Source: Clostridiales bacterium (GTDB lineage Bacteria > Bacillota > Clostridia > TANB77 > SIG350). From it: a DNA stretch of 64,000 nucleotides. A program made the position numbers and the translations under genes. Of the stretch, positions 1 to 64,000 are shown piece by piece. How positions within the stretch are numbered: position 1 is the first letter of the stretch; the number at the start of each line of letters is the position of its first letter. Under the pieces are notes generated by a model that ran no database searches, was not told the origin of the DNA, and saw only the letters and a list, made by a program, of their open reading frames with translations. The stretch lies in assembly GCA_015056545.1 (NCBI GenBank), contig SVGE01000001.1:93906-157905 (forward strand). The letters are read 5' to 3'.

Positions 1-368
1 AATTCTAATATTTCAATTTTATCTATATTATTAAACTCTTTTAATAATATATCAATTAAATTTTCAACTAATACTTCTGTATCACTTCTTGGAACTAATA
101 CATTTTCATTTACATATAACTCACAGTTCATAAATTCTTTTTTGTTTGTTATATATTCTAGTGGTTCATTATTAATTCTTCTATTAATACATTCAATAAA
201 TTTCAATTCATTTTCTTTTGATACAATATCCTCAGAATTAATAATTAATTGATGTTTTGATATATTTAAACAAAACTCTAACAATATATTTACTATAACA
301 ATACTGTCTTGTATATTATTTTTATTTAATAATTCAATTCCATATTTTTTTAATTCATTAATCGTCAT
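1..368 (-). CDS. prmC: Release factor glutamine methyltransferase PrmC/HemK, N-terminal part (gene continues past window start)
   Basis: Reverse-strand translation from ATG at 368-366 gives MTINELKKYGIELL...VLVPRSDTEVLVE. This is the PrmC N-terminal helical domain with the VLIPRPDTE-like motif. It lies 1 nt downstream of the DUF1385 gene, as in Firmicute prfA loci. Confidence 0.65.
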   Translation of the reverse strand, partial: MTINELKKYGIELLNKNNIQDSIVIVNILLEFCLNISKHQLIINSEDIVSKENELKFIECINRRINNEPLEYITNKKEFMNCELYVNENVLVPRSDTEVLVENLIDILLKEFNNIDKIEILE

Positions 369-369
369 A

Positions 370-1338
370 TTATTCCATTCCCATTGCTAATTTTAATGCT
401 TTTATTGCTACTTCTATTTGTTCTTCATCTGGTTCTCTTGTTGTTATTCTTTGTAACCATAAACCTGGTTTTGCAAATATCTTAAAAAATCTATTTTTAG
501 TTTTTCCTAAGAAACGTATAAATTCGTAAGAAATTCCAGCTATAACAGGTAATAATAATAATCTATATCCTATATTAATAAATATATTTGTACTTCTTCC
601 AATAATACTAAAAACAATAACACTTATTATTAAAACAATAATCATAAAATTAGTACCACATCTTGGATGAAAACGTTGTTGTTTTTTTACGTTTTCAACT
701 GTTAATTCAAGATTATTCTCATAGCAAAATATTGTTTTATGTTCTGCCCCATGATATTCAAATACTCTTTTAATATCTTTCATTTGTGCAACTAAAACAA
801 TATATCCTATAAATATTGTAAATTTAACTACACTTTCTACAACATTATATAATTTAACATTTTCTGTTGGTACTATAAAAGTAGAAATTAAGTTTGGCAG
901 GATTATAAATAATCCAATACTTAATAATAATCCTAAAACAACAGATACATATATTACTATATCTTTTGTTTCATCAGAAATATCTTCTTTAGGTTTATTT
1001 TTAGCCTCTCTTTTAGCTTTTTCTTTTTCAGTTTCTTCTACATCAAAAAACTTAGCTGAAAACATTAGCGCTTTTGTTCCCTCTACCATAGAACTAAAGA
1101 AATTAATTACACCTCTTAAAAAAGGAACTTTTTTTAGTTTTAATGTAATACTTTTAGAATTAGCTTTATCTACTTTTGTTACAATTTCGCCATCTAATTT
1201 TCTAACGGCAATAGCTGTTATATCACTGTTTTTCATCATAATACCTTCAATTAAAGCTTGCCCTCCAACGGCAAGGTTAGTAGAGCAAGTATTAATATTT
1301 TCGCATTTCTTTTGATTATCTTTATTTTTTTTACTCAT
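370..1338 (-). CDS. DUF1385 (YqhQ-like) membrane protein
   Basis: 322 aa with a GGQALIEGIMMK N-terminal motif, central hydrophobic helices and a conserved EHK region. This matches the DUF1385 family that commonly sits next to prmC. Confidence 0.6.
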   Translation of the reverse strand: MSKKNKDNQKKCENINTCSTNLAVGGQALIEGIMMKNSDITAIAVRKLDGEIVTKVDKANSKSITLKLKKVPFLRGVINFFSSMVEGTKALMFSAKFFDVEETEKEKAKREAKNKPKEDISDETKDIVIYVSVVLGLLLSIGLFIILPNLISTFIVPTENVKLYNVVESVVKFTIFIGYIVLVAQMKDIKRVFEYHGAEHKTIFCYENNLELTVENVKKQQRFHPRCGTNFMIIVLIISVIVFSIIGRSTNIFINIGYRLLLLPVIAGISYEFIRFLGKTKNRFFKIFAKPGLWLQRITTREPDEEQIEVAIKALKLAMGME

Positions 1339-1357
1339 ATTTTGTATCTCCTTATTG

Positions 1358-1879
1358 TTATAAATTATTTAATGTTTCAATAATTTGTTTATAACTAACA
1401 ATTATTGCATTTTGTTTTTCAATAGCACTATCTAAAACAGTTAAAACACTACTATCATAACCTTTAATTTTAACCATTTTTACAATTTCTTGTAACTGAT
1501 TTGCTTCATTCGCAATTGTAGCATTAGAAGTCTGCAAAAGATTAAGCATACTAGTTAATTGATTTAATAAATCTTGTGTTATAACTACTTCATTTCTTTT
1601 AATTTGTTCTAATAGTTTATCTACTTTATTTGATGCAGATTGTATTGAAGATAGAGCTTGTGCTTTTAATTCTTGTATTTTAATATTATTGTTTCTAATA
1701 ATATCAAATTTACTATCACGTGATTTTTTAAGCAACGCTCTCTCTTTTTTAATCTGTTCATATTTTTGTATAATTTCTTCTTCAGTCATACCATTTATAT
1801 TAGTCGCATATACAAAACTATTACAACACATTGAAAAAATTAATATTAAATTAAGAATAAAAATTAATATTTTTTTCAT
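1358..1879 (-). CDS. Hypothetical secreted coiled-coil protein
   Basis: 173 aa with an N-terminal signal peptide (MKKILIFILNLILIFSMC); the rest is heptad-rich. Confidence 0.4.
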   Translation of the reverse strand: MKKILIFILNLILIFSMCCNSFVYATNINGMTEEEIIQKYEQIKKERALLKKSRDSKFDIIRNNNIKIQELKAQALSSIQSASNKVDKLLEQIKRNEVVITQDLLNQLTSMLNLLQTSNATIANEANQLQEIVKMVKIKGYDSSVLTVLDSAIEKQNAIIVSYKQIIETLNNL

Positions 1880-1882
1880 ATT

Positions 1883-2341
1883 TTACTCCTCAATTTTAAT
1901 TTCTGAATTACTATCTAATATATCTTCATCTACAACACCTGTTGTTTTATCTATTGTTTCAAAAGATTTTTCCAATTCTTTTGATAACTCATTTAATAAA
2001 TCTTTACCTTGTTCATTTAACATTTGAGAATCAGATGAAATAATAACATTATTATCTGGAACATCTATTGTATTTTTATCTATTATATTTTCACCTTCAT
2101 TATTATTAACTTCTTCATCTTTATTTCCAACATTCGAATTATTATTTACATCAGTATTATTTTCACTATTATCTTGATTTATATTTTCATTTAATTTATT
2201 ATTAAAACTTTCTTCTAATTCTAATAATTTAGGATCTTTTCTAAAAAATGAAAACCATATTAAGAAAATACATAAAATTAATAATGTTGCTAAAATAATA
2301 TATTTTATATATTTTTTCATTTTACACTCCTTAAATTTCAA
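1883..2341 (-). CDS. Hypothetical membrane-anchored Asn/Asp/Glu-rich protein
   Basis: 152 aa with one N-terminal TM helix followed by a low-complexity acidic region. Confidence 0.35.
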   Translation of the reverse strand: MKFKECKMKKYIKYIILATLLILCIFLIWFSFFRKDPKLLELEESFNNKLNENINQDNSENNTDVNNNSNVGNKDEEVNNNEGENIIDKNTIDVPDNNVIISSDSQMLNEQGKDLLNELSKELEKSFETIDKTTGVVDEDILDSNSEIKIEE

Positions 2342-3716
2342 TTGTAATTACTGTACCATGTCCAACTTCTGATTCAACACTAATAGTTCCTTCATGTAAT
2401 TTAACCATATTTTGTACAATACTTAAACCAAGTCCTGCACCATTTGTTGCTGAACCATATTTATTTGCTGTATAAAATTTATCAAAAATGTATGGTATTT
2501 TTTCTTTTGGTATACCACACCCTGTATCTTCAATTCTAATAACAACATTTCTTCCTTTTGTTTTTGCAGATAACTTAATATATCCTTTTTGTGTAAATTT
2601 TAAAGAATTACTTATTATATTAATTATAACTTGTTTAATCTTATCTCTATCACCATTTAATAAAAGACCTTTTCTATAATCTTTAATTAATTCAATTCCT
2701 TTATTTTCAAATTCAGTATTAAATTCAACACATACATCATCTAAAAGATTAGTTAAATTAAATTTAACTTTATTTAAAGCAACTTTACCAGCCTCTATTT
2801 TAGTTAAATCTAACATATCTGTTGTTAATTCTTTTAGTCTATTTGCTTCATCATAAACAATTTTTATATATTTTTCATATTCATCTTGTTTAATTATTCC
2901 ATCAAGCATTCCTTTTAAAAAGCCAAGTATAGTTGTAAGTGGTGTTCTAAGTTCATGTGAAACATTAGCAACAAACTCTTTTCTAATACTTTCAGCTGCA
3001 TATATTTCTCTTTTCATTTCATTAAAAGATACGGCAAGTTTTGCTATTTCGTCTTTTCCTGAAACTTCTATGTCTTCTACTATTTCACCTTTACCAAGTT
3101 TTCTAGCATAATTAGAAATATTAGTTATTGGTTCTGAAATATTTTTAGAAATTACTAAAACAACAATTGAAGCAATAATAGTTATAAAAATCGCAATACA
3201 AATAATACCATAAATCATATTTTCAATTGTTGAAACAAATTCTTCAATTGGTGTAAATAACAATATTATTCCAGATATTTCACCATTATATATAAAAGGT
3301 GTACCTAAATACATAATATTATTTTCTGATTCTCTATTAAATAAACCCATTTTTACAATTGTTTCACCATCAATAACTTTAGATATATCATTTGCTATAT
3401 TTTCATTAGAAAAAATAGATACATCTTCCATATTATTAATTATTGTTTTATCTGGATTTAAAACATATATTTTTGTATTAGATGTATAACTCATTGCATC
3501 TATCCATGCAGTTAATTCTTTTTTAGTTATATCATTATTATAATATAGATTTAATTTTTCATCTATTTTACTAGCTATTGACATACTAGATATTTCAGCT
3601 TCTTCAGAATATTGTTTATAGAAAAAACCAATTGAAAAAGCTGTTAATAGCAAAATTATTAGTATTGCTAGTGTTATATATGTTACAACAAACTTTGTAT
3701 ATATATTTTTAAACAT
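2331..3716 (-). CDS. Sensor histidine kinase (2 TM, HAMP, HisKA, HATPase_c)
   Basis: H-box VSHELRTPLTTI and a G-box DTGCGIP...GLGLSIV, with two N-terminal TM segments. It immediately follows the response regulator gene. Confidence 0.85.
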   Translation of the reverse strand: MFKNIYTKFVVTYITLAILIILLLTAFSIGFFYKQYSEEAEISSMSIASKIDEKLNLYYNNDITKKELTAWIDAMSYTSNTKIYVLNPDKTIINNMEDVSIFSNENIANDISKVIDGETIVKMGLFNRESENNIMYLGTPFIYNGEISGIILLFTPIEEFVSTIENMIYGIICIAIFITIIASIVVLVISKNISEPITNISNYARKLGKGEIVEDIEVSGKDEIAKLAVSFNEMKREIYAAESIRKEFVANVSHELRTPLTTILGFLKGMLDGIIKQDEYEKYIKIVYDEANRLKELTTDMLDLTKIEAGKVALNKVKFNLTNLLDDVCVEFNTEFENKGIELIKDYRKGLLLNGDRDKIKQVIINIISNSLKFTQKGYIKLSAKTKGRNVVIRIEDTGCGIPKEKIPYIFDKFYTANKYGSATNGAGLGLSIVQNMVKLHEGTISVESEVGHGTVITIEI

Positions 3717-3718
3717 TA

Positions 3719-4444
3719 TTAACCTTCCTTAGTTTCAAATTTATATCCTACATTCCATATTGTTTTAATTTCCCATTTGTTATTTTTGCTTGCTAGCTTT
3801 TCTCTTAAGTTATTTATATGTACATCAACTGTTCTTGTTCCACCAAAATATTCATATCCCCATACTTTTTCAAGTAATTGGTCTCTACTAAATACTTGAT
3901 TTTTATTAGCAATAAAGAAATGGGCTAATTGCACTTCTTTTGGTTTTAAACCTGTAATAACATTTCCATCAAGAATAACTTCATATTTATCTAAATCTAT
4001 TGAAATATTATCAAATTTAACAGATGTGGCATTTGAACTTGTCTTTTCTTCTTTATTTCCATTACCTTCTTGTCTTCTTATATGTGCATTTACTCTTGCT
4101 AAAACTTCTTTTGGTTCAAATGGTTTAACAATATAGTCATCTGCACCAATATTTAAACCTTCTATTTTATTTTCCATTGTGTCTAATGCAGTAAGCATAA
4201 TTATTGGAACATCTGTAAAATTTCTCATAAGTTTACAAACTTCCCAACCACTTATAACTGGTAACATTATATCTAATAATATTAAATTAGGTTTAAACTC
4301 TTTTGCTTTATCTATTCCACTACTTCCATCATGTGCAAATTCAACCTCATAACCTTCATTCAATAGATATATTTTTAGTATTTCACATATATTTTTATCA
4401 TCATCTATAATTAATATTTTCTTATTAATAATAATCACTTCCAT
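3719..4444 (-). CDS. OmpR-family response regulator
   Basis: Receiver domain (ILIIDDD...LLDIMLP) plus a C-terminal winged helix (VWGYEYFGGTRTVDVHINNLREKL). Confidence 0.85.
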   Translation of the reverse strand: MEVIIINKKILIIDDDKNICEILKIYLLNEGYEVEFAHDGSSGIDKAKEFKPNLILLDIMLPVISGWEVCKLMRNFTDVPIIMLTALDTMENKIEGLNIGADDYIVKPFEPKEVLARVNAHIRRQEGNGNKEEKTSSNATSVKFDNISIDLDKYEVILDGNVITGLKPKEVQLAHFFIANKNQVFSRDQLLEKVWGYEYFGGTRTVDVHINNLREKLASKNNKWEIKTIWNVGYKFETKEG

Positions 4445-4505
4445 TTCATATATTTTTCCATTAATAATTATATATTAAAGCAATTAATTATTCAATAAAA
4501 AATAC

Positions 4506-4539
4506 AACAAAAAAGAGAAACTTTTAAATTTCTCTTTTT
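4506..4539 (-). terminator. Rho-independent terminator downstream of the LRR gene
   Basis: Hairpin agagaaa-cttttaaat-ttctct flanked by A/T runs. Confidence 0.5.
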
Positions 4540-4551
4540 ACAATAAACAAA

Positions 4552-5622
4552 TTAATTTATACTTGTATCTACTATTATTAGATCCTCTGGCATATCACCA
4601 TATGCGCTAAAACTATTTAGTAATAATTCCTTAACAGTCTCACTTCCTACTATATAAGTTGTATTTATTTCTTCATAATTAATTGATCCCTCATAAAATG
4701 CTTCTTCCTCTATTATTTCAACACTACTTGGTATTGTTACACTTTCAAAACTATTTGAAGAAAAAGCAGCAATTTTAATACATTTAACACTGTTTGGTAT
4801 TACAATATTTTTTGCATTAATACCATAAAAAGTAAATTCATTTATTATCTCAACTCCATGTGGTATATTTATAGTTGTTAAATTTCCACAACCTTCAAAG
4901 GCAGACGCACCAATTTCCTTTACAGTGCTTGGTAATACTATACTTGATATTGCAGTTCCAGAAAAAGCATATTCACCAATTGAAATAACTCCATTTGGTA
5001 TTGTTACATTTTCAAGATTAATACAGTTGTAAAATGCTTCATCAGCTATTGATACAATTCCTTCTGGTATTACTATGCTTTTATATTTATCTGGTACTGA
5101 ATAGTAAAGAATATCATCTTCTACATATTCTTCAGTTTTTTCAACTAAATCACTAAATCCTAATAGTATACCATCATCAGATATATTTAAATGTGGATAT
5201 TTTTCACTCAATGACTCTTCTTCTATTTTAGCTATTCCTAAATCTGCTAACCATGTACTATATGGGTTTTCTTCTCTCGAACCTAATATCATTTCACCAT
5301 TACTTATTACTATTAAATCTTTATACTCTTCTTTAAATTCTGGTATTAATCCTTGTATATCTACTAATTCTGTTGCATTTAATTCACTTTCTCCTCCATT
5401 ACCTGTTGCCAATTTTATTTGTTCCTCTGCTTTTTTTACTGCTAATATTTCTTGATATGTTCTTATATCACTTTTAAATACTGCTTCTTTTGCCCTATCT
5501 ATTATACCACCTTCCATAAATGTAACAATTACTGCAGCTGTTAATATTATTAGTACAATTATTGTTACGATTAAAGCAACTAGTGATATACCTGATGTTT
5601 TACTATTTCTTAAATTTTTCAT
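4552..5622 (-). CDS. BspA-type leucine-rich-repeat surface protein with prepilin-like N-terminus
   Basis: Probable ATG at 5622, preceded by the SD aaggagg. The N-terminus MKNLRNSKTSG/ISLVALIVTIIVLIILTAAVIV looks like a class III (type IV pilin) leader. The C-terminal half carries repeated ...IPxxVxxIGxxAFxxC..L..I.IP... units typical of BspA-like LRR_5. Confidence 0.6.
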   Translation of the reverse strand: MKNLRNSKTSGISLVALIVTIIVLIILTAAVIVTFMEGGIIDRAKEAVFKSDIRTYQEILAVKKAEEQIKLATGNGGESELNATELVDIQGLIPEFKEEYKDLIVISNGEMILGSREENPYSTWLADLGIAKIEEESLSEKYPHLNISDDGILLGFSDLVEKTEEYVEDDILYYSVPDKYKSIVIPEGIVSIADEAFYNCINLENVTIPNGVISIGEYAFSGTAISSIVLPSTVKEIGASAFEGCGNLTTINIPHGVEIINEFTFYGINAKNIVIPNSVKCIKIAAFSSNSFESVTIPSSVEIIEEEAFYEGSINYEEINTTYIVGSETVKELLLNSFSAYGDMPEDLIIVDTSIN

Positions 5623-5656
5623 AATCTTTTTCCTCCTTTTATTTTTAAATTTGTTA

Positions 5657-5677
5657 TTATACAATTTTATTGTATAA
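5657..5677. promoter_or_regulatory. Perfect 9-bp inverted repeat TTATACAAT-ttt-ATTGTATAA in the LRR-gene leader (candidate operator)
   Basis: Read directly from the sequence. It lies about 20 nt upstream of the SD of the LRR gene. Confidence 0.35.
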
Positions 5678-5897
5678 CACTTTTAATTTTACCTAAACTG
5701 TTTTGTTGTAGTTTTATTATTTTTCTTTTTATTACCTCCTTCCTCGGCTCTTTATTTTATTATTGCCAAAATATATTTTTATATTATTTGGACAAAACAA
5801 AAGAACCTAAGACTATACTACGTTTTTTCGTAATATATTCTTAAGTTCTTTGCAAAAATTGGCATGTCAATTAAAGATGTTTTTATACTATAAACAT

Positions 5898-5907
5898 CCC
5901 CCCCCCC
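5898..5907. repeat. Homopolymeric C10 (G10 on the minus strand) tract in a divergent intergenic region
   Basis: Ten consecutive C in a roughly 25 percent GC genome, between the LRR gene and the zinc-ribbon gene. Confidence 0.9.
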
Positions 5908-6026
5908 TAGTATTTAGCACTTTCTGGCACATTACTTTGGTTTTATTTGACATTTACTTACACCTCTTTTCTTGTTTGTAATATATCATATGTATTTCAT
6001 CATTTCAAGAGTTTTTTCATATTTAA

Positions 6027-6054
6027 TTGACTTTATCAACTACTATGATATAAT
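6027..6054 (+). promoter_or_regulatory. Sigma-A-like promoter TTGACT-16-TATAAT for the 6099 operon
   Basis: ttgact (6027-6032), a 16-nt spacer, tataat (6049-6054); the SD aaggagg precedes the ATG at 6099. Confidence 0.45.
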
Positions 6055-6098
6055 GTCATTGAATAAAAAAATGTTTTAAATATTAAGGAGGTTTTTTT

Positions 6099-7154
6099 AT
6101 GTCTATTACTAATCATAAATGTCCTAATTGTGAAGCGGGATTGCCTTTTAATCCAGAAAAAGGTCTATGGGTATGTGAATATTGTAAAAGTGAATTTACA
6201 GAAGAAGAATTAAATTCATATACTAAAAAAAGTGAAAAGAAAACAACTACTAGAAAGAAAAAAGAAGTTAATAATGAAAATATTGTTGAAATGGATATGT
6301 ATAGATGCCCAAGTTGTGGAGCTGAAATTTTAACAGATGAAAATACAACTGCTACTTTTTGTGTATATTGTAAAAATCCAGCTATAATTAAAGAAAGATT
6401 TAAAGGTGAATTTAATCCAGATTACATCATTCCATTTAAAAAAACTAAACAAGACGCAATTGAAGCTTTTAGTAGATTTTCAAAAGGTAAATTATTTACA
6501 CCAGATAGTTTTACTGATTATAACAATATTCAAGAAATATCTAGTATATATATACCTTTTTGGTTATATACATGTGATGTTAATGGTGAAATAAATGTTG
6601 ATGCAAGAAAAGTTAGAAGTTGGCGTAGTGGTGATTACAGATATACAGAAACTTCATATTATGATGTAACAAGAAATGGTGAATTAATATTCGATAGAGT
6701 TCCTACAGATGGTTCTACTGAATTTGATGATAATATTATGGACTCAATTGAACCATATGATTATTCTGAAATGACAGAATTTAATATGTCATATTTATCT
6801 GGTTTTTTATCTGAACATTATGATGTAAATAAAGATGATTCTTTTGAAAGAGCTGAAAATAGAATTAAAGAAACAACTAAAAATTATCTTAATAATGATA
6901 TACATGGTTACACAAGTAAAACTATTGCAAGTTCAAATATTACTATAGATAATTTAGATGCAAAATATGTATTATTACCTGTTTGGTTATTAAATACAAA
7001 GTATAATGATAAAATATATACTTTTGCTTTAAATGGTCAAACTGGTAAAATGGTAGGAAATATTCCAATTTGTAAGAAAAAACTAATCATTAAGTCTAGT
7101 ATTGTTGCTGGATTAACAGCTATAATTACAGCACTTATTACATATTTCGGTTAG
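6099..7154 (+). CDS. Double zinc-ribbon protein with C-terminal TM anchor
   Basis: Two CxxC...CxxC pairs (CPNCEAG...CEYCKSEF and CPSCGAE...CVYCKN) and a C-terminal hydrophobic helix. Confidence 0.5.
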   Translation: MSITNHKCPNCEAGLPFNPEKGLWVCEYCKSEFTEEELNSYTKKSEKKTTTRKKKEVNNENIVEMDMYRCPSCGAEILTDENTTATFCVYCKNPAIIKERFKGEFNPDYIIPFKKTKQDAIEAFSRFSKGKLFTPDSFTDYNNIQEISSIYIPFWLYTCDVNGEINVDARKVRSWRSGDYRYTETSYYDVTRNGELIFDRVPTDGSTEFDDNIMDSIEPYDYSEMTEFNMSYLSGFLSEHYDVNKDDSFERAENRIKETTKNYLNNDIHGYTSKTIASSNITIDNLDAKYVLLPVWLLNTKYNDKIYTFALNGQTGKMVGNIPICKKKLIIKSSIVAGLTAIITALITYFG

Positions 7155-7166
7155 GAGGTATTATAT

Positions 7167-8429
7167 ATGAAAAAAATTAAATTAAGTATTTTATTTATAC
7201 TAATTATTAATATATTAACAATTAATATATTTGCAACTGAATTAATACCACAAGTTGATACCTCTGAAAAAATATATGATTTTGCTAATATATTTAATAA
7301 TTCTGATGAAGAAACAATATATGATAGAATTATTTCTTCAATTTCTTCATATAATATGGATATTATTATAGTAACAATTGATGATAATCCATACACTACA
7401 GCTAATGAATTTGCAAAAGAATTCTATCTTGAAAATAACTTTGGTTTCTCAACTAACAAAAATGGTATTCTTTATTTAATAGATTTTGATAATCTTACTA
7501 CCTCTATTTATGCAAATGGAAATATATCTAAAATTTATACAAATAGTGTTTGCTCTACAATAAATAAATCTGTTAATGAATATTATAATAATGATGATTA
7601 TCTTTTATCTGCTTTTACTTTTTTAAATAATATAACTTTATATAGTTACAATAATAAATATAATCTTGATTTTGATACATCTAAAAAAGTATATGATTAT
7701 GCTAATTTATTAACTAGCTCGGAAGAAGAAAAATTATATAACCTAATAATGGACTATATAGACGAAACAAATTATGATATGGCAGTTGTTACAATAAATG
7801 ATAATCCTAAAAATAGTGCTATGATTTATGCTGATGATTTTTATGATTATAATGGTTTTGGACTAGATAGTGAATTTAGTGGAATATTATTTCTAATAGA
7901 TATGGATACTCGAGAAATGTGGATTTCTACTACTGGTAAATGTATTAATGCTTATACTGATAGTGAAATAGATATAATTCTTGATTATACATATGATGAA
8001 ATATCTGATAAAGATTATTATGGTTGTGCTAAAGTTTTTATAGAAAAAGCTGATTTATATCATACATCATATGGCTCTCCTTCAACTTCTAATAATTATT
8101 ATGATTACGATGATGACTATGGCTATGATTATGATTACGATAACGAAATATCTTTTGAAGTAGTTGTTGTCTTTACAATAATTATTACAGCATTATTTAT
8201 TGGTATAGCTACATCAAAACATAAAACTGCAAAAATAGCTACACAAGCTAATGCGTATGCTAGAAATTTTAAAATTACATATAGAAATGATATTTATCTT
8301 AGAAAAAACACTACAAAAACATATGACCCACCTTCTTCTAGTTCATCTAGTGGTGGAAGCAGTAGTCGCTCTTCTTCACATCGTAGTAGTAGCGGTAGAA
8401 GTCATGGTGGTGGCGGAAGAAGATTTTAA
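7167..8429 (+). CDS. TPM-domain (YgcG-like) protein with TM and Ser/Gly-rich tail
   Basis: Signal peptide, then two TPM/DUF477-like modules (YDFANIF...IIIVTIDD and YDYANLL...AVVTINDN). This is followed by an acidic DY-rich linker, a TM helix and a SSSSGGSSSRSSS...GGGGRRF tail. Confidence 0.6.
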   Translation: MKKIKLSILFILIINILTINIFATELIPQVDTSEKIYDFANIFNNSDEETIYDRIISSISSYNMDIIIVTIDDNPYTTANEFAKEFYLENNFGFSTNKNGILYLIDFDNLTTSIYANGNISKIYTNSVCSTINKSVNEYYNNDDYLLSAFTFLNNITLYSYNNKYNLDFDTSKKVYDYANLLTSSEEEKLYNLIMDYIDETNYDMAVVTINDNPKNSAMIYADDFYDYNGFGLDSEFSGILFLIDMDTREMWISTTGKCINAYTDSEIDIILDYTYDEISDKDYYGCAKVFIEKADLYHTSYGSPSTSNNYYDYDDDYGYDYDYDNEISFEVVVVFTIIITALFIGIATSKHKTAKIATQANAYARNFKITYRNDIYLRKNTTKTYDPPSSSSSSGGSSSRSSSHRSSSGRSHGGGGRRF

Positions 8430-8441
8430 TATTAATAAAAA

Positions 8442-8473
8442 ACAAGTTTTCAAAACGAAAACTTGTTTTTTTG
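8442..8473. terminator. Bidirectional rho-independent terminator
   Basis: acaagttttc-aaaac-gaaaacttgt followed by a T run, between convergent genes. Confidence 0.6.
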
Positions 8474-8475
8474 TT

Positions 8476-9273
8476 TTAAAATCGATTATAATCTTTAACA
8501 TTATTTTGTTTGCACCAATTAGCAAAGCCTTCTCTATTTTTACTTCTGAAATCATCTATAGAATATTCAGGATAATTCCACTTTTTATATATTTTGAAAT
8601 TACATAATTTTGCGTAATCCTCAAATTTAAAAGTAGTTCTGCGATTTGTGTCATATATATATTCACCTTTCATTATAAAGGCATGTGCATATAAAGGCAT
8701 ATCTTCTTCAAACACATCAGTTACTGCTCCCCATACAAGTGTAACATCCTTTAATATTCTTGCCAATTCTAATGAATAATAATAGCACAAATGGTTTGAT
8801 TCATTAGATAAAAGCTCCTCATAAAACCACTTGTCATATTTCTTTATTTTTTTCCACTCTTTACGAGTAACTGCCTTACTACCCGAAATTACAACTATTT
8901 TTCTAATAAAATCAGTTATTTTATGTGTTCTGTCAATAAAATCTTTATGTTTTCTTTTTTTAATTAATGTATAGTCAAAATTTCCTTTACCAACTTTATC
9001 TTCAATTTCAGCAACTTTTTCCATATTCTTTTTCTTTAGCCATTCTAATAATACAAAAAAATAAGCTATAAAAAGTAAAAGATATCCAACTATTTTGAAC
9101 TTAAATAAGATAAATATAACAGAAAATATTGTACAAATCATTGATAAAACAATATACCGATAAATTAAAAAAGTATACAAACCACATTCCAATTTATACA
9201 TTTGAGCAAATAAATCTAACTCATCTGTATATATATCATCCTTATAAAAAAACTTAGTAACTGCTGCTAACAT
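8476..9273 (-). CDS. Hypothetical membrane protein
   Basis: 265 aa with two N-terminal TM helices; the C-terminal domain matches no family I recognise. Confidence 0.35.
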   Translation of the reverse strand: MLAAVTKFFYKDDIYTDELDLFAQMYKLECGLYTFLIYRYIVLSMICTIFSVIFILFKFKIVGYLLLFIAYFFVLLEWLKKKNMEKVAEIEDKVGKGNFDYTLIKKRKHKDFIDRTHKITDFIRKIVVISGSKAVTRKEWKKIKKYDKWFYEELLSNESNHLCYYYSLELARILKDVTLVWGAVTDVFEEDMPLYAHAFIMKGEYIYDTNRRTTFKFEDYAKLCNFKIYKKWNYPEYSIDDFRSKNREGFANWCKQNNVKDYNRF

Positions 9274-9541
9274 TTCTCCACTCTCCTAAAATAATTTGAA
9301 TTTATAATTATTAATTTTTAACATTAATATTATACCACAATCTTATGTAAACTTCAACTTTGTTTGTATATAAGTTTTGGTTATATTTATAATAATTTTT
9401 TGGTATTTTACAAAATAGATTATATATACTAAAATATTATTGTAAATAAATTATTTAATATATTTTAGTTTTTTCTAATTTAGTAATTAAAAGTATCTTT
9501 TTAGATATTTTTAATAAATTTTAAAAGAAAGGAGAATTCAT

Positions 9542-9652
9542 ATGTGTAGTGGCGACCTTAATTATGATGATGACCTTAGCATGTATGTTGATGAAGATGG
9601 TAATGCCTATTATGACTCTGAAGGCAGAGAACCATATGGTGATGATGATTAA
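9542..9652 (+). CDS. Small acidic peptide (36 aa, Asp/Tyr-rich)
   Basis: Strong SD aaaggaga 6 nt before the ATG. ORF MCSGDLNYDDDLSMYVDEDGNAYYDSEGREPYGDDD. It has its own terminator downstream, and local GC is higher than the surroundings. Confidence 0.4.
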   Translation: MCSGDLNYDDDLSMYVDEDGNAYYDSEGREPYGDDD

Positions 9653-9671
9653 AAGCCGTATTACCTAGTTT

Positions 9672-9705
9672 AAAACAAGGAAAGTAAAATTACTTTCCTT
9701 GTTTT
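9672..9705 (+). terminator. Rho-independent terminator
   Basis: aaaacaaggaaagta-aaat-tactttccttgtttt. Confidence 0.6.
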
Positions 9706-9707
9706 AA

Positions 9708-10049
9708 CTATTTCCATTTCCTATTTATATTAATTTCTTCTTTATCTTTAAAAGCTTTATATATATCTATATTTAAACTATTACAAACACTGTTTAATAC
9801 AATAAACACATCTGCTACTTCTTCTTCAATTTCAGTATAATTAAGTAATTTAGTTTCATCAATTTTTGAATTTGGTAGTTTTTTTCTAATTGCTTTTGCT
9901 AATTCACCAACTTCTTCTAAAAGCATTAACATTTCATCTTGCACTGTTTTATTGTCTAATCCTCTTAGTTTTATTACTTTTCTTATATACTCTTGTATAT
10001 CTTTTAATGATGAATTTTCTGTTATATTATTTAATAATTCTTTTTGCAT
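9708..10049 (-). CDS. MazG-like nucleotide pyrophosphohydrolase
   Basis: 113 aa with the EEVGELAKA...EEVADVFIVL motifs of the all-alpha NTP-PPase fold. Confidence 0.6.
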   Translation of the reverse strand: MQKELLNNITENSSLKDIQEYIRKVIKLRGLDNKTVQDEMLMLLEEVGELAKAIRKKLPNSKIDETKLLNYTEIEEEVADVFIVLNSVCNSLNIDIYKAFKDKEEININRKWK

Positions 10050-10061
10050 AACTTTTTCTCC

Positions 10062-10457
10062 TTATTTTTTCCAAAATTCATACCATTTTTTTTGTGGAAC
10101 CGCTTCTATTTTAGGTTCAACTTCAGATTTTAATATTGCTATACCTTTTAATTCACTTATTGGCTTATATATCATTACTTTAAAATCTCTAATAATTTCT
10201 TTATCAAACTCTGTTTTAGTTAACTCATATATTTTTTTTAGTTCTACTAAATCAATAAATTCTTTAGTAACATATTTTAAATTATTTTCTCCTAAATTAG
10301 CTACTAATTCACAAAATTTCTTTTCATCATATGAAGCTAAATATTCTCCATTTGTTTTTAATTCAAATAATATCTCTTGCTCATCAATATTTTGTTTTTT
10401 CATTTGTTTTAAAGTTTCAATCATATCTAAATCTAATGAATAAAAATAATATTCCAT
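10062..10457 (-). CDS. Hypothetical acidic protein
   Basis: 131 aa ORF matching no family I recognise. Confidence 0.3.
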   Translation of the reverse strand: MEYYFYSLDLDMIETLKQMKKQNIDEQEILFELKTNGEYLASYDEKKFCELVANLGENNLKYVTKEFIDLVELKKIYELTKTEFDKEIIRDFKVMIYKPISELKGIAILKSEVEPKIEAVPQKKWYEFWKK

Positions 10458-10484
10458 AAATTAGTACCTCCTATGCTACATATA

Positions 10485-11780
10485 TTAATATCCTGGTTTT
10501 CCTAATAATTTAAACATATTTTTCTTATATGCTTCTACACCAGGTTGATTAAATGGATTTACTCCTAAAAGATATCCACTAATACCACAAGCTTTTTCAA
10601 AGAAATATATTAAACTACCTATATAGTATTCATTTAGTTCAGGTATATCTATTTTCATGTTTGGAACACCCCCATCAACATGAGCTAAAATAGTACCTTC
10701 CATTGCTTTTTTATTTATATAGTCAATAGTCTTACCTTCTAAGAATTTTAAACCATCACCAATATCTTCTTCTTGCTCTTTAATAGATAACATATAATTA
10801 TCTTTTTGAATATTTAATATTGTTTCAAATATTGTTCTTTCACCTTCTTGAATATATTGCCCCATTGAATGCAGGTCTGTTGTATTATCTACACCTGCTG
10901 GAAAAATTCCTTTTTGGTCCTTTCCTTCACTTTCACCAAATAATTGTTTAAACCATTCTGTAAAATAATGCAAACTTGGCTCATAATTTACCATTATTTC
11001 AATTTTTTTGCCTGCTTTATATAAAATGTTTCTAATTACAGCATATTTATAACAATCATTTTCTTCAATGTTGGTATTCATAAGCTTGTCTTGCATATCT
11101 TTTGCTCCAACCATAAGCTTATCGATATTTATTCCTGATACAGCAATTGGTAAAAGTCCAACAGCTGTTAATACTGAATATCTTCCACCAACATCATCTG
11201 GTACAACAAAAGTTTCATACCCTTCATTATCTGCTAATGTTTTTAAAACACCTTTTTGTTTATCTGTTGTTACAAATATCCTGTTTCTTGCTTGCTCTTT
11301 TCCATATTTATTTTCTATTAATTCTTTAAAAATTCTAAAAGCAATTGCAGGTTCTGTAGTTGTTCCAGACTTAGATATTACATTTATACATATATCTTTA
11401 CCTTTAACTTCATTAATTAAATCATTTAAATATTTAGAACTTATATTATTTCCAGCATAATATATTCTTGTTCCTTTATTTCCAAATGAATTAGATAATG
11501 CATCAATAACAGCTCTTGCACCTAAATATGACCCACCTATTCCAATAACGATTAAAGCTTGTGCATTTTCTTTTATATATTCAGCGGCTCTTTTAATCCT
11601 TCTGTATTCTTGTTTATCAAAAATAGTTGGAAGTTCTACCCATCCAAGAAAATCACTACCCTCACCTGTTTTATTATGAAGATCATTATGTGCTTTTTCT
11701 ATACTTTCTTGATAAGCATAAATCTCTTCTTCTGTTAAAAAATTTAATACATTTGAATAATCTAATTTAATATTCTCCAT
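10485..11780 (-). CDS. pgi: Glucose-6-phosphate isomerase
   Basis: 431 aa with [13 protein letters not shown] and a C-terminal [11 protein letters not shown] motif. Confidence 0.9.
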
Positions 11781-11799
11781 ATATTACTCCTCCTATGTT

Positions 11800-12858
11800 T
11801 TATTTTAATACTTCATCTATAACTTTCGCTAAATAGTGCATTGAATTAACACTTTGCTCAAGTGTATTTCCAGTAGCTCCTACTTCAATAAGTAATGACC
11901 CTTTAGATGTATGACCATTATATCTTGAATTTGTAACAGACATTTGTCTAAATAAACCTGGATAAATAGTTTCACCGGCATATTGAAGTTTTAATGCAAA
12001 TTTTAAGTTTTCCCTCCAATTATCATGTTTTTGTATACCATTTTGGTCAGTACCAACAATTATCATTAATTTTGATGCTTCTTTTCCTTCAAAATTTACT
12101 GTTGGTGCAAAATTAGGATTCGAACTAATTGCATCTCTATGTAAATCTAAAACTATATCTATATTATTATTTTCGTTAATATGTTTGTTAATACTTTCTA
12201 ATGCCCTATTATATGAACCTGAATAAGTTGGATAATCATAAAGCTCTCTATCATGAATAACATTATATCCGGAATTTTTAAGTATGTTTTCTAATTCGTC
12301 ACCAACTCTAATCATATTTTTTGAATTATCTTCATTTCTAAAATAATCTGTATGTTCCTCACCTAAGTAACTTTCTGAACCATGTGTATGTATTATGAGT
12401 ATTGTAGACACACTTTTATCTTTAAATATTTCTAAATCTTGTTTTATCAAATTATTCTCATCTAAGTTATATTTTGTATTATTTTTTATTTCAAAATTTA
12501 TATTATCATAATATAAATCATAATTTTGGTTATTAATTTTATTTATAGTAAGTAAATTTGTATCAACATGATTATTTTTATTATTATTTTCTATGCTTAT
12601 ATTATTAGTATTTTTAGTTAAAATATTAGTATTTAATACATATATTTCATTTTTTAGAAAATCTAAAAACTTTTCTTCTTTAGCTATATTTATACTTAAT
12701 ACATCTTTATTATATATATTTAATGTTGAATCAATACATTTTTTTAATAAATTGATATTTTCATATTTAATAATTAAAAAAGTAATTACTAGTATGGTTA
12801 ATATAACTAATAACTTTATACATATATCTTTTAAATCAAGAACAGCAAATTTTATCAT
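11800..12858 (-). CDS. spoIIP: Stage II sporulation protein P (SpoIIP)
   Basis: N-terminal TM helix and the ILIIHTHGSESY motif, with a ...VLDLHRDA amidase-like core. Confidence 0.7.
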   Translation of the reverse strand: MIKFAVLDLKDICIKLLVILTILVITFLIIKYENINLLKKCIDSTLNIYNKDVLSINIAKEEKFLDFLKNEIYVLNTNILTKNTNNISIENNNKNNHVDTNLLTINKINNQNYDLYYDNINFEIKNNTKYNLDENNLIKQDLEIFKDKSVSTILIIHTHGSESYLGEEHTDYFRNEDNSKNMIRVGDELENILKNSGYNVIHDRELYDYPTYSGSYNRALESINKHINENNNIDIVLDLHRDAISSNPNFAPTVNFEGKEASKLMIIVGTDQNGIQKHDNWRENLKFALKLQYAGETIYPGLFRQMSVTNSRYNGHTSKGSLLIEVGATGNTLEQSVNSMHYLAKVIDEVLK

Positions 12859-12943
12859 AATAAATACCCCTTATTTAAATAAAATAATTACTATTCCATT
12901 ATATGTATAAATTGTCCCTTTAATTACAGATATTTATATAAAT

Positions 12944-13396
12944 TTATTTTTGAAAAACATTAGCTTGTCTGTCTATTTCATCAATTGTATAATACATTGT
13001 TCCATTAATTGAAATTCCGTCTTTATATACTATATCTTGTGACATATAATTTACTAAATATATATTATTTATATTAGATATATTCATTTCTTTTAAGTTG
13101 CTAGGTTCTAATAAATAATATCCTGTATTTTCACCTATACCGTAAGTTATATTACCTAAAGTAATTTTATTTGTTTCTATAATTTTTTCGCCAAGATATG
13201 GGTAAAGATTTGCATCATCTTCATGTTTTAGTTGATATTCCAGTATTTTAGCTTGCAGGATTTTCATTTCGTCTAATATAACTAATGCTTTTGCTTCATC
13301 TGACATTTTATTTGTAGATAATATGATAGTTCCAACAATTATTAACATTACACTTATTGTTACACCTAACATTATTAAACTAAAGCCTTTTTTCAT
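12944..13396 (-). CDS. Prepilin-type N-terminal domain protein (pseudopilin-like)
   Basis: Likely start at the ATG at 13396, preceded by the SD agggggga. The leader MKKG/FSLIMLGVTISVMLIIVGTIIL is a class III signal-like sequence. Confidence 0.5.
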   Translation of the reverse strand: MKKGFSLIMLGVTISVMLIIVGTIILSTNKMSDEAKALVILDEMKILQAKILEYQLKHEDDANLYPYLGEKIIETNKITLGNITYGIGENTGYYLLEPSNLKEMNISNINNIYLVNYMSQDIVYKDGISINGTMYYTIDEIDRQANVFQK

Positions 13397-13412
13397 ATAT
13401 TTCCCCCTATAT

Positions 13413-14144
13413 TTATATAAATTTTTCACATATTAAATTATCATAAAGTCTGCAATATTTATCATAATCACTTGTAGTCGTTACTGTCCAACCTAATACA
13501 AGTCTTTTTTTCTTAATATTGTCTATTTCTTTAATTTTAGCATCTTTAACATCATATGATATAAAATTTGGTTTTGTTAAAAAGTTTAATAACATATGAC
13601 TTAAAAAGAATTTCTTTATTTTATTCATTTTAGAATTAGTAAACTTAGAAACTAATTGTCCTCTTATTACATCTTTTTTGTATAATTTAAACCATAATAT
13701 AGATAATGGATTAAAACTTTGAATTGCATATTTACCATTATATTTATCTAATAATTTAATAATTTCTTTTTCTAATAATCCAACTTTGTTATCATATTTA
13801 ATTTCAATTAAAAGTGGAACTTTTCCATCAATTAAATCTAATACTTCTTCAAATGTTGGAATATATGAATTGGTATTTAATAAATTATATTTTTTTATTT
13901 CATCATAAGTCATATATTTTATTTTTTTATTTATTCCACACATTCTAAATAAGTTATCATCATGAAATACAATAACTTTCCTCTCTTTTGTAATATGTAC
14001 ATCTAATTCAATTATATATCCTTTATTAATAGCATTTTCAAAAGCTTCTATTGAATTTTCTGGAACACCTTTTTCTATATCATGTAATCCTCTATGTGCA
14101 ATCAAAGGATTTTTTAGAAAATCTATACTATTCATTTTCATCAT
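13413..14144 (-). CDS. Glycerophosphodiester phosphodiesterase
   Basis: IAHRGLHD...ENSIEAFENAI...ELDVHITKE GDPD motifs. Confidence 0.75.
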   Translation of the reverse strand: MMKMNSIDFLKNPLIAHRGLHDIEKGVPENSIEAFENAINKGYIIELDVHITKERKVIVFHDDNLFRMCGINKKIKYMTYDEIKKYNLLNTNSYIPTFEEVLDLIDGKVPLLIEIKYDNKVGLLEKEIIKLLDKYNGKYAIQSFNPLSILWFKLYKKDVIRGQLVSKFTNSKMNKIKKFFLSHMLLNFLTKPNFISYDVKDAKIKEIDNIKKKRLVLGWTVTTTSDYDKYCRLYDNLICEKFI

Positions 14145-14709
14145 TACTTTCTTCTTTATTTTCTATTTCAGTAATATTAACTTGACCTTCAATATTTTTA
14201 GTATCTAAATTTAAATCTATATTACTTTTTATTTTAGGTAATTCATCTAAAGAAGAATATCCAAATAATTTATAGAAGTTTTCAGAAACCTTATATGTAA
14301 TTGGTCTACCTGGAACATCTAATCTTCCCGCTTCTTCTATTATCTCATATTCTAATAACTTATTTATTGTACCATCAGAATTAACACCACGTATTTTTTC
14401 TACACCTGCTCTAGTTATATTAGAATTATATGCAATAATTGAAATAACTTCAAACCCAGCTGAAGATATATTAGGTTTTGCTTTATTTTCAAATAATTTA
14501 TATATATATTCATAATATTCTTTTTTTGTTGTTAAGCTATAGCTATCATCAATTTGTATAATTTCTATTCCTCTATTAACATATTCATTTTTCATCTCAT
14601 CAATTATCTCTTTTATCTCTTTTTCTTTTTTCTCTAAAAGATTAGCTAAAACAGATAATTTAACAGGTTTTCCATAGGCAAACAACATTGCTTCAATTAT
14701 ATTTTTCAA
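14128..14709 (-). CDS. scpB: Segregation and condensation protein B
   Basis: MKNIIEAMLFAYGKPV... tandem winged-helix pattern with an acidic tail. Confidence 0.7.
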   Translation of the reverse strand: MKNIIEAMLFAYGKPVKLSVLANLLEKKEKEIKEIIDEMKNEYVNRGIEIIQIDDSYSLTTKKEYYEYIYKLFENKAKPNISSAGFEVISIIAYNSNITRAGVEKIRGVNSDGTINKLLEYEIIEEAGRLDVPGRPITYKVSENFYKLFGYSSLDELPKIKSNIDLNLDTKNIEGQVNITEIENKEESNDENE

Positions 14710-14721
14710 ATAATCACTTCC

Positions 14722-15951
14722 TTATTTAATTATTCTTAAAACATCACTTATCATAACATAAACAGTTAAAATTAATAATAGACTAAGTGTTATTCCAGTA
14801 GTAATTTTTTCAAATTTTTCACTAAATTGTTTTTTTCTATATCTTTCTATTGTAAATAATAGAATTTTTCCACCATCTAATATTGGAAGTGGTAATAAAT
14901 TCATTATAGCTAAACTCATACTAACAGATGCTAAAATAGAAAGATATTGATATCCTTTTTCTGTTTGAGTAACTATTTCTGATACTCCTATAATTCCCAT
15001 TAATTCTGCATTTTGGTTTTGTCCAGTTAATAATCTATATATACCACGTATATTTTCAAAAACAAAATCCCATGTTACAACAAAAGAATGATATACTTTT
15101 GTTCCAAAAGAATCATCTGCTGCTTTCATCATTAATCCTATATAATATTTAGAAAATTTTTCTGTTTTTATTTCTTTTGTAATAATTTCACCATTTCTAT
15201 TAAACTCAAATTTAGTTATATCATCTATATCTTTATTTAATTCAACTTCTAACTCTTGATTATTTGTAACTTCTATATCATTTATTTTAATAATTTTATC
15301 TCCAACTGCTACAATATCACTATTGTTATTATTTACAACTGTATTATTATCATCAACACTAAAACCAACTGTTACATACGTATATTCATATGGTTTAACA
15401 GTATAATTTATAAGTTCATCATTCCTTTTTACAACAATACTTACATCTTCACCTTTATTACCATATATAGCTGTATCTATTTGTGATTTAGAATATATCC
15501 TTTTTCCATTAATTTTATATATTTCATCACCTACTTGTATTCCAGATGTTACTATAGGTGCACCTTCTTTCAAACTGTCCACTATATTAGTTACAAATAT
15601 ACCTTGAAAATATAGTGCAAAAAATGCTGCAATTATTGCAAAAATAAAGTTAACAGTAACACCTGCAAGTAATATTAAATTCTTTTGATATAAAGGTGCA
15701 TTTTGAAATGAACCTTCTTTATTTTCATCATCTATATCTACATATCCACCTAGTGGAAATAATCTTAGTGAATATGTTGTACCATTTTTTTCTTTTGATA
15801 ATAATTTTTTACCAAAACCAACAGAAAATTCCTTTACAGGAATTTTAAAAAACTTTGCAACAGCAAAATGTCCACCCTCGTGGATAATTACTAAAAATGC
15901 AAGTAAAAAAACTATTTTCAAAACTTGAATTAATATATTTAATATAACCAA
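14722..15951 (-). CDS. rseP: RIP metalloprotease RseP/RasP
   Basis: HEGGH motif, a PDZ domain, a C-terminal LPLPILDGG motif and multiple TM helices. Confidence 0.85.
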   Translation of the reverse strand: MVILNILIQVLKIVFLLAFLVIIHEGGHFAVAKFFKIPVKEFSVGFGKKLLSKEKNGTTYSLRLFPLGGYVDIDDENKEGSFQNAPLYQKNLILLAGVTVNFIFAIIAAFFALYFQGIFVTNIVDSLKEGAPIVTSGIQVGDEIYKINGKRIYSKSQIDTAIYGNKGEDVSIVVKRNDELINYTVKPYEYTYVTVGFSVDDNNTVVNNNNSDIVAVGDKIIKINDIEVTNNQELEVELNKDIDDITKFEFNRNGEIITKEIKTEKFSKYYIGLMMKAADDSFGTKVYHSFVVTWDFVFENIRGIYRLLTGQNQNAELMGIIGVSEIVTQTEKGYQYLSILASVSMSLAIMNLLPLPILDGGKILLFTIERYRKKQFSEKFEKITTGITLSLLLILTVYVMISDVLRIIK

Positions 15952-15974
15952 TTTATTTATCTCTCCTTATTAAA

Positions 15975-16802
15975 TTACATAAATAGATAGAAATACGCAA
16001 AAATAACTGGTGCCACAAATAATGTTGAGTCAAATCTATCTAACATACCACCATGTCCTGGAAAAAACTTACCAAAGTCTTTAATATCAACATATCTTTT
16101 TATACTTGATGCAAATAAATCACCAATTTGAGATATTATAGAACAAATTATTGCTAAAACAATCATATGTACATATGAAATATTAGCCATAAAGAAACTG
16201 TTTAACACATATGTTAATAATCCAAAACCTATTATTCCCCCAAATATTCCACCAATACTACCTTCAATTGTTTTTTTAGGGCTAATTGAAGTAAATTTAT
16301 GTTTTCCAATTAATTTTCCAACACAAAAAGCTAATATATCTGGTGCCCATGAACCTACAAATATATACCATATATATAATTTACCATTATTTAATTCATA
16401 TAAATTTGTAATTGTTTCAAACATTATAATTGAATAAAATATTTGAAGTAAAGTAACTGATACATCTATAATTGAATATTTATGATGTTTAAAAGTATAT
16501 ATACTAAATAACAATATTAAAATTCCTGGAAGTAAAATATATACTAAAATTTCCAACATGTTAATTGGTAGCATATTCATATATTTTAAATTATTTAAAA
16601 CAAATATTGCTATAACTGTTAAATAACTAACAATACTTATAGGTTTAATTTGTTTATTATTAAATGCTTTGCTCATTTCTCTTACAGCAATTAATATAAA
16701 TATTGAGATTACTACATTTACCATATATATATTAGTACATAATATTACCCATGCAGTAAATGCAAATCCTAAAATAAGTGACATAATTCTTTTCGCTAAC
16801 AT
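15975..16802 (-). CDS. cdsA: Phosphatidate cytidylyltransferase
   Basis: Polytopic membrane protein with the C-terminal ...KDFGKFFPGHGGMLDRFDS signature. Confidence 0.85.
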   Translation of the reverse strand: MLAKRIMSLILGFAFTAWVILCTNIYMVNVVISIFILIAVREMSKAFNNKQIKPISIVSYLTVIAIFVLNNLKYMNMLPINMLEILVYILLPGILILLFSIYTFKHHKYSIIDVSVTLLQIFYSIIMFETITNLYELNNGKLYIWYIFVGSWAPDILAFCVGKLIGKHKFTSISPKKTIEGSIGGIFGGIIGFGLLTYVLNSFFMANISYVHMIVLAIICSIISQIGDLFASSIKRYVDIKDFGKFFPGHGGMLDRFDSTLFVAPVIFAYFYLFM

Positions 16803-17500
16803 TATTTTCCTCCAAACTTTCTATTTCTTCTTTGATATTCTTCAATTGCTTTTTCTAATTCATCTTCATTAAAATCTGGCCAATAACAATTTGTAAAATA
16901 CATTTCTGCATATGATAATTGCCATGGCAAGTAATTACTAACACGTATTTGTCCACTAGTTCTTATCATTAAATCTACATCTGTTGATGTAAATAATTCT
17001 TTTGAAAAGATTTGTTCATTTATTTCATCAACATTTATCTCATTATTAATTACCTTATTTATAATATTTTTTGTTGCATTTAATATTTCTTGTCTTCCAC
17101 CATAATTTAAAGCCATATTAAACTTCATTTTATTACAATTATATGTTTCTTCTTCAACTTTTATAATTGTCTTTCTCAAAAATTCTGGTAATTCTTCTTT
17201 TGTTCCCAATTGAGTAAATTTTATATCTGAATAATTTGATGTAAAAGAAGAAATAAAATCATTATATATTTTCATAAGCCAATTAACTTCTTCTTTGCTA
17301 CGCTTCCAATTTTCTGTTGAGAAAGCATAAAATGTAACTTCATTAATACCTAATTTAACTGCATGTTTAATGATTTTATCTAATGCAATAACTAATTTTA
17401 AATGGCCTTTCATAGGGTCTAGGCCTTTGTTTTTAGCCCATGTTCTATTACCATCCATTATTAATGCAATATGATTAGGTAAATTATTAGTATCTATCAT
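16802..17500 (-). CDS. Isoprenyl transferase (UppS-family paralog 2)
   Basis: DGNRTWAK, YAFSTENWKRS and RTSGQIRVSNYLPWQ motifs. Its start overlaps the stop of the upstream uppS by 1 nt. Confidence 0.8.
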   Translation of the reverse strand: MIDTNNLPNHIALIMDGNRTWAKNKGLDPMKGHLKLVIALDKIIKHAVKLGINEVTFYAFSTENWKRSKEEVNWLMKIYNDFISSFTSNYSDIKFTQLGTKEELPEFLRKTIIKVEEETYNCNKMKFNMALNYGGRQEILNATKNIINKVINNEINVDEINEQIFSKELFTSTDVDLMIRTSGQIRVSNYLPWQLSYAEMYFTNCYWPDFNEDELEKAIEEYQRRNRKFGGK

Positions 17501-18216
17501 TATTTTCCTCCAAATTTTCTGTTTCTCTTTTGATATTCTTTAATTGCCAAATCTAGTTCATTCTCTTTAAAATCTGGCCAATAATCATCTGTAAAATACA
17601 TTTCTGCATATGATAATTGCCATGGTAGAAAATTACTTACTCTAATTTCACCACTAGTTCTTATCATTAAATCTACATCTGGTGAATCATAGGTATATAG
17701 ACAAGTTTCAAATATTTTTTCGTCTATATCTTCTAATTTAATTTCACCACTTTGAACTTTTTCAGTAAGCAATTTAGTTGCATGAATTATTTCATCTCTA
17801 CCACCATAATTTAAAGCTATATTGAATTGAAGTCCTGTATTATTTTTTGTATTTTCTTCAATTCTTTTTATACCTTCTTGAAAAGATGGTCTAAGTCTAG
17901 TTATATCCCCAATAACTCTTATTTTAATATTATCTTTTTTATTATTTTTATCAAAATCATTTATATATTTTTCTAGTAAATCCATTAACCAATCTACTTC
18001 TTCTTTACTACGTTTCCAATTTTCTGTTGAAAAAGCATATACAGTTAAATATTTAATTCCTATTTTATTACAATATTTTGCTACTATTTCAAGTGTTTTA
18101 GCACCTTCTGTATGTCCTAATTTTCCTGGCATACCTTTTTCTTTTGCCCATCTTCTGTTTCCATCCATAATAATAGCTATATGTTTAGGTAAATTTGTAC
18201 TATCAATTTGGTTCAT
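17500..18216 (-). CDS. uppS: Undecaprenyl-diphosphate synthase
   Basis: DGNRRWAK, YAFSTENWKRS and RTSGEIRVSNFLPWQ motifs. Confidence 0.85.
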   Translation of the reverse strand: MNQIDSTNLPKHIAIIMDGNRRWAKEKGMPGKLGHTEGAKTLEIVAKYCNKIGIKYLTVYAFSTENWKRSKEEVDWLMDLLEKYINDFDKNNKKDNIKIRVIGDITRLRPSFQEGIKRIEENTKNNTGLQFNIALNYGGRDEIIHATKLLTEKVQSGEIKLEDIDEKIFETCLYTYDSPDVDLMIRTSGEIRVSNFLPWQLSYAEMYFTDDYWPDFKENELDLAIKEYQKRNRKFGGK

Positions 18217-18229
18217 ATATTACCTCCAA

Positions 18230-18781
18230 TTATATAGACATTATTTCTTTTTCCTTTTTCTCTAATTCTACATCAATTTGTTTAGTATATTTATCTGTTA
18301 ATTTTTGAATTTCATCTTCTGCATTTCTTAAATCATCTTCTGTTATTTCAGAAGCTTTTTGTTTTTGTTTATATACGTCTATACTATCTCTTCTAATATT
18401 TCTAATTACAATTTTAGCATCTTCAGCTATTTTCTTAATATCTTTTGCTATTTCTTTTCTTCTATCTTCTGTTAATTCTGGGAATGTTAATCTAATTACA
18501 TTACCATCATTTATTGGATTTATACCTATATCTGATTTTTGTATTTCTTTTTCAATTTCTTTAAGTAAGCTTTTATCCCATGGTTGAATAACTATTAATC
18601 TAGCTTCAGGAACAGAAACAGATGCCACTTGATTAATTGGTGTTGGTGTTCCATAATATTCAACATTTAATTTATTTAATATTGCAGGATTTGCTCTTCC
18701 TGCTCTAATAGCTCCCAAATTTTCAATATACACATTAAGTGATTTTTTCATTTTTTCTTCAATTTCAATATATTCTGACAT
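18230..18781 (-). CDS. frr: Ribosome recycling factor
   Basis: 183 aa, ...RLTFPELTEDRRKEIAKDIKK... Confidence 0.9.
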   Translation of the reverse strand: MSEYIEIEEKMKKSLNVYIENLGAIRAGRANPAILNKLNVEYYGTPTPINQVASVSVPEARLIVIQPWDKSLLKEIEKEIQKSDIGINPINDGNVIRLTFPELTEDRRKEIAKDIKKIAEDAKIVIRNIRRDSIDVYKQKQKASEITEDDLRNAEDEIQKLTDKYTKQIDVELEKKEKEIMSI

Positions 18782-18911
18782 AAATTTGTCTCTCCCTTCA
18801 ATTTATTTTTATTCGTTTATACTATATCATTTTTTATATATAAAGTAAAGAGAAATTAATATATTTTAGAGCAATTTAATTCAAAAAAATGTTGAAATAA
18901 CAGTATTTATG

Positions 18912-18940
18912 TTTACATAATTTGTTTAGTGTGATATAAT
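18912..18940 (+). promoter_or_regulatory. Strong sigma-A promoter TTTACA-17-TGaTATAAT for the five-gene operon
   Basis: tttaca (18912-18917), a 17-nt spacer, an extended -10 tgaTATAAT (18935-18940), and the SD ggaggt before the ATG at 19003. Confidence 0.55.
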
Positions 18941-19002
18941 AGAAAAGTAAAAAAATTTTTAATTTTGCTCATAAAAATTATTTTTTTGGAGGTAGACAAA
19001 AT

Positions 19003-19335
19003 ATGAAAGGTTATAATGAAAACGAATTACGGGCTTTACTTAAAGACAAAGAAAAACAATTAAAAGAATTAACACAGCAAACCGATGATGTTCTCGAAAC
19101 TTTAAACATGTTAAAACATCCTTCTTCTCCTATGGCGAGTATTCCAAATGAAACAATTAAAAATTTGGAAGAAACTCTTGATATATATGAGAAAAAACGT
19201 GAAAGACTTACTCTTGTTATTAATTGCGTAAAAGATAATCTGCGTAAAATGCACAATGCTAAGATAGAATATGAAAAAATATATAAATCTAATTTTAAAG
19301 ATTCAATGTTTTATCTTAAACAATTTAAAATATAA
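19003..19335 (+). CDS. Small coiled-coil protein (paralog family member A)
   Basis: 110 aa with SD ggagg. All helical heptads; similar architecture to the genes at 19971 and 20300. Confidence 0.55.
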   Translation: MKGYNENELRALLKDKEKQLKELTQQTDDVLETLNMLKHPSSPMASIPNETIKNLEETLDIYEKKRERLTLVINCVKDNLRKMHNAKIEYEKIYKSNFKDSMFYLKQFKI

Positions 19336-19349
19336 AGGAGCAAAGAATC

Positions 19350-19739
19350 ATGTCATTAACACTTACTAACAAAGAGCGTATTGAAAAAGCAAAAAAAATT
19401 CTCGAAAACAATGATTATCTTTTTGCTCTTTCAAAATTTGAACACAAAGAAACTGTTAAATTCGGAAAATTTTTAAGAGATTATTTTATTCAACCACATG
19501 ACAAATCTTTTATCTATGTCGTGTTATCTCCTAAAGAAATAACTAAAATTGAAAAAAACTTCAAAAATAAAATGGGAAATAATTATGTGTATTTTGATAC
19601 AATTATTTGTCCAATTTTAGGAGATAAAGTTTTACACCGTTTTAGGTCTTCAACTTCGACCTGTTTGGTTAAATATTTTATGGATGATGAAAAAAACATT
19701 CACATTTACCAAGAATTGTATAAAGGAGTTTTAAAATGA
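19350..19739 (+). CDS. Hypothetical 129-aa protein
   Basis: SD aaaggag before the ATG. Its stop overlaps the next start (atga at 19736). Confidence 0.5.
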   Translation: MSLTLTNKERIEKAKKILENNDYLFALSKFEHKETVKFGKFLRDYFIQPHDKSFIYVVLSPKEITKIEKNFKNKMGNNYVYFDTIICPILGDKVLHRFRSSTSTCLVKYFMDDEKNIHIYQELYKGVLK

Positions 19740-19984
19740 AAACAGCTGAAATTTCAACATTATCATATTTTTCCGGCGTAAAAACAGCAATGGAAGTATT
19801 GCTTGAATTAGGAGAAATTTATTGTAAAACATTTGAAACAGATAATATTCCATTTGAATTTTTAAAACCTCTTTTTGAAGAAAGTATAAAAAATGCAAAA
19901 GATCGTATTTCTGAATACCCAAATGGTAATGGTCTCTTAAATCAATTAAATAAAAATGGAGGAAAGCTCAATGTTATACAATAA
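19736..19984 (+). CDS. Hypothetical 82-aa protein
   Basis: Translationally coupled to the upstream gene; Gly/Asn-rich C-terminus. Confidence 0.45.
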   Translation: MKTAEISTLSYFSGVKTAMEVLLELGEIYCKTFETDNIPFEFLKPLFEESIKNAKDRISEYPNGNGLLNQLNKNGGKLNVIQ

Positions 19985-20285
19985 AAGCAAGTTAACTCAA
20001 TTACTTGAAAAGAAGAAAAACGAAAAAGAAGAATTGCTTCTTGAAATCAATTCATCTAAAAAGCAAATATATGCAGTTTCTTCTTCTGAGGAAATTGAAG
20101 ATGACTCCATATTTACCGATTTAAGAAAAGCAGAAGAAAAACTTAAAATGGTTAACTTAATAATAACTGAGGGGTCTCTTCAAATAAGAAATGTCGAAAA
20201 TCTTGAAAAAAGAATTTCTGACCTTGAAGAACTTCATACAGACTTATTCAAATCTGCGTATCGTTTACTTAACACAAAAATTTAG
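19971..20285 (+). CDS. Small coiled-coil protein (paralog family member B)
   Basis: Likely start at the ATG at 19971, after the SD ggagga. The C-terminal ...NLEKRISDLEELHTDLFKSAYRLLN resembles the gene at 20300. Confidence 0.5.
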   Translation: MLYNKSKLTQLLEKKKNEKEELLLEINSSKKQIYAVSSSEEIEDDSIFTDLRKAEEKLKMVNLIITEGSLQIRNVENLEKRISDLEELHTDLFKSAYRLLNTKI

Positions 20286-20299
20286 AAAGGATAAATAAT

Positions 20300-20602
20300 A
20301 TGAAAACGATTGAAAAAGAAATACATGCTTTTATCAAGAAAAAGAAAGAAGAAAGAAAAGAACTTTTGGAACAATCAATAAAACTCAATGAACAAATACG
20401 AAATGCAACAAGCAAAGAAGAGTTTGAAAAAGCAAAAGAACGTGTACGTCAAGTAAATTCCGAGATTAATAAGATAACCTTTATAATTGATAATGTTCAG
20501 AAACAACTTAAAAATGTTGATGCAATTAAAGAAAATATAAAAAATCTCGAAACAATTTGTTCAGATATGCTTAGTTCAATTTTTTCTTTATTAAACAAAT
20601 AA
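20300..20602 (+). CDS. Small coiled-coil protein (paralog family member C)
   Basis: 100 aa with SD aaaggata. The C-terminal ...NIKNLETICSDMLSSIFSLLNK parallels the other two family members. Confidence 0.5.
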   Translation: MKTIEKEIHAFIKKKKEERKELLEQSIKLNEQIRNATSKEEFEKAKERVRQVNSEINKITFIIDNVQKQLKNVDAIKENIKNLETICSDMLSSIFSLLNK

Positions 20603-20604
20603 AT

Positions 20605-20650
20605 TAAAAAAAGATTATAAATACATATATTGTATCTATAATCTTTTTAT
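20605..20650. terminator. Bidirectional terminator between the small-protein operon and rny
   Basis: aagattata-aatacatatattg-tatctataatctt flanked by an A run and a T run. Confidence 0.55.
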
Positions 20651-20652
20651 TT

Positions 20653-22194
20653 TTATTTAGCATATTCTATTGCTCTTGTTTCTCTTAAAATATTAACTTT
20701 AATTTGTCCTGGATATTCCATTTCATTTTCAATTCTTTTAACTATATCTCTTGATAATAATACCATATCACTATCAGAAATCGCTTCAGGATTTACTACT
20801 ATTCTTATTTCTCTACCAGCTTGTATTGCATATGAATTTTCAACACCTTTGAATGAATTTGCTATTTCTTCTAATTGTGTTAATCTCTTAATATATGCTT
20901 CTAATGTTTCTCTTCTAGCACCAGGTCTTGAAGCAGATATAGCATCAGCAGCTTGTACAATAACAGCAATAATTGAAGTTGGTTCAACATCTCCATGATG
21001 TGCTTCTACTGCATTAATAACAACATTGTTTTCTCTATGTTTTCTTAATACATCAACACCTATTTCAACATGTGTACCTTCCATTTCATGGTCTAATGCC
21101 TTACCAATATCATGTAATAATCCTGCACGTTTTGCAAGTTTAACATCTAAACCTAATTCACCAGCCATAATACCAGCAATTTGAGCAACTTCCATTGAAT
21201 GATTTAAAACATTTTGTCCATAACTTGTTCTATATTTTAGTTTACCTATTAATTTAACTAAATCTGGATCTAGGCCATGTACACCTGTTTCAAATGTAGC
21301 TCTTTCTCCCTCTTCTTTGATTGTTTCAAGAATTTCTTCTTTAGCTTTTTCAACCATTTCTTCAATTTTACCTGGATGAATTCTTCCATCTTGCATTAAT
21401 TTTTCAATTGCTATTCTTGCAACTTCTCTTCTTAAAGGATCAAAACTAGATATTACGATTGCTTCTGGTGTATCATCAATTATTAAATCTATACCAGTTA
21501 ATGTCTCAATAGCTTTAATATTTCTACCTTCTCTACCAATTAATCTACCTTTCATATCATCATTTGGTAAATTAACAGTAGAAACTGTTATCTCAGAAGA
21601 ATGATCAGCTGCACATTTTTGTACTGCATATGTAATTAATTCTTTTGCTTTCTTATTAGCTTCGTCTTTTGCTTGTTCTGTTGTTGTTCTAATAATTGTA
21701 GCCGCTTCTTCTTTTACTTCATCTCTAACTTTTTGAAGCACCATTTCTTTTGCTTCATCTTCTGTTAATCTAGATATTTTAAATAATTCATCTAATTGTT
21801 GCTCTTTTATTTTGTCTAATTCTTTTTGTCTTTCATCTAAATCATTTTCTTTTTTCTCAATTGCTTGTTCCTTTTTCTCTAAATTATCAATTTTCCTATC
21901 TAGATTTTCTTCTTTTTGCATAAATCTTCTTTCTTGATTTTGAATTTCTTGTCTTCTTTCTTTTACTTCTCTATCAAACTCTGCTTTTTCACTTAATATT
22001 TCTTCTTTTGCTTTTAAAACTTCTTCTTTTCTAATATTATCTGAAGCTTTTTTTGCATCATCAATAATTTTTTCCGCTTCTTTTTTTGCACTTTCAAGAT
22101 TTTCTTTATCTTGGTTGTCTTTAATAATTATTGTTAATATAACTGAAACTACAGCTGTAAGCAGAGAAGCAATAATTGTAACTGTTAAATTCAA
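20653..22194 (-). CDS. rny: Ribonuclease Y
   Basis: N-terminal TM helix, coiled coil, KH domain and HD domain ([13 protein letters not shown]...LLHDIGK). Confidence 0.9.
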
Positions 22195-22426
22195 TTATTA
22201 CACCTCCTATTAATTTTTCAATGTACAAAGTTTATTCTATTTATATTTATTTATTATATATTAAATTTAAATAAATCTACTTTTACACATATATTGTATA
22301 ATTTAATAATCATAATGTCAAGACAAAAATATGATTAATTATGTAAATTTTTGTAGAAGTATGAGATATATGCTAAACAGCAGTATTTCAACTATTAGAA
22401 TAATATAAAAATAACTATAAAAATTA

Positions 22427-22457
22427 ATTGACAAATAACATAAAACTATTCTATAAT
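22427..22457 (+). promoter_or_regulatory. Candidate promoter for the type III antitoxin-toxin transcript
   Basis: ttgaca (22427-22432), a 19-nt spacer, tataat (22452-22457); the repeats begin 15 nt downstream. Confidence 0.4.
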
Positions 22458-22471
22458 GTATATACTAAAAT

Positions 22472-22590
22472 AAGTTGGGTGACCTCATACCACAGTTGAG
22501 GACTATATAAAGTTGGGTGACCTCATACCACAGTTGAGGACTATATAAAATTTGGTGACCTCATACCACAGTTGAGGACTATAAAAGTTT
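22472..22590 (+). ncRNA. ToxI-like type III antitoxin RNA: 3.3 tandem direct repeats of 38 nt
   Basis: R1 22472-22509 and R2 22510-22547 are identical (aagttgggtgacctcataccacagttgaggactatata). R3 22548-22585 has 3 mismatches, then a partial fourth unit follows. Each unit contains an internal cctca/tgagg stem. Confidence 0.7.
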
Positions 22591-22620
22591 GGATAGCTTT
22601 CAACTTAGCTATCCTTTTAT
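22591..22620 (+). terminator. Terminator hairpin between antitoxin repeats and toxin gene
   Basis: ggatagct-ttcaactt-agctatcc followed by ttttatatt. This matches the terminator separating toxI from toxN in type III TA loci. Confidence 0.65.
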
Positions 22621-22646
22621 ATTATTCAGAAAGGAGGTATAATAAA

Positions 22647-23189
22647 ATGACAAAAAAAGATTTGATTCTAATTAGAGTTGAACCTAAATATATTGATTAT
22701 CTCAGACAATTTGATTCAAATGTACAATTAAATTCTGAACACTTACATAAAGAAAATAAACCATTTGTAGGTATTATCTTCAAAATCAATTTTCTTGATT
22801 ATTTTATTCCCATATCATCTAATAAAAAAGTGAAACTTATTAAAATCTATAATAATTATTTATTAAATAATACAAAACCTATTGATATGTTCTTTATTGA
22901 AGAAATAATTAATAACAAAAGAAGATTACTCTCTGTTCTCAATATAAATAATATGGTTCCTATCCCTGAGATAGCTAAAATATATTTTAATATAAATGAA
23001 GATAAAGACACTTCTTTGCTTCGTAAAGAAATACTATTTTGTAACAATCACAAACAAGATATTTTTAAAAATTCTCTTAGAGTCTATAATTCTGTTATAA
23101 ATCATACTTGGACTTCACTTGAAAGAAGATGTTGCAACTTCAAATTATTAGAAGAAAAATCTATCTTATATCAAAAATCATTTAAATAA
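22647..23189 (+). CDS. ToxN/AbiQ-family type III toxin endoribonuclease
   Basis: SD aggagg 8 nt before the ATG at 22647. The 180-aa product has N-terminal ...PKYIDYLRQFDSNV...KPFVGIIFKI..YFIPISS and C-terminal CNFKLLEEKS segments resembling ToxN (YIEYLKEFDDKV...KAFIGIVLEI..YLAPLTS...CNFSLLEEK). The longer ORF from 22572 is rejected. Confidence 0.7.
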   Translation: MTKKDLILIRVEPKYIDYLRQFDSNVQLNSEHLHKENKPFVGIIFKINFLDYFIPISSNKKVKLIKIYNNYLLNNTKPIDMFFIEEIINNKRRLLSVLNINNMVPIPEIAKIYFNINEDKDTSLLRKEILFCNNHKQDIFKNSLRVYNSVINHTWTSLERRCCNFKLLEEKSILYQKSFK

Positions 23190-23210
23190 ATTCTATTTAT
23201 CTCCAATATA

Positions 23211-23239
23211 TTGATATTTATACTTTTTTGTATTATAAT
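23211..23239 (+). promoter_or_regulatory. Promoter TTGATA-17-TATAAT for the Cys-rich small gene
   Basis: ttgata (23211-23216), a 17-nt spacer, tataat (23234-23239). Confidence 0.5.
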
Positions 23240-23289
23240 CTATCCATAAAAATATTTTACATATTTCAATAAACTATTATTTTGAAAGG

Positions 23290-23517
23290 ATGGATTATAT
23301 GTTTACTTGTGAATTCAAAAAACAATGTATTAAAGATAACAATAATCTTTTGAAACGCATTGAATTACCTAAATGTAATAAAGGTGTGTGTCATTCTGGT
23401 TGTCACAGATACAATTATTATCACACAAAACACTTTAGTCAAAGTTTAACACCTGAAGTATTAACAAAAATAAAAGAAATAGATGAAAACACAACACATA
23501 ATAGTTATTTAGGGTAA
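23290..23517 (+). CDS. Small Cys/His-rich protein (75 aa)
   Basis: SD gaaaggatgg. Five Cys (CEFKKQC...CNKGVCHSGCH) suggest metal binding. It has its own promoter and terminator. Confidence 0.45.
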   Translation: MDYMFTCEFKKQCIKDNNNLLKRIELPKCNKGVCHSGCHRYNYYHTKHFSQSLTPEVLTKIKEIDENTTHNSYLG

Positions 23518-23527
23518 AAAAACATAA

Positions 23528-23560
23528 AAAGGAATCGTATATTTTATATATGATTCCTTT
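23528..23560. terminator. Bidirectional terminator
   Basis: aaaggaatc-gtatattttatatat-gattccttt. Confidence 0.55.
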
Positions 23561-23565
23561 CATCT

Positions 23566-24855
23566 TTATAATTCCTCTACAATAAGCATATTATTTTTTA
23601 TATCAACTACTCTACCTTTTACTATTTCATTGCTTTGCTTATCTGTTTTAATTTTAGTATGTAAATAGTTTAAAGTAAATCCTTTCATATATTCATTATC
23701 TTTTTCTTCAAGTAATACTTCAACTTGTTTTCCTATGTATTTTTTTAAGTGACTAATTTCATTTGTATCACTTAAATTAAGCAATTTATCACTTCTGCTT
23801 GTTTTAATTTGTGGACTTACTTGATTATCCATTCTAGATGCAACAGTTCCCTTTCTAATTGAATATTTGAATACATGCATTTTATTTAAATTAATTTGTT
23901 TTAAAAAGTTATATGTTATTTCAAAATCTTCATCAGTTTCTCCTGGGAAGCCAACTATTATATCTGTTGTTATATTTGCTTCTGGATAATATTCTCTAAT
24001 TATATTAACTATATTTTTTATTTGCTCAGTTGTATATTTTCTATTCATAGTTTTTAATGTTTTATCATTTCCAGACTGAAGCGATAAATGAAAATGTGGA
24101 CAAAATTTATCTAATTTTATTAATCTTTCCATAAATTCTTTTGTTATTATAGTTGGTTCTAATGAACCTAGTCTTATACGCTTTAATCCTTCAATTCTAT
24201 TAATTTTTTCTAATAAATCAATTAATGAAATATCATTATCTAAATCTTTTCCATATGAGCATACATGTATACCAGTTATTACTATTTCTTTATATCCATT
24301 ATTTGCAATACTTTGCATTTCATTTATTGAATCTTCAAATGGTTTACTACGTATTTTCCCTCTTGCATATGGAATAATACAATAACTGCAGTAATTATTG
24401 CATCCATCTTGTACTTTCACAATAGCTCTTGTTTTTTCATAGAATGTAGTTAACTCTTCTGTTTCATATTTATCTTGTTTCATTATATCTGAAACAAATA
24501 TTTTGTCATTTTTATCTTTTAAATATTTTTCAATATACTTTACAATTTGCTTTTTATCTTCATTTCCAAGAATTAAATCAATTTCATCTATTTTTTCAAG
24601 TTCATCTTTTCCAATTTGTGCTAAACAACCAACTGCAACGACTATTCCATTGATATTTTTCTTTTTTGCACTTCTAAGCATTTGTCTAGATTTTCTATCA
24701 CTCATATTTGTTACAGTACAAGTATTTATTACATATATATCTGCTTTATCATTAAAAGAAACTATTTGGTATCCTTTATTTATAAATTGCCCAATCATTA
24801 CATTAGTTTCATATTGATTCACTTTACAACCTAATGTATTAAATGCTACTTTCAT
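23566..24855 (-). CDS. mtaB: tRNA t6A37 methylthiotransferase MtaB (MiaB-like radical SAM with TRAM domain)
   Basis: N-terminal MTTase domain (LGCKVNQYE), radical SAM CNNYCSYC motif and a C-terminal TRAM domain. Confidence 0.8.
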   Translation of the reverse strand: MKVAFNTLGCKVNQYETNVMIGQFINKGYQIVSFNDKADIYVINTCTVTNMSDRKSRQMLRSAKKKNINGIVVAVGCLAQIGKDELEKIDEIDLILGNEDKKQIVKYIEKYLKDKNDKIFVSDIMKQDKYETEELTTFYEKTRAIVKVQDGCNNYCSYCIIPYARGKIRSKPFEDSINEMQSIANNGYKEIVITGIHVCSYGKDLDNDISLIDLLEKINRIEGLKRIRLGSLEPTIITKEFMERLIKLDKFCPHFHLSLQSGNDKTLKTMNRKYTTEQIKNIVNIIREYYPEANITTDIIVGFPGETDEDFEITYNFLKQINLNKMHVFKYSIRKGTVASRMDNQVSPQIKTSRSDKLLNLSDTNEISHLKKYIGKQVEVLLEEKDNEYMKGFTLNYLHTKIKTDKQSNEIVKGRVVDIKNNMLIVEEL

Positions 24856-26986
24856 TAGCTATCTCCTCTACTATTTCAAAATCTATTCTCCTTAATTGTT
24901 TACTTGCATCTTTTACCTTTACTCTAATTTTATCTCCAATTATATATTTTTTGTTTGTTCTTCTACCAATAATACACATTATATCTTCATTAAAATCATA
25001 ATAGTCATCTTGCATGTCTTCATATCTAATTAATCCTTCTATTGTATTATCTAATTCAACAAACATACCAAAGCTAGTAAGTGATGAAATTACCCCATTA
25101 TATTCTTCACCAATTTTATCTTGCATATATTCACATTTTTTAATATCATCAAATTCTCTTTCTGCTTTTTCTGCATTTCTTTCTAAATCTGATGATGATT
25201 TAGAATAGTCTCTTGCTTGTTTTTCAAATTTGTTTAAAATACCTTGTGACAAATTGTATCCACTTGCAATATATTCAGAAATTATTCTATGAATAAACAA
25301 ATCTGGATATCTTCTTATAGGTGAAGTAAAATGGCAATAATATTTAGCAGCTAATCCAAAATGTCCTGCATTTTCTTCACAATATCTAGCAAGTTGCATA
25401 CTTCTTAACAAAAGATTTGACACCATTTTTCCATTTTCTCTATCTTTTACTTTATCTAATACTTCCTGCAAAGTTTTAGGATGAATTTCGTTATTTAAAC
25501 CTTTCATTTTAATATTAAAGTTATTTAGAATTTTATTTAATGTATATATTTTTTCACTATCTGGTTCTTCATGAATTCTATATATAAATGGTGCTTGCAA
25601 GAAAAAGAAAGTCTCTGCAATTGTTTCATTTGCACATAACATAAATTCTTCTATAATTTCGTCTGCAATTCCTCTTTCTCTTTTATCTATATTAATGGGT
25701 ACATCATTTTCATCTAATTCTATTTTTGATTCATAAGTGTCAAATTCTATGCTTCCTCTTTTTCTTCTTTTATTTTCTAAAATATTTTTTAATTCATACA
25801 TATGTGTAATCATTTCTAAAAAGTTAGTATATTCTTCATATTTAGCATTTTCTTTTTTTAATATTATATCTGTTACATCTGTATAAACACATTTTTTCTT
25901 AGAATTGATTATTGACTTAAATATTTCACTATCTACAACTTTACCATTATTATCTATTTTCATAACAATAGATAATGCACATCTATCTACACCTTCATTT
26001 AAACTACAAATACCATTAGAAAGTTCTCTTGGAAGCATAGGAAGTACTTTATTTATTAAATAAACACTAGTCCCCCTATTAATTGCTTCTTCATCTAATT
26101 TAGAACCTTCTTTAACATAATGACTAACATCTGCAATATGAACACCTAATTCATATAAACCATTATTAATTTTTTTTACACAAATTGCATCATCAATATC
26201 TTTTGTATCTGCTCCATCTATTGTAATAATATTTTCATTTCTTAAATCTCTACGTCCTCTTATATCTTCATCAGTTACAGTTTGATTTAAATTTCTAGCT
26301 TCATTTAAAACACTATCTTTAAATTCTAAATCTAAACCAAACATATTAACAACTGAAATAAAGTCTGTTTTTGGGTCACTTGCTCTACCTAATACTTCAA
26401 TAATTGTTCCTTCAGATTTTCTTCCATCTTCTGACCATTTATCTATTCTAACAATAACCTTATCTCCATTTTTAGCATTTCCTGAGCATTTTTTAGGTAT
26501 AAATATATCTTTTTCAATTTTAATATCGTCTGGTATAACAAAACCAAAATTTTTAGATGCTTCATATCTACCAATAATTTCATTAGACTTTCTTTTAGCA
26601 ATATCTATAATTACTGCTTCTGCTTTTTTTTCTAATGTTTTAGGTATAGTAATTTTAGCTATAACTATATCTCCATTTAATGCACCATTTATATTATCTT
26701 TTGAAACATAAACATCATCTTCTTCATCTGGCATGTCAATAAATCCAAACCCTTTTGAACTTGCTCTAAATGTTCCTGATATATATCCTTGAGATTTTAC
26801 ACTTATATATTTGTTTTTTTTAGTTATAATTATTAAACCTTCTTCTTTTAATTCATTTAATATATTTTCAATATTTCTTTTTTCTTCACTTGGCACACAA
26901 AGCGCATACATAATTTCTTTTAAATTCATTGATGTATAATTATCTGAATTAATAAAATTCAATAAAAGTTGTTTTTTATCTTCCAT
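24839..26986 (-). CDS. rnr: Ribonuclease R
   Basis: Cold-shock domains, the RNB catalytic core (DGADTKDIDDAI) and a C-terminal S1 domain. Confidence 0.9.
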   Translation of the reverse strand: MEDKKQLLLNFINSDNYTSMNLKEIMYALCVPSEEKRNIENILNELKEEGLIIITKKNKYISVKSQGYISGTFRASSKGFGFIDMPDEEDDVYVSKDNINGALNGDIVIAKITIPKTLEKKAEAVIIDIAKRKSNEIIGRYEASKNFGFVIPDDIKIEKDIFIPKKCSGNAKNGDKVIVRIDKWSEDGRKSEGTIIEVLGRASDPKTDFISVVNMFGLDLEFKDSVLNEARNLNQTVTDEDIRGRRDLRNENIITIDGADTKDIDDAICVKKINNGLYELGVHIADVSHYVKEGSKLDEEAINRGTSVYLINKVLPMLPRELSNGICSLNEGVDRCALSIVMKIDNNGKVVDSEIFKSIINSKKKCVYTDVTDIILKKENAKYEEYTNFLEMITHMYELKNILENKRRKRGSIEFDTYESKIELDENDVPINIDKRERGIADEIIEEFMLCANETIAETFFFLQAPFIYRIHEEPDSEKIYTLNKILNNFNIKMKGLNNEIHPKTLQEVLDKVKDRENGKMVSNLLLRSMQLARYCEENAGHFGLAAKYYCHFTSPIRRYPDLFIHRIISEYIASGYNLSQGILNKFEKQARDYSKSSSDLERNAEKAEREFDDIKKCEYMQDKIGEEYNGVISSLTSFGMFVELDNTIEGLIRYEDMQDDYYDFNEDIMCIIGRRTNKKYIIGDKIRVKVKDASKQLRRIDFEIVEEIANESSI

Positions 26987-27130
26987 TTTTCCTCCAATTT
27001 ATTGTAAACATTTTTATTTCCTTTATTATTATACCACTATATGAAAAATATATCAATTTAAAACTACAAAGAAAAAACTAGGAAATTAGTAATAAACTAA
27101 TTTTCTAGTCTTGATTTTTCATCATAAAAT

Positions 27131-27820
27131 TTATTTAATAAATTCTCTAACAACACTCATTAATGTTTCATTATCTGTTGATACTAGATATATTAAATAG
27201 CCTTTTCTTTCAACTGATTTAATGTTTTCTAATAATTGATATTGAGGTGCACTTAGTTTTGACCATGAATTTGTATATGTCTTAATAAAATTATTAATTT
27301 GAGTCTTAACTTCGTCTTTATTTTCTTCACTTGGTTTAACAATAATATACATATCTACGTCAAATTTGCCTGATGCAACTCTTACCACATAATCTTCAAG
27401 TAAAGAAATATCTATTCCTATTATTCCTTCAATCTCTTCATCAGATAATGTTATCATTTCTGGTAATATATTTTCATTTTTATTATTTGTTGTAACTTCA
27501 ATTCTGCTTTGCAAATTAGATAAATTTTCACTTGTACCTGATATATCTATATCTGTTTCTTCTTCATCAATTTCTAATTCATTATCAACTTCAGGTTCAA
27601 CAACTGTTCCAGTTTGTTCATTATCTTCACCAATAATAACTTCCACTTCATCAGGATTTGTTACATTATTATCATTATTAGTTATTGGAGTAGTGTTTTC
27701 CGGGTCAATAACCTCATTATTATTTTTACTATTAACTATACTAACAATTACCACAAGAGTTATAACAATTACGACAATAGAAATAATTATAAACTGTTTT
27801 TTAGAAATTTCATTATCCAT
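27131..27820 (-). CDS. Hypothetical membrane-anchored protein
   Basis: N-terminal TM helix, acidic linker and a conserved-looking C-terminal domain. Confidence 0.35.
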   Translation of the reverse strand: MDNEISKKQFIIISIVVIVITLVVIVSIVNSKNNNEVIDPENTTPITNNDNNVTNPDEVEVIIGEDNEQTGTVVEPEVDNELEIDEEETDIDISGTSENLSNLQSRIEVTTNNKNENILPEMITLSDEEIEGIIGIDISLLEDYVVRVASGKFDVDMYIIVKPSEENKDEVKTQINNFIKTYTNSWSKLSAPQYQLLENIKSVERKGYLIYLVSTDNETLMSVVREFIK

Positions 27821-28379
27821 TTTTTTCTCTCCTTTCTTTCATTTTTTTAATTTTTATTCTTCTTATTTCTTGTATTCTATTGTGTCTACTACCTAAAAAC
27901 ATAATAAATGGTGTTAATAATACATAGATTTCACTAGGTATATCTTTTGCACATAATATATCAAACCAATTAAAAATATAACTATGTATTACTAATACTA
28001 TATTTTTTACTCTATTAATAAAATCTATAAGGAAGAAATTGTCTTTTGATTCATTATAAAAAATTGTAGAAATAATATATACAATAAATAAACTTACATA
28101 TATCCCAAAACAAGAAATATATTTATTACTTCCTTTCTTTTTTCTTGCAGATAAATATCCTAAAATATATAGCATTACAAATATTACTAATGTTATAAAT
28201 ATACCAAAAAATATTTTATATCCATTATTAACATTTTTATCAAAAAAGTATAAACTGGCACTTAATAATAATCCAAAAGCTAATATTATAAAATATGCTA
28301 TTAAATCTAAATAAAATCTATTAAAAAGTGTTCTTTTTAATTTTTCTTTAAATGGTATTTCATTATTAATTTGTTTCAT
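27813..28379 (-). CDS. Hypothetical polytopic membrane protein
   Basis: 188 aa with 4-5 TM helices. Confidence 0.35.
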   Translation of the reverse strand: MKQINNEIPFKEKLKRTLFNRFYLDLIAYFIILAFGLLLSASLYFFDKNVNNGYKIFFGIFITLVIFVMLYILGYLSARKKKGSNKYISCFGIYVSLFIVYIISTIFYNESKDNFFLIDFINRVKNIVLVIHSYIFNWFDILCAKDIPSEIYVLLTPFIMFLGSRHNRIQEIRRIKIKKMKERREKNG

Positions 28380-29283
28380 AATTATTTTCCTTTCTTAAAA
28401 TATCTAAAACTTTATTAAACTCATCTGGCAGATTACTATCAAATTCAATATATTCCTTTGATGTAGGATGAATAAATCCTAAAATTTTTGCATGTAACAT
28501 TTGTCCAACTATTCCAAATGGATTCTTGCCATTCGAATATACTGTATCACCAATTAGAGGATACCCTATTTGTGACATATGTACTCTTATTTGATGTGTT
28601 CTTCCTGTTTCTAATTTCAATTCAACTAATGTATATTTATCAAATCTTTCTATAACTTTAAAATGTGTTACTGCACGTTTTCCATTTATATCAGCAGCCA
28701 TCTTTTTTCTATCCTTTTTGCTTCTGGCAATTGGCATGTCTATCGTACCTTCATCATTAGGTAATACCCCTCTAACAAGCGCAATATATATTCTATTTAT
28801 AGAATGATTTTTAAATTGCTCAGCTAAATTATTGTGTGTTTCATCATTTTTAGCTATTACTAATATACCAGAAGTATCTTTATCTATTCTATGAACAATT
28901 CCAGGTCTAATTATACCATTAATACCTGACAAACTGTCTTTACAATGTGCAAGAATGGCATTTACCAAAGTATTATCTTCGTTACCATTTGCTGGATGTA
29001 CAACCATTCCTTTCTCTTTATTTACAACAATAACATCTTTGTCTTCATAGACTATATTAATAGGTATATCTTGTGGAATTATTTCTAATTCTTTTTTTTC
29101 TGGAATATTAATTTCTATTTTATCACCAAAACATACTTTATATGATGGTTTTATTTGTTTTTCATTAACTAAAATATTTCCTTCTTCTATTAATATTTGT
29201 ACATAATTTCTAGTTATACTTTCTATATTTTCTGATATATATTTATCTATTCTAATATTACTTTCTTTTACTTCCAAAACCAT
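28366..29283 (-). CDS. rluD: RluA-family 23S rRNA pseudouridine synthase (RluD)
   Basis: S4 domain plus the HRIDKDTSG catalytic motif; adjacent to lspA as in many bacteria. Confidence 0.85.
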   Translation of the reverse strand: MVLEVKESNIRIDKYISENIESITRNYVQILIEEGNILVNEKQIKPSYKVCFGDKIEINIPEKKELEIIPQDIPINIVYEDKDVIVVNKEKGMVVHPANGNEDNTLVNAILAHCKDSLSGINGIIRPGIVHRIDKDTSGILVIAKNDETHNNLAEQFKNHSINRIYIALVRGVLPNDEGTIDMPIARSKKDRKKMAADINGKRAVTHFKVIERFDKYTLVELKLETGRTHQIRVHMSQIGYPLIGDTVYSNGKNPFGIVGQMLHAKILGFIHPTSKEYIEFDSNLPDEFNKVLDILRKENNYETN

Positions 29284-29837
29284 TTCTTTTTTCCTTTTTT
29301 CTCTATACTGTTTAAATCCATTCTATTAAATGCATCATTGTTAACTTTTAATAAATAAAATACAACTGTTAAAAATAATCCAACTGCTATACATATATCT
29401 GCTAAATTAAACGATATATCTTGTAATAATAGTGGTATACTCATATATGTTATAACATATCCTCTTATTATTCTATCAATTATATTACTAATTAAACCAA
29501 ACAAAACTAATATAAATGGGATATAGTTATTCTTATTTTTAACACGCTGTGCAAATTGTGTTAAAAACCAAAAAGCAAATATTGCTGCTATAACAATTGA
29601 TATAATTATATATATCACATTAAAATCTTTACCAAATATTGTTGCATATTTAGGAACAAATTTTAAATTAACAAAAAAGAATTCAATAGTCTGTGCATCT
29701 GCCAATCCCATAATAGCTACATTCTTCAAAATTTGGTCAACAACAATTAATATAATTCCAATTATTAATAGTATTATCATAAAACCTCCATTGTATATTT
29801 TTTTATCAATAAAATTATATATAACTTGTTTCAACAA
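29268..29837 (-). CDS. lspA: Lipoprotein signal peptidase II
   Basis: VVDQILK, SNIIDRI and FNLADI motifs with 4 TM helices. Confidence 0.75.
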   Translation of the reverse strand: MLKQVIYNFIDKKIYNGGFMIILLIIGIILIVVDQILKNVAIMGLADAQTIEFFFVNLKFVPKYATIFGKDFNVIYIIISIVIAAIFAFWFLTQFAQRVKNKNNYIPFILVLFGLISNIIDRIIRGYVITYMSIPLLLQDISFNLADICIAVGLFLTVVFYLLKVNNDAFNRMDLNSIEKKGKKKWFWK

Positions 29838-29903
29838 TGCAATAGAAAAATAAAAAAATATAGAGTAAAAATGTTATAAATATTACTCTATATTTTAATA
29901 ATT

Positions 29904-31235
29904 TTATTTTAAAAGCTCATTAACTAAAATATCTCCACCAGCATGTAATATAATTATCTTTTGTTTAAGTTTTCTGCTTAATTGATCTACAGTCATATTA
30001 TCTAGAAAAATGTCCTCATCATCTTTTAACATTACATCACAAATATATGTTATTTCACCTAAATTTTTATCTTTTAATTGATTATATATATCATTTCCTG
30101 TTAATAATCCTGTTACTGTAATGTTTTCACCGAAAAAATCATTTTCAATATCATATACATGAATTCTTATTCCAAATTCTTTTGTTAAGATATCTACACA
30201 TTTTTGAATATATGGTTTAATAAGTTTACCACATATAAGTGATATTTCTTTATTTGATTTGATATTATATTTCTTAGCTTCATTAACCGCACAATTGAAT
30301 TCATCTAAAAACAATGTAACCATACCTACTCCGTTTTCAAGTTGTGGAAATTGTTCATATTCATCATAATTAGGCAACTCTGTTTCAGATTTTAAATAAA
30401 ACTCATCAGAAAGATAAACAATATTGCAACCTAATTCTTTTTTAAACTCTTTTTGCACTTTTTCTATATCTATAATAGTTTGTTTCATTTCTTCTTTTGT
30501 AAATGGTCTTAATGGATATAATTTATCTCTATATTTACTTAGGCCAACAGGTACTATAGATACACTTTGCATATATGGATAGAATTTAGCTAAATCTTTT
30601 ACTGTTTTAATTAATTCTTCTTTATCATTTAACCCTGGGCAAAGAACTATTTGACCATTCATAAATATTTCATTATCATAAAGCTTTTGCATATATGTAA
30701 TAACATTATCAGCATTTTTGTTATTAAGCATTTTTTTTCTTAATTCTATATTAGTTGTATGTACAGATATATTTATTGGTGACATTCTATATTTAATAAT
30801 TCTATCTATATCTTCATTTTTGCAATTTGAAAATGTTACATAATTTCCTGTTAAAAAAGATAATCTATAATCATCATCTTTAAAAATTAATGTTTTTCTC
30901 ATATTATCTGGTAATTGGTCCATAAAACAAAAAACACATTTATTCATACATCTTTTAGGTTCATCAATTAACTCATTTTCAAATACAAGTCCTATATCTT
31001 CATATATCTCTTTTTCTATTTCATATTCAATTATTTCATCATTATGTAATATCTCAATAGTTACAAATTCATCAGACATATGATACTTATAATCTAGCAC
31101 ATCTACTATTTCTTCACCATTTACAGATAATAAATAATCATTTGGATAAATCTCTAATTCATCTGCTATACTATTTTTTATTACATTTTTTATTAATATT
31201 TTTTTCATAATTACTCCTCTAATATATTTTACCAA
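29904..31235 (-). CDS. PDZ domain plus radical-SAM-like DUF512 protein
   Basis: N-terminal PDZ-like region, then a CMNKCVFC (CxxxCxxC) cluster. Confidence 0.55.
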   Translation of the reverse strand: MVKYIRGVIMKKILIKNVIKNSIADELEIYPNDYLLSVNGEEIVDVLDYKYHMSDEFVTIEILHNDEIIEYEIEKEIYEDIGLVFENELIDEPKRCMNKCVFCFMDQLPDNMRKTLIFKDDDYRLSFLTGNYVTFSNCKNEDIDRIIKYRMSPINISVHTTNIELRKKMLNNKNADNVITYMQKLYDNEIFMNGQIVLCPGLNDKEELIKTVKDLAKFYPYMQSVSIVPVGLSKYRDKLYPLRPFTKEEMKQTIIDIEKVQKEFKKELGCNIVYLSDEFYLKSETELPNYDEYEQFPQLENGVGMVTLFLDEFNCAVNEAKKYNIKSNKEISLICGKLIKPYIQKCVDILTKEFGIRIHVYDIENDFFGENITVTGLLTGNDIYNQLKDKNLGEITYICDVMLKDDEDIFLDNMTVDQLSRKLKQKIIILHAGGDILVNELLK

Positions 31236-31307
31236 ACTTAATAGTTTTTTACAATAATTTTATATATAAAAACAGATAGTAAATTAAATTACTATCTGTT
31301 ATAATTC

Positions 31308-32492
31308 TTAGTCTTCTACAATTTCTTTAATTCTATTAAATAATTTATTGACTGGAGCATTTTTTACAATTCTAGCAAATAAGTATATGTCTTTTGGAGA
31401 TCCATACTGCATAATAGCATTAGCTAATTTGCTAATTGTAGCCCCACTAACATGAGTTGCAAAATCTTTTATATATTTTGGATCTTTTGATGCAATAACT
31501 GCATCTTCCAATTTTTCAATAGGTGGATTATTTACAATTTGTGCAAAACTAATCAACTGATTTAAATCACCTAACTCGATTAAAACATCAGCCAGTTTTT
31601 CTATAAGATCTCCTTCCGCATATCTGCAAAACATCCGAATATTATATGGCTTTTTAGTAGCAATAATTGCATCTGCTAATTTGTTTTTTGGAGCATTTGC
31701 TACTTTTCTTGCAAATTCATATATATATTCTGGGTTTCCATCTTCAATAACTACATTAGCAAGTTCCTCAGTTTTTATATTAGGATGTACACTTGCAAAC
31801 TTACATGCAAATTTAGCACTTTTAATTTTAATAAGTCCCTCTGCAACCTTTTCCAAATCTATATGTGGAATTCCAGCAAAATCATATACACATTCCGCAT
31901 CACCAATTTCAATAACAGCTTCCAAAAGCTTATTGTTATCTACTTCATCATATGAATATGATGCTATTTCATAAATCCATTCAATTTGTTTTGTTTCAAT
32001 AAGTGCATCTACTAGTTTGTTTATTACTATATGAATTCCAATTTCACTTACACCATCAAAGTCAATTATATTAGAAATAACCTCACTGATAAGCTCCCCA
32101 TCTTTTGCTTGAACAATTATATCAACAAACTTATCTATTGGTAAATTCTCAACATTTCTTGCAAAAAGATAAATAAACTCATCATTTCCCGTTTTTATAA
32201 TTGCATCAGAAAGCTCTCCTATAGGTACACCTTCATACAAAGAAAATTCATATATAAGTTCAGGATTATTAGTGCTAATAACTTCTTGAGCTAATTTATT
32301 AAGAACACTCTCTATTGTAGGAAATATTTCTTTTACCTTTTTTGATTTAACAACTTCTTGTGCAATTTCTTTAACAATATCTGGTTCTTCAAATACTATT
32401 CTATCAATATAGAAATCACACAGCTTTTTTCCTTCTACAATACTTTTAGCTATTTGCTTAACTAACATTTCTTGAACATCACTCTTAAACAT
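31308..32492 (-). CDS. Helical tandem-repeat protein (about eleven 28-aa repeats), paralog 1
   Basis: Repeats of the form ..G.pE(Y/F)IY.FAr.V.nAP..KL.DAII (for example EDGNPEYIYEFARKVANAPKNKLADAII). Confidence 0.6.
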   Translation of the reverse strand: MFKSDVQEMLVKQIAKSIVEGKKLCDFYIDRIVFEEPDIVKEIAQEVVKSKKVKEIFPTIESVLNKLAQEVISTNNPELIYEFSLYEGVPIGELSDAIIKTGNDEFIYLFARNVENLPIDKFVDIIVQAKDGELISEVISNIIDFDGVSEIGIHIVINKLVDALIETKQIEWIYEIASYSYDEVDNNKLLEAVIEIGDAECVYDFAGIPHIDLEKVAEGLIKIKSAKFACKFASVHPNIKTEELANVVIEDGNPEYIYEFARKVANAPKNKLADAIIATKKPYNIRMFCRYAEGDLIEKLADVLIELGDLNQLISFAQIVNNPPIEKLEDAVIASKDPKYIKDFATHVSGATISKLANAIMQYGSPKDIYLFARIVKNAPVNKLFNRIKEIVED

Positions 32493-32545
32493 ACTTTCTC
32501 CTCCTTAAAATAAAGTTAGATTAAAATAAATATTTATTTTGGGTT

Positions 32546-32575
32546 ATTTTATCACAGTTAATATATTTATGTCAA
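32546..32575 (-). promoter_or_regulatory. Promoter TTGACA-18-TGaTAAAAT (copy 1 of a duplicated promoter)
   Basis: Minus-strand TTGACA (32575-32570), an 18-nt spacer, and an extended -10 TGATAAAAT ending at 32546. It is identical to the copy at 34196-34225. Confidence 0.55.
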
Positions 32576-32577
32576 AT

Positions 32578-32607
32578 AAAAACTCTGATAATTAAATCAG
32601 AGTTTTT
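32578..32607 (-). terminator. Terminator after the 76-aa gene
   Basis: aactctgat-aattaa-atcagagtt with flanking T/A runs. Confidence 0.5.
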
Positions 32608-32620
32608 ATAATTTATCTTC

Positions 32621-32851
32621 TTATAGAACTGAAAAATATTTATCTCCCTTAATTTCAACTAAAACAGAATCAAGTAACTCATTAAGAAGATTAAGAACAT
32701 CTTCTTTATTTCCACCAACTTTTTCAAAAAGTTCAGAAAAAGTAAGTCCTTGATCATTTTCAATAAGAGTATCCAGGATTTTTCTCTTTAGAGTTTGCAT
32801 TTTCTTTGTTTTTTTCATAATATTTACCTCTTCAATATTATTGTGCTTCAA
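32621..32851 (-). CDS. Small winged-helix-like DNA-binding protein (76 aa)
   Basis: Pattern ...LKRKILDTLIENDQGLTFSELFEKVGGNKEDVLNLLNELLD...; overlaps the stop of the upstream repeat-protein gene by 14 nt. Confidence 0.4.
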   Translation of the reverse strand: MKHNNIEEVNIMKKTKKMQTLKRKILDTLIENDQGLTFSELFEKVGGNKEDVLNLLNELLDSVLVEIKGDKYFSVL

Positions 32852-34139
32852 TTAATTTGGCTAAAATTGCTTTCTCGATTTTATCTATAGGAGCATTTTT
32901 TATCTCATTTGCAAATTTATACATCCAATAAACTTCTCCTGCTTTTATAACAGCATCAGCATATTTTTCAACATTTATTCCCATAACCGCTTTTGCGTAT
33001 AAAAAAATATATGTAGGATTTCCGATATGAATTAAAGCATTCCCCAATCTTTCCAAAGGAACATACTTTACAGTTGTTGCAAATTCATATATAGCTTTTG
33101 CATCTCCTGTTTGAATAATACCTGTAATTAACTTATTTATTGGAACGTTTCTTATATTTTGTGCAAATTCAATAATATCTTCTACACCTAAAGTAATAAC
33201 TTTTTCAGCAATTTGATTCATATGTTTTTTTGAAAGTTTCAAATCGCTTTCATTTATAATGGAAAAATAGTTTCGTTTAATAATACCTTCTACTATTTTA
33301 TCTTTTGATAAACCCTTTACTTCTTTTACAAATCTGTCAAACCAGTAATCATTTCCTTTTTCAACAACAGTATCAAACAAAACATTTATATCTGCACCTT
33401 CAATATCTGTTGCAAAATGTAAACACATATCTACATCATCTAATTTTGCAATAGCATTACAAAGTTTTATTTTATCCGATTCTTTTACTCTGTCTGCAAG
33501 ATGATATATATCTAATGCCCTATTTGCTTTTATAACAGCATCTTCTATTTTACTTAGAGAAACTCCGTTAATATTACTGTTAGCAAGATCTGCAATATAA
33601 TATTTATTATTTGTTTTAAGAAGTGCGTCTACAAGTTTATTTAAAATTTCTTGTCTATTATCTTTTGCATCAAATATATTGGTTTCTTCTTTAAAGGTAT
33701 TATAAATAAAATTGTATATGTGTTCAGCTTCACTATACTCAACAAGAATATCTACAAATTTATTTACTTTTAATCCTGACATAATCGATGATGCAAAGCT
33801 ACATACATATTTGTAGTCTTTAGTATGGATAATTGCATCAGAAAGCTCATCAATTGCTACAAAATCTGCATTAGTAGCAAAATGATATATATACTTTGCA
33901 TTATTAGTTGCAATAACATGTTTCGCTATCGCTGTAACAATACTTCTTGTTGTTGGAAATTTTTCTTCTACCTTCGGATTTTCTTCATATTTTTCCTGCA
34001 TTACTTTTGTAATATCATATTCATTGATTTCTCCAGAACTTGTTAAGAGTTTAATGTAAAAATCATTTAACGATTTTTCATTAATCAATGCTTCAACAAT
34101 TTCATTTACTAACCGTTCTTTTATTCCTTTTTCTTTCAT
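32838..34139 (-). CDS. Helical tandem-repeat protein, paralog 2
   Basis: Same 28-aa repeat grammar (AKYIYHFATNA, KAIYEFATTVKYVPLERL, YWMYKFANEIKNAPIDKI). Confidence 0.6.
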   Translation of the reverse strand: MKEKGIKERLVNEIVEALINEKSLNDFYIKLLTSSGEINEYDITKVMQEKYEENPKVEEKFPTTRSIVTAIAKHVIATNNAKYIYHFATNADFVAIDELSDAIIHTKDYKYVCSFASSIMSGLKVNKFVDILVEYSEAEHIYNFIYNTFKEETNIFDAKDNRQEILNKLVDALLKTNNKYYIADLANSNINGVSLSKIEDAVIKANRALDIYHLADRVKESDKIKLCNAIAKLDDVDMCLHFATDIEGADINVLFDTVVEKGNDYWFDRFVKEVKGLSKDKIVEGIIKRNYFSIINESDLKLSKKHMNQIAEKVITLGVEDIIEFAQNIRNVPINKLITGIIQTGDAKAIYEFATTVKYVPLERLGNALIHIGNPTYIFLYAKAVMGINVEKYADAVIKAGEVYWMYKFANEIKNAPIDKIEKAILAKLIEAQ

Positions 34140-34195
34140 TTACTATCTCCTCCATTTATAATAAACTTTAGTAATTAAAATATTTAATTTTTCTA

Positions 34196-34225
34196 ATTTT
34201 ATCACAGTTAATATATTTATGTCAA
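34196..34225 (-). promoter_or_regulatory. Promoter TTGACA-18-TGaTAAAAT (copy 2)
   Basis: The same 29-nt core (ttttatcacagttaatatatttatgtcaa) as at 32547-32575. Confidence 0.55.
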
Positions 34226-34273
34226 CAAAAATAAAAAGCTATATAAATATAATTCATATAGCTTAACATTTTT

Positions 34274-34603
34274 TTACATTTCTACTGCTGGTCTTGATGG
34301 CATTGTTGTTTCTTCTACATCCCCTTGTATTTCAGTTGAAGTATCTTCAACAATAATATTATTGTTTTCTATTTGTTCATTTGATGTATTTACTTCAGTT
34401 TCATCTTGTGTTGTATTTTCTTGATTATCTATATTATTTGGTTCATCATCTTTATAATCTACTGGGTTTTGCATTTCATAGTTTTTATTAATAGCTTTAA
34501 CAATATTGTAGTAATCTGTATTTAATATTGTTTTAGCTAATATAGTAAATCCCGCTAATACTAAACTAATTATTAATAACATTTTTTTTGTTCTTTCTTT
34601 CAT
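34274..34603 (-). CDS. Hypothetical secreted acidic protein
   Basis: Signal/anchor helix followed by a Glu/Asn/Thr-rich region. Confidence 0.35.
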   Translation of the reverse strand: MKERTKKMLLIISLVLAGFTILAKTILNTDYYNIVKAINKNYEMQNPVDYKDDEPNNIDNQENTTQDETEVNTSNEQIENNNIIVEDTSTEIQGDVEETTMPSRPAVEM

Positions 34604-34769
34604 ATTTTCACCTTTTCCTTAATAATTTATTATTATATAATTATTATACATTATATAAACACACATTTCAATTTATAAAGTTAAAAATTTTTAAATAATT
34701 TTTTAAAAATATGTTTCATTATTAAAAAGTATATGATACAATTTGATTGAATTAATTTGGGAGGTACAA

Positions 34770-35906
34770 ATGATAAATAATATAGAAACTTTTGTATTAT
34801 ATCATCCTTATACAATTACAGGCCTATATGTTTTTTTAGGTGTAATTTTAGGTTTTAGTATTCAATACTTTATTAAAATATTAGCTGCTATAATATCTAA
34901 AGTTAGCAACAAAAATATTACTAAATCTGTAATAAAAGTTATTAAGAACTACCCTATTATATTTTTTACTTTTTGGGGAATTTATAGGGCTATAATGAGA
35001 GTAATTGGTACAGGAGCAATATACAATGGATTAAAAAAATTTAATTTAATATTTAGTACATATATCTTATGTATAATTATATTAAGAACAATATTAGAAA
35101 TAATAAGAATTAAAACAAATAAAAAAGATTCTTCTATTTCTTCTACATCAATAATTGAAAATATTGTAAGAGCAATTGGAGTTATAGTAATTATATTTAT
35201 AATTTTAACTGAATTAGATATACCTATTACACCAATATTAACAGCTTTAGGAGTTGGTGGTATTGCTGTAGCACTTGCATTTCAGGATATATTATCTAAC
35301 TTGTTTTCTGGTATATTTGTTATTGCTTCATCTCAAATAAGACCAGGTGACTTCGTAAAAATTGATGCAACTGTAGAAGGATTTATTGCAGATATATCTT
35401 GGAGAAATACAACCATTAGAGACTGGAAAGGAAATTATACATATGTTCCTAATTCTAAAATAGCAAATGCCACTATTGTAAATTGTATGCATCCAAATAA
35501 TGAAACAAATTTTGTTGTTCCATTTTCTGTTTCATATGATAGTGATTTAAGCTTTGTTGAAAATATAGTTACAGAAGAAGCATTAAAGCTGCAACAAACA
35601 CATTTAGGTGCTGTAAAAACACATATTCCTGTAATGAGAGTTAATAGTTTTGGTAATTCAGCAATTGATTGTAAAGTTGTTTTAAGAGCATGTACTTTTT
35701 CTGATCAATATTCATTAAGTTCAGATTTTATTAAAATATTACATGAAAGATTTAAACAAGAAGGAATTGATATTCCTTTCCCTATTACAACACTTAAAAC
35801 ATATGATAATTCACCAATTGGTATTGCTCCATCAGGTACATTAAATATTTTAAATGAAGCTTTAAAAATAAATGAACAAAATACTTCAAATGAAATAAAT
35901 AATTAA
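34770..35906 (+). CDS. MscS-family mechanosensitive channel
   Basis: Start at the ATG at 34770 after the SD gggagg. TM helices, then the MscS beta-domain pattern (GDFVKIDATVEGFIADISWRNTTIRDWKGNYTYVPNS). Confidence 0.8.
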   Translation: MINNIETFVLYHPYTITGLYVFLGVILGFSIQYFIKILAAIISKVSNKNITKSVIKVIKNYPIIFFTFWGIYRAIMRVIGTGAIYNGLKKFNLIFSTYILCIIILRTILEIIRIKTNKKDSSISSTSIIENIVRAIGVIVIIFIILTELDIPITPILTALGVGGIAVALAFQDILSNLFSGIFVIASSQIRPGDFVKIDATVEGFIADISWRNTTIRDWKGNYTYVPNSKIANATIVNCMHPNNETNFVVPFSVSYDSDLSFVENIVTEEALKLQQTHLGAVKTHIPVMRVNSFGNSAIDCKVVLRACTFSDQYSLSSDFIKILHERFKQEGIDIPFPITTLKTYDNSPIGIAPSGTLNILNEALKINEQNTSNEINN

Positions 35907-36006
35907 TAAATTTCAAATAGGAAACTGTAAATTACATTTTCCTATTTTTATATACATATTTTACATATTTATTTTAATTTAGCACAAAATATATTTAGGT
36001 GAAATT

Positions 36007-36636
36007 ATGAATAAAAAAATATTTAAAATACATTATTTAAGAAACATATTATTACTTATTTGTATACTTTTTATTTTAACAGGTTGCGGAGATAAGCAGA
36101 CAAATGATATTTCATATAATGTAGAAAATCAAAATTATGAAAATAATGCTACTTCTTATACGAATGAAATTGAGCTTCCTAAACAAGAAGTTGCTTCATT
36201 TTATACAAACATTTATGATAAAACTGAAAATAGGATGAATAACCTTAGAGTTGCTGCTAATAATCTAAGCAATACTGTAATTAAATCTGGTGAAATATTT
36301 TCTTTTAATGAAACAATGGGACCTTCAAATAAAGAAAAGGGATATAAGGAAGCTAAAATATTTGATGCAGAAGGTAATGTAATAGAAGGATATGGTGGAG
36401 GTATATGTCAAATAAGTTCTACATTATATAATGCAGCATTAGAATTAAACTTAGAGATAATAGAAAGGCATGCACATAGTAGAAAAGTGCAATATGTTGA
36501 AGAAGGAAAAGATGCAGCTATTAGTTATAATAGGCTTGATTTGAAATTTAAAAATTCTCTTGATTATGATTTAACTATTGAATGCAAAGTTGATGAAAAT
36601 AAAGTATATATATCACTTTTGGGTAATAGAAAATAA
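36007..36636 (+). CDS. VanW-family lipoprotein
   Basis: Lipobox LTGC and the GGGICQISSTLYNAALELNL VanW motif. Confidence 0.7.
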   Translation: MNKKIFKIHYLRNILLLICILFILTGCGDKQTNDISYNVENQNYENNATSYTNEIELPKQEVASFYTNIYDKTENRMNNLRVAANNLSNTVIKSGEIFSFNETMGPSNKEKGYKEAKIFDAEGNVIEGYGGGICQISSTLYNAALELNLEIIERHAHSRKVQYVEEGKDAAISYNRLDLKFKNSLDYDLTIECKVDENKVYISLLGNRK

Positions 36637-36668
36637 AGCATAGTATTTAAACTTACTATGCTTTTTAC
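36637..36668. terminator. Bidirectional terminator
   Basis: aagcatagtat-ttaaac-ttactatgctt followed by tttt. Confidence 0.6.
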
Positions 36669-36677
36669 TTAATATAT

Positions 36678-37706
36678 TTATATAACTTTTATATTATTTA
36701 TAACAGATATATTCTTTTCAATCGAAGATAATCTGTACCATTTTTCAAATTCATTTTTTACTATTTCATATTTTTGTGTTTCAAACATTAATTCTTTTAT
36801 TTTGTTTAAATACTCATATTCATCTGGGGTAATTATTTTTTCTAAAAGAATAATTTCATATCCTTGCGTTGTTTCTATAACTGTACTATTCTTTCCTATT
36901 TGAAGTGTTTTAGCTACTTCTTCAATTTTTTTATTTTCAGCATTACCATCAATATATACATATTCATCCCCAGGTTTATATGTTGAAATAACATCAGAAT
37001 ATTCAAGAGCTAATTCATTAAAACTTTCACCATTATTTAATTTTTCTAAAACAGTATTAGCCTTCAAATATATTTCTTCTTTTTGTTCTGGAGTATATTT
37101 ATCTGCTAAAGTATCTTTTTCTTTAGTACTAAATATCATTCTTTTTACAATATATATTGAACCATTACCTAAATCTTCTACATATGCTTTAGCTTCACTA
37201 TTCGTAATTATCATATTATCTGTTAAATAATTAGATAATATTGTAAATCTTTCTTCTTTAATTAAATAATCAATATATTGCTGTTCTGTAATAGCTATTT
37301 TATCTATTAATTTTTTAACATTAGCATCATTTTTTACTTTTAATGTTATTTCATCAACTTTTTCTTGTGATATATTTACACCAAACTCTATACATTTTTG
37401 TTCACATATAATATTTCTAATAATTAATTTAATTGTTTCTTCTCTTAAATATTGCTCTGCATTCATTCCATATAGTTCGGAAGTCCATAATTTATCTGTA
37501 TTACCTCTTTTTTCAATATATTCTTCTTCTATATTGTTTTTTATAATTTTAGCAAAAATATTAAATTCATCTACTTCCACAGATATTCCATCAACAGTTA
37601 ATACATACTGATTTGTTTTTGTATCTATCATAAACAATGTTACTAATGTTACACACATTAAGATAAAAAATATTGTTACATAAATTATCTTTTGTTTCTT
37701 TTTCAT
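36678..37706 (-). CDS. Membrane-anchored PpiC/parvulin-type peptidyl-prolyl isomerase (PrsA/SurA-like)
   Basis: N-terminal TM helix, a SurA_N-like helical domain, and a parvulin-like segment (RMIFSTKEKD...ELALEYSD...). Confidence 0.5.
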   Translation of the reverse strand: MKKKQKIIYVTIFFILMCVTLVTLFMIDTKTNQYVLTVDGISVEVDEFNIFAKIIKNNIEEEYIEKRGNTDKLWTSELYGMNAEQYLREETIKLIIRNIICEQKCIEFGVNISQEKVDEITLKVKNDANVKKLIDKIAITEQQYIDYLIKEERFTILSNYLTDNMIITNSEAKAYVEDLGNGSIYIVKRMIFSTKEKDTLADKYTPEQKEEIYLKANTVLEKLNNGESFNELALEYSDVISTYKPGDEYVYIDGNAENKKIEEVAKTLQIGKNSTVIETTQGYEIILLEKIITPDEYEYLNKIKELMFETQKYEIVKNEFEKWYRLSSIEKNISVINNIKVI

Positions 37707-37989
37707 ATATTTCTCCTAATTAAAAATCTATTTATTCCTATACTATATTAAGAATAACATTCCTTGCTTAACTTTTCAACCTTTTTTATATTAATTTATT
37801 GATTATTTTTTGTTTATTATTTTAAGCCTCATTTGTCGAATTTTGCGATGAAAAGTTTTCTTTTTTGTCATTTTGGTATTTACTTATATTTTTTTATTAT
37901 ATACTTGTTCTTGATAAAGGATATGAAACCAGGAGCGGTTAGCCTCTATTTTTTAAGGTACCACCCTTAAATGAAAGGAGGCGATTTGT

Positions 37990-38070
37990 ATGGTAGAGTT
38001 AGATTACATAACATTCTTTTCTTTAATTTTTTTACTAGCTTTTATCATAAAGCAAAAAATAAAAAAATAA
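37990..38070 (+). CDS. 26-aa hydrophobic KK-terminated peptide (candidate type I toxin), module A
   Basis: SD aaaggagg 8 nt before the ATG. ORF MVELDYITFFSLIFLLAFIIKQKIKK. It is flanked by 13-14-bp inverted repeats (gcggttagcctct at 37935 and agaggctaaaccgc at 38117). Confidence 0.45.
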   Translation: MVELDYITFFSLIFLLAFIIKQKIKK

Positions 38071-38158
38071 TCCGCCCTGTTTAATTTAGCCCTAGACAGG
38101 AGATTATTTTCTTATAAGAGGCTAAACCGCTTTTGCGGAATATCCTTTATCTATTTTT

Positions 38159-38187
38159 ATTTTACGATATTTTAATTCATATGTCAA
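38159..38187 (-). promoter_or_regulatory. Convergent promoter TTGACA-17-TAAAAT (candidate antisense/antitoxin RNA), module A
   Basis: Minus-strand TTGACA (38187-38182), a 17-nt spacer and TAAAAT (38164-38159), pointing into the small ORF. It is conserved with module B. Confidence 0.45.
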
Positions 38188-38206
38188 TAATTTTAGCTAT
38201 TTTTAA

Positions 38207-41200
38207 TTAGCTAAGTATTTGTAAAAAATCTTTAACTATATCTAATATATATTCTTGTTCATTACTCTTTAATCTTTTTATAATCATATTATTTTCAATT
38301 GAAATTTCAAGTCGGTATTTATCTACTAGTTTAACAATATTATCTCCATTAATGTTATTGTTTTCTCCTATTTTAAAAATCAGCTTATTTTGTTTTTGAG
38401 ATATTTCAAATATACCTAATTTTCTACAAATATTTTTTATTTTAGCAATTTCAATTAAATTTTCTACTTCTATAGGAATACTTCCATATCTATCTACCAT
38501 TTCATCAATTATTTCTAAAATATGCTCATTTTCTGTACATAATGCAATATTCTGGTATACTTCAATTTTTTGATTTTGATTTTCTATATATGTGTCTGGT
38601 ATATATGCAGATATTTTTAAATCTATTTGAATTTCAATATCTTCATATACTGTTTCACCTTTTAATACTTTAACTGCATCATCTAATAATTTACAATACA
38701 TTTCATACCCTATTGCTTCCATATGTCCATGTTGCTCTGAACCTAAAATATTACCAGCTCCTCTTATTTCTAAATCTCTAAGAGCAATTTTAAATCCTGA
38801 ACCAAATTCAGTAAATTCTTTTATTGCTTTTAAACGTTTTTCAGAATTCTCAGATAATAGTTTATTTTTTCTATATGTTATATATGCATATGCTTGTTTG
38901 TCTTTTCTACCTACTCTACCACGTATTTGATAAAGCTGTGCTAATCCCATCTTATCTGCATTTTCAATAATCATAGTATTAGCATTTGGAATATCTAATC
39001 CTGTTTCTACAATTGTAGTACATACTAAAACATCTATTTTCTTTTCACTAAAATCATACATAATATTTTCAAGCTCATTACCTGACATTTGTCCATGTGC
39101 AAATTCTACAACCGCATTTGGTACTAGTTTTTGTATTTCAATTGCTTTTTCTTCAATATCCTCTACTTTATTATATAAATAAAATACTTGACCATTTCTT
39201 TCTAATTCTCTAATTAATGCATCTTGTATTAAATATTTGTCATATTCAAGCACATATGTCTGTACAGGTTTCCTATTATGTGGTGGATCATATATAACAC
39301 TCATGTCTCTAATACCTACAATTGACATATGAAGGGTTCTAGGAATTGGTGTTGCAGTCATAGATAATACATCAATATCTTTTTTTAGTTCTTTTATTTT
39401 TTCCTTATGTGTAACACCAAATCTATGCTCTTCATCAATAATTAAAAAACCTAAATTTTTAAATTCAACATCTTTTTGAATTAATCTATGTGTTCCAATA
39501 ACTATATCTAATTCACCTAATTTTAATTTATTAATTATATCTTGTTGCTCTTTTCTTGTCTTAAACCTATTAAGTACTTCTACTCTAATTCCATATTCTT
39601 TCATTCTTGAATTAAAAGTTTCATATTGTTGTTTAGCAAGTACTGTTGTAGGCACTAGATATGCAACTTGCTTTCCACTCATTACTGCTTTAAATGCTGC
39701 TCTTATTGCAACTTCTGTTTTACCATAACCAACATCACCACAAAGTAATCTTTCCATAGGTCTTTGTTTTTCCATATCTTGTTTAACTTCATTTATACAA
39801 CGTATTTGATCATCTGTTTCTTGATATGGGAAATCATCTTCAAACTGTTTTTGCCAATCTGTATCTGGAAGAAATGCAAAACCTTTTGAATTTTGTCTTT
39901 GTGCATATAGTTCAACTAATTTCCTAGCAACATCTTCAATACTTTTCTTAGCTTTATTTTTAGCTTTTGCCCAATCTTTTGATCCTAATTTATTAAGTTT
40001 AGGAACACCATCATTTAATGCAACATATTTTCTAATTACATCTAATTGAACTGTTGGAACATAAAGCATATCATTATTTTGATATTTAATTTTAACATAA
40101 TCTTTTTTAACACCATTTACATCAATTGTATTAATACCAATAAACTGACCAATACCATATGTAACATGTACAACATAATCATTTGGCGATAAATCTGCTA
40201 AAACAACTTTTTTTGCATCTTTAAACACAGAAGATTTATATTGTCTTTTTTTAGGTATATTTTCTTCATTACTATCACTTAATACTAATAATTTTAAGTC
40301 TCTATATTCATAACTATTAGTATTATATCCAATAGTTATATATATTTTATTTTCATCTAATTTATCTATAAAATCTATTGAATTATATTGTTTTACATTT
40401 AATTCTAAATCTACAAATTCTTTGTAGATATTGCTTGCTTTAACTTTATTTTGAAGTAATATTAAGATCGATTTTCCTTTTCTATATTCTTTTTCCACTT
40501 CCTGAATAAATATATCCATTGAATCACGAAAAAAGTTAACCTCCCTACAATTAAAACTGTATTCTTTTCTTTTTGCAGGCATATTTATATCTAAAGTGTT
40601 TTTTTCTAATCTATTTAGATATATTAATTTTTTCTTTTCTAATATATTAGTAATATATGATAAATCTAATAATTGATAAAAATAATCTGGTACAAATTTA
40701 CCTTTTTCTATTATACTTTTAATTACTTCACCATTTTCAAAAATACTATTATTAATTCTTTGTACTACTCGTTCTGGTTCATCAACAAATATTAACATAT
40801 CTTCTGGTAAATATTCAATTACACTATATGTTTTTTCATACATACAAGAAAAATATTTATCTATTTTATTCAAGTAATTACCATTTTCTATCTCTTCAAT
40901 ATCTGATTCAATCTTTTCCGCTTCTTTTACTGTTAATTTAGTTTTATTTAAATTTTTGATATTTAATATAAATTTATTTACAAAACTTTCATCTAAAATA
41001 TATTCTTCACATGGATATATCTTAACTTCATTTAACATTTCTACTGATAATTGGTTAATTACATTAAATGTTCTAATAGAGTCAATTTCATCGCCCCATA
41101 GTTCAATTCTAATACCAGTTTCTAAATTATTTGGATATACATCAATTATTCCTCCTCTAATACAAAACTGTCCTTTACCTTCAACCATTTCAACTCTTTC

Positions 41201-41686
41201 ATAACCACTTCTTATTAATATACTTTTTATATTTTCTATATTAACTTCTTCACCTTGTTTTAAATAAAGTATACTTGTTTGATAATACTTTTTATCTATA
41301 ACTGGCACAATAACTGCATCTGCTGTAGTAATAAGTATTTTAACTTCATTGTTTGCTAATTTAGATAAAACATAGGCCCTATTTCTTATATTCTCCTTAC
41401 TTCCTGCCTCATAATCATAAACACTTACTTCTTTTTTCCCTAAAAACATAATTTTTTCATTAGTTATTTGTTTTAAGTCTTTAACTAAATTTTTAGCAGA
41501 TATTTCATTTTGAGTAATTACACAAAAAGGCCTTTCATCTGTATAATGTGATGTTGAATATATAAAATGAGATTTTTGAGCATCAGAAAATCCATTTAAT
41601 CCTATTGGATAAATGCTTTTCTTTACATTATTAATATATTCAATATATTTATTCAATTTTGGTAATCTTTCAATAATTGGATTCAT
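38207..41686 (-). CDS. mfd: Transcription-repair coupling factor
   Basis: 1159 aa with the UvrB-homology module, RNAP-interaction domain, DEAH helicase motifs (DEEHRFG) and TRG motif. Confidence 0.9.
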   Translation of the reverse strand: MNPIIERLPKLNKYIEYINNVKKSIYPIGLNGFSDAQKSHFIYSTSHYTDERPFCVITQNEISAKNLVKDLKQITNEKIMFLGKKEVSVYDYEAGSKENIRNRAYVLSKLANNEVKILITTADAVIVPVIDKKYYQTSILYLKQGEEVNIENIKSILIRSGYERVEMVEGKGQFCIRGGIIDVYPNNLETGIRIELWGDEIDSIRTFNVINQLSVEMLNEVKIYPCEEYILDESFVNKFILNIKNLNKTKLTVKEAEKIESDIEEIENGNYLNKIDKYFSCMYEKTYSVIEYLPEDMLIFVDEPERVVQRINNSIFENGEVIKSIIEKGKFVPDYFYQLLDLSYITNILEKKKLIYLNRLEKNTLDINMPAKRKEYSFNCREVNFFRDSMDIFIQEVEKEYRKGKSILILLQNKVKASNIYKEFVDLELNVKQYNSIDFIDKLDENKIYITIGYNTNSYEYRDLKLLVLSDSNEENIPKKRQYKSSVFKDAKKVVLADLSPNDYVVHVTYGIGQFIGINTIDVNGVKKDYVKIKYQNNDMLYVPTVQLDVIRKYVALNDGVPKLNKLGSKDWAKAKNKAKKSIEDVARKLVELYAQRQNSKGFAFLPDTDWQKQFEDDFPYQETDDQIRCINEVKQDMEKQRPMERLLCGDVGYGKTEVAIRAAFKAVMSGKQVAYLVPTTVLAKQQYETFNSRMKEYGIRVEVLNRFKTRKEQQDIINKLKLGELDIVIGTHRLIQKDVEFKNLGFLIIDEEHRFGVTHKEKIKELKKDIDVLSMTATPIPRTLHMSIVGIRDMSVIYDPPHNRKPVQTYVLEYDKYLIQDALIRELERNGQVFYLYNKVEDIEEKAIEIQKLVPNAVVEFAHGQMSGNELENIMYDFSEKKIDVLVCTTIVETGLDIPNANTMIIENADKMGLAQLYQIRGRVGRKDKQAYAYITYRKNKLLSENSEKRLKAIKEFTEFGSGFKIALRDLEIRGAGNILGSEQHGHMEAIGYEMYCKLLDDAVKVLKGETVYEDIEIQIDLKISAYIPDTYIENQNQKIEVYQNIALCTENEHILEIIDEMVDRYGSIPIEVENLIEIAKIKNICRKLGIFEISQKQNKLIFKIGENNNINGDNIVKLVDKYRLEISIENNMIIKRLKSNEQEYILDIVKDFLQILS

Positions 41687-41757
41687 TTTTTCTCCTTATC
41701 AATAAAATATTTAAACATAGCAAAATCCTTGCTTTTTTATTAGCAAGGGTATTACTT

Positions 41758-42495
41758 TTATTTTTGTTTCCATTTAATATATATTTCGCAATTATTTTTA
41801 CTTTCATTATCTTGATTTATATAATACATATATTCAGTATCTGATATTTTTTTCATACAAATATTATATTTATCTGTATATAGTAATTGCTTAATATATT
41901 TAACACTATATTTCTCTAACATATGTGTATCTAAAAAATTACTATCCATAGATTCAATAGCTAATCTTATATATTTTTTGTTATTCATATGCCAATTAGT
42001 ATCAACATCTTTATAATATACAGTTTGTTTAGTTATTTTATCATATTGTTTATCATCTTCAAAATGAATAAACCCTTCATCAGATATATCTCCAACTGTA
42101 TAATATAACTTCATTGTTTCTTCATCAATTTTTATAGGTCTTTTTCTAGAAGTGGAATACATTATCCACTTACTATTAGCATTTGCAATAAGTTTATTAT
42201 CTTTATTATATACTTCATATTTTCTATATGCATATAATCCTTTATTTCCGCAAGACCATGTTCTTACAGTAATATATTCATCTAATTTTGGCAAATCATA
42301 AATATTTACACATTTTTCAATAAGTATCCATACAAACTCTTTTTCCATCATATATTGCACACTACAACCAGTTACTTCTCCATGCATAGATGATGCTTCT
42401 TGCATATAATCTATAATACTATTTGGATTTGCATAACCAGTTTTGTCTATATCTAAATATTTAATTACATATTTATCTTCAAATTTTTCTATCAT
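41758..42495 (-). CDS. Acyl-ACP thioesterase (tandem hotdog)
   Basis: 245 aa with the FatA/B-like double hotdog pattern (...YANPNSIIDYMQEA...TWHMNNKKY). Confidence 0.5.
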   Translation of the reverse strand: MIEKFEDKYVIKYLDIDKTGYANPNSIIDYMQEASSMHGEVTGCSVQYMMEKEFVWILIEKCVNIYDLPKLDEYITVRTWSCGNKGLYAYRKYEVYNKDNKLIANANSKWIMYSTSRKRPIKIDEETMKLYYTVGDISDEGFIHFEDDKQYDKITKQTVYYKDVDTNWHMNNKKYIRLAIESMDSNFLDTHMLEKYSVKYIKQLLYTDKYNICMKKISDTEYMYYINQDNESKNNCEIYIKWKQK

Positions 42496-42531
42496 ATTAC
42501 TTTTTAGGTATATACCTAATTTCCTCCTTTG

Positions 42532-42948
42532 CTATTTAAGATTTATAGTTATATCCATTGTTGTTCCAGAATCTAATTCAGAAGCAATATTTAAAGAATC
42601 TACATTTTCTTGTATAATTCCAAAACCTCTTCCTAAACCGTATCCTTTTTGTTTAATTTCTTCATCTGCTGTTGTATAACCATCAACAAATGCCATACCA
42701 ATATTCTCAATACCTGGTCCTTTGTCTTTAAATCTTGCTTTTAAAATATTATCTTCAAGTATAACTTTTATTTCACCTGATTGAGCATAAAGTTTAATAT
42801 TTTTTTCTGCTTCAAATACAACTTTCTTTATTCTCTCTAAAATACTTTCATCAATCTGATATTCACTTAACATATCCATAATGTGTCTTGTTGCTAATCC
42901 TATATTATCTTTAGTATCAATTATCTCATTATATATTAAAGTTTCCAT
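42532..42948 (-). CDS. GHKL-type anti-sigma-factor-like Ser kinase (RsbW/SpoIIAB-like)
   Basis: 138 aa, ...FEAEKNI...DKGPGIEN...GYGLGRGFGII... Confidence 0.5.
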   Translation of the reverse strand: METLIYNEIIDTKDNIGLATRHIMDMLSEYQIDESILERIKKVVFEAEKNIKLYAQSGEIKVILEDNILKARFKDKGPGIENIGMAFVDGYTTADEEIKQKGYGLGRGFGIIQENVDSLNIASELDSGTTMDITINLK

Positions 42949-43151
42949 TTCTTTCTCCTTAATCTATTATACTTTTTTTCGAATATTTGTATTATATCAT
43001 TTTTTTTATAAAAAGTATATAATTTATTTAAAAATAAATCTTCCTTTAAGTTTTAAAAATTGAATAATGTAGTTTTTTGTGATATAATAACTTCGGTCAA
43101 AAAATATATATTTAATTTTTTAATATTTTATTAAAGGAGGAACATTAAAAT

Positions 43152-44252
43152 ATGAATGAGAAAAAAATAACAAAGATTGTCCTTACAGGTGGTCCATGTG
43201 CTGGTAAAACAACTGCATTATCTCGGATACAAAATTCATTTTCTAAACTTGGATACTATGTAATATTTGTTCCAGAAGCTGCAACTGAATTAATAACTGC
43301 AGGTATATCTCCCACTACTTTAAAAACTAATATGATTTTTCAAAAGTTTTTAATGAAATTGCAATTAGAACATGAAAAATTATATTATGAAGCAGCTAAA
43401 TATGTTGAAGGATTTGATAAAATTTTACTTGTTTGTGACAGAGGTCTTATGGATAGTAAGGCATATATGATAGAGGGTGATTTTTATCAGGCACTTGCAC
43501 ATCTTTATCTTCACATAACAGAAGCAAGAGATGAATATGATGCAGTTTTTCATTTAGTTACTGCTGCTAAAGGTGCTGAAGAGTTTTATACTTTAAGTAA
43601 TAATAAAGCAAGAACTGAATCTATTGACAAAGCAAGATATTTAGATAATAAGCTTATATCTACTTGGACAGGTCACCCACATCTTCGAGTAATAGATAAT
43701 TCAACTGATTTTGAAAATAAAATGAAAAGATTAATATGTGAAATCTCTTCATTTTTGGGTGAGCCTCAGCCATATGAAATTGAAAGAAAATTTTTAATTT
43801 CATATCCTAATATTTCTATCCTTGAAAACAATTCAAATTGCAGACGTATTGAAATAATTCAAACATATTTAAAATCAGATAATGAGGATGAAATAAGAGT
43901 ACGTCAACGTGGTGAAAACGGTCATTATATTTATTATAAAACCATAAAAAGAAAAGTTACAGACACCAAAAGAATTGAACTCGAAGAAAGACTTTCAAAA
44001 GATGAATATCTTACACTATTAATGGATGCAGATACGAATAAAAGACAAATACGAAAAACAAGGTATTGTCTTACTTTTGAAAATCAGTATTTTGAAATTG
44101 ATATTTATCCATTTTGGAACGATAAAGCTATAATTGAAATTGAGCTAAGCAATGAAAATGAAAAAATAGTTTTCCCTGAATGGGTAGAAATTATAAAAGA
44201 AGTTACTGATGATGATAATTATAAAAATGCATCTTTAGCTAAAATTAATTAG
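43152..44252 (+). CDS. P-loop ATPase fused to a CYTH (triphosphate tunnel) domain
   Basis: Walker A TGGPCAGKTT and D-box LVCDRG in the N-terminal half. The C-terminal half has EIERKFL...RVRQRGENGHYIYYKTIKRK...EIELSNE CYTH-like motifs. Confidence 0.6.
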   Translation: MNEKKITKIVLTGGPCAGKTTALSRIQNSFSKLGYYVIFVPEAATELITAGISPTTLKTNMIFQKFLMKLQLEHEKLYYEAAKYVEGFDKILLVCDRGLMDSKAYMIEGDFYQALAHLYLHITEARDEYDAVFHLVTAAKGAEEFYTLSNNKARTESIDKARYLDNKLISTWTGHPHLRVIDNSTDFENKMKRLICEISSFLGEPQPYEIERKFLISYPNISILENNSNCRRIEIIQTYLKSDNEDEIRVRQRGENGHYIYYKTIKRKVTDTKRIELEERLSKDEYLTLLMDADTNKRQIRKTRYCLTFENQYFEIDIYPFWNDKAIIEIELSNENEKIVFPEWVEIIKEVTDDDNYKNASLAKIN

Positions 44253-44263
44253 TATTTTAAAAT

Positions 44264-44297
44264 AAAAACTCTTGAGTCTATATATTGATTCAAGAGT
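44264..44297. terminator. Bidirectional terminator
   Basis: aaaactcttgagtc-tatatattgat-tcaagagtttt. Confidence 0.6.
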
Positions 44298-44319
44298 TTT
44301 TATTTTAAATTTAATTATT

Positions 44320-44556
44320 TCAATATGTTTTTTTCATTTTTATTTCTTTAATTTTGGCATGTATAAAATAAGGCACATTAAATATACATGCCATACCAGC
44401 ACCTGCCATCAGATTAAATATAAACTGACTTTGAATTTTAAATAATAGTATACCTGATATTATTGTTATAACCAAAAAAGTTAAAACAATTCTTTTAAAT
44501 CCTTCTACCCTTATTTCACAAAGCTTTAATTCTAATTCGCGTTCCATATTAAACAT
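44320..44556 (-). CDS. Small membrane protein (78 aa)
   Basis: Two TM helices. Confidence 0.3.
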   Translation of the reverse strand: MFNMERELELKLCEIRVEGFKRIVLTFLVITIISGILLFKIQSQFIFNLMAGAGMACIFNVPYFIHAKIKEIKMKKTY

Positions 44557-44628
44557 CCTCTCATAAAATTTTTAAAAGATTATATTATATTAATTTTTAT
44601 GATATTATAACATCTTTTAAATTAACTT

Positions 44629-45903
44629 TCAACTATTTATAATTTCATTTTCAATATTAATTAACCTGTTATATTTAGCAGTTCTTTCACTTCTACAAGG
44701 AGCTCCTGCTTTAATAAACATACTATTTGTTGCAACTGCTAAATCTGCAATTGTAGTATCTTCTGTTTCACCAGATCTATGTGACATTACTACTTTATAC
44801 CCATTCATTTTTGCAACTTGAATTGTATTTAACGTTTCTGTAAGTGTTCCAATTTGATTAGGTTTTATTAAAATACTATTTGCAACACCTAACTCTATTC
44901 CTTTTTTTAACCTTTCTATATTTGTTACAAATAAATCATCACCAACTAACATTATTTTATTTTTCAATCTATCACTAAGTATCTTCCAACCTATCCAGTC
45001 TTCTTCTGATAGTCCATCTTCTATAGATATAATTGGGTATTTATTTACTAATTCGCATAAATAATCTATCATTTCATCTCTAGTTTTTACCTCATTATTT
45101 TTCCAAAAAAGATAATTACCTTGTTTATCTATACTTTTTGCTTCTTCATGCATCTCTGTTGCTGCAACATCTAATGCTAACATAAAATCTTTTCCCGTTT
45201 CATATCCTGCTTTTTCTATTGCTTCTATGATTAATTCAATTGCTTGTTCATCATTTTTTAAATTTGGTGCAAAACCACCTTCATCACCTATTCCAGTTGA
45301 ATATCCTCTCTCCTTTAATATTTTTTTTAAGCAATGATACACTTCACTGCACATTTGAAGACGTAATTGAAAAGTAGTGTCAAGTATAGGAACTATCATA
45401 AATTCCTGAATATTTATACTACTATTTGCATGTCTTCCACCATTTAGAATATTCATCATTGGTATTGGTAATATTTTCGCATTAATACCGCCTATATATT
45501 CATATAGTGGCAAATTTAAACTATTGGCTGCTGCTTTTGCAACTGCTAGTGATACACCTAAAATACTATTTGCACCTAATTTAGATTTATTTACAGTTCC
45601 ATCTAACCTAATCATAAAGTTATCTATTTCTTTTTGATTATATACATTTAGATATTTAAGTTCAGGTCCAATAATATCATTTACATTATTAACTGCTTTT
45701 AAAACACCTTTTCCATTATATCTATTTTCTTGATTATCTCTTAACTCAACTGCTTCAAAACTTCCTGTTGAAGCACCTGATGGAACCATAGATATTCCTT
45801 CTGTTCCATCCTCTAAAATGACAGTTACTTGCAATGTTGGATTTCCTCTTGAATCTAATATTTCTGTTGCAAATACTTCTTCAATTTCTAAAATTTTTTT
45901 CAT
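44629..45903 (-). CDS. eno: Enolase
   Basis: Start at [23 protein letters not shown], preceded by the SD ggaggtg; the rest of the sequence is canonical enolase. Confidence 0.95.
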
Positions 45904-45959
45904 AAAAAACACCTCCATAAATATTAGTTATTATTTCCAATATTTATGAAGGTTATACT

Positions 45960-46847
45960 TTACATTAATTTAATTTCATTTATCCATCCTTCTATTATAC
46001 TGTTCTCCATTCTTAAATTTCCTAATCCTTTTCCAATTATATATCCTTTTTTACTAGAATTTTCTCCATGAAAATCTGTTCCACCAGATTTAAGTAAACA
46101 ATTTTTATCACAAAAGTTGTTTATTTCGTGTGTTTGCATATCTGTAAATTTTGTATAGTAACATTCTAAGCCATCCAAATCATATGTGATTATTATTTCT
46201 TCAAGTTCGCTTGCAACATATGGAGCATATATATATGTATGTGCAAGAAATGCTAAACCACCTGCATTGTGTATTTCTTTAATAACTTTTTTCATATCTG
46301 GATAAAAATCACTTGATTCCAAAAACAATTTGCTTTTATATGAATTTGTTTCATTTCTTAAAAATCTTGTAAAATTTTCTTTATTTTCAATATCTAAAAG
46401 AAATCTATCATTTTCCGGATATTTAATAAATTCATTATAAAATGCTTTATTAAAATTATTTCCACCCATATTTTTTAATACTTCTTCTTCATTAAAAATT
46501 ATTCCTAATTCATGATATTTTTTAAGAAAAATTGGTATTTTTTCTTTAAGAGGAGTTTTCTTAAAATCATCTCTTTTAAGTACTTCATTCATATATTTAT
46601 AATCTATACCATAACCCAATACTTCTACTACTCCACCTTTATATGTTGTAGTAAATTCAGCACCTGAAATAATCTTTCCAGAAAATACTTGTCTAATGTT
46701 TTTATCTTCTAAATCAAAATATGATTTAACACAATCATGGTCTGTTATTGAAATATAATCCATTTTTTCTTTTTCTGCTAATTTAAGCAATTCTTCTGTT
46801 GTATTTGTTCCATCTGAATAATGTGTATGCATATGTAAATCTATCAT
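45960..46847 (-). CDS. PHP-domain phosphoesterase
   Basis: MIDLHMHTHYSDG...ISITDHD PHP motifs. Confidence 0.7.
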   Translation of the reverse strand: MIDLHMHTHYSDGTNTTEELLKLAEKEKMDYISITDHDCVKSYFDLEDKNIRQVFSGKIISGAEFTTTYKGGVVEVLGYGIDYKYMNEVLKRDDFKKTPLKEKIPIFLKKYHELGIIFNEEEVLKNMGGNNFNKAFYNEFIKYPENDRFLLDIENKENFTRFLRNETNSYKSKLFLESSDFYPDMKKVIKEIHNAGGLAFLAHTYIYAPYVASELEEIIITYDLDGLECYYTKFTDMQTHEINNFCDKNCLLKSGGTDFHGENSSKKGYIIGKGLGNLRMENSIIEGWINEIKLM

Positions 46848-46856
46848 TCTTTCCTC

Positions 46857-47195
46857 CTAAATTAACTCAAACCTAATACCTAAAACATTATATTCAGCTT
46901 GTTTTTCTTTTGAATAATATTTTTCTAAATCTTTTAATACATCTTGTTTCTTTTCACTTTTGTCTGCTAAAATACTAATATCAAAATCTTTAAATAAGTC
47001 TTCAAAACAGCTGTATTTCAAAAGGCCTATTACTTTTACTGTAAAAGATTCATCTAAATTAGGTTCTTTTAAAATTTCTATTTCATCTCCTATTTTAATT
47101 AATTGTCTTTTTTCATCATTTAATCTAAGTTCTATTCTTTTTGCTCCATTTTTAACATAATCAAAATACTTTGGTTGTAATTTTATTGTCATCAT
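46857..47195 (-). CDS. ASCH-domain protein
   Basis: 112 aa, ...KNGAKRIELRLNDEKR... PUA-like ASCH pattern. Confidence 0.45.
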   Translation of the reverse strand: MMTIKLQPKYFDYVKNGAKRIELRLNDEKRQLIKIGDEIEILKEPNLDESFTVKVIGLLKYSCFEDLFKDFDISILADKSEKKQDVLKDLEKYYSKEKQAEYNVLGIRFELI

Positions 47196-47720
47196 TTAAT
47201 TCACCTCTATATCTTTCTTTTTTATATCAAATCTATATATTGCAATAAGTCCACTTATCAATTCAAATATGCTTCCAATTAGTATAACATATGCACCAAC
47301 ATTAAAATTAAATATAATCCACAAACATGCAATTAAACAAGTAAGTATCCTAAATATTCTCAAATCTTTTTGCCATATAGCATATGTATATAGTATTGTT
47401 GCTATAATTGGAATAAGACTAGATATATTTGTATACGTAAATATTCCTATTAATACAATACATAAAATTAATATACTAAACAATACTTTAGGTGTAGTTG
47501 TATTTTTCTTTTTTTCATAATAGAAAAATATTATACAGCGTATAAGCGAAACTAAACTCATTAATCCTGCAGATAATGAATTTAGTAATATATATTGCAA
47601 ACCATAAAATAAATTTGCAAAAATCTGAAAAAACAGAACTATACCTTTTTTATTATTTTGCAAACTGGTTACTAAAAAAACTAATCCTATAAAACCTATT
47701 ATTTGTGGTATATAATTCAT
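47196..47720 (-). CDS. YgjV-like inner-membrane protein
   Basis: 174 aa with 5 TM helices in the periodic hydrophobic pattern of the YgjV family. Confidence 0.4.
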   Translation of the reverse strand: MNYIPQIIGFIGLVFLVTSLQNNKKGIVLFFQIFANLFYGLQYILLNSLSAGLMSLVSLIRCIIFFYYEKKKNTTTPKVLFSILILCIVLIGIFTYTNISSLIPIIATILYTYAIWQKDLRIFRILTCLIACLWIIFNFNVGAYVILIGSIFELISGLIAIYRFDIKKKDIEVN

Positions 47721-47741
47721 AAAATTTTCTCCTTTGTTTTT

Positions 47742-47817
47742 TGGTTGGGGTACTAGGATTCGAACCTAGGAAATGCCTGAGTCAGAGTCAGGTGCCTTAC
47801 CACTTGGCGATACCCCA
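47742..47817 (-). tRNA. tRNA-Gln (anticodon CUG), CCA encoded
   Basis: Minus-strand sequence UGGGGUAUCGCCAAGUGGUAAGGCACCUGACUCUGACUCAGGCAUUUCCUAGGUUCGAAUCCUAGUACCCCAACCA. It folds as a cloverleaf with a U1-A72 pair, anticodon loop C-U-CUG-A-C and a GGUUCGAAUCC T-arm. Confidence 0.85.
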
Positions 47818-47880
47818 ATATGTAAATATACTAGCACATTTTTATCAAATATACTAGTATATTATTAATAAATTTATTTT

Positions 47881-48879
47881 TTATTTCATTGCTTCTTCTA
47901 CAGCAACTGCAACTGCAACTGTTGCACCAACCATTGGGTTATTCCCCATACCTATTAATCCCATCATTTCAACATGTGCTGGAACTGATGAAGATCCTGC
48001 AAATTGTGCATCTGAATGCATTCTTCCCATTGTATCAGTCATACCATATGAAGCAGGACCTGCTGCCATATTGTCTGGGTGAAGTGTTCTACCTGTTCCA
48101 CCACCTGATGCAACTGAAAAATATTTTTTACCTTGTTCAATACATTCTTTTTTATATGTACCTGCAACTGGATGTTGGAATCTAGTTGGGTTTGTTGAAT
48201 TACCAGTAATTGATACATCAACACCTTCTAAGTGCATTATTGCAACACCTTCTCTTACATCATTTGCACCATAACATCTTACTTTTGCTCTTTCTCCATT
48301 TGAATAAGCTTTTTCTCTTACCACATTTACTTTACCTGTGAAGAAATCAAAATCTGTTTCAACATAAGTAAATCCATTTATTCTTGAAATAACTTGAGCC
48401 GCATCTTTTCCTAAACCGTTTAATATAACTCTCAAAGGTTCTTGTCTAACTTTATTTGCTGATTTAGCTATACCAATAGCACCTTCTGCTGCTGCAAATG
48501 ATTCATGTCCTGCTAAGAATGCAAAACATTTAGTTTCTTCAGATAAAAGCATTGATGCTAAGTTACCATGTCCTAAACCAACTTTTCTATCATCTGCAAC
48601 TGATCCTGGTATACAAAAAGCTTGAAGTCCTTCTCCTATTGCTTTAGCAGCATCTGCAGCTTTTATGCAACCTTTTTTAATCGCAATGGCTGCACCTACA
48701 GTATATGCCCAACATGCATTTTCAAAACATATTGGTTGAATTTCTTTTACTATTTGATAAGGTCTAAAACCTTTTTCTTCACATATTGTTTTAGCTTCTT
48801 CTAAATCTTTAATACCATATTTATTTAATACAGGTATAATTTGATCTATTCTTCTTTCATAACTTTCAAATAATGCCAT
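47881..48879 (-). CDS. GGGtGRT-family protein
   Basis: 332 aa containing the SGGGTGRT motif; local GC is clearly higher than the neighbours. Confidence 0.7.
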   Translation of the reverse strand: MALFESYERRIDQIIPVLNKYGIKDLEEAKTICEEKGFRPYQIVKEIQPICFENACWAYTVGAAIAIKKGCIKAADAAKAIGEGLQAFCIPGSVADDRKVGLGHGNLASMLLSEETKCFAFLAGHESFAAAEGAIGIAKSANKVRQEPLRVILNGLGKDAAQVISRINGFTYVETDFDFFTGKVNVVREKAYSNGERAKVRCYGANDVREGVAIMHLEGVDVSITGNSTNPTRFQHPVAGTYKKECIEQGKKYFSVASGGGTGRTLHPDNMAAGPASYGMTDTMGRMHSDAQFAGSSSVPAHVEMMGLIGMGNNPMVGATVAVAVAVEEAMK

Positions 48880-48900
48880 TTTTATTCCTCCTTTATAGTA

Positions 48901-49593
48901 TTATTCTTGTCTTGGGTCAATTTTCTTAACTGCATCATCAAATCTACCATATTGACCACTTGCTTTTTCTATTGCTTCCATAGGTTCTATTCCTTTTTTG
49001 ATATTTTCCATCATTTTACCTAAGTTTACATATTTATATCCAATGATTTCATTATCTTCATCTAAACCAATTTCAGTAATATATCCTTCAGCAAGTTCTA
49101 AGTATCTTGGTCCTTTTACTTTTGTTGAATATATTGTACCTACTTGGCTTCTATGTCCTTTTCCTAAATCTTCTAATCCTGCTCCTACTGGCAGACCACC
49201 TTCTGAAAAAGCTGATTGTGTTCTACCATATACTATTTGTAAGAATAATTCTCTCATAGCAGTATTTATAGCATCACAAACTAAGTCTGTATTTAATGCT
49301 TCTAATATTGTTTTACCAACTAAAATTTCACCTGCCATAGCTGCTGAATGTGTCATACCTGAACATCCAATTGTTTCAACTAATGCTTCTTCTATTATAC
49401 CGTCTTTAACATTTAATGTAAGTTTACATGCTCCTTGTTGTGGTGCACACCAACCTATACCATGAGTTAACCCTGATATATCTTTAATTTCTTTTGATTT
49501 CACCCATTTTCCTTCTTCTGGGATTGGTGCTGGTCCATGGTTTACACCTTTTGCAACTGGACACATTTCTTCTACTTCTTTTGAATAAATCAT
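48901..49593 (-). CDS. NifU/IscU-like N-terminal-domain protein (GGGtGRT-associated)
   Basis: Likely start MIYSKEVEEMCP..., preceded by the SD aaggagc. Cys residues lie at CPVAKG, GWCAPQQGAC and IGCSGMT. Confidence 0.5.
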   Translation of the reverse strand: MIYSKEVEEMCPVAKGVNHGPAPIPEEGKWVKSKEIKDISGLTHGIGWCAPQQGACKLTLNVKDGIIEEALVETIGCSGMTHSAAMAGEILVGKTILEALNTDLVCDAINTAMRELFLQIVYGRTQSAFSEGGLPVGAGLEDLGKGHRSQVGTIYSTKVKGPRYLELAEGYITEIGLDEDNEIIGYKYVNLGKMMENIKKGIEPMEAIEKASGQYGRFDDAVKKIDPRQE

Positions 49594-49655
49594 ATTAATT
49601 GCTCCTTCCATTATTTTATTTATATGCAAAATATAGCTTAGCTATATCTTATCAC

Positions 49656-51188
49656 CTATATTTCTTCAATTAAATTACTACCTGTCATTTCTTGTGGTTT
49701 ATCTAAACCTAAAATATATAACATTGTAGGTGCTAAATCGCACAATCTACCTGAATTTAATTTAACATTATCTATACCAACCAATATAAGTGGTACTTTA
49801 TTTGTTGTATGCGCTGTATGCATTTCACCTGTTGAATAATCTATCATTTGTTCTGCATTTCCATGGTCAGCTGTTATTAATAATGCACCATTTATTTTGT
49901 TTATCTCTTCAACAATCTCCCCAACACATTTATCTACTGTTTCTACTGCTTTAACTGCTGCATCTAAACTTCCAGTATGTCCTACCATATCACAGTTAGC
50001 AAAATTTAAAATTATACTATCATATTTTTGTTCTTTTATAGCTTCAATAACTTTATCTTTTACTTCATATGCGCTCATTTCAGGTTTTAAATCATATGTT
50101 GCTACTTTTGGTGAATTAACTAATATTCTATCTTCATTTTCATAAGTTTTTTCTTCACCACCATTAAAGAAAAATGTAACATGTGCATATTTTTCTGTTT
50201 CAGCAATTCTTAATTGTTTTAAACCGTTATTACTAATATATTCTCCATAAGTATTTACTAATGTTTGTGGTTTAAAAGCTACTTTAACATTTGGCATTGT
50301 TTCATCATATTGTGTAAAACATGTATAATTAACATTAAAATATTCTCTCTCAAATCCATTAAAGTTTTTATCAACAAAACATCTAGTTATTTCTCTTGCT
50401 CTATCTGGTCTAAAATTAAAGAATATTATTGAATCGTTTTCTTTAATTCGAGGTAATTCAGTCTCATTTTCGCATATAATTGTTGGTTTAACAAATTCAT
50501 CAAATACTTCAATTTGATATGAATTTTCAATAGCAGAAGTAACTGAATTAGCCTTATCTCCTTCACCTTTAACCAAAGCATTATATGCTAACTCAACTCT
50601 TTCCCATCTATTATCTCTATCCATTGCATAATATCTTCCCATAATACTAGCTATTTTACCAACACCAATTTCATCCATTTTTTCCTGTAATTCTAATAAA
50701 TATTTTTCACCAGAAGCTGGTGGTGTATCTCTTCCATCTAAAAAAGCATGAACAAAAACATTTGAAAAATCATTTTTCTTACACATCTCAAGTATTGCAT
50801 ATAAATGTGTATTATGACTATGAACCCCACCATCAGATAAAAGTCCATAAATATGCATATTAGTATTATATTTTTTACAATTATTTATTCCATCTAATAA
50901 TTCTTTATTTTCAAAAAAATCTCCATCGGAAATAGATTTTGTTATTCTAGTTAATTCTTGATAAACTACTCTACCAGCTCCTATATTTGTGTGTCCTACT
51001 TCAGAATTGCCCATTTGGCCTTCTGGAAGCCCAACATCTATACCACTTGTTGAAATTAATGTATTAGGATATGTTTTAAAAAGCATATCTAAGTTTGGAG
51101 TATTAGCTATTTTTACAGCATTTGCCTTTTCATTTTCATTTACACCATAACCATCTAATATCATTAACATTGTTAATTTTTTATTCAT
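49656..51188 (-). CDS. gpmI: 2,3-bisphosphoglycerate-independent phosphoglycerate mutase
   Basis: 510 aa with MLMILDGYG...NSEVGHTNIGAGR. Confidence 0.95.
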   Translation of the reverse strand: MNKKLTMLMILDGYGVNENEKANAVKIANTPNLDMLFKTYPNTLISTSGIDVGLPEGQMGNSEVGHTNIGAGRVVYQELTRITKSISDGDFFENKELLDGINNCKKYNTNMHIYGLLSDGGVHSHNTHLYAILEMCKKNDFSNVFVHAFLDGRDTPPASGEKYLLELQEKMDEIGVGKIASIMGRYYAMDRDNRWERVELAYNALVKGEGDKANSVTSAIENSYQIEVFDEFVKPTIICENETELPRIKENDSIIFFNFRPDRAREITRCFVDKNFNGFEREYFNVNYTCFTQYDETMPNVKVAFKPQTLVNTYGEYISNNGLKQLRIAETEKYAHVTFFFNGGEEKTYENEDRILVNSPKVATYDLKPEMSAYEVKDKVIEAIKEQKYDSIILNFANCDMVGHTGSLDAAVKAVETVDKCVGEIVEEINKINGALLITADHGNAEQMIDYSTGEMHTAHTTNKVPLILVGIDNVKLNSGRLCDLAPTMLYILGLDKPQEMTGSNLIEEI

Positions 51189-51327
51189 ATTATCTTTCCT
51201 TTCATAGTTTATTATTATTCTCTGCTTGATTATTATATACCTAATTTATTTTTATGTCTAGATTTTTGTACAAAAAAGTCTTGCATATTTTTCTATACAA
51301 GACTTTAAATAAATTTTTAATAAAGAT

Positions 51328-52080
51328 TTATTTATCATAGTTTACTATTTTACTAAATTCTTGAGGTTCTAAGCTTGCTCCACCTACTAAGCCACCATCA
51401 ATATCTGACATTTCGAATAATTCTTTTGCATTTGAAGATTTAACACTACCACCATATTGAATTATTACTTTCTCTGCTGTTTCATTTCCATATATATTTG
51501 CTATTTCTTCTCTTATTGTCTTAATAGCATCATTAGCATCTTCATTTGAAGCAGTTTTTCCTGTTCCAATTGCCCAAATTGGTTCATATGCTATTACAGT
51601 TTTTTCCACTAATTCATTAGTTAATCCATCTAATGCTAATCTTGTTTGTGTAGTAATAACATTTTTTGTTACTCCATCTTCTCTTTGTTTTAAGCTTTCA
51701 CCAACACATACAATTGGTTTTAATCCATTTTCAAATGCCACTTTTAATTTTAAATTAACAGTTTCGTCTGTTTCATTATAATACTGTCTTCTTTCAGAGT
51801 GTCCTAATATTACATATTCTGTACCTATTTCAGTAAGCATATTAGCTGATATTTCACCTGTATATGCTCCATTAGCTTTAAAATGCATATTTTGTGCTCC
51901 AACTTTAATATTAGTATCTTTTGTCATCTCAATTGCTGTTGCTAAGTCTATAAATGGTACACAAATTATAACTTCATTTTCTGTATTGGCTACTAATGCT
52001 TTTAATTCTTCAATAAATTTTTTTGTTTCATTTGGTGTTTTATTCATTTTCCAGTTTCCTGCTATAACTTTTCTTCTCAT
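51328..52080 (-). CDS. tpiA: Triose-phosphate isomerase
   Basis: Start MRRKVIAGNWKMN, preceded by the SD ggaggg; contains ILGHSERR. Confidence 0.95.
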   Translation of the reverse strand: MRRKVIAGNWKMNKTPNETKKFIEELKALVANTENEVIICVPFIDLATAIEMTKDTNIKVGAQNMHFKANGAYTGEISANMLTEIGTEYVILGHSERRQYYNETDETVNLKLKVAFENGLKPIVCVGESLKQREDGVTKNVITTQTRLALDGLTNELVEKTVIAYEPIWAIGTGKTASNEDANDAIKTIREEIANIYGNETAEKVIIQYGGSVKSSNAKELFEMSDIDGGLVGGASLEPQEFSKIVNYDK

Positions 52081-52100
52081 AATTGTTCCCTCCAATTAAT

Positions 52101-52652
52101 CTATTTTTCTTTTATTTCATTTATTCTCTTTTCTAATTGTTTATATACAACTTCCATATATTGTTGATTTGAAAAAGTAACATTAGGATCTTTTTCATCT
52201 ATTAATCTACCAAGCTCTTCAATTGATATATATTTTAGTTTTGATATTTCTTCTGGATTTATTGGATAATCTTCAATTTTTCTATCTGTTTTTATAAAAT
52301 ATATATATCTAAAATTATTATTTCTTTCATTTTCTAGTTGGTTACTTTCTATACCTATTTCTATTAATTCTAAATCATATATAGTACATTTCATTACTAA
52401 TTCATTATGAAGTTTCCTCATAGCAGCTGATATTACATCCTCATCTGCTTCTACTACACCTGAACAAACTGTCCACATATTAGGCTTTCTTCTTTTTGTA
52501 TTAGAACGTTTTTGAAGTAATACTTCACCTTGGTTATTTACTACGAAAACAGATACTTCTCTATGCCATAATCCATTTTTAAAAACTTCTGTTAAATCTA
52601 CTTTTTCACCTATTAAGTTATTTTTATCATCAACAATATCAATATATTTCAT
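52101..52652 (-). CDS. NUDIX-like hydrolase
   Basis: 183 aa, ...WHREVSVFVVN...SGVVEADEDVISAAMRKLHNEL is a degenerate Nudix box. Confidence 0.45.
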   Translation of the reverse strand: MKYIDIVDDKNNLIGEKVDLTEVFKNGLWHREVSVFVVNNQGEVLLQKRSNTKRRKPNMWTVCSGVVEADEDVISAAMRKLHNELVMKCTIYDLELIEIGIESNQLENERNNNFRYIYFIKTDRKIEDYPINPEEISKLKYISIEELGRLIDEKDPNVTFSNQQYMEVVYKQLEKRINEIKEK

Positions 52653-52719
52653 AAATTACCTCCATAAACATTTATATATGTTTATTATTGGCAATATTAT
52701 AAATATTATTCCAGTATTA

Positions 52720-53904
52720 CTATTTATTATTTAAACATTCAATTCCTGGTAATAATTTTCCCTCTATATATTCAAGTGATGCACCACCACCAGTAGAAAT
52801 ATGTGTCATTTTATCTGCTAAACCAAATTTTTCAATAGCAGCTGCACTATCTCCACCACCAATTATTGTAATTGCATCAATTTCTGCTAAACAATTAGCT
52901 ATTGCAATAGTTCCATTTGCAAATTTTTCAAATTCAGATACACCAACAGGTCCATTCCACATAACTGTTTTAGCTGCTTTTAATTCTTCTATAAATAATT
53001 TAGAACTTTCTGGACCAATATCTAATCCTTCCCAGTTATCTGGTATTTCAGTTGATTTTACTGTACATACATCAGCTTCATTTGAAAATTCAGTTCCACA
53101 TACTGTATCAACTGGGAATAATAGTTTTATTCCTTTTTGTTTAGCTTTTTCCATTAAAGATAAAGCTAATTCTAATTTATCTTCTTCACAAATTGAATTA
53201 CCAACACTATATCCTTGTGCTTTTAAGAAAGTATATGTCATTCCTCCTGCAATAATTATTGTATCTGCTTTATCTATTAGATTTTCTATAACTCCTATTT
53301 TATCTGATACTTTTTTACCACCTAGTATAGCTACAAAAGGTCTTTGTGGGTTATTTAATGCATTACCTATTATTTCTATTTCTTTACCTATTAAATATCC
53401 TGCTACTGCTGGAAGATAATCTGCAACACCTGCTGTAGAAGCATGTGCTCTATGTGCAGTTCCAAATGCATCATTAACATATATTTCAGCTAAAGAAGCT
53501 AATTTTTTAGAAAATTCAGCATCATTTTTTTCTTCTTCTGCATGGAATCTTACATTTTCAAGTAAAATAGCTTTTCCCTCTTCTACTTCACCTGCTAATT
53601 TTTGCGCATCTTCTCCTACTACATCCTTTGCTAATTTAACTTCAAACCCAAGTAATTCAGATAACCTTTTAGCAACAGGTGCTAATGAATACTTCATATT
53701 AAATTCACCTTTTGGTCTACCTAAATGTGAACATAATATAACTTTAGCATTATTATCTAATAAATATTTAATAGTAGGAAGGGCAGCTTCAATTCTTCTA
53801 TCATCTGTAATATTACCATTTTCATCTTGTGGTACATTAAAATCACATCTTACTAAAACTTTTTTACCATTTACTTCAATATCTTCAATTGTTTTTTTAT
53901 TCAT
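52720..53904 (-). CDS. pgk: Phosphoglycerate kinase
   Basis: 394 aa, canonical. Confidence 0.95.
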
Positions 53905-53980
53905 AATTTACCTCCTAAAATTTATGTACTTTTTAATTGTATATTTTATACATGTAACAAATCTGACTAGAATAATTTAA

Positions 53981-54826
53981 TTATACTTTTTCTTTTACTA
54001 CATCATATCCATTTTCATTTTTGATTATTTTTAATTTTGCTATACCATTAGTTTTTTCATTAACTAAATAAATTTCACCATTTTGACACTGTATATTATT
54101 TGAATAATATATAGTTACATCCTTACCATAAAAATCTATTAGTTTATATCCTTTTTCATCTTTTAATAATAAAAATTTATCATTAAATACATTAATACTA
54201 ACATTATCATATATAGTTTCGTTATTTTCATTTTTTAAAGCAGACAAATTAATTTCAGTTTCTACACCATCTTGGTCTGTTATTTTATTTCTATATGAAA
54301 TAAGTTTATAACCATTATTAAATAAATATTCGATAGTATTTTTATTTATATCTATAATTCCTTTTGCTATTAGTTCTTTGTTGTCTATTGATATTAATTT
54401 AAATTGATTATCATTCCATGTTTGAGCATATCCTTCGTCTATATAAACTAATATATCATTATTTGATTTTGCAATTTCTTCAAGATTATTATTTAATAAT
54501 ATATTATTTTCAGTGTCACTTAAAATAATTAAATATGTATTTCTATATTCCATAAAACTAGCATTATCATATATACATTTAAATATTTCATTTTTGTCAT
54601 AATCTATTATTCCATATTTATCTTCTTTTTTTACTAATATATATCCATGGTTATCAAACTCAGCATAGCTTGTGTAATTTTGTTTTAAATATTGCTTCAT
54701 TTTATATGAATTGCTATTTACATATATAATAAAGAAAATAGATAACAATATAATTATTGTAATTATTACTGATATTAAGAAACTCTTTTTTTTCCAAATA
54801 TTAATATTATTCATATTACCTCTCAT
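53981..54826 (-). CDS. Hypothetical membrane-anchored protein with WG/KWG-like repeats
   Basis: N-terminal TM helix, then repeated ...YG(I/Y)ID.....I... units. Confidence 0.35.
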   Translation of the reverse strand: MRGNMNNINIWKKKSFLISVIITIIILLSIFFIIYVNSNSYKMKQYLKQNYTSYAEFDNHGYILVKKEDKYGIIDYDKNEIFKCIYDNASFMEYRNTYLIILSDTENNILLNNNLEEIAKSNNDILVYIDEGYAQTWNDNQFKLISIDNKELIAKGIIDINKNTIEYLFNNGYKLISYRNKITDQDGVETEINLSALKNENNETIYDNVSINVFNDKFLLLKDEKGYKLIDFYGKDVTIYYSNNIQCQNGEIYLVNEKTNGIAKLKIIKNENGYDVVKEKV

Positions 54827-54878
54827 TTATTAAAAGGCGAATTTTTAAATAAATTCGCCTTCTTAATTAATTAACTAA

Positions 54879-55910
<1,032 letters not shown>

Positions 55911-56009
55911 TTATGGATTAACTCCATATTTTTATACCAATGCTATTTTATATTATATAAAATATTTTTTCAATATATTTTTACCAAAATATTATATTTT
56001 TAATCTATT

Positions 56010-56669
56010 TTATTTTACATTCCATACAACATATATGTTTTCTTGGAATTCTATATCATCTATATTAAATGTTTCTGCTAAGCTAAAGCTTGATTCAATT
56101 GACAAACCTTTTTCTTTTGCCATAATACCTGTTCTTGAATATGTATTATATGTATATGGAACTTCATAACTTATCTCTTCATATCCATTAAGCTCTACTC
56201 CTGAAACTTCTGCAAGAAGCATTGCTTTTTCATAAGCATTATTATATGCTTTTTTCATAGCTTCTTTTTTAGCTGATTCTTTATCTAATACACTAAAATT
56301 ATATGTTGTTTTTATACCTAAATTTTCACAATTATATATTAGTTTTTCCATTTGTTTTAAATCAAGAGCTATTTCTAAGCTAGCTGTTCTTACAACTTCA
56401 TATCCTGCAAATACTCTTTCTGTTTTCTTTTCAACTATACCTATTTCTTTTGTTACATAATATGGTCTAACTGAATAATTAATTGTTTTAAATTTTTCTT
56501 TATCTATATTATTTTCATCTAATATATCATAAAGTTTATTTACATTCTTAACTTCATTATCTACAGCTATATCATATTTTTTATCTCTTACATTAAAATT
56601 CAAATTAAATTCTATAATATCTGGTTTTACTTTTACACTTCCTAAACCTTTTACTTTAATTACACCCAT
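56010..56669 (-). CDS. SIMPL/DUF541-domain protein
   Basis: 219 aa with GVIKVKGLGSVKVKPDIIEFNLNF... and a C-terminal helical region typical of SIMPL. Confidence 0.5.
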   Translation of the reverse strand: MGVIKVKGLGSVKVKPDIIEFNLNFNVRDKKYDIAVDNEVKNVNKLYDILDENNIDKEKFKTINYSVRPYYVTKEIGIVEKKTERVFAGYEVVRTASLEIALDLKQMEKLIYNCENLGIKTTYNFSVLDKESAKKEAMKKAYNNAYEKAMLLAEVSGVELNGYEEISYEVPYTYNTYSRTGIMAKEKGLSIESSFSLAETFNIDDIEFQENIYVVWNVK

Positions 56670-56681
56670 AACTATTCTCCT

Positions 56682-57611
56682 TTATATTTTATCATTACAA
56701 CATAAAACATCTCTTATTTTATGTCTAACCATTTCTTCTATTGCATCTCTTGCTGGTGATAAATATTCTCTTGGATCAAACTTACTTGGATTTTCTATAA
56801 AGAATTTTCTAATACTTGCGGTCATTGCTAATCTTAAGTCTGTATCTATATTAATTTTAGCTACTCCTAACTGACCTGCTTTTTTTAGCATATCTTCTGG
56901 AACCCCTTGTGCTCCTGGTATTTGTCCACCATATTTATTACATGCATCTACAAATTCTGGTATAACTGTTGAAGCACCATGAAGTACTATTGGAAAATGA
57001 TTTGTTCTTCTAACAATTTCTTCTAATATATCAAATCTTAACTTAGGTGTACCTTTAAATTTATATGCTCCATGGCTTGTTCCTATAGCTATAGCTAAAG
57101 AGTCACAACCTGTTCTTTGTATAAATTCAACAGCTTGATCTGGATCTGTAAATTTAGCATCATCTGCTGATACATTTACATCATCTTCAATTCCTGCTAA
57201 TTTACCTATTTCAGCTTCAACAACTACTCCTCTTTCATGTGCATAATCTACAACTCTTTTTGTTAATTCAATATTTTGTTCGAAATCATATTTTGAACCA
57301 TCTATCATTACTGATGAAAATCCTCCATCTATACAAGATTTACAAATATCAAAATCTGCTCCATGATCTAAATGAACAACTATTGGCAAATCTGTATCTT
57401 CAACTGCTGCTTCTATAAGTTTCATTAAATATACATGTTTTGCATATTTTCTAGCCCCTGCTGATACTTGAAGTATTAATGGTGCGTTTTCAGCTTTAGC
57501 AGCTTGTGTAATACCTTGGATTATTTCCATGTTATTTACATTAAATGCACCAATTGCATATCCCCCTTCTTGTGCTTTTTTAAACATTTCTGTTGATGTT
57601 ACTATTGGCAT
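56682..57611 (-). CDS. fba: Class II fructose-bisphosphate aldolase
   Basis: Start MPIVTSTEMFKKA, preceded by the SD aaaggtgg; contains HLDHG. Confidence 0.9.
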   Translation of the reverse strand: MPIVTSTEMFKKAQEGGYAIGAFNVNNMEIIQGITQAAKAENAPLILQVSAGARKYAKHVYLMKLIEAAVEDTDLPIVVHLDHGADFDICKSCIDGGFSSVMIDGSKYDFEQNIELTKRVVDYAHERGVVVEAEIGKLAGIEDDVNVSADDAKFTDPDQAVEFIQRTGCDSLAIAIGTSHGAYKFKGTPKLRFDILEEIVRRTNHFPIVLHGASTVIPEFVDACNKYGGQIPGAQGVPEDMLKKAGQLGVAKINIDTDLRLAMTASIRKFFIENPSKFDPREYLSPARDAIEEMVRHKIRDVLCCNDKI

Positions 57612-57927
57612 AATTAATTCCACCTTTCATCTTAATATATATAGCTTTAACACTATATTAAAAATCTATAACTATATTATTCTAAAATAAAATGAAAATC
57701 AAGTAAATTAATAAAAATTTTTTGATTTTCATTTTTATACTAAAAATATATATTCATTTTTCTTTGTCGAATTTCGCGATGAAAAGTATGTTTTTTTGAC
57801 AATTTTATATTTGCAAATTAAATTCAATATTATATAATCTTTCCAAGATAAAAGGAATTAAGCGGAGTGTGGTTAGTCATCTTTGTTCATATTGGATATA
57901 CCTCCTATATGAAAGAAGATGATGCTT

Positions 57928-58014
57928 ATGAGTACATATGAATCTCTATCTTTAATGATAGCATTTTCGATACTTATAATTGCTATTTTGGAATTTAAAA
58001 ATCCAAAAAAATAA
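57928..58014 (+). CDS. 28-aa hydrophobic KK-terminated peptide (candidate type I toxin), module B
   Basis: ORF MSTYESLSLMIAFSILIIAILEFKNPKK. A degenerate SD aaagaaga sits at the same 8-nt spacing as in module A. The module is flanked by inverted repeats gtggttagtca (57870-57880) and tgactaaccgc (58068-58078). Confidence 0.4.
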   Translation: MSTYESLSLMIAFSILIIAILEFKNPKK

Positions 58015-58107
58015 TTGCCTCTGTATATTTAGGTCATAACAAGGCAATTATTTAAAACACTCAAAATTTGACTAACCGCTTTTGCGGTATTCCTTTTATC
58101 TATTTAT

Positions 58108-58136
58108 ATTTTAATATGTTTTCTTATTTATGTCAA
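58108..58136 (-). promoter_or_regulatory. Convergent promoter TTGACA-17-TAAAAT (candidate antisense RNA), module B
   Basis: Minus-strand TTGACA (58136-58131), a 17-nt spacer and TAAAAT (58113-58108). The adjacent conserved block aaccgcttttgcgg.at.cctttatctattt matches module A. Confidence 0.45.
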
Positions 58137-58174
58137 TATTTTTTTGTCATTTAAGATAATAATAAATATTTTCT

Positions 58175-59467
58175 CTATAATATTAGCTCCTTCATCTTAT
58201 TTATATACTCAAGTGATTTTTCAGCATATACTTCATATTTTTTTACTTTATCTTTTATACGTATGTCTAATGGTCTAATTATACCAAAATTAGCATTCAT
58301 AGGTTGAAAATCTTTATTAGGTGTAGATATATATTTGGTTAATGCACCTAATATTGTTATATCTTCTAAAATAAATTTATCTTTTCCTAAAATATCATGT
58401 GCCATATTAATACCAGCAATTAATCCTGATGCAATTGATTCTACATACCCTTCAACACCTGTTATTTGTCCTGCAAAATATATATCTTTATTATTTATTA
58501 AGTTAAATGTGTTGTCTAAAATCTCAGGTGAGTTTATATATGTATTTCTATGCATAACACCATATCTTACAAATTCAGCATTTTCAAGTCCAGGTATTAA
58601 ACTAAATACTCTTTTTTGTTCTCCAAACTTAAGATTTGTTTGGAATCCTACTAAATTAAATAATGTTCCTTCTTCATTATCTTGCCTTAATTGAACTACT
58701 GCACATGGTCTATTCTCTCTATCAAAACCAACTGGTTTAAGCATACCAAATAATAATGTTTTCTCACCTCTTCTAGCCATTTCTTCTATTGGCATACATC
58801 CTTCAAATAAATTACCTTTTTCAAAATCTTTTTTCTCAACTATTTCTGCATTAATAAGCTCTGTATAAAATCTAGCATATTCTTCATCTGTCATAGGACA
58901 ATTTATATAATCACTATCCCCTTTTCCATATCTATCTGCTCTAAATACTTTTTCTTTATCTATACTATCATATGTAACAATAGGGGCAGCTGCATCATAA
59001 AATGATAAATATTCTTTACCAATAATTTTACTAATTACATTTGAAAAACTTTCTGAAGTAAGCGGTCCTGTCGCTATTATTGTTTTACCTTCTGGCAGAC
59101 TAGTTACTTCTTCTCTAATTATTTTAATATTTTCAAATTCACTTATTTTTTGTGTTACTAGATTTGCAAAATTATCTCTATCTACTGCTAATGCTTGCCC
59201 TGCAGGTACTTTTGTTTTATCTGCACATTTAATAAGTAAACTATCTAACTGTCTTAATTCTTCTTTAAGCAGACCACAAGCATTTGTTAATTTATCTGAT
59301 TTAAATGAATTACTACAAACTATTTCAGCTAAATTATTATTACTATGTGCTGGTGAATATTTATTTGGTTTCATTTCATATAATCTTACTTTTATTCCTC
59401 TTTTAGCTAATTGGTATGCAGCTTCACACCCTGCTAGTCCTCCACCAATTATATTTACATATTCCAT
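58175..59467 (-). CDS. trmFO: Methylenetetrahydrofolate--tRNA-(U54-C5)-methyltransferase TrmFO
   Basis: [22 protein letters not shown] motif; 430 aa of the Gid/TrmFO type. Confidence 0.9.
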
Positions 59468-59487
59468 TTATTATTCCCCCTATTTAT

Positions 59488-60798
59488 CTACTCATCCAAT
59501 TTATTTTTCCATTCATCTTTAATAAATAATGTATTTTTCATATTTTCATTTTTTATAATTTCTTTTTCTGCTTCTATATCAATACTTTCCTTTTGCTCTA
59601 TTTTTGTTTCTTTTTCTTCCCTTGAATCTTCCTTATTACCTTTTTTAATATACAACATTGCACAAATAAATGTAGTAAAGGGTATTGTAAATAATATTCC
59701 TATACTACCTACTAATCCTTGAAGTATTTCAACAACAATAACTTCTTTATTCATTAAATGTGAAAGTGAACCACTATATGTACAAGCAAGCAATACTGCA
59801 GAAAGTGAGCTACCTATATATGCAAGAATAAGAGTATTAGTCATTGTTCCCATCATATCTTTACCAATATTTATACCAGATTTCATTATCATTTTAAATG
59901 TAGGTTTTTGAGCTACTTCACAAATTTCATTTAATGATGATGAAATTGACATAGATACATCCATTACTGCTCCTATTGCCCCAACAGTTATAGCACCAAA
60001 TATTATTGCAACTAAATCAATAGTTACCCCTTCTATATAAAGCAAATACATTGTTTCTTCACTCATTAAACCAGTTATTTTTAATATATCTGACATAATA
60101 ACTGTAAGAATTCCAGCTAATGCTGTACCAGATATACATCCAATTGTTGCTGCAATACTTTTTTTATTAGCACCATACACTATAAGCATTGTCATTGCAG
60201 TAATATATATACAAGTAATTATTGCCCATAAATATATGTTTGCACCTGCTAATATTGACGGGATAAATACCAAAAATACTGCTAAACATGTAAATATTAA
60301 TGAAATTACTGTATTAATTCCTTTTACTCTACCAAATATTATTACAAAAGCTATAAAAACTATACCAAGTATAATTATTCCATCTAATCTAATAAATTCA
60401 TCTGCATACCAAACTAGCTCTTCTTCTATTTCTGGATTAACATATGTTTGAAGTAATAGTTTATCTCCAATATTAACTTCTTTCATAGCACCTTGAGTTG
60501 TATTATCTAAATTTTGAAGCACTTCTACTTCCTCACCTTTTAAATCTCCAGATAACATTTTAGCTTTAAACTTTATGTCTTTACCAAGATACATTGTTTC
60601 TCCATTTATCTCTTGACTTAATTCTTCTGCGTATATTATTTCTGTAACTACTGCTCTTTCTCTTCTTATATCTCCTGCACTTGCAAAAAATGTAACATCT
60701 TTAAAAATTACACATCTACCTATATATATGTATAATATTGATAAAACTAATGTTATACAATATATAATTATATTTTTTTTATTTAGTCTATTTTCCAA
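59488..60798 (-). CDS. YibE/F-family polytopic membrane protein
   Basis: N-terminal extracytoplasmic domain, then about 8 TM helices and a charged C-terminal tail. Confidence 0.45.
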   Translation of the reverse strand: MENRLNKKNIIIYCITLVLSILYIYIGRCVIFKDVTFFASAGDIRRERAVVTEIIYAEELSQEINGETMYLGKDIKFKAKMLSGDLKGEEVEVLQNLDNTTQGAMKEVNIGDKLLLQTYVNPEIEEELVWYADEFIRLDGIIILGIVFIAFVIIFGRVKGINTVISLIFTCLAVFLVFIPSILAGANIYLWAIITCIYITAMTMLIVYGANKKSIAATIGCISGTALAGILTVIMSDILKITGLMSEETMYLLYIEGVTIDLVAIIFGAITVGAIGAVMDVSMSISSSLNEICEVAQKPTFKMIMKSGINIGKDMMGTMTNTLILAYIGSSLSAVLLACTYSGSLSHLMNKEVIVVEILQGLVGSIGILFTIPFTTFICAMLYIKKGNKEDSREEKETKIEQKESIDIEAEKEIIKNENMKNTLFIKDEWKNKLDE

Positions 60799-60817
60799 TA
60801 TAATTCCTCTTTTCTTT

Positions 60818-62860
60818 TTAAAGTTCTAATTTAGTTTCATATTTTTGTTTTAATTGCTGTTTAAATAAAATATTTTCACCTTTTTCAAGATTATTGTCTT
60901 GATTTAAAATATCTATAGCAATAACTTGTACTATTTTTAAAATATCCATATCTGTAAATAAGTTAGCTATTTTAAAATCTGGAAGTCCATGTTGTTTTGT
61001 TCCAAAAAAATCTCCTGGACCTCTAAGCTCTAAATCTTTTTCGGAAAGAACAAATCCATCATTAGTTTTTTCCATTGCTGACATACGCTGTTTAACTACA
61101 TTAGAGTGTGATTCATATTTTAATATACAATATGATTTATCTCTACCTCTACCAACTCTACCTCTAAGCTGATGAAGCTGTGCTAAACCAAATCTTTCAG
61201 CATTTTCAATTACCATTAATGTTGCATTTGGAACATTAACACCTACTTCAATTACTGTTGTAGATATTAAAACATCAATTTCCCCATTTTTAAATTCATC
61301 CATTATTCTAGTTTTATCTTTGTTTTTCATTTTCCCATGTAAACATTCAACTCTGCATCCTATTAAATGAGCCTGATAATATTCCTTCATTTCTTCAACA
61401 GATTTAGCCTCAATATTTTCAGATTCTTCAACTAAAGGACATACAATATATGCCTGTTTACCATCTTTAACATTTTTAATAATAAAGTTATTAAGTCTTT
61501 CTTGTTTATCTTTTTGAATTGCAAATGTATCTATTTTTTGTCTACCTGGTGGAAGTTCATCAATTATTGAAATATCTAAATCACCATACAAAATTAATGC
61601 TAATGTTCTCGGAATAGGTGTTGCTGTCATAATAAGGATATCTGCATTTTTACTTTTGTCAGATAGTCTGCTACGTTGTCTTACTCCAAATCTGTGTTGT
61701 TCATCTGTAATTACTAATCCTAAATTTTTAAATATTACATTATCTTCTATAACAGCATGTGTTCCAATTAAAACATCAATTTCACCATTTGCTAATCTTT
61801 CACATATCTTTTCTTTTTGCTTTTTAGTTGTAGACCCAACAAGCAATTCACAAGTTAACCCTATTTTAGAATAAATCTCACGTATTGTTTCATAATGCTG
61901 AGTAGCAAGTATTGAAGTTGGTGCCATTATAGCTGCTTGATATCCGCTTCTTACCGCTTTATACATAGCAATAGCTGCAACAATAGTTTTACCAGAGCCA
62001 ACATCACCTTGCATAAGTCTATTCATACATTTATTACTTTCCATATCTGAAAAGATTTCTTCTAATACTCTTTTTTGAGCATTTGTTAAACTAAAAGAAA
62101 GCACTGATATAATTTCATCAGTAGAAACTTTATTAAATTCAATTCCTTTTTTATCTTCATCATAACCTTTCTTTAAACTTAATAACATAAGTTGCATTAA
62201 AAGTAGTTCTTCAAAAACCAATCTTACTCTAGCTTTTTTAAAATGTTCTTTACTTAATGGAAAATGTATATTGTTTATTGCCTCATTTATTCCCATTAAG
62301 TTATATTTTGCTATAATATTAGCTGGAAGTGTTTCTTCCATTTTGTTATCTATTAATTTTAAAGCAATACTAATCTCTTTTCTAAGTGTTGTTTGATTAA
62401 TGTTTTCAGTTAAAGGATATATTGGAACTATTTTTCCAGTTCTATTATTTTGATCAATTTTTTCATATTCAGGTTGAACTAATTCAACTTTTCCATATTT
62501 AACAGAAACTTTTCCAAAGAAAATATATTCTTCACCTTTATTAAAATATCCTTTTACATATTTATTATTAAACCATGTACACATTATTGTACCAGTATCA
62601 TCTTTAACCATTAATTTAAATATGCTTAATCCTCTTCTAATACGTGATTCAGTTACATTAGATATTGGGATAAGTTTTAAACATACAACTTCTCCATCAA
62701 TTAATTCATTTATTTTCTTAAACTTACTTCTATCTTCATAATCTCTTGGAAAATATGTAATTAAATCATAAACTGTATTAATACCTAATTTATTTAATAC
62801 TATCTTTCTATTAGGACCAACACCTTTTAGATATTGTATATCATTTCGTAGAATATCCAT
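60818..62860 (-). CDS. recG: ATP-dependent DNA helicase RecG
   Basis: Wedge domain, GDVGSGKT, DEQHRFG and QLRGRVGRG motifs. Confidence 0.9.
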   Translation of the reverse strand: MDILRNDIQYLKGVGPNRKIVLNKLGINTVYDLITYFPRDYEDRSKFKKINELIDGEVVCLKLIPISNVTESRIRRGLSIFKLMVKDDTGTIMCTWFNNKYVKGYFNKGEEYIFFGKVSVKYGKVELVQPEYEKIDQNNRTGKIVPIYPLTENINQTTLRKEISIALKLIDNKMEETLPANIIAKYNLMGINEAINNIHFPLSKEHFKKARVRLVFEELLLMQLMLLSLKKGYDEDKKGIEFNKVSTDEIISVLSFSLTNAQKRVLEEIFSDMESNKCMNRLMQGDVGSGKTIVAAIAMYKAVRSGYQAAIMAPTSILATQHYETIREIYSKIGLTCELLVGSTTKKQKEKICERLANGEIDVLIGTHAVIEDNVIFKNLGLVITDEQHRFGVRQRSRLSDKSKNADILIMTATPIPRTLALILYGDLDISIIDELPPGRQKIDTFAIQKDKQERLNNFIIKNVKDGKQAYIVCPLVEESENIEAKSVEEMKEYYQAHLIGCRVECLHGKMKNKDKTRIMDEFKNGEIDVLISTTVIEVGVNVPNATLMVIENAERFGLAQLHQLRGRVGRGRDKSYCILKYESHSNVVKQRMSAMEKTNDGFVLSEKDLELRGPGDFFGTKQHGLPDFKIANLFTDMDILKIVQVIAIDILNQDNNLEKGENILFKQQLKQKYETKLEL

Positions 62861-62869
62861 TAAACCTCC

Positions 62870-63556
62870 TTAAATTTCTATTCCATTTCTAACATAAATA
62901 CTACTTTCATCAATATATATTTCATCAAATTCAATATTTTCATCAATTATATCATTTACTTTAATTATTTCAAAATAATTACCATTTTTTATTTTTCTAT
63001 TTGTATTAATATATTTTACTTCAATAGATAACATATTATCTAATTCGTTTTTTAATCTAGTACATAAAGGATTAGTATTATATCCATCTTTTTTTTCTAA
63101 ACTTGTATGATATGCTCCCATAAAGCATATACATTCAGTATTTTTAAAATATTTATTAAAATTATTATATAAATATTCTTCTCTTGCTATTTCGTAAGAT
63201 ATATCGTCATAATCTTTTATTGTTTCAGCATATTCAATATTTCTTTGTATATTATATATATCTTCCTTATTATCTGTATATTTTAATATTTTCTCTGCAA
63301 TATGTCTTTGATGCTCTATATCTATACCAATTACCTTTACTTTGTTACCAGATTCAACACACTCTTTTAAATTTAATATATATTCTTTTAAATATTTTGT
63401 ATAAAATACTGTATTTTTAAAATCTTCTATAAATTCATCTATATTATATATTTCATTTCCATGTATATATTCATTTATATATATTCCTGCTGAATATCCA
63501 AGTTCTAAACCTATATTTAGCTGTACTTCCTTATTGAAATCTTGCACATATTTCAT
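62870..63556 (-). CDS. Hypothetical protein
   Basis: 228 aa matching no family I recognise. Confidence 0.3.
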   Translation of the reverse strand: MKYVQDFNKEVQLNIGLELGYSAGIYINEYIHGNEIYNIDEFIEDFKNTVFYTKYLKEYILNLKECVESGNKVKVIGIDIEHQRHIAEKILKYTDNKEDIYNIQRNIEYAETIKDYDDISYEIAREEYLYNNFNKYFKNTECICFMGAYHTSLEKKDGYNTNPLCTRLKNELDNMLSIEVKYINTNRKIKNGNYFEIIKVNDIIDENIEFDEIYIDESSIYVRNGIEI

Positions 63557-63726
63557 ATATTCAAAATATATATCAAAATTTTGCTTTATACCATGTTTTT
63601 CCCCTATAAATATATGTGTATATTTTTTATCTCCGAATTATCATATTATCACCATATATATTATATATGTATGTATACAAAAAATCAAACCTTAATATAT
63701 ATAAGATTTGATTTTTTATCATTTAA

Positions 63727-63996
63727 TTATATTTTATTTAAGTAGTTGCTCCTACTATAATACATATGTACTATATATACTGTATTATTATGTTCTGATA
63801 TTGTATATATTATTACATAATTATTTATCATAATTCTTCTAAATTCCATAGTTAATTCTTTATATTGTTTTATTATCATATACATTTTATTATATTCTTT
63901 TAAACCTTGTATAATAGTATCTATTTTTTTCATTAATAATTTTGCTGAAATTGGTGCATATAATACTATTGATATATATTCATTTATACGATTCAT
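63727..63996 (-). CDS. RelE/ParE-family type II toxin
   Basis: 89 aa with the ...NYVIIYTISEHNNTVYIVHMYYSRSNY C-terminal signature. The cognate antitoxin would lie just beyond the window edge. Confidence 0.55.
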   Translation of the reverse strand: MNRINEYISIVLYAPISAKLLMKKIDTIIQGLKEYNKMYMIIKQYKELTMEFRRIMINNYVIIYTISEHNNTVYIVHMYYSRSNYLNKI

Positions 63997-64000
63997 TTCT

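What the first reader, a model, noticed from the sequence alone, without database searches (positions are those of the whole stretch)
18912..20650. Compact five-gene operon of small coiled-coil proteins replacing pyrH upstream of frr
A strong promoter (TTTACA-17-TGaTATAAT) drives five tightly packed genes of 110, 129, 82, 104 and 100 aa. The genes overlap or are translationally coupled, and each has a good SD. Three of them (19003, 19971, 20300) are paralogs: all-helical, about 100 aa, with shared N-terminal (LL.KKK.E.EELL) and C-terminal (NLE...L......LLN) blocks. Codon usage here has visibly more G/C-ending codons (cgg, ctc, gcg, ccg, ctg) than the flanking core genes, which suggests horizontal acquisition. 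The cluster sits where pyrH would normally precede frr, and it is bounded by a bidirectional terminator shared with rny. I cannot match any of the five proteins to a known family. It could be a multi-component toxin-antitoxin or defence module, or a phage-derived cassette.
Basis: partly seen in the sequence, partly recalled or inferred. Interest (0 to 1): 0.7.

Follow-up and report, generated by a model that had tools for sequence, protein, structure and literature searches.

The report
Species-restricted orphan operon of small helical proteins
Five tightly packed small genes between frr and rny are real, under selection and probably acquired from elsewhere, but no relative was found outside this one uncultured gut Clostridia species, so their function is unknown and the find is a fairly ordinary orphan operon.

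Summary
Five co-oriented genes (110, 129, 82, 104 and 100 aa) each have a Shine-Dalgarno site and are coupled or overlapping. A near-consensus extended -10 promoter precedes them, and a strong bidirectional hairpin shared with rny follows. They occupy the spot where 69 of 72 relatives carry pyrH directly upstream of frr. D and E are clear paralogues; A is only a borderline third. GC3 is 17.9% against 9.8% in host genes (p=2e-8), which fits foreign origin. A second strain gives pN/pS of 0.24 (p=0.003), so the genes are real. None of the five matches Pfam, NCBIfam, PHROGs or PADLOC. Wide protein-database searches were run for A, B, D and E and found only their own clusters; C was checked only in narrower collections. 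Nothing matched in phage, plasmid or viral-contig collections, or in 117 frr loci from other organisms. E models confidently as a two-helix hairpin, whose fold matches (ESCRT-III hairpins on top) are generic. B could not be modelled. The toxin-antitoxin, defence or phage readings are neither shown nor excluded; the only hint is an AbiQ/ToxIN system on the other side of rny. My best guess is an acquired accessory conflict module built around a helical hetero-oligomer, held at low confidence. Interest is modest.

The parts
18912..18940 (+). Candidate sigma-70-type promoter: TTTACA, 17 nt, TG-extended TATAAT
   Evidence: 11 of 12 positions match, with TG before the -10. It is the second best site in 18200-23600. 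Site density in this AT-rich DNA equals that of shuffles, so it is a candidate only.
19003..19335 (+). Gene A, 110 aa, pI 8.9, helical; a probable distant paralogue of D and E
   Evidence: SD is GGAGG. Paralogy is borderline. Only its own cluster was found among 5.8 billion clusters. NCBI's name 'DUF342' rests on a sub-threshold FapA match of 17.1 bits against a cutoff of 31.
19350..19739 (+). Gene B, 129 aa, pI 9.3, mixed alpha/beta, no family
   Evidence: The AlphaFold model is unusable (pLDDT 39.7). Against strain 2 it has 4 synonymous and 3 non-synonymous changes.
19736..19984 (+). Gene C, 82 aa, pI 5.05; its start overlaps B's stop (ATGA)
   Evidence: No family match. No hit in the PDB, in viral contigs, or among phage and plasmid records. 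GC3 is host-like at 0.108.
19971..20285 (+). Gene D, 104 aa, pI 5.5, helical hairpin paralogue of E; overlaps C by 14 nt
   Evidence: It has the highest GC3 of the five, 0.238.
20300..20602 (+). Gene E, 100 aa, pI 9.2, two-helix hairpin (helix 2-34, helix 39-99)
   Evidence: AlphaFold pLDDT is 94.5. phmmer against 1.84 billion representatives finds only itself. It is identical in both strains.
20608..20648 (.). Bidirectional intrinsic terminator shared by the operon and the convergent rny gene
   Evidence: I16: 18-nt arms, 94% complementary, 5-nt loop. Searches give -16.9 and -20.1 kcal/mol (z -5.6 and -8.3), with an A run on one side and a T run on the other.

Best explanation
Shown: these are five real protein-coding genes in one transcription unit. 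They are present in every contig of this one uncultured, 25%-GC, spore-forming Clostridia species that I could retrieve, and absent from all sampled relatives. They sit at the breakpoint that separated frr from the otherwise near-universal pyrH-frr pair. Their synonymous-site composition differs from the host's, so they were most likely acquired from a somewhat less AT-rich donor. All five products are small, have no strongly hydrophobic stretch, and match no known family. D and E, and probably A, are duplicated two-helix hairpins.

Inferred: because helix 2 is nearly twice as long as helix 1, its C-terminal part probably has no partner within the same chain. That part carries the conserved NLE...L...LLN block. 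It would let the hairpins bundle with each other into a hetero-oligomer. That oligomer would hold or regulate the translationally coupled pair B (basic, alpha/beta, candidate effector) and C (small, acidic, candidate neutraliser or adaptor).

My best guess for the biological role is an accessory conflict module of the phage-defence or toxin-immunity type, like the AbiQ/ToxIN system on the other side of rny.

Confidence by step: real operon about 0.9; foreign origin about 0.65; hairpin hetero-oligomer about 0.4; conflict or defence role about 0.25.
For: Coding: five consecutive open frames of 82-129 codons occur in DNA where roughly 9% of random codons are stops. All have SD sites and are coupled. 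pN/pS against a 98.3%-identical strain is 0.24 (9 synonymous, 9 non-synonymous; binomial p 0.003). D and E are paralogous.

One unit: a single strong promoter candidate and a single terminator, with no internal terminator.

Restricted distribution: A, B, D and E find only their own 1-3 member clusters. The five proteins find nothing in 117 frr loci from other organisms. All 23 contigs with the identical frr carry the cassette in the same context.

Breakpoint: pyrH is adjacent to frr in 69 of 72 relatives and absent from the window.

Foreign composition: GC3 is 17.9% against 9.8%, and CGN Arg codons are 59% against 8%.

Hairpin fold: the E model has pLDDT 94.5.

Context: AbiQ/ToxIN lies at 22472-23189, also with raised GC3 and also on the minority strand.

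B and C: pI 9.3 and 5.05 with an ATGA overlap.
Against: No protein matches any defence, toxin, antitoxin or phage family. The housekeeping gene rny separates the operon from ToxIN. There is no integrase, tRNA or flanking repeat. I found no strain lacking the cassette, so it has not been shown to be variable. B could not be modelled and has no recognisable catalytic motif. No multimer prediction was possible, so the oligomer is pure inference. The protruding half of helix 2 is inferred from helix lengths only; I did not inspect the model's coordinates. Raised GC3 could also reflect selection on expression and not foreign origin, and gene C has host-like GC3. Short coiled-coil proteins diverge fast, and my searches cannot see relatives below about 30% identity in databases this large. 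E's own paralogue D did not reach the reporting threshold.
Confidence: 0.4

Rival explanations
1. These are vertically inherited, fast-evolving host proteins with a structural or regulatory job, for example coiled-coil adaptors in cell division, sporulation or RNA decay next to RNase Y. On this view they look orphan only because short coiled-coil sequences lose detectable similarity quickly.
For: The cassette is present in every retrieved contig of the species and is under purifying selection. The promoter looks strong and constitutive. Small coiled-coil proteins are common in division and sporulation machinery (general knowledge). The cassette shares a terminator with rny. Searches in huge databases are insensitive for 100-aa proteins.
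Against: GC3 and Arg codon use differ sharply from 51 host genes. The closest relative, with 80% identical frr and conserved downstream synteny, has pyrH and purC at this site and no trace of the genes. There is no similarity to RNase Y's own coiled coil. The only lead towards YlbF/YmcA-type partners of RNase Y was a weak match to a DUF964 structure (2oeq), which I recall, unchecked, to be of that type (E 0.32).
Confidence: 0.25
2. It is a leftover cargo block (moron) of a phage or other mobile element. It would be kept because it is harmless or mildly useful, with no organised multi-protein function in the host.
For: Foreign composition. Small orphan genes with a strong promoter and their own terminator are typical of phage morons (general knowledge). 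It sits on the minority strand at a rearrangement breakpoint.
Against: No hit in 50,697 phage genomes, PHROGs, IMG/VR or BFVD. There are no neighbouring phage genes, integrase or att-like repeats. pN/pS of 0.24 and an invariant E argue for a maintained function.
Confidence: 0.15
3. The hairpins are small secreted or helper proteins of a type VII secretion-like system (WXG100, or the Lap helpers of LXG toxins), with B and C as immunity-type proteins.
For: They are helical hairpins of about 100 aa, in several paralogous copies, in a Firmicute, next to small alpha/beta proteins. This gene pattern resembles LXG toxin loci (from memory).
Against: No WXG100, LXG, DUF3130 or DUF3958 match appears even at E<=10. 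None of the five proteins contains a single Trp, so there is no WXG motif. The operon has no toxin-sized gene.
Confidence: 0.03
4. The ORFs are chance open frames or dead genes.
For: No relatives were found anywhere.
Against: Roughly 9% of random codons here are stops, so each 100-codon open frame has a chance of about 1e-4, and there are five in a row with SD sites. Synonymous changes are in excess (p 0.003). D and E are paralogous.
Confidence: 0.02

Closest known systems
ESCRT-III / Snf7 / CHMP / Vipp1-PspA alpha1-alpha2/3 helical hairpin (structural resemblance only)
WXG100 / Lap-type helical hairpin proteins of Firmicute type VII secretion and LXG toxin loci
   Same: Size, two-helix hairpin fold, several divergent copies in one operon, and small alpha/beta neighbours.
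   Different: No family match, no Trp at all, no LXG toxin gene, and no secretion genes seen in the window.
Two-gene toxin-antitoxin or toxin-immunity pairs (for B and C)
   Same: A basic 129-aa protein is followed by an acidic 82-aa protein with overlapping stop and start (ATGA). They are carried on compositionally foreign DNA and sit near another toxin-antitoxin system.
   Different: Neither protein matches any toxin, antitoxin or immunity family. Three extra hairpin genes share the operon. Toxicity has not been tested.
Single small helical anti-phage proteins such as Rip1
   Same: Rip1 is a small helical protein that, according to a review (PMC13434031), both senses phage terminase rings and forms pores. 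Rip1 chains appear among the generic Foldseek matches (ranks 21 and 26).
   Different: Foldseek E is 1.6-1.9, which is not significant. Rip1 is a prophage-encoded single gene of Proteobacteria. Here there is no prophage context and there are five genes.

Membership tests
WXG100 / ESAT-6 family (type VII secretion substrates) | Match to Pfam WXG100 (PF06013) and a Trp-x-Gly motif in the loop between the two helices | tested here: not met
   No WXG100 match even at E<=10. None of the five proteins contains Trp.
LXG toxin module with Lap helper hairpins | An LXG-domain toxin gene of several hundred aa next to the helper genes, and DUF3130 / DUF3958 / TIGR04197 matches | tested here: not met
   The largest gene in the operon is 129 aa. 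No such Pfam or NCBIfam matches.
Known anti-phage defence systems (PADLOC-DB v2) | Significant match of at least one component to a defence-system model | tested here: not met
   The best match is LmuB, E 4e-4 at 17 bits, over the coiled-coil arm of an SMC-like ATPase. All hits are coiled-coil noise, and B and C have none.
Type II toxin-antitoxin systems | A recognisable toxin fold or family and a DNA-binding antitoxin | tested here: not met
   No Pfam, NCBIfam or PADLOC match for B or C. No PDB sequence match.
Type II toxin-antitoxin systems | Toxicity of one partner that is neutralised by the other | not testable with these tools
   This needs expression experiments. Only the coupled basic-acidic arrangement of B and C is seen.
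Phage protein families / phage-derived cassette | Similarity to proteins of sequenced phages, or location in a prophage | tested here: not met
   PHROGs gives noise only. tblastn against 50,697 phage records finds no match at E<=1. IMG/VR scans with A, B, C and the A/D/E alignment find nothing real. BFVD fold search has no hit at E<=0.001. The flanking genes are housekeeping.
ESCRT-III / PspA / Vipp1 superfamily | alpha1-alpha2/3 hairpin geometry | tested here: met
ESCRT-III / PspA / Vipp1 superfamily | Sequence-family match (Snf7 PF03357 or PspA_IM30 PF04012) and further helices alpha4-alpha5 after the hairpin | tested here: not met
   No such Pfam match. The proteins end with the hairpin at 100-110 aa.
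FapA / DUF342 (the name NCBI gives protein A) | Score above Pfam's gathering threshold over the beta-solenoid domain | tested here: not met
   17.1 bits against a cutoff of 31, covering profile positions 148-240 of 272. The name was seen.
Prefoldin | Pfam prefoldin match and beta-hairpins between the two coiled-coil helices | tested here: not met
   Prefoldin_2 scores 9.1 bits against a 27.6 cutoff for A. The E model has a 4-residue loop and no strands.
YlbF/YmcA (Com_YlbF) partners of RNase Y | Com_YlbF family match | tested here: not met
   No such family name appears in the Pfam output at E<=10. My lead was the A/D/E profile's weak match to a DUF964 structure, 2oeq, at E 0.32 over 62 residues. 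That DUF964 is the YlbF/YmcA-type family is my recollection, not checked.

The most novel reading that the evidence does not exclude
A, D and E would found a previously unseen family of minimal two-helix hairpin proteins. They would co-assemble through the part of the long helix that lacks an in-chain partner into a hetero-polymer or ring, in the manner of ESCRT-III or Rip1. Together with the B-C pair they would form a new multi-component anti-phage or toxin-delivery system that this species acquired next to its AbiQ/ToxIN.
Probability: 0.12. Interest if true: 0.6.

Novelty: categorically new. Interest (0 to 1): 0.3.

Why it matters
If the five proteins work together, they would define a new small-protein complex, possibly a new kind of conflict system, built almost entirely from helical hairpins.

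The label 'categorically new' is meant in a weak sense. Nothing known matches, but the function is unknown, and species-restricted orphan operons are common in metagenome-assembled genomes.

The locus is also a clean example of a broken pyrH-frr linkage, and of foreign genes settling at a rearrangement breakpoint on both sides of rny.

Tried and rejected
Family scans: Pfam, PHROGs, PADLOC and NCBIfam scans of all five proteins gave only sub-threshold coiled-coil noise.

Large protein databases: word-indexed searches of 5.8 billion clusters with B, D and A, and an exhaustive phmmer of E against 1.84 billion representatives, returned only the proteins' own clusters. C was not put through either search.

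Phages and plasmids: tblastn of the concatenated five proteins found nothing at E<=1.

IMG/VR: scans with B, C, A and the A/D/E alignment gave one hit, which lies inside a 1712-aa tail-fibre gene and is spurious.

PDB sequence searches: IncA at E 0.007 and DUF964 at E 0.32 for the A/D/E profile. I judge both to be composition noise.

Structure: B as a single sequence gave pLDDT 39.7 and was not used for fold search. The afdb50 fold library was unavailable.

Relatives: 75 frr loci from GTDB species and 41 from metagenomes contain no cassette homologue by tblastn, phmmer or a D/E/A profile.

Other checks:
- A link to RNase Y's coiled coil was rejected.
- Rfam found no RNA element in 18000-24000.
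- No flanking direct or inverted repeats suggest a mobile element.
- No further paralogues occur in the window.
- The 143-aa version of B in JGI data is a gene-calling read-through of the TGA stop on identical DNA, not a variant.

Full report
**Anatomy.** The window comes from a very AT-rich organism (about 25% GC) whose genes run almost entirely on the - strand. Between frr (18230-18781, -) and rny (20653-22194, -) lie five + strand ORFs:
- A, 19003-19335, 110 aa
- B, 19350-19739, 129 aa
- C, 19736-19984, 82 aa
- D, 19971-20285, 104 aa
- E, 20300-20602, 100 aa

. Gene callers on independent contigs report the same five genes. Each start is preceded at 7-10 nt by a Shine-Dalgarno site: GGAGG, AAGGAG, AAGGAG, GGAGGA, AAGGA. 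B and C overlap by ATGA, C and D by 14 nt, and the other two gaps are 14 nt.

The alternative 109-aa start of D at 19956 has no SD, so 19971 is preferred. The promoter candidate at 18912-18940 (TTTACA, 17 nt, TG-extended TATAAT) matches 11 of 12 positions. Such matches are no more frequent here than in shuffled sequence, so it is a good candidate and not a proof. The operon ends in an 18-bp hairpin (20608-20648) flanked by an A run and a T run. The hairpin folds well on both strands (-16.9 and -20.1 kcal/mol, z -5.6 and -8.3), so it is a bidirectional terminator shared with rny.

**Are they genes?** With roughly 9% of random codons being stops at this base composition, a 100-codon open frame has a chance of about 1e-4. 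Five in a row with SD sites are not chance.

A second strain (L080/L081, 98.3% nucleotide identity) carries the same cassette. The differences are 9 synonymous and 9 non-synonymous over 295 synonymous and 1253 non-synonymous sites. That gives pN/pS of 0.24, with a binomial p of 0.003 for an excess of synonymous change. E is identical in both strains. The genes are therefore real and under purifying selection, though the number of substitutions is small.

**Paralogy.** D and E are clear paralogues: BLASTP gives 31% identity over 77 columns at E=7e-8, and alignment scores exceed 2000 shuffles by z of 8.5-9.9.

A aligns colinearly with both at 24% identity. BLASTP is not significant. The global score gives z of about 3.6 (3 of 2000 shuffles reach it). 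hhalign gives P 7.8e-4 but a probability of only 25%. I treat A as a probable, unproven third member. B and C resemble nothing in the operon. No further paralogue exists in the window.

**Composition.** Third-position GC is 17.9% in the cassette (530 codons) against 9.8% in 51 host genes (17,518 codons), Fisher p 1.8e-8. CGN codons supply 10 of 17 arginines against 43 of 555 (p 2.4e-7). Host genes on the + strand have GC3 of 8-13%, so this is not a strand effect. Gene C alone is host-like (0.108).

**Position.** pyrH is not in the window. Of 72 frr loci from other GTDB species with enough upstream sequence:
- 69 have pyrH within 600 nt upstream of frr on the same strand;
- the closest relative (L005, frr 80% identical, downstream synteny conserved including the tandem uppS pair) has rpsB-tsf-pyrH-purC-frr;
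- the remaining two, both distant, have no pyrH upstream

.

None of these loci, nor 41 metagenome loci, has rny near frr or any homologue of A-E. This was tested by tblastn, by phmmer and by a D/E/A profile against 5041 ORFs. The cassette therefore lies at a lineage-specific rearrangement breakpoint. All 23 retrieved contigs that encode the identical frr carry the cassette in the same context.

**Search for relatives.** No Pfam, NCBIfam, PHROGs or PADLOC model is matched above noise. What appears are coiled-coil look-alikes such as Rad50, SMC, LmuB and tape-measure proteins.

A, B and D find only their own cluster among 5.8 billion clusters. E finds only itself in an exhaustive phmmer of 1.84 billion representatives. 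C was not put through either of those two searches. The clusters hold 1-3 sequences from about 17 contigs. NCBI lists the proteins as MBE5821074-78 of a 'Clostridiales bacterium' MAG. Four are named hypothetical; A is named 'DUF342', which rests on a FapA match of 17.1 bits against a threshold of 31.

Phage genomes, plasmids and IMG/VR contigs give nothing real.

One caveat applies. For 100-residue proteins in databases this large, relatives at or below about 30% identity fall under the reporting threshold. D itself was not reported for query E.

**Structure.** E, modelled with the small A/D/E alignment, gives a confident model (pLDDT 94.5, pTM 0.70). It has helix 2-34, a four-residue turn, then a helix at 39-99. 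I did not inspect the coordinates. Because helix 2 is nearly twice as long as helix 1, its C-terminal part probably has no partner within the chain. That part carries the block conserved between D and E (NV..I...I..LE......S....LLN).
- Foldseek against the PDB and against viral models has no hit at E<=0.001.
- B as a single sequence gave pLDDT 39.7 and was not used further.

None of the five proteins has a strongly hydrophobic stretch or any tryptophan. Their pI values are 8.9, 9.3, 5.05, 5.5 and 9.2.

**Interpretation.** What is shown: a real operon, restricted to one species, compositionally foreign, encoding family-less small proteins, sitting at the pyrH/frr breakpoint.

What is inferred: the hairpins bundle through the unpartnered part of helix 2 into a hetero-oligomer. 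The coupled basic-acidic pair B-C is an effector-neutraliser pair. The role is in genetic conflict.

The last point rests only on context. On the other side of rny there is a complete type III toxin-antitoxin (AbiQ/ToxIN) system, also on the + strand and also with raised GC3. I put about 0.25 on a defence or toxin-type role.

Rivals:
- Fast-evolving host structural or regulatory coiled-coil proteins, 0.25. Composition and absence from the closest relative argue against this.
- A functionless mobile-element remnant, 0.15. Purifying selection and the lack of any phage signal argue against this.
- A type VII secretion-like set, 0.03. No Trp, no family match and no toxin gene.
- Chance ORFs, 0.02.

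**Comparison with known systems and verdict.** No defining feature of WXG100/LXG modules, type II toxin-antitoxin systems, PADLOC defence systems, phage families, prefoldin, FapA or YlbF/YmcA is met. Only the non-discriminating hairpin geometry of ESCRT-III is met.

The operon therefore belongs to no known kind. That is a negative result, and such orphan operons are frequent in uncultured genomes. Its interpretation is partly supported: the foreign origin holds, while the function remains open. I rate interest at 0.3.

Noticed in passing
window 22428-23189 (+): A complete type III toxin-antitoxin (AbiQ/ToxIN) system. It has a perfect 12/12 promoter at 22428-22457, 3.1 direct repeats of 38 nt at 22472-22589 (the antitoxin RNA), a terminator hairpin at 22591-22614, and toxN/abiQ at 22647-23189 (Pfam ToxN_toxin 7.5e-37; PADLOC AbiQ 4.1e-31). 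The repeats match no Rfam family. GC3 is 0.155, above the host's.
   Followed up: partly
window 23290-23560 (+): A 75-aa Cys/His-rich ORF just after toxN, followed by a 15-bp hairpin at 23528-23560. It matches no Pfam or PADLOC family, and its GC3 of 0.171 is also above the host's.
   Followed up: partly
window 16802-18216 (-); L005 8599-10013: Two tandem uppS (undecaprenyl diphosphate synthase-type prenyltransferase) paralogues follow frr. The closest relative, L005, shares the duplication; more distant relatives have a single copy.
   Followed up: partly
L125 5001-5432 (same DNA as window 19350-19781): JGI data list protein B as 143 aa on DNA that is 100% identical to the window. The extra 14 residues come from reading through B's TGA stop, so the gene caller evidently picked a code-4 model for this 25%-GC contig. 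Host genes are intact under table 11, so this is an annotation artefact.
   Followed up: yes
window 8476-9273 (-): A 265-aa ORF with the highest GC3 of the long ORFs (0.184) and no Pfam or PADLOC match. It may be another acquired gene.
   Followed up: partly
L005 5881-8552: In the closest sequenced relative, a purC (SAICAR synthetase-like) gene and a 62-aa opposite-strand ORF sit between pyrH and frr. The pyrH-frr junction is therefore already loosened in this lineage.
   Followed up: partly
window 20725-20785 (3' end of rny) versus L081: Twelve substitutions fall within 60 nt at the very end of contig L081, against about 1.3% divergence across the cassette. This is either a contig-end assembly artefact or a recombination edge.
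   Followed up: no

Follow-up and report, generated by a model that had tools for sequence, protein, structure and literature searches.

Between the genes for RNase Y (rny; TIGR03319, 747 bits) and MtaB (mtaB; TIGR01579, 474 bits) in an uncultured gut Clostridia genome lies a compact cassette consisting of a promoter, a tandem repeat array, an intrinsic terminator, and a toxin gene, which stands alone amid housekeeping genes. The whole 64-kb stretch of DNA that was analyzed is termed the window, and all positions refer to it. An earlier, sequence-only reading had listed a promoter, repeats, a terminator, a Shine-Dalgarno sequence, and a 180-aa ORF between rny and mtaB, all of which were recovered in place:

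22428..22457, + strand: sigma-A/sigma-70-type promoter (12 of 12 consensus positions, the best match in the region)
22472..22509, + strand: ToxI-like antitoxin repeat unit 1, 38 nt (Tandem Repeats Finder, covariance model, pseudoknot enumeration, covariation)
22510..22547, + strand: ToxI-like antitoxin repeat unit 2, 38 nt, same sequence as unit 1 (sequence, Tandem Repeats Finder, covariance model)
22548..22584, + strand: ToxI-like antitoxin repeat unit 3, 37 nt (sequence, pseudoknot enumeration, covariance model)
22585..22590, + strand: start of a partial fourth unit, AAGTTT (sequence)
22591..22626, + strand: intrinsic terminator between antitoxin and toxin (terminator scan, folding energy, conservation)
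22632..22637, + strand: ribosome-binding site AGGAGG, 9 nt before the toxN ATG at 22647 (sequence)
22647..23189, + strand: endoribonuclease toxin gene of the toxN/abiQ family, 180 aa and stop codon (PF13958, PADLOC, PDB matches, fold)

Layout of the cassette and its surroundings

The promoter is a perfect consensus match, with TTGACA (22428–22433) and TATAAT (22452–22457) separated by an 18-nt spacer, as expected from the sigma-A-like promoter proposed earlier. Transcription is predicted to start at ca. 22464, within a conserved leader (ATATACTAAAA). DNA homology to the cassettes of related loci begins at this promoter, with 22428–22470 aligning to loci L003 and L008, and a leader motif, ATATACTA(A/G)AAG, is common to L003, L008, and L011. 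The window leader lacks an additional hairpin that is present in the leaders of these relatives. A TTTATA-16-TATAAT match at 22616–22643 was considered as a separate toxN promoter and rejected, as the resulting transcripts would have no ribosome-binding site.

Tandem Repeats Finder places the array at 22472–22589 with a period of 38 nt, 3.1 copies, 95% matches, and a score of 215. The three identical or near-identical 38-nt repeats and the partial fourth unit of the earlier reading therefore stand, while its copy number of 3.3 is revised to 3.1. Unit 3 carries the changes G3A and G6U and a 1-nt deletion in its 3′ tail; G6U adds a fifth pair to stem S1 of the pseudoknot described below. The partial unit, AAGTTTGG from 22585, passes directly into the 5′ arm of the terminator and keeps the last A-rich junction (AUAAAAGUUU) ahead of it, and the terminal junction, ATAAAAGTT(T/C)GGATAG, also occurs in L003, L007, L008, and L011. 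An A-run is kept at every junction (consensus AAAGUU), where a cut site is predicted; the first junction in the window, AAUAAGUU, differs from this consensus. The repeat core has no other occurrence within the 64-kb window. Units of 38 nt in about three copies had been taken as a departure that hints at a new subfamily, an argument that has to be dropped: repeats of the toxIN family average 38.1 nt (range 31–62) in 2.8 copies (1.9–5.6) (PMC3401426), and the window array is thus average for the family. None of 2.9 million viral contigs carries the repeat pattern, which gives no sign of phage-borne antitoxin mimics.

Behind the repeats lies the strong hairpin terminator that had been noticed before, with an 8-bp stem (GGATAGCT/AGCTATCC) and an 8-nt loop at 22591–22614, followed by an interrupted U-tract (TTTTATATTATT). 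Its folding energy of −12.3 kcal/mol (z = −4.8) was reached by none of 200 shuffles, a terminator scan found 3 terminator-like sites against 0.2 expected, and the GGATAG...CTATCC stem is kept in relatives. Type III loci are defined by tandem repeats and a terminator ahead of a toxin gene, within given family ranges and usually with gaps of 1–50 bp between the components (Blower et al. 2012, PMC3401426). In the window, array, Rho-independent terminator, and toxin follow in that order on one strand, with a gap of 1 nt between array and terminator and of 32 nt between terminator and ORF.

The genes within ca. 10 kb are frr, uppS, cdsA, rseP, scpB, rny, mtaB, rnr, a pseudouridine synthase gene, and lspA, and no further defense or mobility genes were found in this range. 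Describing the locus as a defense islet is consequently not warranted: the neighbors are housekeeping genes, and the small ORFs nearby match no defense model, PADLOC giving only sub-threshold coiled-coil noise for five small ORFs at 19003–20602 and nothing for a Cys-rich ORF. We rejected the latter as a third component: the conserved cassette does not extend to it, it is served by a promoter and a terminator of its own, and homologues were found nowhere, not even beside related toxins. A genome scan with RNase Y returned relatives of only 60–70% identity and no close “empty site” genome for comparison, while a look-up of the identical RNase Y gave only contigs that also carry toxIN. In three distant MAGs, rny and mtaB are likewise neighbors but enclose another small gene, a weak hint that the cassette was inserted at rny/mtaB.

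The toxin and its relatives

The 180-aa protein matches PF13958 with 127.4 bits (gathering cut-off 25; E = 7.5e-37) over profile positions 3–156 of 159, and the PADLOC AbiQ model with E = 4e-31. A phmmer search of the PDB retrieved ToxN_Bt (4ATO, 2.3e-15), AbiQ (4GLK, 4e-12), ToxN_Pa (2XD0, 4.5e-9), and ToxN_Ec (7D8O, 6e-6). An AF2 model (pLDDT 90.4, pTM 0.86) predicts a ToxN fold: the same four structures are the only Foldseek matches in the PDB at E ≤ 0.001 (TM 0.72–0.85), with nothing beyond them below E = 0.3. Relatedness to CptN or TenpN, the toxins of the cptIN and tenpIN families, is not supported: Pfam gives PF13958 alone at E ≤ 1, and PDB searches by sequence and by fold return ToxN/AbiQ entries only. 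The ToxN-like peptide motifs quoted in the sequence-only reading are all present in the translation, and the identical protein in NCBI is already named “type III toxin-antitoxin system ToxN/AbiQ family toxin”.

Residues K38, S57, S58, and K60 align to the ToxN active-site residues Lys33, Thr52, Ser53, and Lys55, S57 being a conservative Thr-to-Ser change, and G42 aligns to the cis-peptide residue Gly37; the roles of these positions (ToxN_Pa/Ec numbering) have been described (PMC8860590, PMC5086642). Tyr29 of ToxN_Pa aligns to His34, which lies within a low-confidence loop. The ORF is full length, with all family-invariant and catalytic residues intact, and its 180 aa fall inside the family range (mean 168 aa, range 70–288; PMC3401426). 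About 15 extra residues directly follow the catalytic SSNKK loop and correspond to a predicted helix (62–74) and a longer hairpin. A longer, TTG-initiated frame (22572, 205 aa) was rejected: it would start without a ribosome-binding site and extend across both the last repeat and the terminator, and alignments to homologues begin with the ATG at 22647.

The closest relatives of the toxin, at loci L003, L007, L008, and L011, are 59–66% identical to it and belong to the same cassette of promoter, leader, three 38-nt repeats, terminator, and toxN, with DNA homology covering 22428 to ca. 23178. These cassettes reside on integrative/conjugative elements and plasmids: L003 adjoins an integrase gene, L007 adjoins genes for MobL, a T4SS coupling protein, and an integrase, and L008 and L009 adjoin ParA-like and Rep3 genes. 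The genes downstream of the toxin differ between all of these contexts. Middle repeats are visibly degenerate in L008 and L011. The repeat pattern was found in 24 metagenome contigs, all representing a single L007-type locus; a ToxN frame follows the repeats in all those with downstream sequence, although L020 looks disrupted. The window protein itself occurs in identical form on 23 contigs from different samples, always in the rny/mtaB context, and the upstream and surrounding DNA, compared for 2 of the 23, is identical to the window.

Of the 901 representatives that matched in a search of 1.84 billion cluster representatives, only 4 reached E ≤ 1e-30, and no relative on a sequenced plasmid or phage exceeds 35% identity to the toxin; the clade alignment holds one viral relative only, at 33% identity. 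A ToxN peptide scan of 185,579 species-representative genomes found no relative, i.e., the representative of this species is missing from the collection or lacks the locus. Judged by its sequence, the toxin belongs to a small, uncharacterized ToxN sub-clade, an argument that is separate from the one on repeat length made before.

The repeat RNA and known antitoxins

Each repeat unit is predicted to fold into an H-type pseudoknot with a 4-bp stem S1, a 5-bp stem S2, and single-stranded, A-rich tails. In unit 1, S1 would pair GGUG (22478–22481) with UACC (22488–22491) and S2 would pair CCUCA (22483–22487) with UGAGG (22497–22501); the CCTCA/TGAGG stem pointed out earlier is found in every unit, and both helices are kept in all three. 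Pooling the window with five relatives gives 14 distinct units, of which 12 form the same pseudoknot by enumeration. In the corresponding alignment (A1), 91% of cells pair, compared with 34–46% when the partners are slid, and double-sided changes occur in 4 of 9 pairs, spread over both helices; none of 500 shuffles reached the observed covariation score. These compensatory changes among relatives support both predicted stems, and S2 was also predicted independently by RNAalifold. The capacity of each repeat to form an H-type pseudoknot is thereby backed in silico by enumeration and covariation. Counting against this reading, 1.4% of shuffles score as high for a pseudoknot as a single unit does. 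Nested MFE folding is not unusually stable (z = 0.24 for one unit, −1.25 for the whole leader) and is uninformative here because the structure is a pseudoknot.

The same search rule yielded the same layout for the 34-nt repeats upstream of pAW63 toxN, in line with the published fold of ToxI_Bt, an H-type pseudoknot with single-stranded tails (PMC5086642), and for Clostridium botulinum p1, L014, and L015; antiQ was less clear, with a weak 4+3-bp version only. The Rfam ToxI model RF02519 (gathering score 50 bits) gave no match at E ≤ 1 over 22200–23600 or at E ≤ 10 over 22460–22630, while it detects pAW63 ToxI (ToxI_Bt) at 59.2 bits and antiQ at 26.8 bits. As this is a 34-nt model, the missed match marks sequence divergence rather than a missing ToxI architecture. 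A covariance model of the 38-nt class (R1) scores unit 1, which is in its training set, at 61.4 bits and unit 3 at 55.9 bits, and finds none of the ToxI_Bt, C. botulinum, or L014/L015 repeats. With detection failing in both directions, the relationship at the RNA level is supported by shared layout and context, and sequence homology is not detectable.

Among characterized systems, ToxIN_Bt from Bacillus thuringiensis pAW63 (4ATO) is the top solved-structure match both by sequence (E = 2.3e-15) and by fold (TMt 0.80). It comes from a Gram-positive host and shares the order of promoter, about three tandem repeats, terminator, and toxin, as well as an RNA layout of A-run, UU, GGUG, 1–2 nt, S2 5′ strand, UACC, loop, S2 3′ strand, and tail. 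It differs in protein sequence (ca. 30% identity to the window toxin, which has ca. 15 additional residues after the SSNKK loop), repeat length (34 versus 38 nt), S2 (4 versus 5 bp), and its shorter tails. Its junction is AAAAAA, cleaved as AAA↓AA (PMC8860590), compared with AAAGUU in the window; moreover, ToxIN_Bt is plasmid-borne and its repeats are found by RF02519, whereas the window copy is chromosomal and its repeats are not.

AbiQ/antiQ from Lactococcus lactis pSRQ900 (4GLK) is likewise similar in fold (TMt 0.85, rmsd 2.9) and, as noted, in its PADLOC model (E = 4e-31), and has 2.8–2.9 upstream repeats followed by a terminator. An antiQ stretch (...CCAUAGUUGGA...) is common to the units of relatives (...CCAUAGUUGAGGA...), and antiQ is the only known antitoxin weakly matched by the 38-nt-class model (15.6 bits, E = 0.31). 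AbiQ differs in its ca. 29% identity, 35-nt repeat, plasmid location, and proven anti-phage phenotype. The founding members of the family, ToxIN_Pa (Pectobacterium atrosepticum pECA1039; 2XD0/2XDD) and ToxIN_Ec (7D8O), have the same fold (TMt 0.79–0.81) and active-site residues but are only 23–24% identical over the structural alignment and come from Gram-negative hosts. Their antitoxins are H-type pseudoknots with a 4-bp S1 and single-stranded tails (PMC8860590); they cleave at AA↓AU or GAA↓AU, and the ToxIN_Pa repeats number 5.5 at 36 nt, compared with 3.1 at 38 nt in the window.

The closest sequenced plasmid or phage relative, at 35% identity, is a predicted toxIN-type locus of C. botulinum p1/phage D-1873, known from sequence alone. 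It has the same S1/S2 layout and a period of 38–39 nt in 3.2 copies, so that units of 38 nt have a precedent in the family, but its repeats differ in sequence (CAGUG/CACUG and CCUC/GAGG) and its toxin lacks the clade-specific insertion. In the sister loci, i.e., L003, the L007-type human-gut element, the plasmid-like L008–L010, and L011, promoter, leader motif, repeats, terminator stem, and toxin are all homologous to those of the window. They differ in their extra leader hairpin and in their location on mobile or plasmid-like elements rather than in the core chromosome between rny and mtaB.

Proposed mechanism and alternatives

The locus is very probably a type III toxin–antitoxin module of the ToxIN/AbiQ family, to which processing, inhibition, and anti-phage action would be assigned by homology. 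The anatomy, the toxin family by sequence and predicted fold, the conservation of catalytic residues and of the cassette, and the covariation in the pseudoknot carry this assignment, and the toxIN/abiQ-type interpretation proposed earlier has held up through profile search, structure prediction, and RNA folding. The module is intact yet ordinary for the known family, with a toxin from an uncharacterized ToxN sub-clade.

Processing, inhibition, stoichiometry, trigger, and anti-phage phenotype are modeled on characterized homologues. The strong, constitutive promoter would produce a transcript of three tandem units of ca. 38 nt. Most transcripts would end at the intrinsic terminator and a minority would read into toxN, leaving the RNA in excess over the toxin. 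ToxN, as a sequence-specific endoribonuclease, would trim the precursor at the A-rich junctions (consensus AAAGUU) into single units, each folding into the predicted H-type pseudoknot (S1 GGUG:UACC, S2 CCUCA:UGAGG, a loop 1 of 1 nt, a loop 3 of 5 nt) with single-stranded 5′ and 3′ tails. These tails may fill the active-site grooves of adjacent ToxN monomers to give a closed, inactive ribonucleoprotein. If transcription of the cassette halted, because a phage shuts it off or the element is lost, the RNA, being labile, would not be replaced. ToxN set free in this way would then cleave A-rich sites in the RNAs of cell and phage alike, leading to growth arrest or an aborted infection. By analogy, the window locus itself would be expected to exert toxicity, RNA processing, and anti-phage activity.

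The same type III module might instead serve selfish maintenance (addiction or stabilization) or stress-linked growth control and not abortive infection, which we regard as possible, if doubtful. Its closest relatives sit on mobile DNA with partition, replication, and transfer genes and the window copy lies alone amid housekeeping genes; ToxIN_Pa and CptIN stabilize plasmids, and ToxIN_Bt showed no anti-phage activity in its native host (PMC5086642), an activity that is thus not shared by the whole family. ToxIN_Pa, AbiQ, and TenpIN nevertheless abort phage infection, as chromosomal copies can too (PMC5086642), and around the window copy no mobile element remains that it could stabilize; in any case, maintenance and phage defense are not mutually exclusive.

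It appears very unlikely that the cassette is merely a remnant, decaying or domesticated, whose toxin is inactive or unexpressed and whose repeats are non-functional. Such decay does happen in the clade, as the degenerate middle repeats of L008 and L011 indicate, and would suit a core-chromosome site without associated mobility genes, the missing leader hairpin, and the atypical first junction. It is at odds, however, with the full-length ORF and its intact family-invariant and catalytic residues, a perfect promoter, the presence of both helices in all three units, two of them identical, and the recurrence of the identical protein on 23 contigs from different samples, with identical surrounding DNA in the two compared. 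Hardly credible at all is a purely cis-acting array, i.e., an attenuator or mRNA-leader element for toxN, with another factor neutralizing the toxin. The array does lie in the 5′ leader, toxN expression does require terminator read-through, and Rfam ToxI gives no match. Against this, no candidate protein antitoxin is conserved beside the toxin in relatives, where the downstream genes vary, an A-run of the kind cleaved by ToxN is present at every junction, and the pseudoknot-plus-tails layout is that of antitoxins that bind ToxN directly (PMC8860590).

Within the favored reading as a ToxIN/AbiQ-family module, the clade is set apart by its insertion of ca. 15 residues, by a longer pseudoknot unit with a 5-bp S2 and an 8-nt 3′ tail, by its AAAGUU junction, and by an RNA that was tied to known antitoxins through neither the Rfam ToxI model nor reciprocal covariance-model searches. 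Published ToxN cleavage motifs number three (AA↓AU, GAA↓AU, AAA↓AA), and the AAAGUU junction fits none of them. We tentatively suggest that toxins of this clade might cleave with a novel specificity, or that their complexes might assemble differently from the triangular heterohexamer, though we would not count on either. CptIN is a precedent for such a different assembly.

Current understanding is not overturned by this locus. It extends a known class by one well-documented chromosomal toxIN locus and by sister loci, frequent in gut metagenomes, on mobile elements. Standard pipelines leave RNA antitoxins unannotated, and this 38-nt class is missed by RF02519; a new covariance model could be built starting from the 38-nt alignment and the pseudoknot. 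With its distinct junction motif and an insertion beside the active site, the clade provides a natural test of the co-evolution of ToxN and ToxI specificity. More generally, the type III cassette moves as a minimal promoter-to-stop unit among plasmids, integrative elements, and the core chromosome.

Anatomy of the cassette and identity of its toxin

Promoter scanning, Tandem Repeats Finder, folding and translation recovered the promoter, repeats, terminator, Shine-Dalgarno sequence and 180-aa ORF of the sequence-only reading as described. The 38-nt repeat period stands, and the sole correction to the anatomy is a copy number of 3.1 in place of 3.3.

22428-22457, plus strand: toxI promoter, TTGACA-18-TATAAT, a perfect match, ranking first among the region's 17 promoter-like matches
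22472-22589, plus strand: tandem array (toxI), period 38, 3.1 copies, 95% matches, score 215, the single strong array
22472-22509, plus strand: repeat unit 1, identical to unit 2
22510-22547, plus strand: repeat unit 2, identical to unit 1
22548-22584, plus strand: repeat unit 3, two substitutions and one base deleted
22591-22614, plus strand: terminator stem-loop, GGATAGCT-8 nt-AGCTATCC, then TTTTATATTATT; -12.3 kcal/mol, z = -4.8
22632-22637, plus strand: ribosome-binding site AGGAGG, 9 nt upstream of the ATG at 22647
22647-23189, plus strand: toxN ORF, 180 aa

An extra AAGTTTGG after unit 3 keeps the inter-unit junction and runs into the 5' arm of the terminator.

The proposed ToxN/AbiQ identity of the ORF was borne out by profile searches: it matches Pfam ToxN_toxin PF13958 with 127 bits (cut-off 25; E=7.5e-37) over nearly the whole model, and the PADLOC AbiQ model at E=4e-31. 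Across all PDB sequences, the only matches were 4ATO (ToxN_Bt, 2e-15), 4GLK (AbiQ, 4e-12), 2XD0 (ToxN_Pa, 4.5e-9) and 7D8O (E. coli ToxN, 6e-6). AlphaFold2 modelling from 31 homologues (pLDDT 90.4, pTM 0.86) likewise predicts the suspected ToxN fold: Foldseek aligned the model to the same four PDB structures at TM 0.72-0.85 and, beyond these, to nothing below E=0.3. The ToxN active site consists of Lys33, Thr52, Ser53 and Lys55, with a cis-peptide at Gly37 (PMC8860590; PMC5086642). K38, S57, S58 and K60 of the window toxin align with these catalytic residues, and G42 with Gly37.

Predicted fold and processing of the repeat RNA

The CCTCA/TGAGG stem seen earlier within each unit (S2) is real and is predicted by RNAalifold on an alignment of related units. 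A second helix, S1, pairs GGUG just upstream of S2 with UACC directly after the S2 5' strand, giving a predicted compact H-type pseudoknot (5' tail 6 nt, S1 4 bp, L1 1 nt, S2 5 bp, L3 5 nt, 3' tail 8 nt). Both unbiased enumeration of H-type pseudoknots and covariation recovered this fold, which the sequence-only reading had suggested looking for. Of the 14 distinct units taken from the window and related loci, 12 show this layout. With slightly different lengths, it recurs in the ToxI_Bt (pAW63) repeats, a C. botulinum plasmid locus and two metagenomic loci, whereas for antiQ (pSRQ900) the enumeration gives just a 4+3-bp version that is weaker and shifted in register. Across the aligned 14 units, pairing holds in 91% of cells, compared with 34-46% after sliding the partners by 1-3 columns. 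Double-sided changes occur in four of nine pairs (e.g., S1 U:A to C:G; S2 C:G to A:U and U:A to C:G), and the observed covariation score was reached by none of 500 shuffles. The single-sequence pseudoknot signal is modest, as 1.4% of shuffles score equally well, and nested-fold energies are uninformative for this RNA. The predicted layout agrees with published ToxI, which has a four-pair S1, a coaxial S2 and single-stranded tails with binding and cleavage determinants (PMC8860590). The Rfam ToxI family RF02519 does not match the window repeats, unlike ToxI_Bt (59 bits) and antiQ (27 bits), and a covariance model built from the 38-nt class did not detect ToxI_Bt.

Since an A-run occupies every inter-unit junction (clade consensus AAAGUU; UAAGUU, AAAGUU, AAAAUU and AAAGUU in the window) and characterised ToxN enzymes cleave between adenines within A-rich motifs (PMC8860590), processing is predicted, by analogy, to occur inside this run. 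The clade's junction motif fits none of the three published ToxN cleavage motifs. The first window junction (AAUAAGUU) deviates from the consensus.

Array and leader vary among relatives. In the sister loci L008 (3864-3901) and L011 (about 1354-1391), middle units are degenerate and have lost S1 pairing, which suggests that units of an array may not all remain functional. Metagenome contigs of the L007 type carry one to three repeat copies; the arrays may truly differ in copy number, or assembly may have collapsed some repeats. A leader hairpin separates the conserved ATATACTAAAAG from repeat 1 in L003 (3790-3825), L008 (3790-3825) and L011 (about 1280-1314), and L007 has two there (about 3770-3828). 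The window copy (22464-22471) has none, so that its unit 1 starts ~8 nt downstream of the predicted start of transcription.

Spread and genomic setting of the cassette

Proteins 59-66% identical to the window toxin were found in metagenomes, and their loci share the window's cassette architecture, in which a strong promoter and a leader opening with ATATACTAAAAG precede three ~38-nt units belonging to one sequence class with those of the window, a GGATAG...CTATCC terminator and the toxin. Their blastn homology to the window extends from 22428 to about 23178, i.e., from promoter to stop codon, with none beyond. These sister loci lie on mobile DNA: the neighbours are MobL, a T4SS coupling protein and an integrase in one case and ParA-like and Rep3 genes in another, and a third locus has an integrase nearby. 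Scanning metagenomes for the repeat pattern returned 24 contigs, every one of them of the L007 type from the human gut. Where the downstream sequence was available, it contains a ToxN reading frame (apparently disrupted in contig L020). The repeat was absent from viral contigs. The nearest relatives on sequenced plasmids and phages (C. botulinum p1, phage D-1873) are just 35% identical, and ToxN_Bt and AbiQ ~30%. HMMER over 1.84 billion cluster representatives gave 901 family members at E<=1e-3 and four at E<=1e-30, and in a quick, unbootstrapped neighbour-joining tree the window protein falls within a distinct clade inside the wider family. Right after the catalytic SSNKK loop, this clade has ~9 extra residues relative to most aligned metagenomic relatives; compared with ToxN_Bt, the window protein is ~15 residues longer there, spread over three gaps, the first extra stretch being a predicted helix (residues 62-74, AlphaFold2). 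The single viral-contig relative (L125, IMG/VR, 56 kb, 33% identity) carries three ~34-nt repeats ahead of its toxN and, just upstream, a second repeat-like stretch that differs from them and is followed by a separate terminator (2650-2745 and 2830-2945 for the two stretches). This second stretch could be another antitoxin array or a remnant of one.

The gene order is rnr, mtaB, [Cys-rich ORF, toxIN], rny, [five small ORFs], frr, uppS x2, cdsA, with rseP, scpB, a pseudouridine synthase gene and lspA farther away. Window GC is 25%, and cassette composition is not distinct.

19003-20602, plus strand: five small ORFs (110, 129, 82, 109, 100 aa) between frr and rny; nearly all neighbouring genes lie on the other strand
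22321-22293, minus strand: rny promoter-like site, TTGACA-17-TACAAT (sequence match)
23211-23239: promoter of the Cys-rich ORF, TTGATA-17-TATAAT, near-consensus
23299-23517, plus strand: Cys/His-rich ORF, 72 aa (C..C..C..CHSGCH..H..H), with own promoter and hairpin
23528-23560: terminator-like hairpin of the Cys-rich ORF, 15 bp

The rny promoter-like site diverges from the toxI promoter at a distance of ~100 bp (22195-22427). An AT-rich 12-nt x 3 repeat (AACTATAAAAAT, 22390-22424), absent from the relatives' cassettes, abuts the toxI -35 element. Three of the small ORFs (110, 109, 100 aa) encode paralogous coiled-coil proteins (blastp E=2e-13, 2e-4), and the five-ORF block recurs on the other same-species contigs checked.

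None of the five small ORFs meets a Pfam or PADLOC threshold, and no unassigned small ORF near toxIN matches a defence model above noise. The Cys/His-rich ORF is an ORFan, without homologues besides itself in 5.8 billion proteins, and lies outside the conserved cassette. The suggested defence islet is therefore not supported. Identical toxin protein and gene context occur in 23 contigs from different samples, and upstream DNA matches the window in the two of these that were compared. No strain with an empty insertion site was found by an RNase Y genome scan, which returned only 60-70% identical relatives. Three distant Clostridia MAGs have another small gene between mtaB and rny in place of toxIN, weak evidence compatible with insertion of the cassette into a variable intergenic spot. 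That gene is conserved (81-85 aa, MSEKI...QQKFEDDLNDFLHIELTWQDF; L049 5582-5827, L076 5345-5602, L122 5451-5696).

Proposed mechanism, possible role and place in the family

The analysis shows the layout of the locus, the family to which its toxin belongs, conservation of the active site and of the cassette, and covariation in the RNA; beyond these, we infer function from ToxIN_Pa, ToxIN_Ec, ToxIN_Bt and AbiQ. The canonical type III toxin-antitoxin mechanism is the best-supported explanation of the locus. The cassette would be transcribed constitutively, with the terminator keeping RNA in excess over toxin; ToxN would cleave the precursor into ~38-nt pseudoknots and assemble with them into an inactive ribonucleoprotein, and the toxin would be freed once RNA supply stops. 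Its role in the host may be phage defence or selfish maintenance: the plasmids and integrative elements carrying relatives suggest maintenance, and both roles are precedented in the ToxIN family (PMC5086642).

The sequence-only reading had taken 38 nt x 3.3 as a departure from canonical systems and hence a possible sign of a new subfamily, an argument that fails. For 67 toxIN loci, Blower et al. 2012 reported repeats averaging 38.1 nt (31-62) in 2.8 copies (1.9-5.6) and toxins averaging 168 aa (PMC3401426), which puts the locus at the centre of the distribution. It is mildly new as a sub-clade without a characterised member, with an RNA missed by RF02519 and a junction outside the published cleavage motifs. 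An identical protein from a Clostridiales MAG is already annotated by NCBI as 'type III toxin-antitoxin system ToxN/AbiQ family toxin', and the locus fits the known toxIN family.

What the first reader, a model, noticed from the sequence alone, without database searches (positions are those of the whole stretch)
31308..34240. Paralogous 28-aa helical-repeat proteins with identical promoters flanking a 76-aa winged-helix-like protein
Two proteins (394 and 433 aa) consist almost entirely of about 11-13 tandem 28-residue repeats with the grammar ..G.pE(Y/F)IY.FAr.V.nAP..KL.DAII. This faintly resembles LRV/HEAT-like helix-turn-helix repeats, but I cannot place it in a named family. Each gene is preceded by the same 29-nt promoter core (TTGACA-18-TGaTAAAAT; 32546-32575 and 34196-34225) at the same distance from its start codon. 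The upstream paralog is translationally coupled to a 76-aa putative winged-helix protein that has its own terminator. A repeat-scaffold pair plus a small DNA-binding protein under a duplicated promoter looks like a dedicated but uncharacterised module.
Basis: partly seen in the sequence, partly recalled or inferred. Interest (0 to 1): 0.6.

Follow-up and report, generated by a model that had tools for sequence, protein, structure and literature searches.

The report
New 28-residue helical-repeat protein family
Two fast-evolving genes of an uncultured gut Clostridiales-type bacterium encode solenoid proteins built from an unnamed 28-residue helical repeat and flank a tiny winged-helix-like gene; the family is large in uncultured gut Firmicutes, but its function is unknown.

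Summary
ORF A (394 aa) and ORF B (433 aa) are 31 % identical paralogs with 11 and 12 units of a 28-residue repeat. Each follows the same 30-nt sigma-A-type promoter.

A profile finds 1,865 protein clusters. Nearly all traced loci are chromosomal, in uncultured gut Bacilli or Clostridia MAGs, often as tandem paralog arrays. None is in phage or plasmid collections.

A syntenic locus in a sister species keeps B, the small gene and A in order. There they form one operon, with no terminator or promoter before A, and the promoter spacer differs at 5 of 13 positions. So the identical promoters reflect a lineage-specific duplication of a promoter cassette, not a conserved operator.

The three genes are among the fastest evolving in the neighbourhood (A 41 %, B 58 %, small 59 % identity; core housekeeping flanks 84-94 %). 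Changes concentrate on the exposed face of the first helix.

The small gene encodes 65 aa, not 76, and does not overlap B.

Most likely these are soluble acidic protein-binding scaffolds of a new repeat family. Their function is inferred, not shown.

The parts
32838..34139 (-). Gene B, 433 aa. N-terminal helical cap of about 63 residues, then 12 units of the 28-residue repeat (residues ~64-426). NCBI MBE5821091.1, annotated 'hypothetical protein'.
32621..32818 (-). Small gene, 65 aa from the ATG at 32818; the 76-aa TTG reading to 32851 is unlikely. Winged-helix-like, with a basic N-terminus and a conserved motif GLTFxEL..KVGGxKEDVLNLxNxL.
31308..32492 (-). Gene A, 394 aa. N-terminal helical cap of about 59 residues, then 11 units of the 28-residue repeat (units start at residues 73, 100, 128, 166, 195, 222, 250, 278, 306, 334, 362). 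pI 4.8, net charge -21.
34196..34225 (-). Promoter of B: TTGACA, 18-nt spacer, TG-n-TAAAAT (extended -10 with a TGTG -16 element).
32546..32575 (-). Promoter of A, identical to that of B over 30 nt. It is part of a ~100-nt promoter and 5'UTR cassette paralogous to the region upstream of B, and is absent from the sister species.
32576..32609 (-). Intrinsic terminator hairpin after the small gene (-15.9 kcal/mol, z -5.2), followed by a U run. Absent from the sister species.
31271..31300 (-). Intrinsic terminator after A (-14.4 kcal/mol, z -5.3). Conserved in the sister species.
34236..34264 (-). Terminator hairpin of the upstream 109-aa gene (-15.8 kcal/mol, z -5.5), immediately before the B promoter.
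32498..32506 (-). Shine-Dalgarno AAGGAGGAG of A.
   Evidence: read directly
34147..34153 (-). Shine-Dalgarno GGAGGAG of B.
   Evidence: read directly
32826..32833 (-). Shine-Dalgarno GAAGAGGT of the small gene, 7 nt before the ATG at 32818.
   Evidence: read directly; the orthologue has AAAGGAG in the same place

Best explanation
A and B are old paralogs of a large family that no library names. Family members are soluble, mostly acidic alpha-solenoid proteins built from a 28-residue helix-loop-helix unit with consensus K-T-G-N/D-A-E-Y-I-Y-x-F-A-R/K-D-V-K-G-A-P-I-E/D-K-L-A/E-D-A-I-I.

The buried and inter-repeat positions (I8, F11, A12, P19, I20, L23, I28) hold the scaffold together. The exposed face of the first helix and the start of the loop (positions 5-7, 10, 13-16, 21) are free to vary. 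I infer that this face is a ligand-binding surface, most likely for proteins, as in HEAT, ankyrin or Sel1 scaffolds, and that paralogs and orthologues diverge in what they bind.

As read from the sister species, the module is one operon: sigma-A-type promoter, B, 65-aa winged-helix-like protein, A, terminator. In the window's lineage a ~100-nt copy of the B promoter and 5'UTR, preceded by a terminator, lies in front of A. The two paralogs therefore now start from identical strong promoters (TTGACA-18-TGnTAAAAT, strong SD).

The small protein is a conserved partner. It is more likely an adaptor subunit than a classical repressor.

Shown: gene structure, repeats, promoter identity, synteny, evolutionary rates and family size. 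Predicted with high confidence, not solved: the fold. Inferred: binding function, the partner role of the small protein, and promoter activity.
For: Repeat and fold:
- Period 28.
- AF2 model with pLDDT 91.9 and pTM 0.82, 26 helices, two per unit.

New family:
- No hit above threshold in Pfam or NCBIfam, and none significant in PHROGs, PADLOC or PDB sequences.
- Profile search: 1,865 cluster representatives at E <= 1e-3 and 309 at E <= 1e-30.

Soluble and acidic: 1 of 165 members has a TM-like segment; median pI 5.7; A has pI 4.8.

Variable face:
- Family entropy is highest at unit positions 10, 13, 6, 21, 14 and 24.
- Between orthologues, identity is 0.31-0.42 at positions 5-7, 10, 13-16 and 21, against 0.69-0.87 at positions 8, 11, 12, 19, 20, 22 and 28.

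Module and rate:
- The syntenic locus L065 has B(434)-small(64)-A(402) between the same flanking genes.
- Identities are A 41, B 58 and small 59 %, against RNase R 94, DUF512 90, MscS 89, Mfd 89, RluD 86 and PrsA 85 %.

Promoter history:
- In L065 the small-A gap is 34 nt, with an RBS only.
- The B promoter keeps the -35, CTGTG and -10 elements but differs at 5 of 13 spacer positions.
- UTR identities are winA-winB 39/55, winB-L065B 46/58 and winA-L065B 43/55.
- Paralogs sharing promoter and UTR blocks recur elsewhere in the family: 60 nt identical in L016, and six paralogs in UMGS1045.
Against: - No direct evidence exists for any ligand, and no model coordinates were available to map surfaces.
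- No conserved non-family neighbour points to a pathway.
- High divergence could simply reflect weak constraint on a dispensable protein. Between strains pN/pS is about 0.4-0.5, from only 14 differences.
- Without an outgroup, loss of the A promoter in the sister species cannot be excluded.
- The zero differences in the ~14 unconstrained spacer positions, where about 3-4 would be expected, could mean gene conversion or selection and not merely recency.
- The small protein's fold model is only moderately confident (pLDDT 78, C-terminus < 50).
Confidence: 0.55

Rival explanations
1. Dedicated regulatory module. The small winged-helix protein is a DNA-binding autoregulator that recognises an operator inside the identical promoter spacer and so co-regulates A and B.
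For: - The 30/30 identity includes about 14 positions that sigma-A needs no particular base at. Given the 25-29 % divergence of the adjoining UTR, chance identity there is about 0.02.
- The small gene sits in the operon and is conserved in the sister species.
- Weak wHTH hits: HTH_24 0.019, TcaR/MarR 0.0027, PADLOC WH_III-A 2e-4.
Against: - The spacer differs at 5 of 13 positions in the orthologous B promoter.
- A second strain carries a spacer substitution in the A promoter.
- The only dyad is an 8-bp AATATATT, which is trivial at 25 % GC.
- The predicted recognition helix NKEDVLNLLNEL is acidic or neutral.
- The sister species has a single promoter.
- All wHTH hits are below threshold.
Confidence: 0.15
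2. Rapidly diversifying intracellular recognition or decoy proteins, for example immunity-type proteins against toxins, or sensors or decoys for proteins of phages or conjugative elements.
For: - Tandem same-strand paralog arrays occur in 22 of 50 genomic loci, and several genomes have multiple loci.
- A is the fastest-evolving gene in its neighbourhood, and B and the small gene are among the fastest.
- Variability is confined to one face.
- Three members are fused to a PcfJ-like domain and one to AAA_5.
- One paralog pair lies next to a VirD4/TraG-like gene.
Against: - No toxin, LXG/RHS or defence gene is a recurrent neighbour.
- There are no PADLOC hits.
- The family is absent from IMG/VR, INPHARED phages and PLSDB plasmids.
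- The flanks are housekeeping genes.
Confidence: 0.15
3. Modular nucleic-acid-binding repeats of the PPR, PUF or TALE type, with one unit per base.
Against: - The proteins are acidic (A pI 4.8, family median 5.7).
- There is no conserved basic stripe. The conserved K/R at positions 13, 16 and 22 are matched by D/E at 14, 21 and 25.
- The unit has two helices in 28 residues, not the PPR, PUF or TALE geometry.
- No Pfam PPR, PUF or TAL hits.
Confidence: 0.05
4. Divergent members of a named repeat family (LRV, HEAT/PBS-lyase, Sel1/TPR or clathrin heavy-chain repeat).
For: - Sub-threshold Pfam Clathrin hit in A only (E 2.4e-4, 21.3 bits against a 29.6 cut-off).
- A BFVD Foldseek hit annotated 'Leucine rich repeat variant' (E 2e-4, TM 0.22).
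Against: - None of these models reaches E <= 10 in B or in an 8-unit consensus, and none is among the matches reported for the 33 + 53 members screened at E <= 0.01 / 1e-4.
- Unit lengths differ (24 for LRV, 34-47 for the others).
- TM-scores and identities are at generic-solenoid level.
Confidence: 0.07
5. Artefact: the paralogs or promoters come from an assembly duplication, or the ORFs are non-coding.
For: None beyond the exact 30-nt repeat.
Against: - The genes are only 31 % identical at protein level.
- The same arrangement is found in independent assemblies: L001 at 99 % and L068 identical.
- It is also found in a diverged sister species.
- The fold prediction is confident.
Confidence: 0.01

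Closest known systems
HEAT/ARM-type alpha-solenoid scaffolds (e.g. PP2A A subunit; CpcE/F PBS-lyase HEAT-like repeats)
   Different: The unit is 28 residues, not 37-47. No HEAT, HEAT_2, HEAT_PBS or Arm HMM hit at E <= 10. Sequence identity is 6-10 %. No partner is known.
De novo designed helical repeat proteins (DHR series, circular tandem repeat proteins)
   Different: This family is natural, with variable caps and irregular units. The resemblance is geometric, not evolutionary.
Leucine-rich repeat variant (LRV, PF01816)
   Same: One phage protein annotated LRV is a weak Foldseek hit (E 2e-4, TM 0.22).
   Different: The LRV period is 24 residues, with alpha and 3-10 helices. No PF01816 hit at E <= 10 on A, B or the consensus.
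Sel1-like, TPR and ankyrin repeat expansions in host-associated bacteria
   Same: Multi-copy, tandemly duplicated, fast-diverging repeat-protein families in bacteria with a host-associated lifestyle. They appear in the Foldseek hits.
   Different: Their unit lengths are 33-44. They are usually secreted or carry signal peptides, whereas 164 of 165 members here lack any hydrophobic segment. There are no HMM hits.
PPR / Pumilio RNA-binding repeats
   Different: They have basic RNA-binding surfaces, 35-36-residue units and, for PUF, three helices per unit. The proteins here are acidic.
Minimal winged-helix domains (HTH_24/Lrp, MarR, Csa3 WH; wH domain 2xvc, deposited under the name 'ESCRT-III')
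   Same: The small protein has an H1-H2-turn-H3 layout plus a likely C-terminal hairpin (VLVEIKGDKYFSV). Weak hits to many wH families appear in four libraries.
   Different: All hits are below threshold. The wing is not modelled. The recognition helix lacks basic residues, so a protein-binding role is as likely as DNA binding.

Membership tests
Unnamed 28-residue 'YIYxFA...KLxDAII' repeat family (defined here) | Several tandem 28-residue units matching the unit profile, with full-length similarity to family members. | tested here: met
   Unit HMM scores A at 1.3e-28 and B at 8.6e-19, and nothing else in the window scores. A reaches E 1e-45 to family members. B itself is cluster representative P0056 in the profile search.
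Alpha-solenoid (helical repeat) fold class | Two antiparallel helices per unit, stacked into a continuous superhelix. | tested here: met
LRV (PF01816) | 24-residue unit and a match to the Pfam model. | tested here: not met
   The period is 28. No hit at E <= 10.
HEAT / HEAT_PBS / ARM | A match to Pfam HEAT-clan models and units of about 37-47 residues. | tested here: not met
   No hit at E <= 10 for A, B or the consensus, and none among the matches reported for the 86 members screened at E <= 0.01 (33 members) or E <= 1e-4 (53 members). The unit is 28 residues.
Clathrin heavy-chain repeat (PF00637) | A score at or above the gathering threshold of 29.6 bits. | tested here: not met
   A scores 21.3 bits; B has no hit; 1 of 33 members hits.
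PPR/PUF/TALE nucleic-acid-binding repeats | A basic binding surface, 33-36-residue units and family HMM matches. | tested here: not met
   pI 4.8 and 5.6. The unit is 28 residues. There are no HMM hits. Binding itself could not be tested.
Winged-helix HTH (small protein) | A three-helix bundle with an HTH, followed by a beta-hairpin wing. | tested here: inconclusive
   Three helices are predicted and the C-terminal 'wing' has low confidence. Only sub-threshold HMM hits, though all are to wH families.
Winged-helix HTH (small protein) | Sequence-specific DNA binding. | not testable with these tools
   Needs EMSA or footprinting. The acidic recognition helix argues weakly against it.
Sigma-A (sigma-70-type) promoter with extended -10 | TTGACA, a 16-18-nt spacer and TG-n-TATAAT-like hexamer upstream of the gene. 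| tested here: met
   11 of 12 hexamer matches plus TG at both sites. These elements are conserved in the orthologous promoter while the spacer drifts. Activity was not tested.
Conserved three-gene module (B-small-A) | The same gene order and orientation in independent genomes. | tested here: met
   Present in L065, a sister species with core housekeeping flanks 84-94 % identical, and in strains L001 and L068. Absent from the other family loci examined, so it is clade-specific.

The most novel reading that the evidence does not exclude
The family is an intracellular, rapidly diversifying recognition system of uncultured gut Firmicutes. Its paralog arrays of idealised 28-residue solenoids would evolve a hypervariable helix-A face to bind, and so sense or neutralise, foreign proteins from phages, conjugative elements or toxins. 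In this clade a winged-helix partner would couple them to DNA or to each other. That would be a new kind of bacterial repeat-based immunity or decoy system.
Probability: 0.12. Interest if true: 0.75.

Novelty: new variant of a known kind. Interest (0 to 1): 0.4.

Why it matters
- It defines a sizeable protein family (1,865 clusters at 50 % identity in a 1.84-billion-protein library) that no curated library names. Traced loci are nearly all in uncultured, low-GC gut Bacilli and Clostridia MAGs, where several genomes carry many paralogs.
- The unit is unusually short and regular. Its nearest structural neighbours are computer-designed repeat proteins, so it could interest protein engineers as a natural 28-residue scaffold.
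- The locus is a clean example of promoter-cassette duplication splitting an operon.
- It also shows a repeat-protein module evolving several-fold faster than its housekeeping flanks.
- It does not by itself resolve any open biological question, because the function remains inferred.

Tried and rejected
- Named repeat families: Pfam and NCBIfam scans found nothing above threshold. They covered A, B, the small protein, an 8-unit consensus and 106 family members. The SH3_6, OHA, Mcp5_PH, GP63 and PARP_reg 'hits' are sums of tiny partial matches inside the repeats, with 0 stretches passing on their own, and were discarded.
- Defence or phage origin: PADLOC and PHROGs were negative. IMG/VR gave 0 confirmed loci. 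INPHARED phages and PLSDB plasmids gave no tblastn match.
- Solved relatives by sequence: nothing significant; best were 3kor at E 0.15 and a sugar kinase at 0.079.
- Conserved neighbours: clustering of 540 flanking ORFs from 54 loci gave no recurrent partner.
- Regulon search with the promoter: the 30-mer had 0 hits in JGI metagenomes. A 21-mer had 6 hits in unrelated contigs of GC 22-48 %, about the chance level, and none was next to a family gene.
- Operator dyad: only an 8-bp AT palindrome.
- RNA element in the 5'UTRs: no Rfam hit in the window except one tRNA.
- The first conclusion, that the small protein is an orphan and the trio is not conserved, was overturned by the syntenic locus L065. 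The word-indexed search had missed a 59 % orthologue.
- Not available or failed: the afdb50 fold library, a family-wide alignment for locus search (replaced by a 2-unit alignment), and a profile search with the 56-column alignment, which returned only fragments.
- Two literature searches found nothing on this family.
Full report
**What is in the sequence**

On the minus strand the window carries three features in order:
- B, 32838-34139, 433 aa.
- A small ORF, 32621-32851, 76 aa if read from the TTG.
- A, 31308-32492, 394 aa.

A and B align end to end at 31 % identity (E 1e-47).

BLOSUM autocorrelation of each protein peaks at lags 28 and 56. The lag-28 value is about 10 sd above the best lag of 1000 shuffles. 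A unit HMM, together with reading in register, gives 11 units in A and 12 in B. Each protein has one irregular 38-41-residue unit and an N-terminal helical cap of about 60 residues.

At DNA level the units are 60-73 % identical at multiples of 84 nt, and there is no recent tandem DNA repeat. This excludes an assembly artefact.

The 30-mer TTGACATAAATATATTAACTGTGATAAAAT occurs exactly twice, at 32546-32575 and 34196-34225, with none expected by chance. It reads as TTGACA, an 18-nt spacer and TG-n-TAAAAT. It lies 53 nt before the A start and 56 nt before the B start.

Three hairpins followed by U runs fold at -14.4 to -15.9 kcal/mol, with z of -5.2 to -5.5:
- 34236-34264, before the B promoter.
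- 32576-32609, after the small gene.
- 31271-31300, after A.

**The small gene**

- The TTG start has no Shine-Dalgarno. The ATG at 32818 has GAAGAGGT 7 nt upstream.
- Gene callers report a 65-aa product.
- The orthologue in a sister species is 64 aa. It also starts at an ATG 19 nt after the B stop.

The protein is therefore 65 aa. It is co-transcribed with B but does not overlap it.

Its best profile matches are all winged-helix families, and all are below threshold:
- Pfam HTH_24 at 0.019, plus IclR, MCM4_WHD and RPA_C.
- NCBIfam TcaR/MarR at 0.0027 and Lrs14.
- PADLOC WH_III-A at 2e-4 and Csa3.
- PDB 2xvc, a winged-helix domain deposited under the name 'ESCRT-III', at E 0.3.

AF2 with only two sequences gives three helices (residues 2-20, 27-34, 38-62) at pLDDT 78, with an unreliable C-terminus. 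The two orthologues conserve GLTFxEL..KVGGxKEDVLNLxNxL and KYF. That matches an H2-turn-H3-wing layout, but the putative recognition helix is acidic or neutral.

I rate the winged-helix fold as likely and DNA binding as open.

**Fold and family of A and B**

With a 33-sequence alignment, AF2 models A at pLDDT 91.9 and pTM 0.82 as 26 helices, two per unit. This is an alpha-solenoid.

Sequence identities are 6-13 %. Foldseek against the PDB and BFVD gives TMq <= 0.35.

No Pfam or NCBIfam model passes threshold, and nothing significant appears in PHROGs, PADLOC or PDB sequences, for A, B, an 8-unit consensus or 106 family members. The apparent SH3_6, OHA and similar scores are summed micro-matches inside the repeats. 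In particular, LRV, HEAT, HEAT_PBS, TPR, Sel1 and ANK do not hit A, B or the consensus even at E <= 10.

The family is nevertheless large. A profile search of 1.84 billion cluster representatives finds 1,865 at E <= 1e-3, 1,151 at <= 1e-10 and 309 at <= 1e-30.

The unit consensus is K-T-G-N/D-A-E-Y-I-Y-x-F-A-R/K-D-V-K-G-A-P-I-E/D-K-L-A/E-D-A-I-I. Positions 10, 13, 6, 21, 14 and 24 are the most variable.

Members have no signal peptide or TM segment (1 of 165 has a TM-like stretch) and are mostly acidic. The median pI is 5.7; A has pI 4.8 and net charge -21; B has pI 5.6.

**Who has it, and in what context**

The window is from a MAG labelled 'Clostridiales bacterium'. B is MBE5821091.1, annotated as hypothetical. 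GC is about 25 %.

A scan of one genome per GTDB species with a canonical two-unit alignment returned 52 loci.
- Almost all are from uncultured gut Bacilli, 'Tenericutes' or Clostridia MAGs. Sources include rabbit, Hadza human and chicken gut, among them Mycoplasma sp. CAG:776, UMGS1045 and Candidatus Pelethosoma.
- Several genomes have multiple loci.
- In 22 of the 50 loci with family genes, two to four paralogs sit in tandem on one strand.

The flanks are ordinary chromosomal genes with no recurrent partner. The family is absent from IMG/VR, INPHARED and PLSDB.

Paralogs within a genome often share promoter and 5'UTR blocks:
- 60 nt identical in L016.
- Six UMGS1045 paralogs share TTGAAAATATATATTTAATATGTTATTATA.

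The family therefore spreads by duplication of whole promoter-gene-terminator cassettes.

**The decisive comparison**

P0071, a 41 % identical collinear relative of A, lies on a 17-kb contig, L065, that is syntenic with the window. The order is Mfd, PrsA, VanW, MscS, a 129-aa gene, B orthologue (434 aa), small orthologue (64 aa), A orthologue (402 aa), DUF512, LspA, RluD, and on to RNase R and MiaB.

Amino-acid identities to the window proteins:

| Protein | Identity (%) |
|---|---|
| RNase R | 94 |
| DUF512 | 90 |
| MscS | 89 |
| Mfd | 89 |
| MiaB-like | 87 |
| RluD | 86 |
| PrsA | 85 |
| VanW | 76 |
| DUF4358 | 73 |
| LspA | 64 |
| 188-aa protein | 59 |
| small protein | 59 |
| 109-aa protein | 58 |
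| B | 58 |
| A | 41 |

The trio is thus a conserved unit. A is the fastest-evolving gene in the neighbourhood, and B and the small gene are among the fastest.

Between orthologues, change is concentrated at unit positions 5-7, 10, 13-16 and 21 (identity 0.31-0.42). Scaffold positions 8, 11, 12, 19, 20, 22 and 28 stay at 0.69-0.87. The family-wide entropy shows a similar pattern.

**Promoter history**

In L065 the gap between the small gene and A is 34 nt and holds only a ribosome-binding site. There is no hairpin and no promoter. The terminator after A is conserved. There the three genes form one operon.

The orthologous B promoter reads TTGACATAATTAATATATCTGTGATAAAAT. It keeps the -35, CTGTG and -10 elements but differs at 5 of 13 spacer positions.

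UTR identities are 39/55 for window A against window B, 46/58 for window B against L065 B, and 43/55 for window A against L065 B. The copy in front of A is therefore about as old as the species split, far younger than the A/B gene duplication.

About 16 of the 30 identical positions are those a strong sigma-A promoter would fix anyway. The remaining ~14 identical spacer positions are mildly unexpected (about 0.02 at 25 % divergence). That leaves room for gene conversion or co-regulation.

Several observations argue against a long-conserved operator:
- The spacer differs between species.
- A second strain has a spacer polymorphism (A to C at 32566).
- No real dyad is present.

Without an outgroup I cannot exclude that the sister species lost the second promoter.

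**Mechanism I commit to**

A and B are soluble, acidic alpha-solenoid scaffolds. The exposed helix-A face is a diversifying binding surface, most likely for proteins. They are strongly expressed from sigma-A-type promoters together with a small winged-helix-like partner.

In this lineage a duplicated promoter cassette and a terminator split the operon into two transcription units with identical start signals.

- Shown: the gene, repeat and promoter anatomy, the synteny, the rate contrast and the family's size.
- Predicted with high confidence but not solved: the fold.
- Inferred: the binding function, the partner role of the small protein and promoter activity.

Overall confidence is about 0.55.

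The rivals are an autoregulatory operator model, an immunity or decoy system, nucleic-acid binding, membership of a named repeat family, and artefact. They are weighed separately in the report sections.

**Comparison with what is known, and verdict**

The proteins work like HEAT, ankyrin or Sel1-type scaffolds. Geometrically they resemble designed helical repeat proteins. They fail every membership test I could run for named families.

I classify this as a new repeat family within the known class of alpha-solenoids, that is, a new variant of a known kind.

Interest is moderate (0.4). It is a real, sizeable piece of protein 'dark matter' with a tidy evolutionary story, but it has no demonstrated function and no cultured host.

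Noticed in passing
window 34274-34603 (-): A 109-aa gene directly upstream of the B promoter encodes an N-terminal TM helix followed by an acidic, N/E/T-rich low-complexity tail. It is conserved next to the trio in the sister species (129 aa) but only 58 % identical, so it evolves about as fast as B. It could belong to the same module.
   Followed up: partly
L066 164-3197 (same sample as L065): The sample that yielded the sister-species contig also has a contig with two more tandem family paralogs (480 and 489 aa). They lie next to a VirD4/TraG-like coupling protein and a SpoIIGA-type peptidase. The second paralog has a TGTGATAAAAT extended -10 and a similar 5'UTR. The window's genome may likewise hold more paralogs outside the 64 kb.
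   Followed up: partly
L002 8001-9668; L009 5362-6891; L070 3808-8303: In several genomes, family genes sit at the same chromosomal spot, between mreC-mreD-M23-M50 (SpoIVFA/FB-like) and the rplU-Prp-rpmA operon. In L070 the family gene (498 aa) sits there between two tightly packed unannotated genes (252 and 735 aa). This looks like a recurrent insertion site.
   Followed up: partly
P0052 and two members of alignment A10; P0137: Three family members carry a PcfJ-like domain (PF14284, best E 9e-17) and one an AAA_5 ATPase domain. These are the only credible domain fusions seen in 106 members scanned.
   Followed up: no
L012 3640-11339 and L019 4507-7152 (UMGS1045); L017; L005: Six paralogs in one 'Tenericutes' MAG, and relatives in two other assemblies, share an almost identical terminator, promoter and 5'UTR block (ACTTGAAAATATATATTTAATATGTTATTATAcTAGGCAATCAAGGAGG). 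Their proteins are only 48-65 % identical. Upstream regions evolve more slowly than the coding repeats across the family.
   Followed up: partly
window 31308-32492: The exact 394-aa sequence of A is reported as absent from the 15-billion-protein collection. Yet B, the flanking genes and an identical contig (L068, with a 394-aa gene called) are present. This is probably an indexing gap. It is also why the first homology search showed no self-hit.
   Followed up: partly
window 1-64000: GC skew is strongly negative on the + strand almost throughout, and nearly all long ORFs are on the - strand. The window therefore lies on one replichore with the - strand leading. The only RNA gene found is tRNA-Gln(CTG) at 47742-47817.
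   Followed up: no
L054, L055 (bin labelled Phocaeicola vulgatus) and L058 (Thermoplasmata archaeon MAG): Family-like hits occur in taxonomically odd bins. The two short contigs in a Bacteroidota bin look like binning contamination. The archaeal hit is marginal (E 4e-4, 30 residues).
   Followed up: no

Follow-up and report, generated by a model that had tools for sequence, protein, structure and literature searches.

The 64-kb window, i.e., the whole stretch of DNA that was analysed, contains two related intergenic elements, referred to as modules A and B, that lie about 20 kb apart and whose features are collected in Table 1. Module A is bordered by mfd, the neighbour gene named in the preliminary description and recognisable by its TRCF, CarD_TRCF_RID and helicase Pfam domains. 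Both modules are situated between co-oriented genes of the minus strand (mfd and then prsA for module A, trmFO and then fba for module B), and each sits singly between these housekeeping genes, with no phage or plasmid genes adjacent. The plus strand of module A carries the Shine-Dalgarno (SD) sequence and the 26-aa ORF as first described, with the ATG (37990) 8 nt downstream of the SD; start and stop of this ORF align in frame with those of the module B ORF.

Table 1. Positions of the features of modules A and B in the 64-kb window; RNAs and promoters are predictions.
Feature	Position	Strand	Remark
Module A	about 37832-38190		adjoins 3' side of mfd
Module A as inserted accessory segment	37787..38206		between conserved prsA-promoter flank and mfd stop codon (38207-38209)
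Promoter-upstream box TGTCGAATTTTGCGATGAAAAG, 22 nt	37834..37855	+	same in module B save one T/C
Candidate toxin promoter A1, TTGTCA-16-TATTTT	37865-37892	+	at most 9/12
Candidate toxin promoter A2, TTGGTA-16-TATTAT	37873-37900	+	at most 9/12
Candidate toxin -35, TTTACT	37879-37884	+	in phase with box; 14-nt spacer to TATACT (37899-37904); at most 9/12
Predicted toxin mRNA A, ~260 nt	37907..38165	+	both ends predicted; fold, consensus structure with B
Closing (main) helix, 5' arm, GAUAAAGGAUAU ... CCAGGAGCGGUUAGCCUCU	37913..37947	+	fold, A/B consensus
SD A, AAAGGAGG (37974-37981) and following C	37974..37982	+	predicted mostly paired
ORF A, MVELDYITFFSLIFLLAFIIKQKIKK, 26 aa	37990..38070	+	in frame with module B Hol_Tox ORF
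Post-stop hairpin	38064..38110		predicted antisense-RNA terminator
Closing helix, 3' arm, AGAGGCUAAACCGCU, CCGC-UUUU-GCGG hairpin, AUAUCCUUUAUC	38117..38151	+	U-rich tail next
Antisense promoter A, TTGACA-17-TAAAAT	38187..38159	-	11/12
Predicted antisense RNA A (antitoxin), ~100 nt	38055..38152	-	from promoter and terminator fold
Module B (paralog)	about 57763-58140		~20 kb from module A
Module B promoter-upstream box	57765-57786	+	
Module B promoter TTGACA-17-TAAATT	57796-57824	+	
Module B promoter TTTGCA-17-TATAAT	57810-57838	+	
Predicted toxin mRNA B	about 57845-58112	+	
ORF B, MSTYESLSLMIAFSILIIAILEFKNPKK	57928-58014	+	
Antisense promoter B	58136..58108	-	11/12
Predicted antisense RNA B	about 58101 to about 58000	-	

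A type I toxin is characteristically a hydrophobic peptide of <60 aa that spans the membrane once and ends in a charged C-terminus (PMC6563280), and the products of both ORFs, peptides A and B, agree with this description in size, hydrophobicity, single transmembrane segment and C-terminal charge. Peptide A has an acidic residue 5, a hydrophobic core of 15 residues and a KQKIKK tail. Its assignment to a toxin family was not borne out by any profile or protein search: no matches were obtained in Pfam (even at E 10), in NCBIfam, PADLOC or PHROGs, in plasmids by tblastn, against peptide B by BLASTP, against a four-member alignment of B-type peptides by hhalign, or among 1.84 billion representatives by phmmer, for which the query consisted of the peptide plus 5 in-frame upstream residues in view of the 30-aa minimum. 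To judge by these searches, peptide A is an orphan that is tied to the TxpA family only via its position, its design and its RNA scaffold, i.e., via homology of the modules at the DNA level.

Peptide B, on the other side of this paralogy, is a member of Pfam Hol_Tox (PF16935; E 4.2e-11, 42.9 bits vs a cut-off of 23.3) and also matches PHROG 9488, with further NCBIfam matches that are weak only, to ComI (E 3e-4, below cut-off) and PepG1 (E 0.087); neither peptide belongs to the Fst/Ldr, PepA1/PepG1 or other Firmicute type I toxin families by NCBIfam profile, and no exact database match to ORF B in its 31-aa form is on record. At the RNA level, module B matches Rfam BsrG (RF01412) on the plus strand over the SD and ORF (24.9 bits, E 6e-4; below the gathering cut-off of 55) and RatA (RF01776) on the minus strand (25.2 bits, E 0.54; below the gathering cut-off of 49), in either case on the strand expected for that family. 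Module A gave neither a RatA nor a BsrG match, E-value scans yielding noise alone, and a scan of the 64-kb window at the gathering threshold returned one tRNA and nothing else. The paralogy of the two modules, proposed at the outset, is confirmed by alignment, in which nhmmer matches them to each other over ~280 nt (E 7e-8 and 2e-10). The homology spans the whole RNA, with 62% identity over 377 columns, rising to 92% in the box and 74% in the antisense promoter and amounting to only 51% in the ORF. Two shared blocks occur exactly twice each within the window, vs 0 expected. The repeat of blocks between A and B stands, except that tcgaattt(t/c)gcgatgaaaag has to be withdrawn from it, being a general promoter-upstream box of the lineage.

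The 263-nt plus-strand RNA of module A folds with -77.9 kcal/mol (z = -7.1), and none of 200 shuffled sequences folds as well; the corresponding value for the toxin mRNA of module B is z = -8.7. The inverted repeats that had been noticed are present (AGCGGTTAGCCTCT, 37934-37947, and AGAGGCTAAACCGCT, 38117-38131) and belong to a longer closure in which GATAAAGGATAT (37913-37924) also pairs with ATATCCTTTATC (38140-38151). The preliminary description suggested that these long repeats could sequester the SD; in the modelled structure they instead close the two ends of the mRNA, and the SD is predicted to be paired by a separate local anti-SD, GCCUCU:GGAGGC. In module A this anti-SD overlaps the closing helix, the last six bases of its 5' arm (GCCUCU, 37942-37947) doubling as anti-SD. 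RNAalifold on A and B, which compares two sequences only because no further copies were retrieved, finds 8 pairs in which both partners have changed; 3 of them lie in the closing (outer) helix and 2 in the anti-SD:SD pairing. The probability of the SD being unpaired is 0.16-0.30 across the modules and 0.26-0.30 in all modelled states of module A; the fold predictions have SD and AUG largely paired. Both modules would thus show what is expected of type I systems, a toxin mRNA with extensive structure whose ribosome-binding site is occluded.

The antisense promoter of the preliminary description was found on the minus strand as stated, with 11/12 consensus matches. Taken singly, such a promoter is weak evidence, because matches of at least 11/12 arise by chance at about one per 6 kb (19 in the window vs ~11 expected); nevertheless, module B carries identical hexamers and spacing at the same aligned position, a recurrence that is evidently not due to chance. 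A hairpin lies directly after the stop codon of ORF A; in the minus-strand reading it leads into UUUUUUUAUUUUUU, which is complementary to the A-run of the lysine codons. In both modules, this combination of a ~20-bp hairpin and U-run is located ~95 nt downstream of the predicted antisense start, and module B preserves the terminator stem through 3 double compensatory changes. By these sequence signals, each predicted overlapping cis-antisense RNA would have a promoter and terminator of its own. The predicted antisense RNA of module A has full complementarity to the toxin mRNA over the 3' UTR and the final 4-5 codons, and the predicted convergent 3' overlap is ~100 bp in both modules.

Module A is probably a chromosomal type I toxin-antitoxin locus of TxpA/RatA (BsrG/SR4, BsrE/SR5) architecture and a diverged paralog of module B. 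This reading is founded on sequence signals and fold statistics, on covariation between A and B, on the Hol_Tox membership of peptide B and on both modules being insertions. The two transcripts, with their ends deduced as in Table 1, would interact as follows. From the plus strand, an mRNA of ~260 nt would be made that encodes a 26-aa single-helix membrane peptide of presumed toxicity; its ends would pair as a long 5'-3' main helix and its anti-SD segment would pair with the SD, so that the primary transcript would be stable and poorly translated. From the strong convergent promoter ~90 nt past the stop codon, an antisense RNA of ~100 nt would be transcribed from the minus strand and would terminate at the hairpin and U-run, which overlap the lysine codons that close the ORF. 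On the model of RatA, SR4 and SR5, this RNA may pair with the 100 nt at the 3' end of the mRNA, including the 3' arm of the main helix, and RNase III would, again by analogy, cleave the duplex. Antisense pairing in module A could additionally release the 5' arm, whose GCCUCU would then hold the SD.

The plus-strand promoter of module A is represented by three candidates (Table 1). Its counterpart in module B, TTTGCA-17-TATAAT, is better and lies at the canonical 23-nt gap from the box, and no canonical intrinsic terminator was found on the plus strand of module A. The weak promoters of module A and this missing terminator count against a type I locus, as do the lack of matches for peptide A, the limitation of the covariation to two sequences and the Rfam scores, sub-threshold for B and absent for A. 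The promoters also have a bearing on whether module A is a decaying, non-functional type I copy with a drifted ORF, a crippled toxin promoter and at most an orphan antisense RNA, which is considered rather unlikely. Such decay would agree with the loss of every Hol_Tox signature from peptide A and the lack of a homolog in the searches above, with the ORF as the least conserved part of the module, and with a box-phased TTTACT that has only a 14-nt spacer to TATACT, the alternatives reaching 9/12. However, the ORF is intact and in frame with the start and stop of B, its SD is the stronger of the two, the peptide retains its acidic residue 5, 15-residue hydrophobic core and K-rich tail, the closing helix and the anti-SD:SD pairing are kept via compensatory rather than random changes, and the antisense promoter is intact. 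Moreover, even from strain to strain, type I toxins are known to have hardly more than the transmembrane segment in common (PMC6562991).

The reading of module A as a type I locus, which had been advanced with txpA/RatA, bsrG/SR4 and fst as examples, is backed, specifically as regards the first two, by the family of peptide B, the sub-threshold Rfam matches, the plasmid homologs and the shared scaffold. Using tblastn, relatives of peptide B were detected at 50-64% identity in plasmids (51 records) and phages (37 records), several of them annotated as 'putative holin-like toxin'; the plasmids are those of Enterococcus, Listeria and Bacillus among others, with Terribacillus and Brevibacillus phages also represented, and the relatives include a ComI-like peptide of B. 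subtilis plasmids, and a 54% identical relative is encoded on a 65-kb B. subtilis plasmid. Like both modules, the plasmid homologs have a K-run followed by TAA, then a hairpin and, in their case 110-170 nt downstream, a convergent promoter, and they share the 5'-3' main helix (z -7.1 and -5.6); DNA similarity of the plasmid and phage loci reaches into the 3' UTR (nhmmer E 5e-7 to 0.06). These loci differ in that a canonical GC-rich terminator ends the toxin mRNA and in that they are without the upstream box. Most plasmid and phage holin-like toxin loci carry no annotation, and no characterisation of an antisense RNA was found for them.

Among the closest known systems are txpA/RatA, from the skin element of B. 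subtilis, and the TxpA-like EF3263 locus of E. faecalis, whose toxin family includes peptide B and whose convergent transcripts overlap at their 3' ends. The TxpA family was reported with 118 members, 8 of them annotated as holin-like toxins, and for EF3263 an antisense RNA of ~110 nt over the 3' UTR was detected (Fozo et al. 2010, PMC2887945), compared with ~100 nt predicted here. In contrast, TxpA has 59 aa vs 26-28 aa for the present peptides, RatA has 222 nt vs ~100 nt for the predicted antisense RNA, and txpA/RatA resides in a prophage-like element, whereas the modules lie between housekeeping genes of an uncultured Clostridia MAG of 25% GC. The predicted RNA sizes of both modules fit the ranges of the B. 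subtilis systems, with toxin mRNAs of 255-294 nt, antitoxins of 100-222 nt and 3' overlaps of 100-140 bp (PMC6562991). Similarly, bsrG/SR4 and bsrE/SR5 (SPbeta and P6 prophages) have a long main helix, a sequestered SD and antitoxin pairing at the 3' end, and BsrE (30 aa) and BsrH (29 aa) are of similar size to the present peptides; SR4 and SR5, however, have 163-180 nt and four stem-loops, whereas one 5' tetraloop hairpin and the terminator are predicted here. Unlike bsrG and bsrE, the modules have no separate strong plus-strand terminator after the main helix, and a counterpart of the SD-tightening switch of SR4 is offered here as a model only.

Among the Clostridia, type I modules of C. difficile such as CD2517.1/RCd8 and CD0956.2/RCd10 likewise combine small membrane toxins with cis-antisense RNAs in accessory DNA (PMC6563280), but these toxins have 34-59 aa and belong to other families without sequence relation to the present peptides. 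TxpA-like toxins were given in a 2019 review of Clostridia, citing a large in silico search, as occurring within this class only in C. bolteae (PMC6563280).

The 5'-3' long-range closure of the full-length mRNA and the occluded SD of the primary transcript are also known from hok/Sok and aapA1/IsoA1. The antitoxins of these two systems, which come from Proteobacteria and Campylobacterota and whose peptides are unrelated to those described here, pair at the 5' or translation-initiation region, and their activation requires 3' processing.

Another reading takes the peptides as small membrane regulators like the competence inhibitor ComI, with the antisense RNA tuning their level and no addiction or defence system involved; it is judged improbable. 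It could draw on the sub-threshold ComI match of peptide B and on the 54% identical relative on the B. subtilis plasmid, as well as on the presence of YhzE-2 among non-toxic candidates and the non-toxicity of TxpA in E. coli (Fozo et al., PMC2887945). An occluded SD combined with a strong convergent antisense promoter is, however, the arrangement of the toxic TxpA, BsrG, BsrE and EF3263. Moreover, ComI itself is reportedly toxic on overproduction.

The genomic surroundings are relevant to the function of the minus-strand promoter. In related genomes, mfd and prsA are separated by 14 nt (L126 and L127) or 9 nt (L129) and are probably co-transcribed; in L125, the closest relative, another insert occupies the site of module A, and flank homology with L125 stops near 37786 and restarts at the 3' end of mfd. 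Judged from such comparisons, both modules are lineage-specific insertions. The minus-strand promoter might serve mainly prsA after module A and fba after module B, which the insertions would otherwise cut off from their upstream promoters, with any antisense effect as a by-product; the co-orientation of the flanking genes and the probable co-transcription of mfd and prsA in relatives would suit this proposal. It is nonetheless quite improbable, since the hairpin and U-run lie ~95 nt past the predicted start in both modules and prsA has a promoter-like TTGAAA-17-TATTCT of its own with an extended TG (37779..37751) in the L125-conserved flank.

Neither further module copies nor Hol_Tox-like small ORFs were found in 0.9 Mb of related Clostridia DNA, two DNA pattern scans of viral contigs gave no module copies, and module B had no blastn match in plasmids and phages. 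A pattern scan of metagenome contigs with TAGATAAA-N7-CCGCAAAAGCGGTT returned two matches, both in unrelated GC-rich terminators; a 41-aa ORF at 45946 and a near-match, AACCGCTTTTGCGT, at 32985 are both inside coding regions and unrelated. The possibility raised in the preliminary description of a known REP/MITE-type repeat without coding capacity, in which inverted repeats and ORF would be incidental, is scarcely credible, for although a ~360-bp unit flanked by long inverted repeats occurs twice in 64 kb and both copies are inserted relative to related genomes, the arms covary between copies rather than staying conserved in sequence, the two copies in the window compare with 0 in the related genomes (0.9 Mb), the peptide of copy B is recognised by Pfam, the arrangement of promoters and terminators is that of characterised type I loci, and no target-site duplication was seen by eye at the boundaries of module A.

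As a type I locus, module A is, together with module B, an addition to a kind of system that is already known. The two modules would place the TxpA/RatA architecture in an uncultured gut or rumen lineage of Clostridia of 25% GC, singly between housekeeping genes and apparently not in prophages. Conserved bsrG/SR4 scaffolds with a different toxin ORF are known (PMC6562991), and A and B, which share a scaffold and differ in the peptide, form a parallel case. They may be regarded as a clean instance from nature in which the toxin-mRNA/antisense scaffold has been conserved and the peptide has changed past recognition, which bears on the number of type I toxins missed by protein-homology searches.

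The promoter-upstream box, a near-invariant and strictly phased cis-element, constitutes a separate lead. It is common to more than 100 unrelated promoters of uncultured gut Clostridia, with at least 118 exact copies in ~92 Clostridia MAGs, and always stands upstream of a same-strand sigma-70-like promoter, at a distance from the -35 of 3 nt in 38 loci and 22-24 nt in 53 loci. The apparent ends of loci just past the box are an artefact, because the loci are fixed 8-kb tiles. A role as an rRNA or tRNA promoter element was discarded, with no rRNA or tRNA downstream, as were a sigma-H -10, a sigma-D -10, a sigma-54 element and a LexA box, for which (by eye) the partner element is absent or mis-spaced; a literature search gave no match to the box, and motif searches for Spo0A and AbrB in a tiny DNA sample found nothing. 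In both modules the box opens with a perfect TGTCGAA, which matches the Spo0A '0A box' consensus (TGTCGAA / TGNCGAA). An 0A-box sequence is present upstream of both toxin promoters but does not account for the other 15 bases of the box, and a second perfect TGTCGAA lies exactly 10 bp upstream in 4 of 120 box loci. Tentatively, a single conserved regulator, which may be Spo0A or a different response regulator, might use the box as its operator and so wire type I toxins into a small regulon, although this is more doubtful than not. If so, a developmental or stationary-phase signal, and not the loss of the antisense RNA alone, would activate the toxins, and the regulon would consist mostly of accessory or envelope genes and extend over uncultured gut Clostridia of ~90 or more species; the genes found downstream of the box include those for Rpn/YhgA and PD-(D/E)XK nucleases, a sortase, exported TasA-like proteins, SpoVS, a SpoVB/MurJ-like flippase and KilA-N.

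Module A, the element of about 360 bp downstream of mfd, and module B, its paralog some 20 kb away, are real and coherent units that, judged from their sequences, very probably belong to the known TxpA/RatA kind of type I toxin-antitoxin system, whose loci have hardly been described so far in this lineage. The preliminary description had read module A as a type I toxin and antisense RNA locus like txpA/RatA and bsrG/SR4, and this reading is upheld by the Hol_Tox peptide of module B, the covarying RNA scaffold and the signals for convergent transcription units. The proposed parts of module A, namely the SD, the 26-aa hydrophobic ORF, the complementary inverted repeats, the antisense promoter and the neighbouring mfd, are all present, and the paralogous counterpart is confirmed by nhmmer, which aligns the pair across ~280 nt with E 7e-8 and 2e-10. 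Identity between the modules is 62% overall, with 92% in the upstream block, 74% in the antisense promoter and a minimum of 51% in the ORF. Taken alone, a promoter match of 11/12 positions is no rarity in DNA of 25% GC: the window holds 19, and about 11 are expected. That the antisense promoters of the two modules have identical hexamers in aligned positions is, from the alignment, not attributable to chance.

Coordinates of the features (window positions, or positions within the locus named)
Feature	Position	Strand	Sequence or match
mfd-prsA junction	37707-38206		
Inverted repeat, module A	37934-37947		AGCGGTTAGCCTCT
Inverted repeat, module A	38117-38131		AGAGGCTAAACCGCT
SD, module A	37974-37981	+	AAAGGAGG, 8 nt ahead of ATG
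ORF A	37990-38070	+	MVELDYITFFSLIFLLAFIIKQKIKK
37-aa ORF (rejected)	37971-38084	+	MKGGDLYGRVRLHNILFFNFFTSFYHKAKNKKIIRPV
Antisense promoter, module A	38187..38159	-	TTGACA-17-TAAAAT
mfd (adjoins module A; stop codon at 38207)	38207-41686		Pfam TRCF, CarD_TRCF_RID
Upstream ATGs, ORF B (57919, 57922)	57919-57930	+	MMLMSTYE...
ORF B	57928-58014	+	MSTYESLSLMIAFSILIIAILEFKNPKK; Pfam Hol_Tox PF16935, E 4e-11, above gathering
14-nt mfd-prsA gap, L126	2487-2500		
mfd-prsA gap, L125 (closest relative)	625-1299		130-aa ORF
RAGATH-18 RNA, L017	5169-5241	-	Rfam RF03064, 73.5 bits
Type-I-like unit, L028	5858-6150		22-aa ORF MSQFLKLLVLLLIYLILKLFDN

Peptide B, the product of ORF B, is a member of the Hol_Tox family that also matches PHROG 9488 and bears weak NCBIfam similarity to ComI and PepG1. 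Its relatives detected by tblastn (50-64% identity) reside on 51 plasmids of Enterococcus, Listeria and Bacillus and in 37 phage records, several of them annotated as 'putative holin-like toxin'. These peptides have been described as the TxpA family, which comprises 118 members, eight of them labelled holin-like toxins, and for the E. faecalis member EF3263 an antisense RNA of ~110 nt has been detected over the 3' UTR (Fozo et al. 2010, PMC2887945). Moreover, module B yields sub-threshold Rfam matches, both on the expected strands, to BsrG (+ strand, spanning the SD and ORF, E 6e-4) and to RatA (- strand, spanning the 5' part of the predicted antisense RNA, E 0.54). ORF B might also begin at either of two in-frame ATGs farther upstream, for a product of 31 or 30 aa; of the three start codons, the one at 57928 alone is sensibly spaced from the SD GAAAGAAGA, and the 31-aa form is absent from public gene calls.

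Peptide A, the product of ORF A, has no detectable protein-level homology to peptide B or to a small alignment of B-type peptides, and zero matches in Pfam, NCBIfam, PADLOC, PHROGs, plasmid records and 1.84 billion representative proteins. Its start and stop are in frame with those of ORF B in the module alignment, its position 5 is still acidic (E in 4/4 aligned B-type peptides), and it has a hydrophobic core of 15 residues and a lysine tail. Module A is regarded as carrying a putative orphan toxin peptide, tied to the toxin family by position, design and the same covarying RNA scaffold. The same phenomenon is known from bsrG/SR4 of B. subtilis, where conserved scaffolds can carry BsrE/H-type toxins and BsrG variants keep the transmembrane segment only (PMC6562991). 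That module A is a decaying copy is an unlikely alternative, retained because its + strand promoters are weak (9/12 matches) and the one aligned to B's TTTGCA-17-TATAAT has a spacer of merely 14 nt. A 37-aa ORF overlapping ORF A in another frame is judged spurious, as it lacks an SD and its ATG falls within the SD of ORF A.

Compared with shuffled sequences, the + strand RNAs of both modules fold exceptionally well (-77.9 kcal/mol and z -7.1 for A, -84.8 kcal/mol and z -8.7 for B). In the predicted folds the extreme 5' end is paired to the 3' end, through GAUAAAGGAUAU/AUAUCCUUUAUC and CCAGGAGCGGUUAGCCUCU/AGAGGCUAAACCGCUUUUGCGG in module A and through GAUAAAAGGAAU/AUUCCUUUUAUC and GGUUAGUCA/UGACUAACC in module B. 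RNAalifold on these two sequences yields 44 pairs, of which eight are changed on both sides, including three in the outer closing helix and two in the anti-SD:SD hairpin (GCCUCU:GGAGGC in A, GUCAUC:GAAGAU in B). The earlier proposal that the long inverted repeats could themselves sequester the SD is abandoned: in the predicted fold these repeats join the two ends of the mRNA, and the SD is covered by a local element distinct from them. Predicted accessibility is low in every modelled state (SD 0.16-0.30, AUG 0-0.35), so that the SD is occluded in silico.

On the - strand, the promoter is followed in both modules by an invariant CCGC-AAAA-GCGG hairpin and then by a ~20-bp stem, the pairing of which is kept via three double changes between A and B and the 3' side of which runs into UUUUUUUAUUUUUU, the complement of the ORF-terminal lysine codons. 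From these elements an antisense RNA of ~100 nt is predicted, whose complementarity would span the final 4-5 codons and the entire 3' UTR with the 3' arm of the closing helix in it. In silico, both modules bear signals for a convergent pair of transcription units. The predicted sizes agree with the B. subtilis type I systems, whose toxin mRNAs measure 255-294 nt, antitoxins 100-222 nt and 3' overlaps 100-140 bp (PMC6562991). Three plasmid homologs that were examined show the same part order, and the two that were folded (L122, z -7.1; L124, z -5.6) share the 5'-3' main helix. By analogy with txpA/RatA, bsrG/SR4 and bsrE/SR5, the antisense RNA would pair with the mRNA 3' end, RNase III would cut the duplex, and the peptide would insert in the membrane and be toxic once the antisense RNA is lost. 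In module A only, and speculatively, antisense pairing with the 3' arm might free the 5' arm and make its GCCUCU available for holding the SD, in an SR4-like effect; because the closing helix and the anti-SD hairpin coexist in the predicted fold of module B, such a switch is not a conserved feature.

Both modules are accessory insertions in their host, an uncultured 'Clostridiales bacterium' MAG of ~25% GC. The mfd-prsA gap measures 14 and 9 nt in relatives with 52-53% identical PrsA, and in the closest relative (85%) it is filled by an unrelated 130-aa ORF of higher GC; the junction looks like a hot spot for insertions. Module B lies between trmFO and fba; in relatives whose TrmFO is 76-79% identical, the neighbouring genes differ and the module is missing. 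Toxin ORFs A and B oppose the flanking genes, the predicted antisense RNAs run in the same direction as those genes, and prsA retains its own promoter-like site within the conserved flank. In B. subtilis, Mfd dampens txpA/ratA and bsrH transcription, and an mfd-less mutant is hypersensitive to these toxins (bioRxiv 10.1101/2020.05.28.121731). The position of module A, with its TxpA/RatA architecture, directly 3' of mfd is probably a coincidence, because the location of module B is unrelated to mfd.

The more surprising by-product of the analysis is a lineage-wide promoter box of 22 nt, TGTCGAATTTTGCGATGAAAAG, located at 37834-37855 in module A and at 57765-57786 in module B. The block tcgaattt(t/c)gcgatgaaaag had been counted as part of the module repeat, an assignment that fails because at least 118 exact copies occur elsewhere without the module hairpin or antisense promoter. 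In a scan of species-representative genomes, these copies fall in ~92 assemblies, at most five per genome among the matches listed; with a single exception these assemblies are MAGs of uncultured Clostridia from gut or rumen, and in 0 of the at least 118 copies among those matches is the box followed by the module hairpin or antisense promoter. Among the matches listed, every box is followed on the same strand by a sigma-70-like promoter, the -35 of which is 3 nt away in 38 loci and 22-24 nt away in 53 loci, two classes differing by two helical turns. The T just before it is 97% conserved, mismatched near-copies are rare (2 in 871 kb), and a literature search found no paper containing the box. 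Downstream genes are diverse, for example sortase, Rpn/YhgA and PD-(D/E)XK nucleases, SpoVS, KilA-N and a MurJ/SpoVB-like flippase. The box of module B stands at the canonical 23-nt gap from TTTGCA-17-TATAAT, a promoter whose transcript would start right at the closing helix.

The box opens with TGTCGAA, the consensus Spo0A box, and 4/120 loci carry another perfect TGTCGAA at a distance of exactly 10 bp on the upstream side, every other offset occurring at most once among the matches listed. As this leaves the remaining 15 bases unexplained, the Spo0A link is a lead rather than an identification. Another recurrent motif, CGTCCC(C/T), is present no more than 120 nt ahead of the box in 16/118 loci among the matches listed (including L015, L024, L042, L044, L046, L050, L054, L057, L074, L081 and L110; background ~0.013 per 120 nt), often in inverted pairs (TTGGGGACG...CGTCCCCAA or TGCCA..GGGACGG...CCGTCCC..TGGCA); it was found downstream in none of these 118 loci and is absent at modules A and B of the window. 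One box locus from a Clostridia MAG (L017) holds a RAGATH-18 RNA unrelated to the modules.

Behind the same box, a locus from a sheep-ileum Clostridia MAG (L028) carries what its sequence suggests is another type-I-like module, unrelated to A and B. Downstream of its box come a TTGCTT-17-TATAAT promoter and a hydrophobic ORF of 22 aa with a strong SD; beyond the ORF lie a terminator that is bidirectional and a TTGACA-17-TATAAT promoter in convergent orientation. Because its 3' UTR repeats the start-codon region (CATCATGAG), pairing by the candidate antisense RNA could involve the RBS as well, in a manner resembling fst/par.
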